Assembly: GCA_951406725.2 (NCBI GenBank)
Contig: OX597816.1
Coordinates: forward strand, 46,872,001-46,936,000
Length of the DNA: 64,000 nucleotides
Reading direction: 5' to 3'
From: Octopus vulgaris
Lineage: Eukaryota
A model generated the notes under the pieces. That model was not told where the DNA came from, made no database searches, and saw only the letters and a program-made list of their open reading frames with translations. Of the stretch, positions 1-64,000 are shown piece by piece. The position numbers and the translations under genes were made by a program. The number at the start of each line of letters is the position of its first letter. The stretch's first letter is position 1.

Positions 1-625
1 GTGAATTTTGATGCTAAAGTTTGTTATAGACTGACGAATAGCTCATTTAACATGCCATTAACGTTTTTAAAAATTTTTTTGTTTAATTCTTTCGTAAATC
101 ATTAACAGTAAGGATAATTGATAAAAACTACTGCATTCGAATTGTTGCTGTTGTTGTTCAGCCCTAGGTCATGAGCAGAACCATGGTTAAATGCGTTCTA
201 AGAACTATAGCATGTCCTTCCTTCTGTTTATTTTATTTATCTATTTATTCATTCATTAAGATAGTACAATGTGGCTTAAATGAATTTCATTACTATTTCG
301 TATTTTTCATGGTATTTTGCTTGGGGGATGAGGGAAGAGGTAAAAGATTCGAAATAGAAAAATTGCCGAAACTCTGTGAGAAATATTGGTACCAGTTACG
401 AAGAAATAATCTATTATATGAAACCTGGAACTCTAGAACAGAGTATATATAAATAACTAATTGTAACATTTACACTTTGCCCTGAAAACATTAAAGCAAA
501 AAAAAATAATAATTTAGTCATGGATTTGATTTACCAAGAATTTACTGCACCATCTGAAGAAAACGGGTGTTTTTTTTTACTTCGTTTCATTATCTTTTTT
601 TTTATCGGTAAGCATAAGACCTTTG

Positions 626-789
626 AAGGTGACGAAGTTGCAGAATCGTTCGCACGTTGGACAAAATGTTTAGAGACATTTCTTCTGGATCTTTACATTC
701 TGAGTTCAAATCCTGTTGAAGTGAACCTTGCTTTCATCCATTTGGGGGTCAATAAAATAAGTATCGATCATGTTCTACTGGGGTCAATG
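626..789 (+). mobile_element. Family-B tRNA-derived SINE, degenerate, interrupted by a hAT-like MITE
   Basis: gcagaatcgtt...ctgagttcaaat...ctttcatcc...aataagta; the SINE resumes at about 1175-1195. Confidence 0.7.
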
Positions 790-1174
790 CAGGGCCAGAT
801 TAAGACCAATAGGGGCTTAAGCACTTAAAAGATTTTGGTACCCACCACATATATGTAATTCAAAGAATAAACCATAAAATAAATTTTTAGTTTTTGAATG
901 AAACAAAACTAACAGTAAGTTGGAAAGCATCACTTTGCACTATTTATAGTTTTTTAATTATTTTCTCCTATTTTTTCAATTGCTAAGTTTTTCATCAGAT
1001 CCTCACTGTGACACTATGAACACTTCAAGATTATTTAAACCATTTTGAATATTATTTTAGCAAGTTTAAAGTGATTTCTTTTGTGCTATAAACCATTTAC
1101 CCTTTCTGTTGTGCTCCACTTCCCTTGATACCCTAAGCATGTGCTTCTTTTGTTTAATGGTTAATCCAGCACTC
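790..1174. mobile_element. hAT-like non-autonomous DNA transposon
   Basis: Degenerate TIRs cagggccagattaa / ttaatccagcactc; 8-bp TSD ggtcaatg (782-789) / ggttaatg (1175-1182). Confidence 0.65.
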
Positions 1175-2224
1175 GGTTAATGTAATCAACTTGCTGGGTT
1201 TGAACCTGGCAATGGATCAGCATCCTGTTCAGGGGTAATGTTGTGATTTCAGTTACTTATACAAGGGAGTGCTGAAATACTGGAGGGTCAGTTAATTATG
1301 ATTTAATTGAGTATATTCCCCTCTCAGATTCACATACTTATTGCAGTGGTCCTTTAGTTTTTCTAAGCCCTGTAAAAGAACTCAGAAGGTTGGGCCTCCA
1401 AACAGGCCTTTCGCAATACCCTTAATTAGCTAGGAACCATGGAAACCAGGTAACTGACCTTAGGGCTTAAGATTTAAAAAAAATGCTGTTTGAGAGAAGA
1501 GGGGAAATGGTTTTAATGGCTTCAGTATATTACTGATATCTGATCAAAAGAATGAAAATAGATTTGGCCGTAGTAAGATTTGGTATCAAATTAAATACAC
1601 TGAAAGCTGTGTTTACCAGATATTTTCTGTCCACATCTTTCTTGGCTCTACAGTGGTCAGAGAAATTGGACACATCACCAATGAAGTAAATGGATTTTAT
1701 AAGCTAATGGTTCATGTTGCTGAGGTTTGGAGGGGGAGATTCAATGCAATAAGTGTCATTTTACCCCTTAAACTGAAAAGTAGGAGTACATTGTTCCCAA
1801 CAAATCTCCCATTTTCATCACTTCACATACAGGAGATGATAGTAAATGTCAAAAGAATAACAACAAAATAAATGCTCCCAGTGGAATGCTATCACTCAGT
1901 GCCGACTTAAATATCACAATACTACTTTTTAGGATGAGTGATGATGGTGTAAATGGTACTCTGAGAAATACTTTGGTAAAGTATCTAATTCAGCTCCCCA
2001 CTATCTGTGTAAGAGCTAGAAAATCTATTCTTTATTTATCATCAATTACATTTGTCAAAATCAATAATTCTATCTCTTGCTCTTTGTTGTAATTGATTAG
2101 AATACTCTTCAGTAGATCAGAATTTCAAATTTCATCACAAACAGTGCTTTTTAAAAAAATTTTTTTTCAATACCTGGTCTCAAGAAGAGACGACACTAAT
2201 TACTACTACTCTTACTGTTTAGCC

Positions 2225-2930
2225 TGTATCAGTGCTTCTGATTACAGCATCAAGTGGAAAGTACTAGAGAGGTGCAAGTCTTACTTCAAAAACAGTAGTA
2301 GGTGCAGGCTATGTTCGGCAGAAAAAAGAACTACATTAAAGAACTCTCTTCATCTGGATACCTACCTAAACTGTAAAAGCAAAATTTTCTGATCCTACCC
2401 AAATGAAAGGCAATATGTACTTAAATACTGGTGGTCTGCACCATGATTATAAACATTAGAGCTTCCAGCATCAGTACTTCCCGCCTCCTCAATCTGAGGG
2501 TTCACCCCAAGATCTGACATATCCAACTTAATGTATACAAAAGCACACATCTACATGGATATGTCCATGCATGATTTTATGATTGACCACCCACTTTCTG
2601 TCCTCTCCCCTACACATATATCAACCCCCATACTGCCAGTACCCAAATCCCAAGCCCACTTTGCAGGTGGTTACCTATTACAGCATGAAGACACTCTGAT
2701 CCTTGTACAAGAGGCATAACTCTTGATGATTTTTTCCCCCTCTGAACTTCCATGGGTTTCTTGTTTTTTTTCACAACACCAATAAACTGAATGTGGAACT
2801 TCCTCTGATGAGAGAACCCAATATGGTTTGAAAATCATTTAAGGCTGTTTGCTACTTTTCTAGTCTACAGAGAAATAGTTAAATTTTCTCTGTTTAAATA
2901 TTTTGCACAACATCTCACAAACCCTCTCCA
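2225..2930 (+). mobile_element. Penelope-like element 3' fragment (GIY-YIG endonuclease C-terminus and pLTR remnant)
   Basis: YSIKWKVLERCKSY...RCRLCSAEK...YLNCKSKIF resembles the PLE motif I.W.IL....Y....C.LC..EK...LNKRSE; hammerhead-like core at 2802-2844. Confidence 0.7.
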
Positions 2931-3086
2931 CCTATTGATATGATCCAGAGACAAGCTGCAGCAAAATATGTAATGCCAATACAAGCTACAGGTTCAGGAA
3001 TAAAAGGGTGGCCATAATCTCAATCACAAGCAAAAGATCCCCAAAATGTTCAATGTCATTCACCCACCCCAACCCATATATATATA

Positions 3087-3501
3087 TACTCTTTTACTTG
3101 TTTCAGTCATTTGACTGTGGCCATGCTGGAGCGCCACCTTTAGTCAAGCAAATCGACCCCAGGATCTATTCTTTGTAAGCCTAGTACTTATTTTATCGTT
3201 CTCTTTTGCCAAACCGCTAAGTTACAGGGATGTAAACACACCGGCATCGATTGTCAAGCGATGTTGGGGGGACAAACACAGACACACAAAAACATATGCA
3301 CACACACATATATACATATATATATATACATATATATATGACAGGTTTCTTTCAGTTTCAGTCTACCAAATCCACTCACAAGGCTTTGGTCGGCCCAAGG
3401 CTATAGTAGAAGACACTTACCCAAGGTGCCATGCAGTGGGACTGAACCCGGAACCATGTGGTTCGTGAGCAAGCTACTTACCACACAGCCACTCCTACGC
3501 C
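3087..3501 (-). mobile_element. Family-A tRNA-derived SINE (CORE-like centre, internal TA/CA tract), full length
   Basis: Near-identical to copies at 7247 and 8681; A box tggctgtgtggt, B box ggttcagtccc, gcaccttgggtaagtgtc. Confidence 0.85.
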
Positions 3502-4365
3502 TATTTGGCAGGATTTCTCAAAATTAGTTCTAAGGAACCCTAGGATTCTAAAGAAAAACTTTGGGATCCCAAGAGACAAGGTGTCTTCAAATATAATTTA
3601 ATAAAAAAAGATTTCATGAAACAAATGCTATTCACTATTCTTAGAATAATAAGTTATGTTTCTGTTATATGAATATATGCTCCCTATAAAATAACTTTTG
3701 TTTCATTTAATATCTCAGGAAAATTAAAGTAGTAGTGTTGGGGGTTATCCATAAAATACAGCTATAAGGTCTTTGAATTTTGGAAAATTGTATATAAGAC
3801 TGTGTGGTTTGCTTCCCAACCACACATGATTCTGGGTTCAGTCCACTGCATGGCACCTTTGGCAGGTGTCTTCTGCTATAGCCTCAGGCCGACCAAAATG
3901 GATTTCGTAGATGGAAACTGAAAGAAGCCCATTGTATATGTGTATGTTGTGTCTTTGTGTTTGTACTCCCATTATTGTTTGACAGCCAGTGTTGGTGTGT
4001 TTCCATCCCAATAACTAAATAGTTCAGCAAAAGAGACTGATACAATAAGTTCTGGGATTGATTTGTTCAACTAAAATTCTTCAAGAATTAAAGAATAAAA
4101 TGTTCTGAGTCAAAATAAGTACAGAAATCATTGGAGTGAAACTAATCATTGCACTACTTCATATGGTTTGGTTGATTCTTTCAGATTGACAATATACTGG
4201 TTATTAGAATGTGACTGGAAAGTTTGTATTGTAAAACCACCCAAGAAACTTCCTTTGAACATGCAGCAAAATAATACAACCTCAGAAAAGGCCAACTACA
4301 TCCACAAGGTGAAACAACAATAAACATCTGGAACCTTTTCACATTAGGTACTGTACCTGTCAGTA

Positions 4366-4460
4366 CCAGTTACACACAGGGGTCGATGTAATCAACTTAA
4401 TCTGTTTGTCTGTCCTTGTTTGTCCCCTCTGTGTTTAGTCCCTTGTGGGTAGTAAAGAAA
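4366..4460 (+). mobile_element. 5'-truncated family-B SINE with 21-bp TSD
   Basis: taggta(c/t)tgtacctgtcagta at 4345-4365 and 4461-4481. Confidence 0.75.
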
Positions 4461-4679
4461 TAGGTATTGTACCTGTCAGTATCAAGAGCTGCTATTTTTT
4501 TTTTTTTTGGTAGTATTTAAAACAAAACCCAATTAAAATGCTGTAGTTCATAATATTCTCTACCATTACATTCATCTCGTCTTTTGAAACACATGGCACC
4601 AGACAGAGAATATATATTTTTATAAGTACCACCTGTTGTATGGTTAACATACACACACACATACATGCATGCAAAAAGA

Positions 4680-5090
4680 AGATATCTGTGCTGAATCTAC
4701 AGCTACTCTATCCAGATTGCAAGTTGAGGTTTATACCTGTAATTATTGGGGCACTGGGATATGTAACACACTACCTAAATACTAATCTTGAGAAATTAGG
4801 CTTCTCAAAATCAGAAAGGAGAAAGCTGATCTGAAGACTGCAGATCCAAGCCTGGAACTGTAAAAATCTGTAAAACTTCCCAGAAGTTTATTATTTAAGT
4901 ATGTATGAGCATGTCTAGACTTAGAACTATATGCATGAGAATACATACATAAAACAAAACATACAAATCTGTACATATACATAAATGCCCTGTTGATGTT
5001 GTTGAAATTCCAATGAAGGAGCCTTGGATCTAGGTTAGAAACCAGCTCTTTCTCTATTGGCAAGAAATCTTGAAATAAAACGGAATAATG
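4680..5090 (+). mobile_element. R4/Dong-like non-LTR retrotransposon 3' fragment (restriction-like endonuclease end + 3' UTR)
   Basis: NLQLLYPDCKLRFIPVIIGALGYVT..LEKLG; the PVIIGALG motif is typical of R4-clade RLE domains; ends in microsatellite. Confidence 0.65.
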
Positions 5091-5117
5091 ACTGACTGAC
5101 CAACCTACATACATACA

Positions 5118-5625
5118 TACCATAAATCCTTGAGTATAATCCACACTTTTTTCCCAAAATTTAAAGGTCAAAATCCCTAGTGCGTACTATATACAAGGCT
5201 TAAAATGAAAAATATTTTCTAAGCAATGTCAGAGTCTCTATTTGCTGTCTGGCAATGTTTATTTATTCAGATGCATTTTGTGATGTCGGGCATGAAAATA
5301 CCTTAAGCTAAGCCTGAAAGCAATGAAGTCATAAAAGAATCCTCTATAACTTGCAAGTAAGCAACATTTATTAAAATAAAAGTATTCAGAACACAGAATA
5401 ACATGTAACAAAAACAATTTGCAAACATAATTACATTTCCATTATTGTATTACGTATACGTGGAAGTGTTTGTTCGATTAGGTGCTGCTGGCTTAATTAC
5501 GAACGACTCAAGTTAGAGAAGTGGTGCGTATTATACACAAGGTTTAGGTTTTTCAGAGATACATCCCCCTAAAAATCCCCTGCATATTATACTCAAGGGC
5601 GGACTATACTCGAGGATTTACGGTA
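5118..5625. mobile_element. pogo/Tc1-mariner-type MITE
   Basis: 27-bp ends taccataaatccttgagtataatccac / gcggactatactcgaggatttacggta, including the TA dinucleotides. Confidence 0.8.
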
Positions 5626-6044
5626 CATACATACATATAAACAGACAGACAGTTTGAAAAACAATTAGCCTCATAAAAAGAAGCCATTTACCAGTGTAAG
5701 TAATGAAAAGTGCATAAAAAATATTTTTCTTATTTGGTTCTCAATTTTAATGTGAAGAAAATCAGGCCAAATGTAAATGCAAAACAACTTGATAAATAAC
5801 AGGTTATTTCACATAGATAGGAGTGTTGATATGTTTGTTATATGTCAGCTTGAAAGATAGGAGATAACGATGTTCATTACTGACTTCAAATTTTGCATTA
5901 TGGGCATATGGTTAAGATGTTTGGTTTCCAACCGCATAGCTTTGGGTTCAGTTCAGCAGCACAGAAACTTGGACTCTACTATATTCCCGAACCAACCAAA
6001 GCCTTGAGTGGTTTTAGTAGGCAGAAATTGAAAAACCATTGTAT

Positions 6045-6420
6045 ATATCATCATCATCACTTAGCATCTGCTTTCCATGCTGGCATGGGTTAGACAGTTT
6101 GACTGAAACCAGTAAGCTGTAGGACTACACCAGATTCCAATCTGATTTGGCATGGTTTCTATGGTCGGATGCCCTTCCTAACACCAACCACTCCAAGAAT
6201 GTAATGGGTTCTTTTTACATACCACTGGCACAGGTGCCAGTTAGGCAATACCAGTATTAGCCACGACTACAATTTCACTTGGCTTGATGGGTCTTCTCAT
6301 ACATTCATATATCAGATCAGATTGGAGTCTGGTGCAGCCATCTGGTTCGCCAGACCTCAGTCAAATTGTCCAACCCATGCTAGCATGGAAAGTGGACGTT
6401 AAACGATGATGATGATGATG

Positions 6421-6425
<5 letters not shown>
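6045..6425. mobile_element. Two divergent family-C (RTE-related, (GAT)n-tailed) SINE fragments
   Basis: catcatc..tttccatgctggcatgggtt (- strand) and aacccatgctagcatggaaagtggacgttaaacgatgatgat (+ strand). Confidence 0.7.
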
Positions 6426-6462
<37 letters not shown>

Positions 6463-6543
6463 TAAGGATGAGATCGTTAATTTAAATATCAATCTTATCA
6501 AGTGGCCAGCATGGGAATAAAAAACTTTAAAGGTAATAATTAT

Positions 6544-6699
6544 TATTAAAATTATAATTTAGGGTATCTAAGAGATACCGCCACGCTGGTCTTCTCTCCT
6601 AGTGCTGTATGAACATTTAATGTGGTTTTAGAGTTAGGTTTTGGCTGCTATTTTCAGCGTTGCGGTATCTCTTAGATACCCTAAATTATAATTTTAATA
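6544..6699. repeat. 45-bp inverted repeat, 1 mismatch, 66-nt spacer
   Basis: Arms at 6544-6588 and 6655-6699. Confidence 0.9.
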
Positions 6700-6752
6700 T
6701 ATATATATAATTTCAATTTTTGTGTCTACAGTAGAAAGGATTATTATTATTG

Positions 6753-7230
6753 TGGCGAGGTGGCAGAATCATTAGTACATTGGGCAAAATGCTTAGTGGC
6801 ATTTTGTCTGTCTTAACATTCTGAGTTCCGCTGAGGTTGACTTTACCTTTTATCCTTGATAAAATATGTACCAGTATAGTTACTGGAATCAATGTAATCG
6901 ACTAGCCTTCTCCCCCAAATTTCATGCCTTGTGCCTACATTGGAAAGGATTATTATTATGATTACTATTATTATTGGAATCGTGGATTTGCAGAATCATA
7001 GTGTCAGACAAACTGCCTTACCCAGCAGTATTTATGGCCCTCTATATTCTGATTTCAAATCCTAGAGAGGTCAACTTATTTAGGGTGATAGATTGACAGA
7101 ACTGTCTTAACATTGGGAAAAAAAGGCCTTGCATGATTTGTTCTGACTTTATATGTTCTGAATTCAAATCCTAGTGAAGTCAGATACCTGCCCCCTCAAA
7201 ATTGTCAGCCTTGTGTCTAATCTAGAAACT
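6753..7230. mobile_element. Cluster of family-B SINE copies and fragments between (ATT)n tracts
   Basis: Repeated ggcagaatc...ctgagttc...gactttacc motifs. Confidence 0.7.
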
Positions 7231-7246
7231 ATTATTATTATTATTA

Positions 7247-7624
7247 GGTGTAGGAGTTGCTGTGTGGTAAGTAGCTTGCTTACAAACCACATGGTCCCGG
7301 GTTCAGTCCCACTCAATGGCACCTTGGGCAAGTGTCTTCTACTATAGCCTCGGGCCAACCAAAGCCTTGTGAGTGGATTTGGTAGACGGAAACTGAAAGA
7401 AGCCCATCGTATATATATATGTTTGTGTGTCTGCATTTGTCCCCCTAACATCGTTTGACAACCGATGCTGGTGTGTTTACGTCCCCATAACTTAGCGGTT
7501 CAGAAAAAGAAACCGATAGTACTAGGCTTACAAAGAATAAGTCCTGGGGTCGATTTGCTTGACTAAAAAAGGTGGTGCTCCAGCATGGCCACAGTCAAAT
7601 GACTGAAACAAGAGTAAAAGAGTA
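7247..7624 (+). mobile_element. Family-A SINE, full length
   Basis: ggtgtaggagttgctgtgtggt...gaaacaagagtaaaagagta. Confidence 0.85.
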
Positions 7625-7649
7625 ATATTATTATTATTAAGGTGGTGAT

Positions 7650-8223
7650 AGTCCACTCTGCTGTGTGGTTGGTGTTAGGAATGGCATCCAGCTGTAAAAA
7701 TCTTGCCAAAAGTTACAGAAGTCTGGTGCAAGCTTCTGCCAGGCTGGCCCTTGTCAAAACGTCCCACCCATGCTAGCATGGAAGGCAGATGTTAAACAAT
7801 GATGATGATGATGAGCTGGCAGAATCGTTAGCACGGTGGACGAAAAGCTTAACGGTATTTCGCCTGTTGCTACATTCTGAGTTCAAATTCTGCCAAGGTC
7901 AACTTTACCTTTCATTCTTTCAGGGTCGATAAAATAAGTACCAGTTGAACACTGGGGTTAATGTAATCAATTCATCCCTTCTGCAAAATTGCTGTCCTTG
8001 TGGCAAAATTTGAAAACATTAGCCTTGCCTGGCACCTGTGCAGGTGGCACGTAAAAAGCACCCACTACACTCACGGAGTGGTTGGCGTTAGGAAGGGCAT
8101 CAAGCTGTAGAAACACTGCCAGATCAGACTGGAGCCTGGTGCAGCCTTCTGGCTTCCCAGATCCCTGGTCGAACCATCCAACCCATGCTAGCATGGAGAA
8201 CGGACGTTAAACGATGATGATGA
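7650..8223 (+). mobile_element. Nested or adjacent family-C, family-B and family-C SINE copies
   Basis: (GAT)n tails at about 7800-7813 and 8213-8223; family-B body at about 7812-8020. Confidence 0.75.
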
Positions 8224-8239
8224 GGGTAGAATCTGATGC

Positions 8240-8506
8240 CTTTGTTCAGCCAGCTCTCATTCTGTAACCCAGCAGCAGCAAACCACTGGTGTGCCCTCTT
8301 TATCCAAAGCTACATAGTGGGCTTCTCTGCCGCTTTAGTAATGAAATTTAGAGCACTCCTCTTTGATGCACCAGTAACTCCAAGCCCAGTCAATGCTCTG
8401 CAGAATGAACATCCCACAAAACCTTGGCAGCCCACCTCAGTTGCCTTGCAATGTGCCTGCCAGCACTATTTTGCACTGTTCTACCAGCTCCTGGTATTTG
8501 GCAAGC
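8240..8506 (-). mobile_element. HERO-like non-LTR retrotransposon 3' fragment (RLE domain)
   Basis: AKYQELVEQC / frameshift / WQAHCKATEVGCQGFVGCSFCRALTGLGVTGASKRSAL...AAEKPTM*LWIKR resembles HERO KY.ELV..C...GW......EVGCRGF.G.S...AAE.A.RWLW.KR. Confidence 0.75.
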
Positions 8507-8680
8507 TAATGAAATACAACACACTAAATGTGGGGTTTACATTGATCAACAACAATAAAGGTATAACAAAAGATCAAATTTAATTCAAAAAAATTTCAGC
8601 AAGAAAAAGAATTCCTAATAGTAGGGCAGCCCATTGAGGATAATTCAACTGAAGGAAACCCCATATTAAAAAAGTCTATA

Positions 8681-9074
8681 GGCGCAGGAGTGGCTGTGTA
8701 GTAACTAGCTTGCTTACCAATCACATGGTTATGGGTTCATTCCCTCTGTGTGGCACCTTGGGCAAGTATCTTCTACTATAGCCTCGGGCCAACCAAAGCC
8801 TTGTGAGTGGATTTGGTAGATGGAAACTGAAAGAAGTCTGTCGTGTATATTTTTTATATATATATATATATATGTATGTGTGTCTGTATTTGTCCCCCCA
8901 ACATCGCTTGACAACCGATGGCGGTGTGTTTACATCCCCATAAATTAGCGGTTTGGCAAAAAGACTGATAGAATAAGTACTAGGCTTCCAAAGAATAAGT
9001 CCTGGGGTCGATTTGCTTGACTAAATACGGTGCTTCAGCATGGCCGCAGTCAAATGACTGAAACAAGTAAGAGT
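8681..9074 (+). mobile_element. Family-A SINE, full length
   Basis: ggcgcaggagtggctgtg...gaaacaagtaagagt. Confidence 0.85.
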
Positions 9075-9124
9075 TCTCTAGCATTGTGAAGGTGTCAAAA
9101 GTGCCCTTCCTCTCCAACAATAAT

Positions 9125-10184
9125 AATAATCCTTTCTGCTTTAGGCCTGATTTTTTATTTATTTATATATTTTTTTCTTGGTAGGAGCTAGTTGATTACA
9201 TCAATCCCAATGTTCTACTACTACTACAAATAATAATAATAATCCTTTCTACTGTAGACACAAAGCCTGAAAGTTTGGTGGATGGGACTAATTGATTGAC
9301 CCCACCACTGGACTGGTACTTATTTCATTGACCCTGAAAGGATGAAACGCAAAGACGACCTCAGCAGAATTTGAAATCAGAACGTAGTAACAGGTGTAAT
9401 ACCGTTAAGCACTTTGTCCAGCATGCTAACGATTCTGTCAGCTCACCACCTTAATAATAATTCTCATCATCATCGTCATCGTTTAACATCCGCCTTCCAT
9501 GCTAGCATGGGTTGGACAATTTGACTGAGGACTAGCGAACCAGATGGCTGCACCAGGCTCCAATCTTGATTTGGCAGAGTTTCTACAGCTGGGTGCCCTT
9601 CCTAACGCCAACCGCTCCGAGAGTGTAGTGGGTGCTTTTACATGTCACTAGCACAAGGGCTAGTCAGGCAGTGGTCATGGAAAATCGTTTTTTTTTTTCT
9701 TTTTTTAATATTAATCCTTTCTGCAATAGGCACAAAGCCTAAAATTTACGAGTAGGAGTTAAGTCGATTACATTGACCCCAGTACTTAACTGGTACTTAA
9801 TTTATTGACCCTGAAAGGATGAAAGGTAAAGTCGACCTCGGTGGAATTTGAACTCAGAACGTAAAGACGGGTGAAATACCACTAAGCATTTCATCCAACA
9901 TGCTAATGACTCTTCCAGCTCGCCACCTTACAACAACAACAACTAATAATAATAATAATAATGATAATGATCCACTCTACTAAAGGCACAAGGCCTGAAA
10001 TTTTGAGGGGAGGGGACTAGTCAATTACATTGACCCTAGCGTTTTCACTGGTACCTGATTTATCAACACTGAAAGGATGAAAAAAGTTGACCTCAGCGGA
10101 ATTTAAACTCAGACTGCAGCGAAGGGCGAAATACTGCTAAGCATTTCATCCAGCATGCTAACAATTCTGTCATCTTGTTGCCTT
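9125..10184 (-). mobile_element. Head-to-tail array of family-B SINEs (about 9243-9452, 9714-9929, 9970-10184) with one family-C copy (9466-9680)
   Basis: Repeated cctttctact..cacaa..gaaaggatgaaaggtaaagtcgacctc..cgccacctta units separated by (AAT)n. Confidence 0.8.
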
Positions 10185-11309
10185 AATAATAATAATAATA
10201 ATTTCCTACTTGAGCGTAGGATAATACATTTCTATAGTTGATCAAATTCACTCTTTGGTAATTCCTGCTACTTCAGTAGGAGAAAAAGAAAAAAAGAAAT
10301 CAACCCCAAGCAGGATTTTGACTATCCTTTTGGTAATTATAATAACGATGATTCTCTTACTGTTGCAGTGACATGAATCTGTAATCAACTTCTGGATATT
10401 AATAGTACATACTTTATCACTCAAATAAAGATGAATGGTTAAGTCAAGCCCTACTGGATTTGAACACAGAATGTAAAAGGCCACAAATAAATACAAGGCA
10501 TTTTATCTGGCATTCTATCATTTCTAATCTACTTCTTTTGTGATTCTATTGCAAACAACAACAGTTTCAATATAACACTGACAACTATCCAAGCTGTACT
10601 TTTTAGTTATGCTCCCTAAGTTTGTTCCTATTGAATCAATTTCCTATGAATCCTTATCACTTTCCATCTTCATTTTTATGACAGTATGAGTTGGATGGGT
10701 TACTAAGGTCAGGATCAGTTCTTATTCAGGTTTGGAACTGCCTCTCACTCATGTTACAAATTTTGGTATAGTTTCTATAAGATGAGTTTCCTGTTGCCAA
10801 CCATTTTACAAAGCATATCGGTTTTTTTTTTTATTGTAGCAAATCTCTTCAAGAGGTTATCTTGATTCCAGTAAGACCAAAGAGTCTTCTCTACTCTATA
10901 TTGTCTTCATTTGTTTGCCAGCATCAGTTGTGTTGTTTTGCCCTTGCAAGACTGCATTGTCTTCATTCGTTTCCCTCTATCCCTTACTACTGGGTGGAAA
11001 GTGTGCTAGAGCATTTAGGTGACAGAAGTGAGAATAATGGAAGAGAGAGAATGACTGATAACCACACTATATGATTGTTGATAAAATCAGAGTCAGTATT
11101 ATTCAGGGGTTAAATTGTTAACCTGTATCCTTTATCCTGCACACTTCTGATCATGCACCTATTAAAAAAAAAAAAATTCTCAAATATTGTCAACCACTCT
11201 CCCAGTCTTTCCTATCTAGAAAATAATCTCTGTAGAATCACTCTATACCCAAGATTTTCTGTCAGATGTTCAAAAATTAACTGCATTGATTTCATTATTC
11301 TTGTAGCAC

Positions 11310-11510
11310 CTTAACATGGCAAACTGGCAGAATCGTTAGCATGCCAGACAAAATGCATAGTGGCATTTCATCTGTCTTTAGATTGTGAGTTCAAATATCA
11401 CTGAGGTTGACTTTGCCTTTCATCCTTTTGGGGTCAATAGAATAAGTACCAGTTGAGCACTGGAGTTAATATATTTGACTATCTCTCTCCAACAAAATTT
11501 CAAGCCTTGT
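11310..11510 (+). mobile_element. Family-B SINE
   Basis: ggcagaatcgttagc...gactttgcctttcatccttttggggtc. Confidence 0.75.
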
Positions 11511-12379
11511 GGATTATTCTTGGAGCTCTTTGCAAAAGCCAAGGACACAGCTTCTTTGTCCAGAATATATTTGTAAATATTCTTATATAAATTTTAGTGT
11601 TTTGACAGAAGCCATTCTGAAGCACCATCATTAAATTTAAATTAATTAATAATGGGTGTAGAATGACAACAGAATAGAGTGGAAAATAATAAAATTCTGG
11701 ATTTTTCAAAAACCACATATTCAAGTTTTCCTATAGAAGTTGCATTATTTGACTATTTGTACTATTTTTCATAGTTTAGAAGTCTTCTGAGATAAGAATG
11801 GTATACAGCTGTTAAAAAGAAGCTCTAATGCTGTTCCAGTTTTTAAATATCTTCCTTATTCTAGAGTTGAACAAATGAAAAACATCATGCCTCTTATATC
11901 AATAAAATAATTAATTGCTAGGCATGATTTAAGTAACCATATCCCGTCTTTTCAAATTTGTAGCAATGTGCTTAATCATATGTATAGTTCTAATTTCTTT
12001 TAAACCATATAAATTTAAATTTCCTTAGAAAATATCAAATAAGAAAGCAATAAAATGTAAAAAGTAATAAATTTTAATATCTATGATGATCATTGGTGAA
12101 ATCTGAAGTCATTCACTAATGGAGTCTCTAAGAACCCTAACAGTAATTTAAAAAGTTATAAACCTATGAATTTGTTAAATTAAAGATTCGTTATTTTTCA
12201 GCATAGATGTATTTCTGCAGTGTTATAAGCTTGCAATTTTACTGCTAAGACTGAAAATTCCCTACTAAGGCATGAACAATTCTACAAAGTATCCTTATAG
12301 AAAAATAGCCCACTAAAGAAAGGGGCTTTGGAATGTAACAAAACAATTAAGGAATTTTCATTCCCAGTCAGTTCTTCAA

Positions 12380-15300
12380 GCCATATTAATTATCGGGTGA
12401 ATTGTCGGAATCGTTAAACGTCGGACAAAAAGCTTACAGTTACAATCCTTTATGTTCCGAGTTCAAATCACGTCGAGGTCAACTTCGCTTTTCTGTCCCC
12501 ACCCCCCAACAGGTTGATACAGCAAAGTTACAAGTACTTGGATCGATTCCTAGAACGCATCCTTAATATTAATGTAATTATAACTGAAGTCGAATATTAA
12601 ACAATCGTATTTCTAGCTCCAAGATTATTTCCTGTTTGATGGGGGAAAATCTGTAAAATTATAAAAACAGCATTCCAAAAGTTATGCTTCCATTTTAGGG
12701 CTGGAAATACTTCTCTGCTCAGTTGTTGAGCTTGTCTCTCTACAAACACAAGAATGACTCACATGAGAGTACTGCCCACATATCAAGGAAGGTAGAGATG
12801 TTATACACACAAACATCCTAGATAGCATAAAAAAGGCCATCCAGCTGTTTGGCAAACGTTCACTCATCAGCTTACTAAACCACGAGCTTACAGATGCGCC
12901 ATTGCCATTTTTTCTTCTAAGTAATATAACGTCCTCTGCGCCTAAAGAACTATCACCTTCATCCAAAAAAACCAACTTCAGATCCTCTTTTAAAATATCC
13001 AATCATTCTAACACAAATGGTAACAGTCAACCTTCATTGTGCCCTGTTTTCCTCAAAGGTTTCAGACCCTGGAAGTTCACTTCTGCCCGAGGGCCCGTAT
13101 AGGTCATAGACATTACATTTCCTCTTATTAAATTATAAAATTAAGCTAAAATTCTTGGTGCAGTTTACAACTCAAAAGATCTGATTTCATTTCTCATATG
13201 ATTCATCATTAATATCACTGTTCATTTCGCTATGAACGAGTTCGACATTCCAATAGTCTGCGTCGTACAAATGTTTTTGCTACTTTTTTCCTTCCGCATT
13301 ACATTGCTTCTAAAATTTCCAGTTGGAATTAGAATAGACACCCAGTCATCATTATATTACAGTTCGTGCCAGAAAAAAAAAAATTACTATTTAAATTGCA
13401 AATTAAACTTAGTAATAAACATAAGTTGTTCGCAGAAGTCTAATTTATTCTTCAAGAACCTTAGTTGTGAAGGGAGTTATAATAGAAATGACATCCTATT
13501 TTACCAATTATTATAACCATTTCTGTTTGAGTCAAGACATTCCAACATTGCGTCTTTCTCTTTCCATTCACACTGTCTAGTTTACTTGACGTATTAAATG
13601 CATTACCTTAATCTTTCCTTCGCAATATCTCCCTACCATACGAGTAAACTTACAAATATTATGTAAACTGAAAGTGTTCCAAACTTAACCTCAGGGGAGT
13701 GGGGGAGGACTTTATCATCTTGGCCTTTGAATTAATTAAAACAAACCAAAAAGTAACTTTTTGCAATTAAAATTAAAAAAAATATAAGATTCATTTTAAA
13801 ATTCCAGTATGATATCCGCTAAGATTAAAGACATCTTATGAAAATGATGCATTGTTCTAGTATAATCCACTAATTACGTCAGAATTTTGTAACAATTTTC
13901 CGTAGCGGCTTTTTTTTAACTTATATAATTGTTGTTTTTCTATTATTATTTCTCATTTGTGGGTGCCTGCACGACAACACCTCTCTTAAGCTTTATATTC
14001 CTTGTAAACATTGTTAAAAATAAATACGACATATTTAAAGGATTTGATAAAAATACATAATTTCCAGAAGGCTTATATCTCCTGCAGACATAGTTACATT
14101 GAAACTGCAAAATAATGCTTATGTCATAGTCTCGTTCAAATGAGACTTAGCACACATCCGCGATCTATTAGTATTTTTAATAACGTATATGTTTAATTTT
14201 TCATATTTGTATCAATAATCGTTAAAAGTTTTCTGTTTGAATGTGAAAAGTAATTAATTCCGGAAATAAAACAGTAATAAAAGTGAAAACAATTAATTTT
14301 CATTACTAAGAATATGTATGTATTTTAAGAGAGGGGGAGGAATTTTTTTATTCCCATGACTCTGTGTTCAGCCGTACAGGTGTGCATCCATCATGGCGGA
14401 AAGCGGTGAAGAAACGGAAAGGAAAATTACTATTACAGTTAAAACAAGTAAAGAAAAGCAAGAGATTAAAGTTGAGGCTGATGTGTCGGTCAAAGAGGTA
14501 ATTTGTTTTTTTGTATAGGATTTTGTACAACTCATTGCTTAAAAGTTGTTGACCGATTAGCTCCAGTATATAACACCACCCCCATCCCGTCCGTATCTTC
14601 TCATTGGCAGTATATATATATACTGTCGTTAAAATTTGTTTGAATTTGTTTATGAGTTACTTGCTTTATGTATTTCTGTTTGTTTTTTCATAATCTCAAT
14701 TGATTTCAGATCTGTTGTACTTTCTTGTGTTTCTGTTATTTAAACTCGAATATCGTTTAAGAGTCGGTGTGGATTTTAATATTGCACAAAAATCGGAGAG
14801 TAACAGACAAGAATCCTCCCCCTCTCGAACCTTGAAAAATAAAAAAAAAAAATTAAAAATCGAAATTCTTTCGTGTATCAAGGAATTAAATTACGAAGGC
14901 TTTTTTTAGACGAAACAAGTGTAGCAAAATCCTGTTTCTATTTACAAATGAAGTTGAAATATAAGATTCGTCAGCCTTTAAGAGTGAAAACTACGTGTCC
15001 GTTCATGATAAGGGAAAGGCGACTAGAATACTACTATACCGAGTTAAACGAGCGTGGTTATCATCCTTGTCATAAATTAAGCATGGAATAAAGGGCAAAA
15101 AATTTTCTTAACAACCCCTCATTTATTTTATCTTCAACATATGTTGAAACTATTTGTTTGGTTTTGGTTCTGAAACATGTGTTTGAGTTATGTCATTTGA
15201 CTTGTGAATCTTATTTTATGTTTTAGATTTCCAAGTAATTTTCAATAAACCGTAGATGATATATGATTTGTAAGGCATGTTCGATGAAAATAAACTCTTA

Positions 15301-16130
15301 CAACTCATTTCACTTGAAATTTACACACGTTTTGTCTTCGATTACGACTCTGCTGTACACAATCATTTTCAAGTAACTTTCTCTCTATATAAACATATAA
15401 AGTGCCTCTCGGTTTATAGATGCTTTTGCTAATTATCCTTTTCGAGTAGATTTGTTGGATTCCTCAAAATATACCGAGAAGCACTAACGTTGATGGCTTT
15501 GAATGCACATTAAAATAAAGATGGTTTGTTGCAAATTTCGAAACTTTTTCTTCTATAAAACCTGTTCGTTGTGTCAGTGCTAGCGATGCGTCATAAGATC
15601 AAAGATTTACGAAACATCATCAGATTTTAACATTTACAAAGTTACTGTTTTTAACGATATCTTATAAAAACGTATTCCCTTCCCAGTTTAATTGAAGTAG
15701 ATGAATCTCTAATGTTTATGTATTTTACAAGGACATCTACGACCCAACAAATGCAGTTCTAACAGGAAGCAATTGAAATTGGGTCGCGGACTCAGTTCAC
15801 CGAGAACTCTCTCTCGCCATCACGACGACCTCAAATGGAATCATCTCGAAGCTGTTGGATGAAATTTATTGCGATTTTAAAAAAAATATCGACCGATTTA
15901 TTAGCCTTATTGAGTTGATTCTAACATTAAAGTTCTTTTTATGATTTCATTCGGCATTTCCGGTGTTTTAACAGCATTACTTTCTGCTGTTGAACAGGCT
16001 TCTTTCAGGATATAATATCTACTATCTGTATTTAGTCTTGAATATAGGCCAGTAATTATATTTTTACGGGTTTTAAGATTTCTTACGAGAGAGCCACGAA
16101 TTACTTTCACAATGTTTAAACTACCCATTT
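12380..16130. promoter_or_regulatory. CpG-retaining promoter / first-exon region of ubiquilin
   Basis: CG dinucleotides visibly frequent here versus depleted flanks. TTCCGGAA (ETS-like) at 14258-14265, TTCCCATGA (ZNF143/Staf-like core) at 14351-14359, TTACGTCA (CRE-like) at 13874-13881, ATGGCGG (YY1-like) over the start codon. Motif function is unproven. Confidence 0.6.
14393..14497 (+). CDS. UBQLN1: Ubiquilin exon 1, start of UBL: MAESGEETERKITITVKTSKEKQEIKVEADVSVKE
   Basis: ATG in tcATGGcg context; ITVKTSKEK matches the ubiquilin VTVKTPKEK motif; donor GAG|gtaatt, phase 0. Confidence 0.93.
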
Positions 16131-19100
16131 ATAAATGTTTTACTTCCTCTTCAACGTGATATTTTCAGATTTTGTAGTGGTTCATTAGGTCCAGTAACAA
16201 ACAAGCTAGACATGTGCTCAAACATTGTAATGTCCACGGCATTGAATATCATTTGAAAAAGTTACAAGATAAGTGATTGCTTCATAAAAAGACAATCAAA
16301 ATTTATACGTAGTCTGATGCTTGGCTTGTGAATGATGTTTGAAGAAGCTAAAGGCTGTATCAGGGTTTGCAGCTCGATCTGAGAAGAATTGGGTATTCAT
16401 ACAATTCTGTCCTTGAAATTTATTGTCTAATCAATCCAAAACATGCAGGATGGAGCGAGAGTGAATGAATTATTGAAAGACAAGTGCTACTTGAGGATAA
16501 AATCGTTCGTAGGCACATACAAGGAAATGGATATTTTGGTATTTGGGGGAAAAAAAAAAAAGGTAAAAGTAGGTAGGTAATCATTAGATCAAATGCAACA
16601 ATTGGGCTGGTAATTGGTGTAATTTTGAGAACCTTGCCAGCAAAATTTAAAGTTATGTGTTAACTATAAAAGAAACAAGAAACGATGTACTTGTCAGTTA
16701 CTGTAGGAAGGTTTGAATATATTTCTTCTAAATATCTGATGCAATATTTTATTAGCCAGATTATCTATTATGGATTATTGGAGTTAGTTTTCTTACCAAT
16801 GTTTTAGATCGATGCTATAGTGTCTCAAGTGCAGGGAACTGAAATTGCCTGTTTTTTTCTGTTTTATGATTTTCTATACAAAAGACATGTTCAGGAGTGT
16901 TGAAAGCACAATAAATAATTGCTAAAGGTTGAGTTTGTTAAGATGCTAAAGTTGAGCCTTACAAATGATTTCAATCTGAAAGCATTAAAAAAAAATTACC
17001 AGTCATAGGTATGTGCTAAAGAAGTTTGTTTCATGACCACATGGTTTCAGGTTTAGTCTCGCACTACTTTGAACAACTGTTTTCTATTATAGCTCCAGAC
17101 TGACCAATGCCTTGTGAGTGAATTTGGTAGATGGAAACAACGCAGAAACTGTTCTGCTTTCACTCTCTGCTCATCCCTTTCACTTCTATGGTACCTTCCA
17201 GCTTTTTTCTCTTTCTGCATTCAACCACTGCTCCCTCATCCTTTGTCTCTCTTTCACTGTCATTTCTCCACAGCTTCTCTGCCACCTGAATTCCTCATTT
17301 CTCTCTCTCTCTCTCCTTTTGCAGCCATGTCCAGATTCTCATCACCATTATCCTTTTTCTCTCTTTCATGTTTCTTTCCTCCTACACCTACCCATGTTCA
17401 CTTCTCCTCCCTCCATGACGCTGGTTAAACACTGGATCCTTCTACACAACCCACTTTATCACCTTTTGCTATTGTCTCCACCTCTCTTACCAACCCTTGA
17501 CACAAATCCTTTCTCTTTCCCCTTCATACTCCTTCCTATTTTCTGTGTATCCTTTGTTACTCTCTTCACTATCACTCACCCACAACACTAAATCTGTTCT
17601 TCATATTTTTTCCTCATCACTCTCTTATTCTCTTTTATTGTAGGGACACCCTTTAGGTTCTTTAGTCTTGCAAGTTGCATGGTGACACTAGAAAAAAAAA
17701 TACAAAACTCTGTGCACTGTAAAGTATTGTGTTAGAAAGAGCATCCAGCTGTAGAAATCATGCCAAAGCCAAGACATTAAGTACTACATGCAATTTCATT
17801 GACTTAATCCTTTGACTGCGACTGAAACAAAAAGAATATCTAAATATTAGCTTGGTATGTAATCATTCATTATATATGCTGTTTTAGTATCAGTACCTTC
17901 CTAATTATTATAGATAAGTAAAGTAAGATCAGCTATTTGGTCTGTTATACGAATATTCTTGGTTTTAGAAATCTTCAGACAGCATACAGTATTTTATATA
18001 GACACCTGTTAGTCAAACACCTTGCCTATGAAATATGGAATAGAACTATCTCGCTGACTATTTTACATTTGTCTGTCTTATTGGTGTGCTCTAGGACCAA
18101 CTTGGATGTCTCCCAACTTTCTGTTATTCCTTTTATTAATAACTGCCTACCAATCTCATCTCCAACACTGTTCTTCAAAAGTGACATACTTGACATGAAC
18201 TGCACTGATTGTATTCCAGTTCCACATCTTTTTGCTTTTAAAATATTTCTGTTATTGAATTAGACAGCTTCTTGAGATTTTTTACAGTAGCTTCTTTATG
18301 AGTTTCTATGCTTTACATGAGGTTACCCTATGCTTGTTTGCATGCTGTATAATTTTTGTGATGTATACTTTGATTATTCTTTCTGTATAATCAAGTTAAC
18401 CTTTGATCCATTATCTGTATTTTCTTAGTCTCCGGGTTTTCCCAACTGGAGTATTATATTTATTCATAAAGGGTTTCAACCTTCTCACTGAATACCTAGG
18501 ATGATCTTATGTTCATCATTATTACATTGTATTTATTATAAGCCTTTTTACTTCCATTCACTCACTTTTGCCCATTCCTGTATTCCTCTCCTTTCAGTAG
18601 AATCACTTGCATATCCATCAATTCTAATAATCAGTCTATCTCTTGGATTTCCATTTGACTTGTTGGACTGTTTGTGTTCTACTGTTATGTTTTCATACAG
18701 CCTTAGAAGCCTGATATGTTACACATATTTTCTTTTCATATAAAGAAAAAGCTTTTCAAAGATATATAATCTCTTTTACAGCATCCTAATTAAAAGCTCT
18801 TCATCCAAGGGAAATCACTGCTAGAATGGTGTAAAATCTCGTCATTAACCAAGTTTCGAAAATAGTGCATTGTAGCTTTTCTTGTTCTTTGGCTACTATC
18901 CAAATCTTTTGTTTTTCTCATGGTTGGCAAATATTTTTTTTCCAGTTATTCTATTTTGATGTCCACTTGTTGATTCATACTCAACTTCCACAGATCTTTT
19001 TTCTTGGCAGTCTTTTATCTTTCATCAACTCCCTTCTCAAAATCTTAGCAATCTTTAGCTTACTTTATTATACTCAGTATTGTCAATTTTCAGTTTTATG

Positions 19101-19554
19101 CTAACTTCTTTAATTCATAATTATTACTTGCATTTATAAGCTTACTGTATGGCAATAATGAAAAACAAACTTTGGTACATTAAAACTGCATCTTTTGTTT
19201 GAGACTTGAACTCTGAACTTTATTCAGTTGATCTTTTGGATGAAGAATTCTCTTTTTAACAAATATGATCAGTCTTTAAATTTTCTTTTCCCATTCATTC
19301 TAACTGCAGCCACTTCTAGTAATGCAGCTTTTCAGATATTGTGTAATTAAAACAATTCTTTATTGCCGAATACTGTGGCATCAATGGGTAAATTAGTAAA
19401 ATAAAAACAAAAGGGAAATTTTTCATCTTGTATTTTTACTTCATATTTCATGATGGAGGTAAATGAATTTATATGTTCTGATTCCAGTAAGAGTTTGTAT
19501 TTGGCTTCTTGTGTATCTTTTGTTTGGTCATGCAAATTACTCATTAATGTAAAA

Positions 19555-20440
19555 CAAGGCGGTAGGTATCAAAAGGTTTTCAAGCTAGTTATGTTTAATA
19601 AAAAATAAATTATTTAATTAAGTTTTACCATCATCTTCTTTGAAGTGGTCGTCTTGTGCAGCAATATACTGGTCCCAGCATTCCTGTCGCTTTTGGAATC
19701 TGGCCTGGAAGTTGTTTTTCATAAGCGAGTCGAGGACCTTCTCTGACTTGCTCAGGATCTCTACAATGGTGTTAAAACAGCGACCTTTGAGCTGCGTTTC
19801 CATCTTGGAGAAGAGATGGAAGTCCGCAGATGCTTAATCTGGCGAATAGGGTGGTGCAGAAGTGATACTATGTTTTTTGGTGAGAAACTCATGGTTAAGG
19901 AGAGCTTGGTGACGGTGCATTGTCATCATAAAGAATTCTTTGTGTTCCACAGATCTGGTTGCTTTCACTGAATGTCCTCCCTCAAACGCATCAAAATGTT
20001 ACAGTAGGACTCTTGATTGATAGTCTGGCTCTGGGGGGTGAATTCTTGATACACGATACCACATTTCTGGGGGTGATGCTTGTGGCAAGTCTTCCAGGGA
20101 CATTCTTCTGCTTTTGAAGCACTTGTACCACTCGAAACATTGCATACGACCCATTTCCTTGCCACCATAAGCTTGCTGAAGCATACTCAATGTCTCTAGC
20201 AGACTTCCCCAGTTTAATGCAAAATTTTATGTTGGTTCTTTGTTCCTGTCTATGACAAAATCGTAGACTACAGCATACACCTGATCATAAATTTCACAAC
20301 TTGTGAAGTAAACACAGCAAATGTCACTCAGCACACTGCCTAATGAAGGTCACTACTAGCTTTCATTGCACATGCAGTGGTGTGCTGCCATCTGTTGGCA
20401 TGCAACAGAGCTAGTCTGGGAACTTTTTGATACGACCTTT
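19555..20440 (-). mobile_element. Internally deleted, degenerate mariner (DD34D-type) transposon
   Basis: HTH-like LSMLQQAYG...FEWYKCFK, GIVYQEF..QTINQESYC..L.RLRE, PPYSPD-like, LFSKMETQLKGRCF..FQ..QECWDQYI; TIR remnants gtatcaaaaggttttcaagctagt / ctagtctgggaactttttgatac. Confidence 0.85.
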
Positions 20441-21067
20441 ATTCAGTTGAACTCAACAAAATTTAGTTGGTTAGTTTCATCAGACATGAACTAATGTCAG
20501 TTTGGAAGTAGATACCACTATCTAGTTTCTGATTTGAAAATATCTACAATTAATAAATCTATCCTGCACACTGGATTGCAGTTTTCCTGTATTCTTGATT
20601 GGTTGCTTGTTCTTGTTTTCACAGTGTCTGTTGACAGCCTCCACTATTTGTAAGGTTCAGCACCACATGTTTTGCAGTTTTTGTTTTTTCTGTTCTCTAG
20701 TTGGTGTCCATCTGAACACTGTTTTTGCATATTGATGATTTGCCAATTGCATTCTTCATTCTATCAGTGTGTCTTGGAGTCTTCATGATGATGTTCTTAT
20801 TACTTCTTTGTTTCTGATCTGATTGTGGTACAAATGCCTCAGAACATTCTTGTCCAACTTTTCGGTGACTTTTCAGTCTTTTCTTGCATTTTGTTTGGTT
20901 ATAGGACTGTTGGTTGTATGATGTTATTGTACTGGCAGATCTAAATGCTTGTGTCCATGGGCCAGATTTTGTATGATTTTTTTTTCTTTTTAAATCCTTC
21001 AAACTTTAATCGGTTGTAAAAGGTGCAGACAAAAATAAATTGAATTTTGAATTTAATAACTGAACCC

Positions 21068-21376
21068 TGTGCTTGAGGAGACCTATTGAGTCAAGTACAT
21101 CAACATCAAAAAATCAAATGGAAATTGTAGTTGTGATACTTGTGCTGGTGGCACGTAAAAAGCACCAACCGATCGTGGCCGTTGCCAGCCTCGCCTGGCA
21201 CATAAAAAGCACCCACTACACTCACAGAGTGGTTGGCATTAGGAAGGGCATCCAGCTGTAGAAACACTGCCAGATCAGACTGAAGCCTGGTGCAGCCTCC
21301 TGGCTTCCCAGACCCCGGTCGAACCGTCCAACCCATGCTAGCATGGAAAACGGACGTTAAACGATGATGATGATGA
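21068..21376 (+). mobile_element. Family-C SINE / RTE 3' end
   Basis: ggtggcacgtaaaaagcacc...aacccatgctagcatggaaaacggacgttaaacgatgatgatgatg. Confidence 0.8.
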
Positions 21377-23703
21377 AAATACCGAACCAACAAAAATCAT
21401 GAATTTATCACTCAACACTTTTATACAATAGAACATGTATTTCTAGTTGTGCAAATTTCTGGCAATAATAACATTTTTGGAATATTTCATTTGTCTGTTA
21501 TGATTTTATTCAGCATGACATCAAAACTGGTTTGGATTGTCTTCATCTACTTCTTCATTTCAGTCATTGAGGTCTGACAAATATGTTACTGGCTGGGTTG
21601 CACATGAGAATTTTGAGTGTAGTTATTGCAAAATCTGACAAAGATTTGGGAAAAAAAAGTTCAGGGTTTATCAAAAGTCCTGAAGGTGACCATATCCATG
21701 ACTAAGCTATGAGTTGTTGCAGGAAACCATGAGTCCAACAACAGTATAATAATGTAATATTGTTTGATTAGTTGGAATTAAGTGAACTGGAGTCCTATGT
21801 GTTTAATTGTTGAAATTTTCTAGTCCACTCTACATGAGTAGACATGTGACACTGACATAACTGTTCTGACTATAGACAACTTTCAGTTTGATAATAGACT
21901 CTTGTATTGTAACGGAAAGAAAATCAAATTTCTCTGATGGCTCACAATAAAAGTTGAATTCAGTTAACTTGATAAGTATTTTTCAAAGAGTGGGGAGGGG
22001 CAAATTGCCATGCTTATCAAAATTAAGATGGCTTTAGACTTTTTCTAATACTACAGTGAAAAATGAATTATATGGATATAAAGTCTATTTTGTCTTCCCA
22101 TTAATAAGAATGGGAGACAAAAATTTCACTGATATTTTGTTGGGAGTGGGTGTGTGAATGCTGGTATTTGTCAAAATGAGAACCACCAAATGAGATAATT
22201 TGAGTTAGATTTTAAAGATGCAACCCATGTTTTTCTTTGAGTTTTGATCTAAGATGAAATTTTAAAATCAGAATTCATCAGTAAGGTAAGCCAAAAACTG
22301 CCTGGTATGGATAATATTCACTCCAAAATTATCCAAAAGGTTTAAAGCTTTCGAAACAAAATCTAATTGATGAGATTCTAATATTACTGGGTCGAGAAAT
22401 AATTGTGCAAATAGTATTTGAAATTCATAATGTCAGATTTTGGGTCAGAAATTCTGAAAATTTAACTGTCAAAATGAGAGTTTTTAGGCAATTGCTACAA
22501 TTTTTTTTTTTTTTCTTCAGACACAAAAATGTTTTGAATAGATTATTTGAATATGATATATTTTTTTTTGTTTTTGACAAGGAAGATATTGCATTGTTTT
22601 TCCCCATTGGTTTTATAGCGAGGTGAATTCATAGCTCCAGGAATTTAAAGCACATAGTTTGAGAAAATTTTGCAGATTTATTAAAATTCTGAAACCTCAA
22701 AACATATTGATGTAAGAACAGTTAGAAAAGATAGTATGTCAGTTGGCATGTGAAGATGCAGAGTGAAATGGAATATGATTTTTACATATGTTGATAAATC
22801 TTCTAACAACACAACTATTTAAGTTTGTCAAGGAAGAGCTGAGCAATGTCAGTGCTGAAAGGGATATTGCAAAGTTCGGTCACCATGCAAGGGGGGAAAA
22901 ATTTAGAAACAACATGGTTTTATTGAAATCATCATTTCTTAATTATCTCACAATGAAAATTTATAAATTATTAGAGCAAGTAAGTTATAAGAAAAACACA
23001 GCAAAAGAATGCATGAAGTAGAGAAAGTGTATTTCTACATTACTAAGATCTTACAAACTTGTAAATTATATGGTAGTCCATGTATAACCACAAATGAATA
23101 TCCTCTTAACTAAAGTGAAATTAGTGGGAAAATTGTGAAGACAGAACTGTTGTACAGCAGAAACATTTGCCAAGTTGAAAGAAGAGAACCACTTGAACTT
23201 TTCCAGATGATAAAGATCTATGAAGAAATGCTGGAGAATTTGTTTGTCAGTGATGCAAAAATAGCTTCAATATCATCGTCTTCTATTCTTGAGTTACTAC
23301 AAATGAAGAAGTGTCAAAAATAATCCTGCATTCTACATCATCTGTGAAAGTCACAACTAAAACCTAAAACTTGTACCACTAAAGTTAGTGTTAGAAGAAG
23401 AAAAGCATGTACAGTTGCTACTTGGTCATGTCACATTAACAGCTGAATGATGTCAGTTTCTTGATTGAGCATCTACATAATTTTCTTAAGAAAGCAAACC
23501 CAAGTCTTGGATATATCTAACTTCTGATGTTTGTTTCTGATGATTAAATCTTCCCTATAACATTTTTGGTGAGTAAGAAACTAATATTGGGGGTTGCGTT
23601 CTATGCCTTGACCCAAGCATATAACAGGGCTGGAAAATGAATGGAATGCCTGGTGTGTTTCTTGTTGTGGCTACCCCTTCTTAAAAAAATGAGGAATATG
23701 CCT

Positions 23704-23705
<2 letters not shown>

Positions 23706-23750
<45 letters not shown>
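23706..23750. repeat. (TA)n microsatellite
   Basis: Pure dinucleotide run. Confidence 0.95.
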
Positions 23751-23754
<4 letters not shown>

Positions 23755-24334
23755 CTTCTTGTATAACTTTTGCTAGAACAGATAAGAGATTTAACTGATT
23801 TATTAATAACATTTAGAAATTGTTTGATCTTTATATTGTTTGTCAATGAAGAAACAGATAAATGTTACTGTCAACAATATTTAGGTTTAGTATGAAATAC
23901 CAAACCAATTTTGGTTTGCCTGCTGATGAATTTTGATAGTAAACATTTTTCTTTGGTATTTTTTTCTTTGGTCAAAACTTATCCAAGAAACATGGGTTGA
24001 ACAAAATCTGAAAGATTAACTCATAGGTGACCTTGACTAGCTTAGCAATAAAATTTGTCAAAATATATTGTATGAGAGGAAACCCAGATACAAGGGGTTT
24101 GTAAGATTTGAGAGTATCAGTATGGACTGTTGGTGCTAATTTACAAGAAAGGTTGAATGTAGCTTGGTGATGACTGCATTTATATGAACAGGTAAGATGC
24201 TGATTAAGTATGCTGCAAAAGATGTTTACAGTAGCCTAGAATAAGGGAAGATTTGACTGAAGCAATCTGGGTGGGCATAAATCTAACATTTGTAACGATA
24301 AAGAAATTTGCTTAGAATGACAATGTACAGCAGA

Positions 24335-24659
24335 CTAATCTCTAGAACCATTTTTTATCAATGAATCCCTTTGATTGCTAATTCATTCTGGTGCCCCCCC
24401 CCCTCCAGCCATTCCATGTTTAAAAACTAGTTTTAGAGAAGCTTCTCAAATTCCTACTTTGTTTTTCACACATTGTGTAGGTTGAACTATGTAAAATGTT
24501 GGAGAAAGAAACATAGCTGTTTCTTGCATACATATCACTACATACATCTAAAGCAAAATTTTTTCAAAGACCCTTAAAATTCTATTGTGGATCCCCAGTT
24601 TACTATTTTGCTGTGTGGATCCCCCAAAATCCTATATGGATCCTAATTGAGAACCATTG
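24335..24659. mobile_element. hAT-Charlie-like MITE, inverted relative to the copy at 48238
   Basis: Shares tacatctaaagcaaaattttt and ttgagaaccattg with the reverse complement of 48238-48578. Confidence 0.65.
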
Positions 24660-24831
24660 CTATAAAAGAATGGATACTAAAATGAGGATTGTGACCATAG
24701 TGAATTCAGAATAGATATACTTTTTGAAACTTTTATGTTTTAGAATATTATTTGAAGAATTTGTCAACAGTTTTTATTATGAATATTTTTTTTACTGAAT
24801 GTAGCACAAATTTTGAAATTAAAATTTGATA

Positions 24832-24862
<31 letters not shown>

Positions 24863-26347
24863 GTTAGTGCAAAATTAACTTTTATTATTTTCAATATGAA
24901 CAATTGCAATGAAATCTCGAGCTATGTGATTTAGAAATTCACTAAACAATTACATCAGTTCTGGTGTGTCATCTTGGGAAAGTGTTTATTTAAAAAAAAT
25001 TTTATACCATACCATTATCATCACCAATCATTTACTTTTCCTGGGTTGGGAGCGGAAATTAACAGGAATTGTACAGAAGTTCCTTGTGTGTGGATTTGCA
25101 TGTGCCTATACACTCATCCAGATACAGACACACACACAACCACAGGTACACATGCATGCACACAAACAAAGATAATGACATTACATAGAGGTGCTGGCAT
25201 GTCTCTGGATAAGTTCAGTTCCTAGCCAGGTGTTTTCTACCGTAGTCCCAAGATAGCCGAAGCCTTGTAAGTGGGTTTGGTAAATGGAAACCAAAAGAAG
25301 CCCTTTGTGTATGTTTGTGCTTCCATGTTTGGACATCATGTGATAATTGTAAATGAGCATCGCCATCATACAGATGGTGTAATTTGTTTCGAATTTTTCA
25401 CAATAACTTGTCTACTCATCTTGGAAACAAGTAAGAATTCGTGGCAGGAAGAACATATTCAGTTGCTGAAAATAAAACTGCCTCAATGAATTCCGTCTGA
25501 TCCATGTAACATAGAAAAACAGTGACACATGCATATATATATATACATATATATGCTGTACATATTATACACTTGCATGTGATGATACTCATACACACAA
25601 GCACTTAAACTGGTGTGCGTCACACACATATATATATTTACAAAGCTTAGAAATTATGAATTCACTAATTGTATAGCAATGAATTAGAATTCTTTACAGA
25701 GTGTTAATCAATCAAAAATTATTAGAGATTCACCTGTAATCAATAACTTTCAGGATCTGCTTGTGAAGCAAAACTTGGTAGAATGAGAAAATTAAAATGA
25801 GAGTGAAATAAAATACATAAGAAATTCACATGTACACAATATTAATCAACGTAGATATGCATATAAATTATTTATATTTATATATATATATACATACACA
25901 CACACACACACACAGTCATATGCTTACAAATATTGTGTATATATGTAATAAAAAAACATGAACTTAAAGAAGACATACTCATATATAAAGAGAGAAATAC
26001 ATGTCTTTGCATGTGTGCATATTTATACACACACACAAGTACCATTATCAGATTCATTTAACATCCACTTCTCCATGCTTGCATGGGTCAGACAATTTGT
26101 TGAGGCAAAGTTTTTACAGGCAGATACCCTACCTGTTGCTAACCACCTGTTTCTAAAAAGGTAATTTTTCCTTTGGCCAGACATTTTCTTTTCCCAGAAG
26201 ACTGGAAAGGAACAACATTGCTTTGTATGATGACGATGGTGATGCTTTTTTATATACATCATGTGATGTCAAGACAAGGGTACACATACATGATGAGTTT
26301 CTTTCAGTTTCTGTCTTCAAAATCCACTCACAAGGCTTTGGTTGGCC

Positions 26348-26360
<13 letters not shown>

Positions 26361-26415
<55 letters not shown>
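26361..26415. repeat. (CA)n microsatellite
   Basis: Pure dinucleotide run. Confidence 0.95.
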
Positions 26416-26419
<4 letters not shown>

Positions 26420-28080
26420 CTGTTCAGACATTTTTTAAATGTGTGTGAAACATGTGCATGAAGAGTATCCAGCCATAAAAAAACCAGTCCAAAATGGACT
26501 ATGGAACCTGGTGCAGCACCTGATCTTACCAGTTCCTGTCAAGCCATCCAACCCATGCCAGCATGGAAAATGGGCGTTAAATGATGATGATACAGGATCA
26601 TATACATGCCATTTTGTACAGTTATATAGATTTGAGAATCTAAATAAAATAATAAAAATAGGGTTTTACATCTATATTGATAGTTACAACATAGGTCCCT
26701 AAAACAGATCCATGAAACTTAGGAAATTTTTCATGTTGAACAGAAGAATCCATATATGATAAAGGTTTATAAATATATGACTGGTGTGTATGAGTCAAAT
26801 GTGAAAACAACATAATAGAATATAGAAGGTTAAATGAAAAGAAAAGTTTTTTAAAAAAAACATTAACTTTTTAACTTTCAGATTTCTCTGTCACAAATAT
26901 AATGCTTATATATTCACACTTTTAAATTAGTCATTGTCTTGTAATTGTTTGTATTTAGAATGGCATTGTATGATAGGTGTGAAGCCAGACCTGGGCAGTT
27001 TGAATATAAAACATGCGCTGAATATTTGGGCGGGAGATGACTAGTCTAAATGCCAATATATATAGCGATATATATATATATGATCAGTCTAAGAGACTGG
27101 GAATATATAGCAAAAAAAATTATGTATATTGGTATGCAGGAAGGATAAATCTGTAGCATGTATATTTGTTGGTTGGTAGGATAAAGGCAGGGAAAAAGAT
27201 GAAAATGCATAGAAGTGGAGAGCAAAAGTAGCATTGGAGGGCAATACAGTACACTTTTAGTTAAAGGCAGATATGTAACAGGCTCCAGATATTGCTTCTT
27301 ACACCTGTCCTACAATGTCTTGAAAAACTTTCTAAAAATTGTCACATCATCAAAGTCTTGATTTTGTGAGAAAATGCACAATTAATTCCAAACAATGTGA
27401 ATAAATTTGAATGCTAAAGGATTAAATAAGTGATGGGTAACTTGAAAAATTGTAGGATAAGTTTCCATTGGTGATGGCATGTAAAGGATATTGAGAGAGA
27501 AAGACAGCATATAAAATATGATGGTTTAGCTGTTCCTGTAATACATGCAGTCTTCCTGTCTCCTGCTGTAACAGATGGTATCACAGACATAAATTTGCAC
27601 ACATGTGTACATATATATGTGTGTGTGTGTGTATACATGTACACATGCATCATTGAAAGTTTGAATATTGGTTTGAAAATGAAAAACTGTATTTTTTTAA
27701 AAATCTGGTTCTTTTCCATTGGTCTTTTTGCTAAATCATTAATAGGATCATAAACCAACAGCAGCTGTCAGGTGGTGATTGATATACACATGCATACACA
27801 CGCACACATACACACAGTAGACATGCATTTCCTTACAGTGTTGACTAAAGTCACTCACAAGTTATTGGTTGATTCAGGACTTTAGTACAAAGCGCTTGTT
27901 TCAAGGGACTGGACCTGAAACTATGCTAGTGTGAAGTGAATTTCCCAACTACATAACCAGTCCTGTGTTTATTCTCTTAACCATGCAGCTATGTCTGTGT
28001 TTATGTACTCCATTAACTATTAACTTAGGAGGCTTCTTTGTTACTTCAACTATGTGGTCATTTAACTTCAAAGAAATACC

Positions 28081-28315
28081 TATTTCTTTATTACCCACAA
28101 GGGGCTAAACATAGAGGAGACAAACATGGACAGACATAAGTATTAAGTCGATTATATCGACCCCAGTGCTTAACTGGTACTTAATTTATCAACCCCGAAA
28201 GGATGAAAGGCAAAGTCGATCTCGGCGGAATTTGAACTCACAACGTAACGGCAGCCGAAATACCGCTAAGCATTTCGCTTGACGTGCTAACGATTCTGCT
28301 AGCTCGCCGCCTTAT
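28081..28315 (-). mobile_element. Family-B SINE, full length, 14-bp TSD
   Basis: ttcaaagaaatacc at 28067-28080 and 28316-28329. Confidence 0.9.
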
Positions 28316-30487
28316 TTCAAAGAAATACCAGTGAAGTCTTTCAAATTTTACCTGTTTTAATAAAGGAAGGACTCATTGAATCACTAATTCTTAAAGTGAC
28401 AAATATCAAACTCTTCAAAAACAAAATATTAAGTTTTTTTTGTGTCCTTTCTCTTAGTGAGAACATAAAATAGTTTGCAAACATATAATTGTTTTTTCTT
28501 TGCCCTAGTTTTGGACATTTCACAAATTTAAAAATCGTCTAATTTTATTAATCATAGCAATTTGTCTATCCTCCCTTTCAATCCTTAGCAACTCCCTTAA
28601 GAGAATATTAGATAATATAGTCTGAGATGCATTGTCTTAAAAAAAAACCCAGGATGGTCATGATTGGAATGCTGTCAATCATAGGTTAGCTTGATCAAGG
28701 CTGGCCTTGTGTTAAATAACAACAGTTTTAGAAAGTTCTGAATTTCCTGTCTTTCTGTTGACCCTTTTGTATTTAGATTACTCTATCAAATTTATGGCTT
28801 ATTCATTTTACTTGTTTTATCTCATAGCTTTGATATTTTAGTGTTGTGATTGCTTATTTTTAGAAAGGCATTGTAGGTAAGTGTGAGTGGCTTAACAAAC
28901 AAGTGGACTATTTGGTTTAAATGCTTATGGTTAAGTTACACATAGCTTAACTTTTCTGAACACGAACCATTGATTAGATTGATATAATGCATTCTGTGTA
29001 AACATTGCTTTCTTCCTATTTCTGTCTAATCATTCCATTACCTTAGAACCTCAACTCTTTGCTAAATCATGCATGTATCACGATTTTCAAGTATCTCTGC
29101 AAACAATTGGTTCTGATTTTTGATATAACTGCTGAAAATTTAGAGCTCATATTTGTAATTGTTATAGTTTATATTTAAGATCATTACTGAAGATTAAAAT
29201 AGATGATATGTAAAAGAAAAATAACATTTGTTTTTCAGTAAATGAATATTTCCATAACTGTTTTTGGAGTAAATATTTATATTCTTTATGTAACATAAAT
29301 AAGAAATCTTATTCCATCATCTTGTAATTTTGCCCTACCCTTTCAACATTGTTAGAAAAAAAAAATTTTTGTACTTTCTGTTGGCTCACAAAGCAGAATT
29401 TGTGGTAGCAGCAAAAATATTTTTAACTATTTAGATTTATTCCAAAACATTGCATGGTGATGCAAAGATGTGTACCCTTTCTACACATTTTTGGTTTTTA
29501 CCAGTATGAGAAAATCATTTTGTTGGAAATGGTGCAAACGATGGGTTATACATGAATGGGTAATATGGAATGGTTAAAATACTGAACTTACAACAGGAAA
29601 TGCTATATAGAAATGCAGATTTTGCAAATTATTCTTGGATATGTTGGGTTGTTGCCAGCAAGTTCATCAACTTAATGAGTTAAAGGTTAATATTTTTAGT
29701 ATTTTACAGCTTGTTCATTAAGTGAATACCCCCCCCCCCCCCCAGCACGTACTATGCTGATGAATAAGTAGTACACGGTTTCTGTGATTGGAGTAGTATT
29801 TTACACTTTTTTCAAGTCTACAACTGCTGAAGTAATTTTTTTTTTTTTGTACAAAGAGAAAAATATTTGAAAAATATGAAAACAAAGAGAAAAATATGAT
29901 TTTTCGTATGACCACAATAGTTGAATTTCCTTCTGCCACCTTAGCTTTGGAAAGTTATCAGTTACATGATGTGTGTCTCTACCAAAAACATATAATTGAA
30001 TTGTCTTTGCTTTCTATTAAGATGCAGAGGTTTCTAATAACATCAGATGTAGTCTGGAGTTCAGCATAGTAGCAGTGGCCAGTAAACAAGTACAGATGAG
30101 TAGCATGGGTCCATAAATCTTCCTTTGGTCTTGTTCTGGCACTTGTTTTAACACTGTCATGGTCAAAGCTGCTGCTTCTCCATTGAGAAGAATACTCTCT
30201 ACACACAACCTAAAGAATTAGTTTTGGATAGATTATTCAAGAGAACTTCAGTATGTTGCTCCTGCTATTTAAAGTTGGAATCTATTTAGAAGAGATAAAA
30301 TTTCATCAGGAAACTTAAAATGGGTAAAAAAAAAATCTCAGTTTGATTTGTCTGCTTATCTCAAATGCAATACATTTGATCAAATATTGTCCTAAAAAAT
30401 GATATAACTATTACTAGATGTAATTAAATTAATTTTTATATCAGATTTGAAAACTAGCCTTTTCTTTCTTTTTTCTTTTTTATTTAG

Positions 30488-30640
30488 TTCAAAGAACTTG
30501 TATCAAAGAAATTCAATGCTCCTGAAGAACAGCTCTGCCTCATTTTTGCTGGAAAAATCTTAAAGGATGCTGACACATTAAGCCAGCATGGAATACATGA
30601 TGGCTTAACTGTTCATCTAGTTATCAAATCCGCTAATAGA
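30488..30640 (+). CDS. UBQLN1: Ubiquilin exon 2, UBL core: [51 protein letters not shown]
   Basis: Polypyrimidine tract + tag acceptor, gtaagt donor; [10 protein letters not shown] and [14 protein letters not shown] are ubiquilin UBL signatures. Confidence 0.97.
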
Positions 30641-30961
30641 GTAAGTAACTTTTATGTTATATTGCTATTAATGATTGCTTGTCTGCTATGCTATTCAAAC
30701 AGATAATGAACCAAAACATTAGCTACATTTACTTATGATTGGTAACATGAATGATCCAACTTAAAGTTGTCTCAAATGTGTATTAATTTAAGCTTTATAA
30801 ATGACAGAACATGCTTACTTCCTGAGCATGAAGAAGATTTTTAAGACATTTACTAATAAACACCCTATACACAAATGAGATAGCTTCTTCATGGCTACTC
30901 ATTCTGTTAGAAGTAACAGCAGCCTAATCCCCTCATTACATGTAACCTTAAAAGTTGTATA

Positions 30962-31188
30962 TTAATCCTTTAGTATTCAAACTAGCCATATCAGGCTTGT
31001 ATATTCTACCTGTTTTATGTTCAAACAGGCCAGATTCAGCCTCTCACACATACACTACACAATGTCATTCTAATAGTAAACAATCACATAGAAATCTCAA
31101 AGGTAATAGGTAATGCATGATTAATTCAAAACCATTTGAATCAATAAGCATTACACTTGGCTGAATAGTCTGAATGCTAAAAGGTCAA
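30962..31188. mobile_element. TTAA-type (piggyBac-like) MITE
   Basis: Ends ttaatcctttagtattca / tgaatgctaaaaggtcaa; related fragments near 26870-27425 and 28750-28930. Confidence 0.55.
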
Positions 31189-33499
31189 ACAATGTAGTCC
31201 TAGTAGGACAAAGTGGTAAGAAAGGATCTACAAATGTTGAGACTCAAAGAAGGGATGACAGAGGACTGAGACTCCTAACAGTTTGCTGTGCTTGAAAAGG
31301 CATGTTAAGCTAAGTAAAAGTGTAGTTGCATACAGGCTCATCTCCTGCAACCCTCTCCAGCTGAGCATCCCTAGTCTTGTTGGCTCTTAAGTGCTGGTGC
31401 CATGTAAAAAGCACCCAGTACACTTTGTAAAGTGGTTGGTGTTAGGAAAAGCATCCAGCCATAGAAACCATGCCAAAACAGACGGAGTTTGAACAGCCCT
31501 TCAACTGGCCAGCTGTCAAACCATCCATGGAAAACGTTAAATGATGATGGAAAAAATTTTTTTAATTCAAGATAGTGGGCTAGAACTAAACAAGAAATAA
31601 ACTGAAATAAAAGAAAATGAGCAGGTTTTTTTAAGTAAAATATGAATACATTCAACATACATGGAACTAAATTAGTAATAGCAAACGAGAAATTGATTTC
31701 ATCCCATAAATATGTGGAAAAATTATACTTTGGTGAAAAGTGATTTTTTTCTTTTTTATATATTTTTTATTGGTTTGGTCTGGAGGAAAAGTCTGTGCCC
31801 ACGGTCTTTATAGACCATCTGAAATAGGTGAAATTGACATGATGTTCTTGAACAGTTGCAAATCAATGACTGCAAGGGAAAATGTGTAGGATAGGAGTTT
31901 CAAAGGCACTCTAGGGATGTGGGGCTCAGAAGTGGTGAATTCAAGATGAGTGGCATGAGGTGAGTCTAGAGTGCCTATGTGGGTGTAGCAAGAGACCAAC
32001 TATGATGCAAATCAGTCTCGGCAAATGTCTAGACTTTCACCACATGAATACTGTTTAGAAAACTGCCATAAAAAAAAGAAACCCTTTCCTTTCTTTTCTC
32101 CACTTTAAACCATAACAAAGAACCAAAGCAGTCAGCTGCTGTGTAAGGAGTGACTTAGTTTGCAGGTGTGCAGTGTATAGGGACATCATCTGCAGGTCAC
32201 ATAATGGTTTTGCATGAATAGCATGTACTTAGTAGGTGTTGATTTTCTCCAAGCATTTTTGACCAAACTTCTTAGAAAGAACTATAATCAGTTGCTGTGT
32301 TTCTTGTTTTGAAGGACTTTTGCAGGGTTTTTTTTTTATTATCTTACCAGTTGTGTATTTTCACCACAAGGAACTCTGTAGAGAAAGCTTATTTAACAAA
32401 CTTATTTCTATCTTCTCTAATTTGTGTGTGGTTTCCCAAAAGCTCAGTAATATTTATAGTGTGGCCGTGATCATTCCATTTGTTTTTGTGACTCTTCTTT
32501 TTCAGTTTCACAACTGCTGGCCTCATAAATATTAATATCGCTATTATCTCTAGATAAAATAACTCCTGGGTACTTTGTGATCAACTGTACAGTAGCATAG
32601 CTACAGTCCAAAGTGTAAACTGATAAAATTAGTAAATTTCCATGCCATCTAAAAATGTAAATCAGTAAAATAGGATTTTATAAAGGTGGGGTACAATCAT
32701 GAGAGATTTTCTGGTTGGTTGTCAGGCAAGCTGTTTTCTTGTTCATGCTATTTTGTTATGAGAATGCAATAGCATTTTAGCTGACATATCTCATAAGGGC
32801 TTAAGGAGTTAATGACTTGTTTTATAGTATTGTAAACAATGTAATGTAACTTCCTTTCAGACCTGTACTATTATTTCAAGATGATTGGTTATTGTCATCA
32901 TTATCAAGGTTTTTTGTGTTTGCCTTTCCCTGCTAGCATAGCTAGGATAGCAGTTCTGAGATAATGTTTTACAGCCAAATATACTTCCTGATGCCAAGTT
33001 TTATTTATTTTGTTTTTGTCACTTCTTACAATTTGCAGAAATAAATTGTACTTAATTTTGTAACTAAGATACACAGGCTTTAATTTAAATCTATAAGTAG
33101 TCTAAATTTAAAGATTACAAACTGATTTGTCATCTCACTTTAACAGTATTATTAAGTAGCCGATAGTTTAGTTTGAGTTGATCTTCACTTAGACGGTATC
33201 AGTGGGATCTGAAAAGTGTCAGGTTGAGTTGGCTGACTAACCAGAGGTTTGATTAGTATATACAGTTTATCCAACAGTTAACCACTACATGCTACCTTTT
33301 AAAATACTTTGTGAATCAGGAGAACAAAATAGTTAGTCAAAGAAAAAGATATTAAACAAAAGGCAAGTGAAATTTAATAGACAGGTAAAATAAAGGATTC
33401 AGGTATAGTAAATTTTGTTGGGTTACTTAAAGTTCATTGCTATTGGTTCTAAGATACAAAGTTGGCATTTTTAACTAAGTAGAGTTAAGTACCAGGAAG

Positions 33500-34731
33500 T
33501 GGAGACTGTCAGAATTGCTGTTTCATTTTGAAAGCTGACCAAAACAGCAGGAACTGGTGTTGGCACAATATCTTCTTCAGGAACTAGCGATAAGGTTCTT
33601 CATATCTGGGTTAGCAGAAGTTGATGGCACTAAATTTTTAGATGCTGACCCTGCTGGTGCATGATTTTTAGTTACCTTTAAAATTCTGTCTTTCAAGCTA
33701 AGATGTTTTATATATTTTGAATTTTCTTTGATTAGTTTATCCTTCAACATCTAAACATTCTTTTTTCTTGTTCATCTATTAAACTGCACTGCCCTAGCAT
33801 CTTTACTTATCAGCTAAATTAACTTAGGAATTCTTTCTGTTACACTTTTCTTATTTTCATCACTGTTTTCATCTTAACCATCTTCTTTCTCATAATTTTC
33901 ATGACCTTACACATCTGCACGTTTTCTGAGTTAGTATAATAAGCAGCTTCTGCATTAAATCTATTTTGCAACATAGTGTCCTTCATCTTTGATGCAAGAT
34001 CCTTAGCAGATGGATACAAGGCAATCTCATCAACATTGTAGACTGGATCCAGATTTAATTTTTCATCAGAAACTAACTTTGCAAACTTGTCAACAAATGC
34101 AACAGCTTCTTTGTATAGTGAATGTTTTTTGCCTAACACCACACAGTACTTTAGGGCATGTCATTGTTTGAAACAGTTACGCTAATCTTCATTACATTAA
34201 CACTTGTAATCTAGTCTTTGGTCTTCATGAAAAACTATAGCTTGTTCTTTCAATAAATTCCTACACTACTTAACATCTTCACCTGTGCAGAGCTTAAACC
34301 ACATTATCAGTACTTCATCCAGTTCTTAACTTTTCCTATCTTTCGTTGTTTTCCATATATGTCTTTTTTCTTTCTCTTTGCCATACACCGAAGAATTAAT
34401 GCATAATTTACACTAGGTTCTCACAGAACCACCATTGAGTTTTTGAGGAGTTCAAATATATATGTCATGGATAATGTACAGTGTTTGTGTTTTATATCAT
34501 AAAAAGCATTTTATGCATTGGAACCATGGCTGGAGTTAAATGTGAGCAGGTTATAATATGTGCAAAATAATAAGAATGGCTTGTCAGTATTTACAAGTTT
34601 GCACCAAAAACATATTACAACCAACACTACCAAAATAGTAGTGGCAGATTGGTGTGCTGGGTTGGAAAATTAAGTTCAGATTAATGATGGAACTGGATTA
34701 TCAGTGGTTGGATTAGTGAGAGCTGACTGTA
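33500..34731 (-). mobile_element. Tigger/pogo (CENP-B-like) transposase remnant
   Basis: ELDEVLIMWF, FKQ*HAL, AFVDKFAKLVSDEKLNLDPVYNVDEIALY (YN.DET.L motif); TA-CAGTCAGCTCTC end at 34731; left boundary uncertain. Confidence 0.65.
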
Positions 34732-36157
34732 TCTGGAAAAGGAGGAAGGAGTCCTGCCTTTTACCAGACAATGACAAGTTTCTCTAAACACTTTTCAAAT
34801 AGCAGTGAAATATTGATATTAAGTGCTGAAAATGTTCTTGAACAGAAAGAAACCAAAATACTATTGTATAATTACTTAAATTAAATGGATGAAATATTTG
34901 CTGTAATTTCAGATGAAAATGAATCTAATTGGTAAATACTAAATTAAATCAAAAATATTTCAGATGTGTATTAACATTTAGCTGAAAAAGACAATGGAGA
35001 TTGCTGGAACAGTAACATACCAAACTGAATGCCTTGTATTATCTAATTCAATTCTTAATTATTCTGAATTCAGAATTAGCAAGTCTGTTTTCTAGATTTA
35101 TACATCCTGCCTCTTTAATAAATAGTTTTGTAATCATTCAAAAGAGACAGATACATCTTTTTAAAAAATGGTGTTTGCTAATTGTTGTTAATTTCTACTG
35201 TTGGTAGTTTTTTTAGGTTTTGATTGCCAAATAAAAGCATTTTTACAATGTAAAATCTCTCCTTATCTAAATCCTTCATTTCTCATTTTTTTTATGCGAG
35301 AGTCATATTTGAATTGTTAGTTAACTGACAAAACTACTCTGTGTATCATACTAAGTCTTGTACTGTGTGGTATATTGGATAAAAGGTTTGAGTTTAATTA
35401 TACACATACATGCACTTGAGTACAAGCACATATACATGGCATCGATGATATTTAGTAGAAATATCATCTACTAAAATGCTTTTTTTTAAATGTATTCTAC
35501 TAAATATAAACACAGTAGAGATGAGCTTGAAGAAGTATCAGCATTGCACACAGTTTTAGAAAAAATTTTGAAATGACACTACTCTACGAAATTTCAGCAC
35601 ACAGTGTGAATCATGTGTTGGAATACAATTGCTTATAAGTTGGTAATTCATTGAAACTAGACTTGGGTGTTAAACTTTAATGTCGCTTTCATAAATCTGT
35701 TTTGGATTAGAAAAAAATTATATTTAAAAAAAATTTTTGTAAGAGCTTTCAAATTCTGCCCCAAGCTGATTTGTGTAAACATACATGCCTATTCTACGTT
35801 GTGTTTATGAGTGAAATGCTTATAAAATGTTCAGTTCTTTTGTGTAATCAAAAACTAAATAGTATATGAATATATCAAATGAAACTATTTGACTTCCGCT
35901 TCACTGATTACTAAATTTAAGACATTATCTGCTCAAATTCTTCAAAATATATTGTGAAAGGATGGCTTGAGGCAGGTTTTCATATACCAAGAATGTATGT
36001 CAGAAAACTAGCAAGAGGAAAAGTTATGCAAACTTGTCAAACAGTTTAGAAAAATGTTAAATTATGTTTAATGATATATGATTAAAGTGGATGTTAAAAT
36101 GATGATAATTTCTATTTTGTCTTTTAATTTTATTACATTTTTGTTTTTAAATTTTAG

Positions 36158-36376
36158 GCTGCTGCTGGTAACACTGGAGGAACCAATGGCAATAACACTT
36201 GTCCAGCAGGAGCAGGAGGTACCAGTACAAGGCCAAGCAACAATACAAGCAGTGCTAGTGCTAATATCGGAGCCACTCCTTTTGGATTAGGAGGCTTAGG
36301 AGGTTTGGCTGGTCTTGGCAATTTAGGAATGGGGTCTGCAAATTTTATGGAAATGCAACAGAGAATGCAAAGAGAG
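36158..36376 (+). CDS. UBQLN1: Ubiquilin exon 3, G/N/T-rich linker then PFGLGGLGGLAGLGNLGMGSANFMEMQQRMQRE
   Basis: ttttag acceptor, GAG|gtgtgt donor, 73 codons, conserved FGLGGLGGLAGL motif. Confidence 0.95.
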
Positions 36377-36776
36377 GTGTGTATCTGTTAATGTCTTTCA
36401 TTTAAAAAAAAAAAGACTTTATAAACAACAAATTTTTGTGTATAATGATTTATCATCTAAATGATTATTATTAATTATCTGTGATGCATGCTAATAAACT
36501 TATAATAGATTTGTAATGTGGGATTGAAAGTTACATGAAGGACACCTTGTTGATCCTAGTTGAGCATCAAACGCTTTGGATATGTTACTTAATTGTAAAT
36601 GCTTTCTGAAAAGAATATGAACTGATTTTTGAGAGTAAATGATGATGGTTGTGTGGTGATGAGTAGAAATGAATGCATGAAAGTAGTGAGTAGTTGAGGT
36701 GATAACTTGTCATTGAGAAACAACCTTTTTATATGATTGAAGAAAAGGTTTTAGGAAGACAATGGGATTTAGGAAT

Positions 36777-37025
36777 TCATCATCATCATCTTCGTTTAGA
36801 GTCCGCTTTCCATGCTAGCATGGGTTGGACGGTTCAACTGGGGTCTGGGAAGCCAGAAGGCTGCACCAGGCCCAGTCTGATCTGGCAATGTTTCTACGGC
36901 TGGATGCCCTTCCTAACGCCAACCACTCCGTGAGTGTAGTGGGTGCTTTTTACGTGCCACCGGCACAGGTGCCAGACGAGGCTGGCAAATGGCTACAATC
37001 GGATGGTGCTATTTACGTGCCACCA
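36777..37025 (-). mobile_element. Family-C SINE
   Basis: catcatcatc..ccatgctagcatgggttggacgg..ggatgcccttcctaacgccaacc. Confidence 0.8.
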
Positions 37026-37664
37026 GAAAAGGATAAATTGTAAAATTAAGCAGAAATTTGAATAATAGTCTTGGTTAACAAAGGAAGAAATAGACTTTCC
37101 ATAAGTCTTTCCAGATACACTGAAGATTGTGTATTATAGAGATTGGGTTGCCCATGTTCAGTCCACTACAGGGCAAAGGCCTCAGCATGTTCTCTCCACC
37201 ACAGAATGACTTGAGATCTTACTGCTTCGTGAGATAATGTGTTGGAATAAATTATATAGCATTGTTATGCTAGCAATGATGTAAAGTCACTGCTTTTCAT
37301 TAAAACCGAAAAGAAAGACAAACTTTTATAAGTGATTATTTAAGTGGAGCATGAGTGGAATAGAGAGAGCCTGCCTCTAGTTGATCATTGGAAAGCTACA
37401 AGGCATTCCATCAGAGACATTAAGTTTCTCTAAAGAAAGTAAATATTGGTTTGTTCGCTGGGTTTACCAACTAATATAATTCGATAGGTATCACCACCAC
37501 TAGTAATTTTCTCTTAATGCTATCTGTGCTTATTTTGTTTTTCGTTTTTATAATAAATTATTTAGTAGGTTGTTCATAAAATGAAATGTAAGTTTTGTTT
37601 TAGATTTTAACTGATTGCTGTATGTTTATGGTATCTTTTTCCTTTCTGCTGCATATATTTACAG

Positions 37665-37790
37665 TTAATGCAGAATCCCGAGATGTTTCGTTCCATGATG
37701 GAAAACCCATTTGTTCAACAGATGATGTCTAACCCTGACATTATGCGGCGCTTAATCACCAGTAATCCTCAAATGAGAGAGCTTATGGAA
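37665..37790 (+). CDS. UBQLN1: Ubiquilin exon 4, STI1: [42 protein letters not shown]
   Basis: acag acceptor, gtaagt donor, 42 codons, NP repeats. Confidence 0.96.
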
Positions 37791-37844
37791 GTAAGTATTT
37801 TTTCTTAATTATACAGTTGTTCTGAATACATTCTAAAACATTTG

Positions 37845-39920
37845 TAGTGGGTGCTTTTTACGTGCCACCGACACGAAGGCCAGTCAGCTGGCACTGGCAT
37901 TGAGCAATCTCAAATGGTGCTTTTTCACATGTCACTGGCATGGGAACCAGTCAGGTGGCACTGGCAACGATCATGCTTGAATGGTGCATTTTACGTGCCA
38001 TCCACACTGGACCAGTCAGGCAGCACTGGCCTCAACCACGCTTGAGTGGTGTTTTTTACATACCACCGGCACAGGTGCCAATCAGGCAGTACTGTCATTG
38101 GCCACAACATCTTCACTCGCCTCAAAAGGTCTTTGCAAGCGCAGTTTATTGCCTAATGATTGAAAGGTACTCTTAAATGGGCTGGTTATGTTGCACTGGC
38201 ATAGGTCACTGTTATGGTTTCATTTGGCTTGCCAGGTCTTCTCAAGCACAGCATATCTCCAAAGGTCTCAGTTACTTGTCATTGCGTCGGTGAGGCCCAA
38301 CATTCGAAGGTCGTGCTTCACCACCTCATCCCAGGTCTTCCTGGGTATACCTTTTCCACAAGTTCCCTCTACTGCTATGGTGTGACACTTTTTCACACAG
38401 CTATCCTCATCCATACACAACACATGACCATACCAGTGCAATCGTCTCTCTTGTACACCACATCTGATGTTTCTTATGTCCAACTTTTCTCTCAGGGCAC
38501 TTACAGTCTGTTGTGTATGCATTCTGGCATTATACATCCAGTGGAGCATACAAGCTTCATTCCTTGCAATCCTACACATGTCCTCAGCAGTCACGGCCCA
38601 TGTTTCACTGCTATGTAGCATGGCTGTTTGCACACATGCATCATACAGTCTACCTTTTACTCTGAGCGAGAGGCCTTTTGTCACCGGCAGAGGTAGGAGC
38701 TCTCTGAATTTGGTCCAGGCTATTCTTATTCTAGCAGCTACATTCTCAGAGCAACCACCCCTGCTACTGACTTGGTCACCTAGGTAACGGAAGCCATCAA
38801 CTACTTCTAGTTTTTTCCTCTGGAATGTGATGGAATCTGTTTTTTGCACATTTTCAGTGTTAATTGCCCCTGAGCATTTACCACACAAAAACTATCTTCA
38901 CAGTTAGTGTTCCTTTGATATTGCTGCACCTTTTGTATCCATAGCTTACACCGGGTACATCTTATAGAGTTTCTACCTATGCCTTTTTCTACAGATCGAG
39001 CAGGCCCATCTACCTGAAGGGATTTGTGGTTTGTCTGCCTTCCTACTTATTAAAGACTTTGGTTTTTGCTAGATTGACTCTAAAGCCCTTTGATCCTAGA
39101 CCTTGCTTCCACACCTGAAACTTCTCCTCTAGTTCTTTTAGTGACTCATCTATTAGAGCAAGGTCATCAGTATAGAGAAGCTCCCAGGGGGGCATCCTGT
39201 CTTGACTTCCTCTGTTATTGCCTGGAGAACTATGATGAATAAGAGGGGCCAGAGGACTGATTCTTGGTGAACCCCTACTCCTACCCGGAGTTCTTCACTA
39301 CTTGTTGCCAACCTTCACCTTACTGGCAGCATCCCTGTACATGACTTGTACAGCTCTCACTAACCACTCATCTATCCCTAGTTTCTGCATTGATCATCAG
39401 ATAAGGGATTGGGGGATCCTGTCAAAGGCTTTCTCCATGTCAATGAAAGCCAGGTACAGATGTTTATCTTTGGCTAGGTATTTCTCCTGCAACTGTCTTA
39501 CCAGAAATATAGCATCAGTGGTGCTTTTCCCTGGGACAAACCCAAACTGCATCTCGTTTGGACTGACTCTCTTCCTAATTAGTTGGGCTATGACCCTCTC
39601 CGTGACTTTCATTACCTGATCCAACAACTTGATACCTCTGTAATTATTTGTATCTAATGCATCACCTTTACCTTTGTATTAGTTGACACTATGGTGCTGC
39701 TACACCAGTCATTGGGTATGACACCTTCATGTGTCACCTGATTGACTATTCGTGTGACTAGACTATAGCCGACACCACCAGATATTTTGAGCATCTCTGC
39801 AGTGATTCCTGATGGGCTGGGGGCTTTCCCGATCTTCATACTGTTTTCTGCACATTTTCAGTGTTAATTGCTCCTGAGCATTTGCCACTCAAAAACTACC
39901 TTCACAGTTAGTATTCCTTT
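37845..39920 (-). mobile_element. 5'-truncated RTE-clade LINE with degenerate RT, PHD-like Cys cluster and tandem-repeat 3' UTR
   Basis: KIGKAPSPSGI, QFGFVPGKSTTDAIF, AFIDMEKAFDRIP, LLYTDDLAL, FRYLGD, SETWA, RRLHWYGHV, GIPRKTW; many frameshifts. Confidence 0.92.
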
Positions 39921-41018
39921 TGGGATATAGGGTAACATAATTGAAATGATTGGGTTGATAATGAGATAGAATTGGGCACTATGAAGCAGCAAAAACTCAG
40001 CCTATATATATATATCCATAGAGGATTTATGATAGTGAATTTTTTTGTAGTGTCAGTGCGGAATTCAAGAAGAGAGATAAATCCATATATTTTTTCCTTG
40101 GTTTTTATCTGAGGATGTCAGTCTATTATAGCTTGTATTCTCCAGTTATGTAGTACATATTCTTCTCTGCTAGGTGAACTAAGGCACATTAAATAAAATA
40201 TTTACTCGAAACATAAAATGCTTACAGCAGATTTGAACTTATTAAATGTTGGTAGATCAGTGCCATACGCATATAACTATTTTTGCCCTACTTACTCATT
40301 TACAAAATATATTGAATGCATTTTTTGTCGTACTAGTGTTAGAAGTTGTCAGATTCTGAATGCACATCGATTATCCACTTTGCAGAGTGTACTGGATGCA
40401 TATTGTTGTGTCACCAGTACTAAAAATGTTGTCATGTCTTCAACCCAGTTATATCTCTACTTGTCGATCAACCACTTCACAAGATGTATTGGATTTACTT
40501 TATCATAGTACTAGCACTCGGTCTCTTCATTCAGGGTGCCATGAGCAATAGAGGAAATAGAGAGTGTGATTACAGAAGAACTGTAGGGAGATAAAAAAAA
40601 AAAAGGATTTAATGTGTTAGATAGTAGCAGCATTGGGTAAATGGCAGTTACATGGTCACAGATGGAGGAGAAAGCAAGTGATGGATAATCAGTGTTAAGG
40701 AAGTGAGGTAGATGTTAGTAAAGAATGATCTGGGGGAGAGGGGGTGGCACTAATTAATACATTATAATAGGAAGATTGAGATGTTTTTCGCCAGAGAAAA
40801 TTTTACTCAGTAAAATTTTAGTTTTCTCTAGTGAAAAATTGAACCCTATTTGATGTACAACAGTGTTATCTTACTGTTAATATAATTTTTTTAAAGTAAA
40901 AAAAAGAAATATTAAGATCTGGGACATACAATTAACAACTTATTAATCTTATAACTTTAGGTTTTGTGTTTTATGGAAGACAAATAAACATTTGCTATTT
41001 TTATGTTTTTTTTTTCAG

Positions 41019-41069
41019 AGAAATCCTGAAATAACACATATGTTGAATAACCCTGAATTGATGAGACAG
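41019..41069 (+). CDS. UBQLN1: Ubiquilin exon 5: RNPEITHMLNNPELMRQ
   Basis: Poly-T + cag acceptor, CAG|gtatgt donor, 17 codons. Confidence 0.96.
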
Positions 41070-41199
41070 GTATGTGCTTCCAGATTCTTGTATTTGATAT
41101 TGTGAAAAATGTTTTCATTGTTTCCATTTCCAAGCATCTTCACTATTTTACATTTGTTTCTTTCTATTCCTGCATGGATTGTGCACATATTTTGTAGCA

Positions 41200-42480
41200 C
41201 AATCTCCTTCAGGAACTACAACTTCTTGAGATCAGCTTCAGCACCTTTTCTGTGTCTTGGTCTTCTTTTTCTGCAGATTCCTTCTATTTGGACACTAGGC
41301 ACTTCTCTTTCAAACCATTATCCTCTATATATATACCACATGTCCATACCGGTGTCGTCTTCTCTCTTGCACACATCAAATTTCTCTTATACACCTAGTT
41401 TTCTCTCAACTCATTTGTGCTGTCATTCCTGCACATTATGCATCCACTGGAGCATGCTTGCTTCATTTGTTTCCAAACTTTGTAGACAATCATTTTGTTG
41501 CCAGATGTAAATGCTCTTTGAATTTTTTTAATCCTCTTCTTTGCTTTTAGAAACCCACCTTTGTTGCAAATTAGATCATCTAAAATAATAGAAGCTATTG
41601 ACTCCTATCAAACTGTCAAAACATTTGAAAGAATTTTTTATGGATGTTCTTAATGCTAACTACTGTGCATCTGTTACATAATGAAGACTTCCTTCTCTAT
41701 CAACCTGCATGGAGTTTCTACCCATTTCATTTTCATATATTGAAAATGGTCACATTCTCAATGTCTAGCATTTTGCTTTCTTTTCTACTAAATAAAACTT
41801 TAGTGCTGGCTAGCCTCTTAATTGTAGGTTTTGCTTTCATATATGGAATTCCTTGAATCTTCAAGAGATCCAACTATGAGAACTAAGTCATCAGCATACA
41901 GGTATTCCTACAGACAGTTGTTCTTAAAACTCCCCCTCTACTTATGACCTGGAGAACTATAACAAACAGAAGTACTGGACTTAGCCCTGATAGACACCTA
42001 CCTGTGCACTATATTGCATAACATTTCCATGTCTGTAATGAAGTTTGCCTCTCAGACCATACACACTTTACCCCAACCACATCTTGATTCATAAAAACAT
42101 GTTACCTTGCAGTCCAAAACATCTTGTACCTCTGATCCTTTCATCACAGAACTTTGGCAAAGCTGTAACTCTATACTCCTGTTTTTGTTATGTATACCTG
42201 GCACCTTGATTTTGTACTTTGCTCCTGAACTTTCTTCCTGTTATTCTGGATTTGTCTCTTACTTTTGATGGCTCTTTCTACTGTATCATTCCACCACTGT
42301 CGCCTGTTTGGCTGGAGTCTTGCTCCATCCATGAACCTGGTCTGTAGATCACAGAAGGTTGTCTTGTTGACACCCCCAATATCTTCTGTTATATGTGGTT
42401 AGCTCTGTCTCCTTCTGTAGTACTTCTTTGTACCTACATTCGTTGGAGGGTTTCTGATGCAAATGGTCAGGTCATTTGCA
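41200..42480 (-). mobile_element. Highly degenerate RTE fragments
   Basis: Similarity to the 38300-39300 sequence (cacatgtccatacc, catccactggagcat, gtcatcagcatacag, ttccaccact). Confidence 0.55.
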
Positions 42481-43125
42481 TCACAAAACTTCAAAAGCAT
42501 TGGTTCCTTTTTCATTCCTGTTACAATATCCATAGCCTTCCATGTACATTAGTTATAATATCCATCATGGTGTTACCTGACATGGCCATGAAAGTGAACA
42601 GCTATGATAATAAAGCTTCTATCATTTGTTGTCAAAGTCTGCAAGAGAATCTCATTAAAACAGTTCTTTTGCTCATTTGTCTTGATTGTAGTGCTTATCT
42701 AGAAATCATTGTTGCTGCTATGTAGCTTATGACTTGTCCAAACTCAATTGTTCTGTCACTTACTCTGACAACAATATGCCTATTCTTCCCAACTCAGTAT
42801 TGTTACCCACCTAGAGGAAGTTAAGAGAGTTGATGCTATCATTTGATGGTAGCTGAAGAATCTCCACTCATGGTCAAATGTCCCTACCAAACCATTCCAT
42901 TTCTGTGTGCATCACTAACATAAGTGTTTGTCCTGTACATGTAATTAAGGTTTTTCATTGTATTTATGATTGTCATTATTTTGGAATGGCTTATTTGAAC
43001 AGTAAAAAGAAAATCATTTATGACATTACATGGTTGGCTTTTTTCTATTTCGTAACAACAAAATTCCTGTTCAGCTTCATTTGTTTTTCAGTTATTTTTA
43101 CTGTGATGAATGTTTTTATCTTCAG

Positions 43126-43203
43126 ACATTAGAACTTGCAAGGAACCCAGCCATGTTGCAAGAGCTTATGAGAACTCAAGATCGAGCTATGAGTAATTTG
43201 GAA
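43126..43203 (+). CDS. UBQLN1: Ubiquilin exon 6: [26 protein letters not shown]
   Basis: ttcag acceptor, gtaagt donor, 26 codons, highly conserved motif. Confidence 0.97.
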
Positions 43204-45050
43204 GTAAGTAGTTTATTCAGGACTCTCCCCACCTCAATTTTGTATGCACCAATAAGTAGCTCTGGATAACTGATTTTAGGGTGAGATTTGAAATTTTCCA
43301 ATGAGTCATCAATAGTCATTTGAAGAAAGAAAAACCCCCAAAATATAAAATACATAGCAAACAACAAATTTACTGCCAATTTTTAAGAAATGATAAAACT
43401 ATTTTACATACTGATAAAATAGTCACACCTCATAATACTATTGATTATTAAGATTATCAGTTGACAGCAAATTAGCTACATTATATAATGGGGAAGGGCA
43501 ATGAAGATTGTGATGTTAAAGCCTTTTCCAAGAGGTTTGGTGATACAAGTATGACTAAATTTAATTAGGATTTTTTTTTCCATAATTTTCTTTTTATAAT
43601 TGTTTTTTATAAGTACCAAGAAATAGCTATGGATAATTGATTTTGAGAGGAATTGTAATTAAAACCAAATATGGAGAGTTGGCACATTGTCAGATGTTTT
43701 ATTTTATACTGCTCACTATAGAGGGGAAAATCTACATAGTCACTCAATCTACTAGATACAGCAGCCTAGTTTCCTTCAAAAGTAATACTCTTTAATTTAA
43801 AAACAAAATTGGTCATGTTTTGTGTAATATAGTTTGAGATATACATTGCCTTAAAAGGAAAATAGACCAGCTAGTCACAGCTTGAGTGATTTTGACTGCA
43901 ACGGTGTTGGAACAGGCTTGATGTGTGGTTGAACACTTATTTTTCAGATTTAGGCTAAAGATGACAGTCTGACAAATGAAATAAATCACATTAAAACTAG
44001 GTGCAGGCATAACTGTCATTAAGAAGTCTGCTTTGCCGCTAAATGGTTTCAGGTTCAATCTTACTATACAATACCTTGGGCAAGTATCTTCTGCTGTAGT
44101 CCTGGCTTGATCAATGTTTTGTGAGTGGAATTGATAGATGAAAGTTGTATGGAAGCTCATTGCATGTGCTTGTGTGCATACAAATGTTGACGTTCCCATA
44201 CTGAACTTTTCACTGTATGTAAAGGTGATATGTTTACATTCCTTCTGACATTACAGCCATTTACTCCACTTTCTAAGAGATTGGAATAAAAAAAAGAATC
44301 CCTTACTTGAAAACAGGTATGGGTTAGCAATAGGAAGGGCGTTTAGATGTAAAATGCTGTGTAACATATGTCCCCTTCCTCCAAACCAGGCTAACTTGCT
44401 AAAAAATGGATGTTGAATAACTGAACAATTGGTCCTACTCAAATTGCCCGGTCCACTTTTCTTCCAATAGTGATTGTTTTTAACACAGCACATTCATACG
44501 TGTTATGAATACTACAGTAACTGGTCTATCAGCAGAGTTTGTGTGTGTGTGTGTATATATATGGTTTATAAGATTCTTTATGTGAATTTCTGTGTTGAAA
44601 CAAATTTTTTTGTCTCTAAGGAGAATCATTACTCCAATATATTTAACACATGCACTGGTTCAATACCACTCCTTTATCAGTCAGATGGTTAAATATCCAA
44701 CTAACTGTAATTTTTTTTTTCTTTGTGAAATCACTTGTTGCTACTGGCAACCATTTTAATACATACATGCATACATACACAAGCACGTGTGCACACTGGC
44801 ACGTGCACACATGCATGCACACAAGATTTCAAATGGACAAACACGGCCTCTATAATGGACTAAATCAATAGTCATTGAAAAGGTTGCAAGAAGCAACGAA
44901 AGATCTTTTAACAAACAGGACATTAAACAGTCAGTTGGGTTTAATCATTTGACTAATAATAAAGGAATGGAACTGAACCAGTGCATGTGTTAATTATATT
45001 GGCATAGTGACTCTCCCTGGGCCCACCCAAATGTGTGTGTGTGTATATAC

Positions 45051-45089
<39 letters not shown>

Positions 45090-45169
45090 ATGTAAATAAT
45101 ATATATGCATATATACATACACATATGTACATATTTACATCTATACGTGTATGTGTGTATATTTATGCA

Positions 45170-45715
45170 TATGTGGGCGCAGGACGTCATGAAATGTGTA
45201 CAACAAAACAATACGAAGTACGTGGAATATAAACTATTTTTTCGAACAACGTATGACAAATGGAAAACAAGACAAACAACATAAAGAACAGCCCTTCATC
45301 AGTTGTTGGCTGTTTTTCTACTCTCGTATTTCGAGCATTTAACAACAATATATGCTTTCTATAAAACAGTTGCTCCTGCAAAGCAAATTAAATAAAATCT
45401 GGGATTTTGCGGAGGGTCAAAATTGGTAACACAAACAGGACAGTGAAAACAAACAGGAAGGGCTGCTAAGCCTAAACGAGATTGTGGTGGCAAACGTGTA
45501 AATTAAGCCTGGACAGGAGACGGACAAGAACACATCTTCCTTGTTTCAGCTACAAAGGAGAGAAAGAAACACAAGTTAGAAGAAAGATGCTCGATGGACA
45601 TGTGGGAGGCAAGTAAGCAAGGGAGGAGGAGTCAGGGTGAGAGGGTAACAGAGTAATAGGATAGAATAATGGGAGAAGAGGGGGTAAAAGAATAAGAGGA
45701 AAATGAAAGAGTAAA
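45170..45715 (-). mobile_element. Unclassified repeat, possibly a Penelope pLTR-derived element
   Basis: CpG-retaining block next to (TA)/(TG) tracts; hammerhead-like remnants CTGATGAAGGG and CGAAA on the - strand. Confidence 0.4.
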
Positions 45716-45717
45716 AA

Positions 45718-47310
45718 GATATATATGTTATATGTGCTACATATTGCCCTCCAGATGCTCCAAATCATGTAGGCAAGTTTGAAGACTGCCTTACAAAAAT
45801 AGAAGTTCTAGTCACATTAGAACAACACATAAGTGTACTTCTTATGGGAGACTTCAATCTGCCCAATGTCAGATGGCCTGAGGGGCTTTCTCTCCCAGGA
45901 ATGACATGATGCGAACAAGGACAGGTGAAGTCCCACCTGAACCTCATCAACACTTTGTATATGGAACAAATAGTACTCCAACCAACCAGGGCAGGTAACA
46001 TACTGGATCTCTGCTTCACAAATAATATGGATCTCATCCATAATGTGAAAGTGACACCAACGCTACTCTCGGATCACAACATGGTAGAGCTGATCATGTA
46101 CGGGCCAAAGGAAAGCATGGACATGCAGCCTACAAGAAACTCTCAGAATCTTTCCAGCTTGAACTGGAAACAAATTGAGAAAGAGATCCTCAAACAAAAC
46201 TGGCCCAAATGTCTCTCCTCACTGGACATAGACATGAAACTTCAACAATACATGTCTGTAATGCAAGCCATACGCTACAAATGTGTCCTGGAGAGAAAGG
46301 CCACAGTACACAAGAACAAAATCCCCAGGGAGAGGAAAATTCTTATGAGACAGTGTACAAAAGTTTCAAATCTCCTAAACAAACAAATTGAAAGCAGTGA
46401 AAAGTCGTGCTTGAAAATACAACTGCTGGAGATTGAAAAAAATCTGCAACTCTCCCATGAAAAATTAAGAGCAGACAAAGAAGCCTGGGCGATAGACAAT
46501 ATAAAATCTAACCCCAGAGCTTTCTACAAGTTTGCCAAAGAAACAGCTTCGATGCACTGCAGAATAGGGCCACTCCTTGAAAAAGATGGTATACTCACAG
46601 GAAATCCAATGAGCAATTCAAAAGTATTTTCACTCCACCCCTAGGGCACTTTCAAGTCAGCAATCCAACTGACTTCTTTACCGCTGCAGATATAAAAACA
46701 GAAGCAACGATGATCGATTACATCAATATAAAGGAAGACGATGTAATAAGGGCTATAGATGAAATGAACCCAAATTCAGCTACTGGCCCTGATGGATTCC
46801 CAGCAATCCTTCTAAAAGTATGTAAGCGAGTACTAGCAAGACCACTGTAGTCCCTCTTTCAGAGCTTCCTTGCAACTGTCAAACTTCCAAGAAAACTGAA
46901 GGAGGATAAAAATATGCCCTATTCGTAAAGGAGGTAGCTGAGCGGAGGCCAAGAACTGCAGACCTATCAGAAGAAAACTAATCGCCTTCCTTGAAGAAAA
47001 TGACTTGCTGCCTGATACCCCAACATGGTTTCCAACCAGGAAGAAGCTGCCTGACTCAGCTCTTACAACACTATGACTGGGTGCTGAAACAGTTGCTCAA
47101 CCACTCAAATGTGGAAGTGATATATCTCGACTTTGTAAAGGCTTTTGATAAAGTCGATCATGGAATGATGTGTCACAAATTGTGTGATCTTGGCATAGTT
47201 GGAAAATTGGGAGAATAGCTTCATGACTTTCTGAAGGATAAAAGTCAGGTAGTAGTAGCCAATGGGGCCACCTCCTATGACACGCAAATAGTGAGCGGTG
47301 TTCTGCTTGG
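45718..47310 (+). mobile_element. CR1/Jockey-group LINE ORF2 fragment (APE endonuclease to RT), degenerate
   Basis: LLMGDFNLPNVRW, QPTRAGNILDLCF, LSDHN, IKSNPRAFYKF, GPDGFP, QHGFQPGRSCLTQLL, YLDFVKAFDKVDH. Confidence 0.9.
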
Positions 47311-47576
47311 ACAACTATTTTGTCTCTTGGTGTTTTTTTTTTCTTCTCACTATTATGAAATTGTTTTTTGAGTTATTTGTATTGATTGGGAGTTAGTAAA
47401 TTGTTTACAAGTGAAATTTTTAAGTGTGTGAAAAAAATAATTTAGTTGTATTTTTGTATTATATAATGTAAGAAATGGTCAGTGCAAGTTAGTGTAGCAT
47501 TTATTATTATCAGATATTTTTGCTAAATTTTGTTAACCTAATTGTTCTCTTAACTTGATTTTCTCCTTTTTTAAAG

Positions 47577-47700
47577 AGTATTCCAGGAGGTTTTAATGCT
47601 CTGCAGCGAATGTACCGTGATATCCAAGAGCCTATGATGAATGCTGCACAGGAGGGGTTTGGCTCTAACCCATTTGTCTCTTTGGTATCTAACTCTGGTG
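47577..47700 (+). CDS. UBQLN1: Ubiquilin exon 7: [41 protein letters not shown]
   Basis: aag acceptor, G|gtaagt donor (phase 1); SIPGG.NAL.RMY.DIQEPM signature. Confidence 0.96.
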
Positions 47701-47773
47701 GTAAGTTAATATCAAAAAAAAAAAAATTGTTTTTTTTTTCACTTTATCATGTGCTACTAATATTTGTATGATA

Positions 47774-47985
47774 TAAGGCAGCGAGCTGGCAGAATCATAA
47801 GCACACCAGGTAAAATGCTTAGTGGCATTTCATCCGTCTGTACATTCTGAGTTCAATTTCCACTGAAGTTGACTTCACCATTCAGTCTCTCTGGGGTCGG
47901 TAAAATAAGTACCACTCGAGCATGGGTCAATGTAATCAACTTGCCTTCCCCCAGAATTGCTGGCCTACTGCCAAAATTTGAAACC
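47774..47985 (+). mobile_element. Family-B SINE, 73 nt after exon 7
   Basis: taaggcagcgagctggcagaatc...gccaaaatttgaaacc. Confidence 0.85.
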
Positions 47986-48237
47986 AAAATTAGTCTGTGG
48001 TTTCCCTTTTCCCTCGCATCCCCCTATCCTGGCCAAAAGGCAAAAAGCATCATAACGCTAAGAAATTCTTATGTGGAAACTGATAAATGAACAAAAATAA
48101 AATATGAAATGATCTTTATATGCTCAGGGTTTTAAGTATTATGGAATATTGGAGATCTTGTGTGACAGGCAAGATAAATATAACAATGTAACTGGCATAC
48201 TGACACTTTATGCCAACCTTTTTTTGAGAGATTAGAT

Positions 48238-48578
48238 CAGTGGTTCTCAACCGGGTTCATATGACCCCTGGAGATCTGTATAAAAGTTTTTGGGGTTCAT
48301 ACAAGCAAAGTACTAAATTGGGGATGCACAGTATATTAGGGGTCCATTAAAAAATTTTGCTTTAGATGTATTTATTGCAAGAAACAGCCAGGTTTCCTTC
48401 TCTAATGTTTTACACATAGTTCAACTTAATACAAGTGAATGTGTGAAAAACAGAATAAGAATTTTGAATGAAGCATCTATAAAACTAATTTTTCAACATC
48501 AAATGGCTATGGGGGTCCACTAGAACAAAATAGTAATCAAAGGGGACCATAGGTAAAAAAAATGGTTGAGTACCACTG
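48238..48578. mobile_element. hAT-Charlie-like MITE
   Basis: TIRs cagtggttctcaacc / ggttgagtaccactg; 8-bp flanks gattagat / ggttagaa (6 of 8 match). Confidence 0.8.
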
Positions 48579-49681
48579 GGTTAGAAGGTGCCTGATTGCT
48601 TTGTTGCAAAAGCTAACATGGTTGTTTGACTTATGATGAATGTTTTGTTGTTCTTGGAAAATCTGTTGCAACTCAAATGCATAAGCTTACAGCACTTAAA
48701 TGGCTAACTGATTCTTTGATTATTGCCACCCACAAATACAATGTAGTAAATCTCATTATGATCATTTTCAGAATAGTTTTCCCTCTCACAAATGCAGTTC
48801 TATCTTTTATTCCAATTGGCAAATTGGGGTAGTTGTTAGAGCATGGGACAAAAATCCCTTGAGGTATTTATTCAGCTCTCTGCTAAGATCAGTTTTGACT
48901 TTAATCCTCTCTGGATTGATAAAATAAAGATATCAGTTCAGGATGGTGAATTGGGTGTCTTTAGAATATTTTGCTCTGTTGAAAATATTCAGACTGGGTT
49001 CTAAAATTTGAGAACATACTCTTTTCTTATTTTCAGAAACTCTAAAAAAATGTTAATGGTCATGAGCACTACCCATCGCTCCTTGACTAAGCAGTAAAAA
49101 GAAAAAGGGCAAAGAAAAAAAGTCATCTTTCTTTTTAAATGCAAGCATTATTACTTCTGACATAAAGAATGCACATAACAATTTTCTGCTCCTACTTTAC
49201 TACTCATTAAATCTAAACAAGTGAAATTTCATATAACTGTTTCCTCTAAACTTAGCAATTAAAACATGTGATCCTATTCTGAACACTTCCTTGTGATAGA
49301 GCATTCTTTACACCACATAAAAAGACTGATTCTTCATTTGACCCCAATTTATAAATATGGGCTAAACTTGCTTACTGCTCTTAATATATACTGGAAATTA
49401 ACAATTAAAATAAACTATAATATTTTATTAACTTTTATGGTGTGTGTGTGTGTGTGTGTAACTGAAAATTAATTAGCTGACGGAATTTTTGTATTTGTGG
49501 AATTTAAGATAGCCAGTATTTTATCATTGTACTCAGTGTTACTATGTCACTAAGGAAAATGTTCTAGTTTTGACAGAGAGTAGAAGCATGAAACTCTTTG
49601 TGTTGATTTTGCTTCATTAAAAATACAATGATTTAACTTTATACTTACTAATTACAATGCTTTGTGTTTCTGTATATTCAG

Positions 49682-49858
49682 GAGGGAGCAACCAAAACAA
49701 CGAGCAGGTTGGGAGGGAAAATAACGACCCCTTGCCAAATCCTTGGACCCCTAAACCAGCAGGTGGTAGTGGGTCTACTACTGGAGGAGGGAGTGGTCCT
49801 ACTCAAACTGACAGCACTAGTGGGGACTCATCAACACCCTTGGCTGGTGGACCTTTTG
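49682..49858 (+). CDS. UBQLN1: Ubiquilin exon 8: GGSNQNNEQVGRENNDPLPNPWTPKPAGG...PLAGGPF
   Basis: ttcag acceptor, G|gtaagc donor, phase 1-1; EN.DPLPNPW signature. Confidence 0.95.
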
Positions 49859-51897
49859 GTAAGCATTCATTGACGGTTATTAGTTAAAAAGCAATGGAAT
49901 CTTTCAGTTTATGGTTGTCTTTATCCTATGTTATTTTTCTGGTAATAATTATGTTCATTTGTTTTGCATCCATTTCTCCTGAATTAGCATTAGTTAGATC
50001 AGGACTTATTTGAGACTGCTAGTCTCCAACCCTTATGCTTCAAGTAAGATTTTTTTGGTCATCTAAAGTGCAGAACAGCTGGTTGTAATGTCAACAAGAA
50101 TTGGAAGCCCCTTATCACCATTTCACTTAGGTAGTGATAAGCATGCACATATGGGTTTCCATATGGCTTGTGTCTGCCAGTTCCACTCACAAGGCGTTGG
50201 TCAACCAGGGACTATAGTAAACACTTAACCAGGGTGCCATGTAATTTGACTGAATCCATAGTGATGTGGTTGTAAAGTGAACTTCTGAACTCCATTGCCA
50301 TGACTGTCTTTGGGTAAGAAGATCTTGTTTTTGAGCAAAATAATCTAATATGAACAAAGTATTTATCAGCACAAATAGGTTTTTATGATTTGCGCTGTCT
50401 TTGGTTTCGTGCTAAACAAATGAAATGACGAGGTCAGCTTTTCTGAAAATATATATCCCATTTTTTATTGAACATTTTAAAACTCTTGGGGGAATTTAAA
50501 TTAACGAAAAATTAAGAATGCCACTGAAATAGTCATGTGGTTTTAGGAATAATGAATTTTTTCTTTAAAGATAATAAAGCGTAGATTTTCGTCTTTTTTA
50601 ATAATCTGGCTTTGTATTGTTTATGTCTGTTTAAATGTTTTGAAATATATAAAGATATTTAATGACAAATGTATCAGGTACAGGCTTGCCTGTATGGTTA
50701 TGGAGTTTGCTTTGTTACCATGTGGTTTTGAGTGCCATCTCACTGTGAGGTACTTTGGTCAAATGTCTTCTGTCCTCTCGGGCCAACCAATGCCTTGTTA
50801 GTAAAATTGAAAGACAGAAAATGTACAGATGATTAACATGTGTGCACATGTCTGTATTTGCATGCTTATGTGTGTGTATCAGTGTGAATGCACATATTCT
50901 ACAGCTACATTAAGAAAACAACATTCTCCATCAACAAATCAATCCACTGATTCTGCACTTATCAAGACAAGGGGAATAATAATAAATCCCTTTCTTGAAA
51001 AATAGCTAAGAGTTAGCAACTGATCCAATTCATGCTAGGATGGAAAAAAAATACCCAAAATAAGTGAATGAGTAGATTCATAAACAGTGAAATACAGCAA
51101 ATATAAATAAAGATGAATTTATTTTGTAACTACTAATTGTAGCAAAAACTACAATTTTACCCTTTACAAATAAGTGTGTTTCTAGTATTCTTCTAATTAT
51201 TGAGAATTTTACTGTAAATTTGTTTTCTTAATTTCCCTTTGGGTTTAAAAATCCAGTCAGTTATGAGTGCTGGGAAATGATTATTAAGGCTGCATTACAT
51301 TTCTGATAGCAACTGTCTCTACATTGAGTGAACTTAGTTTCACTGAGTGTTTCAATAGTAAAGAAGGAAAGGAGTTTTTTTATCACAAAATAATTTGAAG
51401 ACTTTGTTAACAGTAATGCACACAAACTATTTGTGGAACTTTTGTGTTCCAATTGGCATTAATTTAATTTAATGTGTTTGTTGTACACTTCTAACCAGTT
51501 ATAAATAACTTGATATGAGTTTTACTTGCATTTTATACTTTTGATGTTTGTTAACACTTTTCTAATTACAAATTCTTGTCTTTCCCCATACACTGTCACT
51601 CACTTTCATGCACACAATCTTACACTTGCTTGTTCCCATGTGTGCCTACCCACCTGTACAACCACCCATTCTCTCAATCACTCCTCTTTTATGCGCACAC
51701 AAGCAGCTTTCTCTTAAAAGATTACGTGATTTGCTATTGTGTGTGTGTGTGTGTATTATATCATCATCATTTAACGTCCATTTTCCATGATGGCATGGGT
51801 TGGACATTTATACATATATATCCACACACACATTTGTAGGATTGAACTCATTTGAAGTAAATTTATTTCTAGTTTGAATGTCTTAATTTCAATACAG

Positions 51898-52037
51898 GTA
51901 TGTTTAATACGCCTGGTATGCAGAGTTTGCTAACACAAATGACACAGAATCCACAACTGATCCAGAATATGTTGCAAGCTCCATACATTCAAACTATGAT
52001 GCAAACCATGTCCAGTAATCCTGATATGGCTCAGCAG
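51898..52037 (+). CDS. UBQLN1: Ubiquilin exon 9: [47 protein letters not shown]
   Basis: tacag acceptor, CAG|gtattt donor; [11 protein letters not shown] signature. Confidence 0.96.
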
Positions 52038-53577
52038 GTATTTACTGATTTTTTTTTTTTTTTTTATATATATCATTCATGCTTAAAATAATTCTGCTGT
52101 CATGAATTTCATATTTATTTCATCATCTGTTAATTTTATATAAAAATTGTCTCCTTCAACTTGTTGAAAGTTTTCAAAAGTTTTTCAGTATTGATGGCTC
52201 ATTTCATGTTTCAGAAAATACCATAATGACAAACAGTTCTTTGCTGTAAGTAGCAAGAGAACTAAGTGATGTATGCTATGTTTGTTACATGCTATGCTCA
52301 TTATCCTCTCATATATACCATTTGATATTACTAACAGCATTTTAGGCTAGCATTATAATCCTATCCTCCATCTCATTGAATTGAATCTGATTACCTAGTT
52401 TCCATACTGGATTCTGTTCATTTCTTTTTAATTTCATGAATAATAATTCAGAGATTTGCTTGAATGTCATATCTCCTATTCCCATCTTTTCAGTTTATCA
52501 TTTTAATAATCTACACTCAAAACTGTTTGCTAAGAGTTTTGAAAATAAGTATTTATGGTTTAGTAAGTGTCTTGTTAAATTCTTCAGGCATATTTAAGAA
52601 ATTAATATTACTGTTTTTGGTAGGAAAAAAAAAACAGTGATAGTTTTGTAATTAAAAACGTTTTACTTTGTATTTTTATGTAAAGTAGTTCTAAGTACCA
52701 AGTCCCTCTCAATTTTAAACAGTACAGACAGTGCTTGTGAATTCTGAGAACTAGTGAGGCAAAGAAGGGTAATGAACCTGTTTTCACTAATTGAGTTACT
52801 TTTATATATTTCTCAAGAGTGTAATGCCCATAGAATTCTTTTTACATATTTCAGTGTATCTCATTACATGAACTACAATGGTTTTAAGGTCTTTGACATG
52901 CTTACTATATTCCTTGATCAATAATAATTTGACATATTTTAGCTGTAAAGTCTTTTCTTTCTATATCAGGTAGTCATTAAGTCTACAGTTAGTATCACTA
53001 TAGTAACTCTTAAGAATTATAGTTATTGTAGCAAGTCAGAAATGCAATTGTAAATTTTTGAGCCTAGTTCTTTATTTTAAGATTTTTTTTTATTTAGCTA
53101 GATTTAGAATAGATTGGAAAAAGTTTAGGGAACTGTTATCTCTGTTGGTAACAAAGGATTTTGCTTAACAATGATGATAGCTCTGTAGAGTTTCAGGAAT
53201 GGGAGCAATACCATTTCTTCTTCTTCCCCCATTCCATCCCCTTTACACTTGATCTCTTTCTGAGTTAGAAATCCCTATTTTGAGTTAGATGAATTTGACC
53301 AAGTTATATTTTTACTTTTTAATCTAGTTCAGAATTTGAGAGTCCTGGTATCAAATACTGCCATTGTTAATTTTGTTTTACATCAGTTTGCATTGTTGAA
53401 ATGATTTCTCTTCTTCTCACTATAAACTGACAATACTGAATATGAAAAGATATGAATAAGGAGTATGTCACCTATGCCTTCTTAATTCAGTGCATGAGAA
53501 TTTTTATAAACTGATGACAGTAATCAATGATGATTATATTATTATTATTATGATAATAATAATTACTGTTATTTCAG

Positions 53578-53661
53578 ATTTTAGGTAATAATCCATTATT
53601 TGCTGCCAACCCCCAATTTCAAGATATATTTAACCAGTATCTTCCTACCATGATGAATCAG
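53578..53661 (+). CDS. UBQLN1: Ubiquilin exon 10: ILGNNPLFAANPQFQDIFNQYLPTMMNQ
   Basis: tttcag acceptor, CAG|gtatat donor, 28 codons; NNPLFA.NPQ motif. Confidence 0.95.
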
Positions 53662-54835
53662 GTATATATCTTGTCTTTTCCCCAAATCTTCTGTAAATAA
53701 ATATTGAATATTTATTTATATTTATTAATTTTTGCTTAGATTTTAAAAAAAATGTACATTAGTATATCTACAAAAAACCAGCTTTTCATTAAGCTGTTGA
53801 AGTCGCTACAAGTATTTGTGCATCTCGTTAATGACTGCCTAAATGTGTAAATAGCTTTTTTTTTTCTCTCTTGTTGATTTTTAGTAAATGTAGAGCAGAA
53901 ATTTGTTGCAAACAGGGCCATGTAGATTACCCAGTTTTGAAACTTGGTTGTAGATGTTTACTTTGTCTCAATAATGCTTTTTAAGGCACAGACATCCTAA
54001 TATTTCGTCATTTGAAAATCTTCCTAGTGTATAATCATTTTAAGTCCTTTTAGGAAATAGATATGTTTTTATATGTATCTAATTTTATTGGTTTCAGTAG
54101 GGTACAAGAAACCAACTATAAGACTAGTCAGTGATTTGTTTCCTGTCTTTGAATACTGTTGTTTCTCTGGCCAAATCACTTAACTTTGATATTGTCAAGT
54201 CCACTTGACTGTAAATAACTACTACGGGGTAAAATCAATTCACTACTGAAAGGTATGACAGAAATGAAGATTGAGTAGAGTCTAAAAGCACCACTTTCTG
54301 GTAGCTGTCATCACAAAGTATTGTGTGCTAACCCAGAAATGTTAAATTATTGTTGGATGTCACCTCTCTTCTGAATAGGATGTTTATCATAGGTTTTGCT
54401 TTTGTTGTGGGGAGAAGATTTAAGGCTATATAACCCCTCCCCAGGTACCACCACGATATCTGCTTACAGTTTGGTGGACATGTCTTTAATAGTTTTTTAC
54501 TTTATAAAGAAATCAAACTATTCTCTATCAACCCTTAAAATGCTGCACCACAAATAGCCATCAGTGTCATGGGGTCCTGAACTGTATTCAGAAAGTGTTG
54601 TTTTGCACTGAAAAATGAGAACTAAGCACTTTTTCTGCAAGAAACAAAGTTTAGACTCTTTTAGAAAGTATTTTCTGATAAAAAGACTTTCTGTTTGTAT
54701 TTGTGTTTATTCAGTGAATTTCTTTAAGGATTTTTTTCTTTTTTCATTATTCTCTTCTTCGATTTTTTTTTTAACATCATGGTTGGTAGAAATAATATAT
54801 TTCTAAATCTCTGAGAGAGATTTATGCAATAGCAG

Positions 54836-55213
54836 CATGATAAAGCGATAGTATGTTGTCAACTTAATGTGACAGTCCCATGAAAGGGAAGAATACTGTG
54901 AGATTTAGAAATATATTGTTTCTATTTTCAAAAATCAGTGAATGTATTTCACTTGAAATATGTTTTCAAAGGCAGATGGGCATTGAGAGCTAGCAAGCCA
55001 TGCTACTCCAGAGTGATGATGAGCAATGGCTCTGAAACTAGTCTCTGGCTTTGCTGGGTGGAGGTGCTTATTTCTACTTTGAAACATAAGGACACAGGAA
55101 ATGTATCAAGTCCAACAAGAAACTGTGTTTCGTAGGGCTAAATAACAGTAGCATTCTTCCCTTTTATGGGACTGTCGCATTAAGTTGACAACATGTAGAT
55201 GACTTTAATCATG
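54836..55213. repeat. Foldback element; 42-bp core arms at 54853-54894 and 55153-55194
   Basis: atgttgtcaacttaatgtgacagtcccatgaaagggaagaat / attcttcccttttatgggactgtcgcattaagttgacaacat. Confidence 0.85.
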
Positions 55214-55259
55214 GTTGGTATATTCCAAGTTGCAAATTAGAATTTAGTGTTATTATCTA

Positions 55260-55420
55260 TTAACTCTTGATACCAACTTCCTGTTTTAAACCAATCTAAA
55301 TTAACAGCTTGTCTCAAAATGTTATGCTAATTTGTTCTTGATCACCAAAATAATTAGTTATTTTCAAAATTAATTGAAACAAAGGCAGTGTATTTCAGCA
55401 GAAAGATAACAAAAGAGTTA
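55260..55420. mobile_element. TTAA-type MITE
   Basis: Ends ttaactcttgatacc / gataacaaaagagttaa. Confidence 0.5.
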
Positions 55421-56151
55421 ATGATTTTAATGATTTATTTATTTATTTGTTAATTAATGATTTGATTAAAGAGAGTTTAAACTTAGAGAAAATAATAGAG
55501 ATTTCATTGTCATTGTGATATTGGGATTTATTGATTATGAACAGAAGTGGAGGAGTGATTGTATCGATGCTTTCCATAGCAATATGGGTCCTACAAAATC
55601 CTTGAACTTTGAAGCAAAGCATTTTGAGTTGTTTCTTCAACTTCTTCCTGAAAGATTTTTTGTCAGGATTGAGAGCACAAGATATACACATCAACTAAGC
55701 AACATCACTTTCATTACATCAATGGGGGAGATTAAGTTATATCTCGGAATGCTTTTGCTAATAGTTGTGCAACTTCCAGATTAAAGATTACTAGAGCACA
55801 AATTCAGCTCTTGAGACAGGAATTGATATCATGTAGATATGTGAAAATATATACCTGTAAGCAAATTACATATATTCAACTTACCTGGGCAGGTAACAAC
55901 AGCATCACAACTGGTAAAACTCGATGACAGATAAAATAACATTTCACATCATACACCAACAATCATTACATGTTATCACCAAGTTTCATTGAAATTCATA
56001 GAAAAGTTATATTTTTATGATTTTTATTCTGGAATAACTGCATGTTTCTGAAAATATCTAGTTTATGACAAGATTGGGAGATTTACCGAGAAAAAGCAGT
56101 ACAATAATTAAAAAGTTGAAATAAAATTTATTTTATTAATTTCTTTTACAG

Positions 56152-56267
56152 TTGCAGAACCCACAGATGCAAACCCTCATAAGTAACCCACGGGCTTTAG
56201 AAGCTATAATGCAGATCCAGCAGTCCTTGCAACAGTTACAGAATGAAGCTCCTGGACTTTTTCCAGG
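56152..56267 (+). CDS. UBQLN1: Ubiquilin exon 11: [39 protein letters not shown]
   Basis: ttttacag acceptor, GG|gtatgc donor (phase 2); SNPRA..A..QIQQ.LQ.L..EAPGL motif. Confidence 0.95.
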
Positions 56268-56413
56268 GTATGCATTTGCTTTCTTAACTAAAGCAAACTA
56301 TTTAAACATGACTGTCTTCTTTATTTTGTTCTATTTTTAATCTCATTTTCTATTTGTTGGAGATAAACGAAATAGAAAAAATTCTCCAAATTTTATTATT
56401 ATAAGTAATTTCT

Positions 56414-56621
56414 AGGCAGTGAGCTGGTAATGATTGTTAGCATGCCAGGCCAAATGCTTAGCAACATTTTATCCATTTTTATGTCCTGAATCCAAATTCT
56501 GCTAAAGTTGACTTTGCCTTTCATCCATTTGGGTCAATTACATCAACCCCAGTCAAGTACTGGGGTTGATGTAATTGACTTCCACTTCAAAAACTGCTGG
56601 CCTTGTGCCAAAATTTGAAAC
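56414..56621 (+). mobile_element. Family-B SINE in intron 11
   Basis: aggcagtgagctgg...gactttgcctttcatcc...gccaaaatttgaaac. Confidence 0.8.
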
Positions 56622-57310
56622 ATTATTATAAATAATCTCTCAATTTCTTTTTTTTAAAGAAATACTTAAAATCATATTTGTAGGGCCTGGACAGCTCTCC
56701 GACTAGCCAGCTCCTGCCAAACCATCCAGCCCATGTCAGCATGGAAAATGGATGTTAAATGATAATGATTTGTAGAAACTAAAGAAGGAATTATCCATTT
56801 GTGACTGATTTCAAAATATTACAAATGATTGTAAAGAATCCACTTATTAACAGTAAATCAATCTCTGTTAGCTATGGAGATAAGTATTCCAGTTGTCTTG
56901 TCAGCAGAACTGTTTGCTTGTTGAATTATAATGCAATTGGTTGAATATTCAACAGACAGTTGAATCAACACGATACAATGTGTCACAAGGCTGACCTTTT
57001 GAATTATTGGTACAGTCTAGTATGCATGCTGCCAAAATTTTCATCTACCCAACTTCACTCACAAGTCTATGGTAAAAGATATTTTCCTTAGATGCTATAC
57101 TGTTGGGTCAAACTCTGGACCTTATGATTTTGATACCACCTGTCTGTAACTACTTACCTACATAAAACACCACAATGTCTACCAATCAAAATGTTGATTG
57201 TGTTTTTAAAGGTTTAGGTCATCATCATCATCATCGTTTAACATCCGTTTTCCATGCTAGCATGGGTTGAGTTCGTTAAATGGTGATCTGTATTATTAAT
57301 AATTATTTCA

Positions 57311-57514
57311 AGGTAATGAGTTGAATCGTTGGTTGAAATGCTCAGCGGGATTTCTTCCAACTTTTTATGTTCTGAGTTTAAATTCCACTGAGGTTGATTT
57401 TTGTCTTTCATCCTTTGTGGGTTGATAAAATAAGTATCAGTTGAACCCTGATGTTGATTACATCGACTCATCTCCTCCCTCAAAATTGCTGGCCTTGTAC
57501 CTAAATCTGAGACT
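57311..57514 (+). mobile_element. Family-B SINE in intron 11
   Basis: gaaatgctcagcgg...ctgagtttaaattccactgagg...ctttcatcctttgtggg. Confidence 0.75.
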
Positions 57515-57858
57515 GCAGAGAGCTGAAAGATAAAGCATTTTGCCTTACCATCACAGTTTTGCCAATCTGCCAGCCTGAATTAGTATTTTTTTTTTTTTGA
57601 CTATGAAAGAATGAAAAGCTGGGCAGGATTTGAACTCGTAACACTCAGATTTGGATAGCAAAGCATGCTATCCATTGCTCTAATAACTGTGGCAACTCTC
57701 CACCTTAGTGTAGTCTTAGATATCTCTAAAAATACTTTGGGCTAAACATAAAAGAAAAAAGTTATTTTACTAAGCCCATAATTTAAATTGACAATGGTTT
57801 TGAATATATAGAAAGGGTAGGCAGTGTATTGTTATTAGAAATCTGGTCATAAGAGTTA

Positions 57859-58183
57859 ATGCTGGAGCACTGCCTTGGAAGATTTTAAATCGAACAAATC
57901 GATCCCAGGAATTATTTTTTAAGCCTGGCACTTATTTTATAGGTCTCTTTTGCCAAACCGCTAAGTTACCGACACATAAACACAATAACACCAGTTGTCG
58001 AGTGATGATGTGGGGACAAACACAGACAAACACACACATACATACATACATATATACACACAAGGCTTTTGTTGGGCTGAGGCTATAGTAAAAGACATTT
58101 GCCCAAGGTGCCATGCAGTGGGACTGAATCCTGAACCCTGTGGTTGGGAAGCAAGCTTTTTACCACGCAGCCACGCCTGCACT
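57859..58183 (-). mobile_element. Family-A SINE (internally deleted) just upstream of exon 12
   Basis: gcccaaggtgccatgcagtgggactgaa...taccacgcagccacgcctgc. Confidence 0.8.
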
Positions 58184-58246
58184 TATATTGAAACTTTTTT
58201 AAAATATTTCTATTGAAAATATATTGATCTTACTTTTCTCTTACAG

Positions 58247-58658
58247 TTTAACTGGTCTTTCAATTCCTACTACCAGTAATACAACCACTGGTAGTACTGA
58301 TTCTACTACAACCACAGCCTCCTCCACCGCCTCCACTACCACCACCACTACTTCTACAGAAGCCACCAACACATCCGCTACTGCTGGCTCTGCGGTGAAT
58401 TCATCTGACAAGCCGGCTACGACTGCTGGTGAGAACACCTCCTCCTCTCCCGCCACCACAACTTCTACCACATCATCTACTTCTCCTAATATAACTGGTG
58501 GCACCAATACCACAGCCAGCGGGGATTCTAACCCTCTTGGTGGTAATACCAGTGCTGATGCATTCAGTAATTTGATGGCCCAAATGGTACAGATGATGGC
58601 CAGTGGTCAAATGGGAAATAATCCAATGACTAGTGGTTTACTCGGCACAGGACAAATG
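58247..58658 (+). CDS. UBQLN1: Ubiquilin exon 12: long Thr/Ser-rich linker plus helix DAFSNLMAQMVQMMA
   Basis: ttctcttacag acceptor, ATG|gtaggt donor; phase 2 to 0 joins exons 11 and 13 in frame. Confidence 0.9.
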
Positions 58659-59798
58659 GTAGGTGTTCTATATTTCATTTCTTGGAGTGATCTTGAATGT
58701 TGTGTGTTAATTGTTGGCATTACTCATAATTACCTTTCTTTCATTGACATTATATGCATACATGGCTATATTTTATAATGTATATATGCTTTGCAGCCAT
58801 GTAATTTTGGGTTCATCCCACTGCGCAACATTGTGGCTGAGAGCCTTTTTTCTTTTATTTACCATATGTGGTCTCAGGCCCATCATGAAGCAATGTATGT
58901 AGATGACATTCCATGTCCCATATCCATAGGTTGCAGCCTGTCCTGGTTTTAAAATGTGGACAGTGCTATGCATCCATGAACCCACATCTGGCTTACGTGG
59001 GCGTATTGGTGCAGGGTTGATCCTAACCTAGACGCCAACCCCAGTTGGTGAGTTGCAAAAGGCACTGGAACCTGCCAGACTTCAGCTGAGCAAGCCCAAG
59101 AGGCACATAAACATGATCGTGATAGCATAGTTTTTGATTGTGGTTGAATATTGAACCCAGTAGTTAGCGATTAACAATGGTTCAAAATAGTATTCCTCTG
59201 CACAGAGCAGTAGCCTGTTCATCTCCAGAAGAAGCATCCAGCTGTAGCACTTCCCCAGGGTGAGCTTCAAAGTTCCATCATGTACCACCAACCTGCATGG
59301 ACTCCAACTTTTAATGACACTTGGATGTCATATGAAGTCTGGACCGCTCTCAAAGGGACATTGCATGAAATTACAGCGCTTTACCCAATTGAACTCAGGC
59401 TTTCGGTGTTGTTAGCTTACCCAAGAACCAATTTGGTATTATTGCATTTTTCTAATAAAACTCCTACCATTGGTTTAAGCCCTCTTACCACAATTTTTAA
59501 TGGACCATCTTCTACTTTAGTTCTGAGTTGACCAGTGTATTATATGTAGAATCAAACTGAAACTATGGAAATCTCCCCCTCTTTTTATTTCATCACTTCT
59601 TTTTTTTACTCTTACACTTGTTTTTCTTGGAATTTTGTTCACCTTTTCTTAATTTTTTTCCCTTTTCCCAAAGATGTTGTTTACATTTCTTGTTCACACT
59701 TTGGCTAGTCACTGTACTTTTGAAGAACTTAATAAAAAAAAATGATACTTGTAAACAAGTAAAGGTTGATGACAGGAAGATCATTGTTGTAAAGTACC

Positions 59799-60087
59799 TA
59801 TTTCTTTATTACCCACAAGGGGACAAACAAGGACAGACATAGGTATTAAGTCGATTACATCGACCCCAGTGCGTAACTGGTACTTAATTTATCGACCCCG
59901 AAAGGATGAAAGGCAAAGTCGACCTCGGCGGAATTTGAACTCACAACGTAACGCCAGACGAAATACGGCTACGCATTTCGCCGCCTTATGAATTATATTG
60001 TGGCAGCAGTGAGATTCGAACCCACGCCTCCGAAGAGACTGGTGCCTAAAACCAGCGCCTTAGACCACTCGGCCACGCTACCATCTG
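59799..60087 (-). mobile_element. Composite tRNA-Leu + family-B SINE insertion with 13-bp TSD
   Basis: gttgtaaagtacc at 59786-59798 and 60088-60100 brackets tRNA (60001-60082), 12-nt spacer and SINE (59799-59988). Confidence 0.8.
60001..60082 (-). tRNA. tRNA-Leu(TAG), 82 nt, probably a retroposed copy
   Basis: GGTAGCGTGGCCGAGTGGTCTAAGGCGCTGGTTTTAGGCACCAGTCTCTTCGGAGGCGTGGGTTCGAATCTCACTGCTGCCA: full cloverleaf, long variable arm, anticodon TAG, intact A and B boxes, G-U pairs in acceptor and T stems, no adjacent T4 terminator. Confidence 0.9.
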
Positions 60088-60270
60088 GTTGTAAAGTACC
60101 ACCTCAAAAGAGTTCCTGTCCAATGAATACTAACATTGAAGGAAATGAATGTACTATGCTCTTTGCTGCTTTCTTTTCCTTTGTTTTGTTCATCTTCAAT
60201 TTCTTGGAATAAATGGAATTTGTCTCTTGATGGAGCTCACCTTTGAATTTTTTAGCAGAGACAGCTTTAT

Positions 60271-60390
60271 TCTTTTCTACTCTAGGCACAAGGTCCAAAA
60301 TTTTTGGGGAGGGAGGGAACCAGTCAATTACATCGACCCCAGTATGCAACTGGTACTCAATTTATTGTTACTGAAAGGATGAAAGGTAAA
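60271..60390 (-). mobile_element. 5'-truncated family-B SINE
   Basis: ctttt..ggcacaagg..catcgaccccagt..gaaaggatgaaaggtaaa. Confidence 0.7.
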
Positions 60391-60650
60391 ATGACACCAA
60401 CATCAGCCATGATTATGATTTCACTTAAAAAAACCCACCTCATCTCATCTAGGTTGTCCCATTGGGTGCCCCTTTTTTAGGGTTTTCGGTTGTACATTTA
60501 TAGGAGTCACAGGGCACTGCTCCATGTGATCCTGCAGTTTCCATTTTACCAAACAAAACTTTCTCACTCGCTGCCTTATCCTGCCTTCCTTTATCTTGTT
60601 CATTCTTGCTTTTTTTTTTTTTGTTACATTCTATATATCTCTTTTTCTAG

Positions 60651-60735
60651 GTTCAACCTCCTGATCAGCGCTTTGGACCTCAATTGGAACAGCTTGCAGC
60701 AATGGGATTTGTGGATCGAGAAGCTAATATTAGAG
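60651..60735 (+). CDS. UBQLN1: Ubiquilin exon 13, UBA: VQPPDQRFGPQLEQLAAMGFVDREANIR
   Basis: ttttctag acceptor, G|gtagtg donor; QLEQL.AMGF..REAN signature. Confidence 0.97.
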
Positions 60736-61319
60736 GTAGTGTTTCTAAGTGTACTTCTGTTAGCTGTGTTGCAAAAAGTATATAACTGCATGACTTTTAG
60801 TTTGGGTTCTGAAATTTCTAGATGGCTAACTAAATTCGAAGGTTAATGTAAATCTAAGTTAACCTAGTTTTCCAAATTCAAATACCGGTGTGGATTTGGT
60901 CCCTTCATTTATTATTTAAATTTAATTTGTATTTATATTGATTTTTTTTTACTAAATGGTGCAGTGTTTATTTTTCAATAAGTTTGATATCAATATCACA
61001 GAGCAAGTTCACTACTCAGCAGATTGCCATTTATCCAAGTTTTTCATTGTCTACTCTGTGAGGTGTCACATTCTGAGACCTTGTCTCAATTCGATGAAAG
61101 TGGGTGGGAATTGCTCTTAAGCAAATGAATACATAGATATGACTCTGTATTTTTTCTTATTAAGGACAATGGCAAAGCAGAAGTTTTAGTAAGGCCAGAC
61201 ATGTTACACTATAGTTGAGTTGTTTCTGCTTTTCCTTCGTTCAGCTTCATCAGGGAGGGTGTGGCTCTATAGTTTGGGTATACAGACAGTACAGCTGGAG
61301 ATCAGTTATATTGATTATA

Positions 61320-61553
61320 TACTTCTTTACTACCCACAAGGGGCTAAACACAGAGGGGACAAACAAGGACAGACAAAGGGATTAAATCGATTACATCGAT
61401 CCCAGTGCGTAACTGGTACTTAATTTATCAACCCCGAAAGGATGAAAGTCAAAGTCGACCTCGGCGGAATTTGAACTCAGAACGTAACGGCAGACGAAAT
61501 ACGGCTACACATTTCGCCCGGCGTGCTACTGTTTCTGCCAGCTCGCCGCCTTC
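61320..61553 (-). mobile_element. Young full-length family-B SINE with 21-bp TSD
   Basis: agatcagttatattgattata at 61299-61319 and 61554-61574; CpGs retained. Confidence 0.92.
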
Positions 61554-61666
61554 AGATCAGTTATATTGATTATAACCTCCCCTCTCTTAGTTTTGTCAGT
61601 ATTAGATATCATTGTTTGTTTTTGTTGGTTGATATTTAATATTCTTTTTTTTTTCTTCTTCTTCAG

Positions 61667-61728
61667 CTTTGACTGCTACCCTGGGTGATGTGAATGCTGC
61701 CATTGACAGGCTTTTACAACAGAGATGA
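61667..61728 (+). CDS. UBQLN1: Ubiquilin exon 14, end of UBA: ALTATLGDVNAAIDRLLQQR*
   Basis: cttcag acceptor; GDVNAAI.RLL signature; TGA at 61726-61728. Confidence 0.97.
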
Positions 61729-63730
61729 AGAGCAACAACATAAACTTCACCACCACTGCCACCACTACCACCGTCTCTCCATCTTTTGTTGTTGGTTAAT
61801 TTAACTTTTCCAAATTCCAGAAAATTTTAAATTAAAAAAAAAAGGACTACTAATTAAAAGAAACTCAATTCATCTGCAACTACTACTACTACTACTATTA
61901 TTAATAATACTCTTACTTCTACTACTTCTACAGCAAATACAAAGAAGGGCTGTTACTATTACAGCAGCTCTACTTTCCACAACTGGTGGTGAAAAAAAAA
62001 AAGGGTTCTTGTTGCTCTGGCTTGATCTTATAAACAATGATTTTGACATCTGTTACCAAGGTTACCTGTGTTATAAAAGAATGCATTTTGTTCTCTGCTC
62101 ACGCACACACGAACACACACATACACACACGCACACATAGGCATCTATATTTAACAATTACTTTCGGCTGTTATTATTATTAGTTTGATCCCCTCCAAGA
62201 TAAGTCCCATTCCCTTTTTCAGTTTGTTGCCAATCTGAGGACACCTGCACGAAAAGACAACTCAGTTTTCTTAACTTCCTTCCAAGTCTCTTCACAATTT
62301 TTCTTACTTCCCTTTATCTATAATTTTTACTCTCTCTCTCTCTCTCTCTCTTCCTTTCTCTCTTCTCCCTTAAATTCTAACAAATCTCTTATTTTAGTTG
62401 TCTGTCCTTTTATGAACAGGCTAATGACAAAAAAAAAAAAGATCAGTTTGTTCTCTCCCCCTCCCCCAATATATTGATGCAACCTCTAATTCAGTGGTTT
62501 ATCATTGGTCTGCTAGCTTGACAGATAATTAGTTGCTTCTGCTTTACTTTATTTCCTCTTACACTAATAGTGTGTGACTCCCCCGAAATAATTTTATAGC
62601 CAGCTCTTTTTGAGAGACATCGACAGGTGGTTATCTTGAAGACTGCTTTTTTTTTTTTAACCCCCTCCTCCAACACCTAAATCAATGAAATCTGTCCGCT
62701 ATTTCTTAGAAAACAAATATTTAATAATTAGATCTGAAGGAAGTTTAAGTGTCATAGCAGATTCTTATCCAAATCTGCATAGTCCTTGGGTATTTCCCTG
62801 TGATATATATATACTATACTGCAAATATGAACATTTACATCATATTTTTAAATACACACATGCAAGCATACATTCACACAGATGGACATGGACATGAACT
62901 CTTATTATTGAATCATATTCTTTTATATTACAGGAATACTTTCTTTAAGATCGGTCTTATTAAAAAAAAAAAAATTTAATGGAGTAAAGAAAAACGGGAT
63001 AAAATGACAGCTGATTTTATAAAAGAAGAAAAATTTCAAAAATAAAGCTATGGGACTCCTGCCTTGGACAAGTTTCTACTCCTCCTTTTTAATTTGCAGA
63101 AAATTGCATTAGCTTTGAACTGGAGCAATAAAATATATTAAATCTTATAAAAATTTAGAAGATTAGTTGAAAACATATTTATGCAATCAAACATCATTAG
63201 CAGAAGAATACACAGTATTAAAATAAAAGAAACCCAGATAAATAATTGCCATCATAACCATTTGGGTCAAGAAACTAGAAATATTCCTTTGGTAATATTT
63301 TTTTTTTGTAATTTGTTTTATTTGTATTTTTCCATTTTTCTTTGAACTGATGAAGGAAAAGAACTTTGATGGTGGCAGTGATGGATTGGGTGAGGTTTGA
63401 ATATGTTAGGTTTTGTTGACCAAACCATTGACTTTTTGAGTACTGTAAATTGAGAACATCATAGATCCAGTATTCAAAAGGTTAAAACGAGAAAGATGAA
63501 GATGAAAAAAAAAAATAAAAAACAAAGGTATGTGCAAGGGTCTCAGGTTTTGTGTGTAATCAATGTATAAACACCATTACTGTTTACCTGAAACATTGCT
63601 CTTTTCCCTGTTCCATATTTTCCCAACCAGATTGGAGAAAAAAAATCCCAATGAAAGGAGATTAAAAGAAAGACTGCTCTGAGGCATCTTTCCTGTACAC
63701 TGATTTTTTTTTTTTTTAAGAAAGAATAAA
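61729..63730 (+). other. Probable ubiquilin 3' UTR (end uncertain)
   Basis: AU-rich sequence after the stop with no obvious interspersed repeats; several AATAAA candidates (about 63041, 63127, 63223, 63513, 63725). Confidence 0.5.
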
Positions 63731-64000
63731 AAAAAAAAATTAGGAAGCTAAATTAAGATTTTAGAATTTTAGTTCAAAGACAAGAGTAAGCTTTTGAAAG
63801 TAAACACAAAAACACAGTATTACTTTCTTCTAAAGAAAAAAGTAAAATAGAAACAATATTGACAATTGTTAAGAATTGAAGAGAGATAAATTAAAGAAAA
63901 GACTTCACATTGAAAAATTCTTTTTTTTTTTTTCTTTTTTTTTTTTGTGGGGGTTAATCAGGATTGTTTTGGAAATTGCTTTTTGTGTTAAGTACAAAGT

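Follow-up and report, generated by a model that had tools for sequence, protein, structure and literature searches.

A tRNA-Leu/SINE chimera inserted as a single unit in the Octopus vulgaris genome and its relation to other fusions of Pol III transcripts with retroposons

Architecture of the insertion

The locus lies in a window of 64,000 nucleotides of Octopus vulgaris DNA (contig OX597816.1, positions 46,872,001 to 46,936,000), by which we mean the whole stretch that was analysed and whose numbering is used throughout. The insertion is in antisense orientation in an intron between the plus-strand exons 58248-58660, 60652-60736 and 61668-61730. These exons presumably belong to a ubiquilin-type gene, the last ones reading like a UBA domain; a Pfam search with the 28-residue exon beside the locus returned no family. 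Read along the minus strand, the unit consists of a 13-bp repeat (60100-60088), five nucleotides (60087-60083), a tRNA-Leu(TAG) (60082-60001), a spacer of 13 nt, a SINE (59987-59799) and the second copy of the repeat (59798-59786). A first-pass annotation of this DNA had listed a 5-nt leader, an 82-nt tRNA-Leu(TAG) without encoded CCA and a SINE, all bracketed by a perfect direct repeat and retroposed together, and each of these elements is present. The two repeats match exactly, cannot be extended and occur only twice within the 64-kb window, and the chance of finding a 13-mer at such a position is about 6e-7 for 30 candidate positions; the tRNA and the SINE were therefore inserted in one event, within one target site duplication (TSD). 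No duplication surrounds the SINE alone at this locus.

The tRNA part is of full length with both A and B boxes, is called by ARAGORN and matches the full Rfam model with 52.3 bits; no CCA is encoded at its 3' end. It is identical at 80 of 82 positions to a gene elsewhere in the genome (L033), which exceeds the SINEBase mark (60% or more identity to a tRNA across 60 nt). One of the two differences, C62T, is private and was not seen in any of the other 39 matches listed, 29 of which were read, so that the sharing of diagnostic changes with a source copy, by which SINEBase recognises copies of a SINE transcript, is not seen here. A run of four T residues lies inside the anticodon arm and is common to every other Leu(TAG) gene seen; T4 alone is for this reason not a sure terminator, and only runs of five or more argue against transcriptional read-through. 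The insertion is possibly a working extra tRNA gene. The five nucleotides that separate it from the TSD are likely to be the pre-tRNA 5' leader, the alternative being untemplated bases. Elsewhere in the genome (G000:C14:40.81-40.86 Mb; L034-L041, L048, L052-L056) tRNA-Leu(TAG) and tRNA-Leu(AAG) genes are arranged in tandem, with SINE and LINE pieces inside the repeat unit.

The spacer can be divided into ten nucleotides ending in TT (60000-59991) and three junction bases (59990-59988), the latter being either untemplated or 5' flank of the SINE; the bases 5' of SINE heads vary among the 74 copies tallied. An exact pattern of the acceptor end plus the ten nucleotides has seven matches genome-wide compared to one for the control, and only the focal match runs into a SINE of the focal type. 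At four further loci (L064, L065, L066, L067) the last 11-15 nt of a tRNA-Leu are followed by the same ten nucleotides with one to three terminal T residues, and what comes next is the head of a different SINE at L064 and L065, a short retroposon tail at L067 and an unassigned stretch at L066; the remaining two matches (L062, L063) have no tRNA upstream and were dropped. The trailer of the gene at L033 differs from the focal one by a single base and ends in T5; leader, body and trailer of this gene are found fused to a short tail at L032. Because the same stretch is joined to other partners at four more loci, the spacer is identifiable as a pre-tRNA 3' trailer, with the final TT a likely residue of the oligo-U end. 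None of the seven genome-wide matches is an intact source gene with the exact focal trailer, and the source gene would thus have diverged, been lost or be unassembled. The spacer holds no T4, as the first-pass annotation had noted, but it measures 13 rather than 12 nt and a T4 run is present elsewhere in the unit. The transcript of roughly 290 nt that it foresaw also has to be revised: the first T-run downstream of the unit, a T9 at 59742-59734, is the predicted Pol III stop and gives any read-through RNA an expected length of about 349 nt.

The SINE belongs to a short-tail subfamily, has a B box at 59942-59930 and is up to 98% identical to its nearest copies; the window holds 16 matches to this SINE. 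Two segments that the copies at 28081 and 61320 possess are missing from it: 29 nt with the A box, between two GGCGA words (the join is at 59982-59978), and 15 nt near the tail. The tail gap is found in 27 of the 29 nearest copies, while the A-box segment is kept in 28 of them. Genome-wide, the join without the A box has 37 exact-pattern loci against 41,214 intact ones (pattern of equal length); 30 of the 37 were read, including the focal copy. None of the 29 others has a tRNA within 140 nt upstream, and by eye none combines both deletions or carries the focal trailer; their tail type varies, and four are partial duplications instead of clean skips. The skipped segment is predicted to fold as a hairpin flanked by the 5-nt repeat. 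The 15-nt gap is thus a subfamily trait and the A-box loss a rare, recurrent hairpin skip, and since such skips are found elsewhere without a tRNA, both deletions are unrelated to tRNA capture and were ruled out as chimera-specific marks. Both segments are indeed missing, as had been proposed, but the shorter gap is no lesion of the focal copy. The further proposal that the tRNA complements a damaged promoter finds no support: all 29 other A-box-less copies that were read do without a tRNA, and other fusions of tRNA, 5S or U6 to the focal-type SINE keep the A box.

On the minus strand the TSD begins with GGTA, a tetranucleotide that many copies of the same SINE also show at their 3' end. It is probably a priming microhomology, in line with the link between TSD starts and RNA tail ends described in the sections consulted of PMC6007223. 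Many SINE copies (L002-L030, L068-L097) are followed by a GGTA sequence that represents either the start of the TSD or a tandem restart inside the SINE, and short target duplications are common at SINE 5' junctions in the same loci.

Contigs from two other organisms are 99% alike in the flank and enter the SINE tail for 18-20 nt at the same site, a stretch below the bridging threshold of 31 letters, which suggests that the insertion may be shared with both. The contig of a third organism ends before the insertion site, and raw reads did not cover the site. No empty site was seen in four sequencing runs beside the tRNA part, where repeat contigs swamp the tRNA-side junction. Measured against the nearest copies, no private change is found in the SINE part; the tRNA part, set against the gene at L033, has one.

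Fusions of Pol III transcripts to retroposons across the genome

The focal insertion is not isolated in kind. A pattern of a tRNA-Leu end, 5-25 nt and GGCG yielded 19 matches versus four for the control; 17 of these lead through widely differing trailers into a SINE head, a short tail or a LINE-type end, and two (L103, L110) were dropped as chance matches lacking a T-run or partner. Seven of the 17 tRNA-Leu copies are of full length and ten are cut at the 5' side. Focal-type SINEs preceded by T5 were found at 188 loci, the first 100 of which were read, and at seven of these a Pol III RNA precedes the head: four tRNAs, one 5S and two 3' pieces of U6. Rfam confirmed the tRNA-Thr, -His and -Asp and one of the two U6 pieces; the fourth tRNA, of Lys type, is an ARAGORN call only and has an apparent intron retained. 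At this locus (L270; G000:C4:161696440-161697020) the tRNA with its apparent 16-nt intron is followed by a trailer, T7 and then the full SINE, and it is possible that it is the copy of an unspliced pre-tRNA. An 8-bp TSD surrounds 5S plus SINE at L158, and at L307 an older SINE is split around a whole tRNA-SINE unit; in four of the eight cases with this SINE the unit borders on SINE sequence in tandem, and the stretch examined shows no TSD. At L154 (around 1400-1505) a sequence of about 100 nt with A- and B-box-like motifs and a T6 end is fused to the SINE head; it has no Rfam match and perhaps represents a Pol III RNA that still lacks annotation.

A second source of fusions is an element of about 50 nt (L117-L146, L177-L225; solo at L072 and L135) whose 5' start is fixed and which comprises two hairpins and ends in a short simple repeat. 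Another SINE has a tail related to it, and its joins to Pol III RNAs are very frequent. Every one of the 80 loci in which T4 precedes this short tail was taken and 79 were scanned with Rfam, of which 20 passed the gathering threshold: 14 tRNAs (one tandem duplicate included), four 5S and two U6. A 3'-anchored match, with references taken partly from the same loci, found tRNA 3' ends at 30 of the 80 loci compared to none of 150 control windows, after three of 33 rows had been dropped as 5S-internal. TSDs of at least 8 nt were found for seven of 19 short-tail chimeras, as against 60 of 342 cross pairs (p=0.03), and lie for the most part in microsatellite sequence, so that TSD support in this set is weak. 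Fusions of 5S to the tail have at least 40 dispersed matches (L226-L245), and the 19 that were read out of 20 retrieved show 18 different junctions, as expected for independent events; one junction was seen twice, with different tail ends. An amplified family of 5S/short-tail chimeras is accordingly unsupported. Most of the 5S copies read are a 3'-extended variant cut at varying points. Beyond tRNA, 5S and U6, Rfam scans of the loci and of the whole window at E-value level returned only microsatellite-driven microRNA matches.

Between RNA and partner most of the sister chimeras keep a run of T4-T10. Fusion loci were selected by T-runs and exact motifs, and these counts therefore speak to the presence and diversity of such joins, not to genome-wide rates. 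The focal one-off is one of dozens of tRNA, 5S and U6 fusions in the genome, with differing junctions. The short tail is also joined to pieces of other SINEs, from their 5' or 3' part, whose end is a T-run (L117, L122, L127, L136, L202, L211), which would record Pol III stop sites and show module swapping between SINEs, and a tRNA-Thr/tail chimera is found in tandem with a spacing of 318 bp (L208, L209; G000:C22:18.90 Mb).

Many of the 5'-cut tRNA pieces begin directly after position 58. Five of the ten 5'-cut tRNA-Leu chimeras begin exactly at position 59 and seven at 59-61, and the short-tail set contains five more short tRNA pieces starting at 58-59, one of which is L104 (placed at 56 by the local aligner and at 59 by ungapped scans). 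Reverse transcriptases are stopped by m1A58 (PMC8599865, in the part drawn on here), and in human pre-tRNA-iMet the same modification promotes end-trimming and can hence precede it (bioRxiv 2026.08.28.747798, likewise). We infer that a 5' cut after position 58 marks m1A58. By eye, three of about 36 chimeras that read through this position have a T there (L111, L129, L139), a possible misreading mark; the focal copy was read through with A58 intact. A much broader reading, which we put forward as a conjecture and would not yet favour, is that capture of nascent Pol III transcripts by retrotransposon enzymes is routine in the germ line. Complete tRNA genes, each with its leader and promoter and often with a terminator of its own, might in this way reach new sites by the hundreds. 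Some of these could be live tRNA genes and a few, such as the focal copy with no terminator before its SINE tail, proto-SINEs; the truncation points would then be a fossil map, with m1A58 already present on trailer-bearing pre-tRNAs of many isotypes.

Origin of the join and competing explanations

The origin that we regard as probable is a one-off event in which the reverse transcriptase of a LINE, copying SINE RNA at a nick, jumped from the 5' end of the SINE to the oligo-U end of a terminated but unprocessed pre-tRNA. Synthesis would have been primed on the SINE tail at the nick, to which the TSD and the recurrent GGTA point. The A-box hairpin would have been skipped between the two GGCGA words, a deletion that is plain at the locus and whose timing could predate the event. 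An end-to-end jump onto the oligo-U 3' end of the pre-tRNA would then have been followed by copying through to the leader and by closure, of which the 13-bp TSD is the visible product. The observed features are a single insertion, ends of RNA type (no CCA, a trailer), a unique junction and many sister events, and the same process is likely to have produced the many fusions in which a tRNA, 5S or U6 is attached to one of several SINE heads or to a short tail. In the loci examined, three LINE 3' fragments of RTE-like type end in other tails, and none shares the tail of the SINE.

Of the competing explanations, read-through transcription is the one that the first-pass annotation had chosen: a SINE that had inserted into a tRNA-Leu terminator at another locus would have been transcribed with the tRNA by Pol III and the fused RNA retroposed once, the source locus having since been lost or being unassembled. 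The mere TT between tRNA and SINE fits this idea, T4 runs inside Leu(TAG) tRNA genes are evidently read through, and in the predicted fold of the 349-nt RNA the acceptor stem is broken (pair probability about 0.03), which could shelter such an RNA from trimming. A source locus with the focal junction was however not found with the tRNA-junction query or with the genome-wide trailer and A-box-less patterns, the same trailer is attached to other partners with varying numbers of T residues, and the loss of the A box is not linked to tRNA capture. Most sisters retain T4-T10, and those with T5-T10 between their parts cannot have arisen in this way. We consider read-through unlikely for these reasons.

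Ligation of the pre-tRNA 3' end to the 5' end of the SINE RNA by an RtcB-type activity, with subsequent copying of the joined molecule, leaves the same DNA as a template jump and has a precedent in U6/L1 RNAs of human cells (PMC6789731, as far as the portion used extends). Short-tail partners nearly all begin at one fixed base, as the end of a cut RNA would. RtcB requires a 2',3'-cyclic or 3' phosphate and a 5'-OH according to the same portion of that source. Pre-tRNA oligo-U ends carry a 3'-OH, and the 5' end of a SINE RNA is a triphosphate. These ends do not suit the enzyme; the partner starts at the SINE's own 5' end, and SINE 5' ends often show additional junction bases and local duplications, as jumps of the enzyme do. 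Ligation is in our judgement improbable too.

A different question is whether the focal unit stands for more than itself. It could have founded a young composite SINE family headed by a tRNA, or be one of its rare members, given that its internal promoter is intact and is separated by no T5 from the tail downstream, which is intact too, and that the SINE part, free of private changes relative to its nearest copies, is young. The genome searched comprises 2.8 Gb in 227 contigs. With the whole unit as query the tRNA part was matched only by itself, the 39 other best matches beginning at or beyond query base 116, inside the SINE; the tRNA plus junction query spanned both parts at one locus in the best 40 of 125 candidates. 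The composite was likewise found once among the seven genome-wide trailer-pattern matches and once among the 30 A-box-less loci read out of 37, and neither the trailer nor both deletions were recognised in the 29 others read. The single copy, which rests on whole-genome pattern counts and on a DNA search scored for its best 40 of 125 candidates, is far from the at least 100 interspersed copies that SINEBase expects of a family. A junction shared with no other copy in the genome-wide patterns and the tRNA-junction query is also what an independent origin leaves behind. The new tRNA-driven retroposon family suggested by the first-pass annotation is thus not supported, the trailer-SINE junction having been found at one locus, and by that annotation's own reasoning the unit becomes a one-off template-switch chimera; a founder role is very unlikely. 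Two separate events, in which a SINE came to adjoin a resident tRNA gene, would accord with the density of SINE copies (16 in the window), but can be dismissed because the 13-mer would have to arise by chance (about 6e-7) and abuts both ends, with no duplication around the SINE alone.

With the template jump as the preferred origin, the focal copy reads as a dead-end proto-SINE for which no daughter copy was found. The idea that it captures a SINE at birth survives only in part: no amplification is seen, and what remains is a failed or putative founding step that has been repeated many times in the genome. The lack of daughters could be explained if the intact cloverleaf were trimmed by RNase P and RNase Z, with loss of the tail, although the thermodynamic fold with its broken acceptor stem points against this.

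Significance and comparison with known systems

The class of chimeras matters more than the focal locus. The founding step of SINEs is usually deduced from finished families, and here dozens of independent head-tail joins are available, unamplified, in one genome. It becomes testable why nearly all such joins fail, for which a retained terminator and trimming of the intact cloverleaf are candidate reasons, and what a winner needs. The same insertions offer a possible route for the dispersal of tRNA genes, call for caution in counting tRNA genes and may serve as a DNA record of the order of pre-tRNA processing.

A founding step in which template switching adds a small-RNA head to a LINE-type tail has been proposed (Kojima 2015, PMC4494074; Kojima 2018, PMC5786205), and SINEU and other families treated in the parts consulted of these papers were amplified from master copies, whereas no amplification of the focal unit is seen. 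Dimeric SINEs, in the SINEBase description available to us (PMC3531059), likewise join two Pol III-type modules head to tail; in contrast, the left module here is a near-perfect copy of a cellular tRNA gene and the composite exists as a single copy. Human tRNA/LINE-1 chimeras also place a tRNA and a retroposon in one TSD, there of 9-19 bp (Law and Burns, PMC11838501). In the sections of that study used here they number 21 loci and typically comprise antisense tRNA halves, for which twin priming is proposed, whereas the octopus chimeras are in sense, 3'-anchored, equipped with a trailer and often of full length. In the literature searched, which left out most subscription journals including the original octopus SINE papers, we found no description of sense pre-tRNA/SINE chimeras.

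The closest parallels are the U6 chimeras, which occur with L1, L2 and RTE LINEs and with the SINEs Mon-1 and AnolisSINE2 (Doucet et al. 2015, PMC4476161). As far as the consulted part of that paper goes, the two systems share a Pol III RNA in sense orientation 5' of the 3' part of a retroposon, a single TSD and independent copies. The U6 join is made at the oligo-U end, and the focal join at a trailer with TT for which the source gene was not found. Unlike U6 chimeras, the octopus fusions have mostly unprocessed pre-tRNAs of many isotypes as 5' partners, with leader, trailer and at one locus an apparent intron, in addition to 5S, with a near-full SINE or a 50-nt tail as 3' partner, and they occur in an invertebrate host. 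Taken on its own, the focal locus is by this analogy a chimera of the ordinary type, which would work like the U6/LINE and U6/SINE template-switch chimeras.
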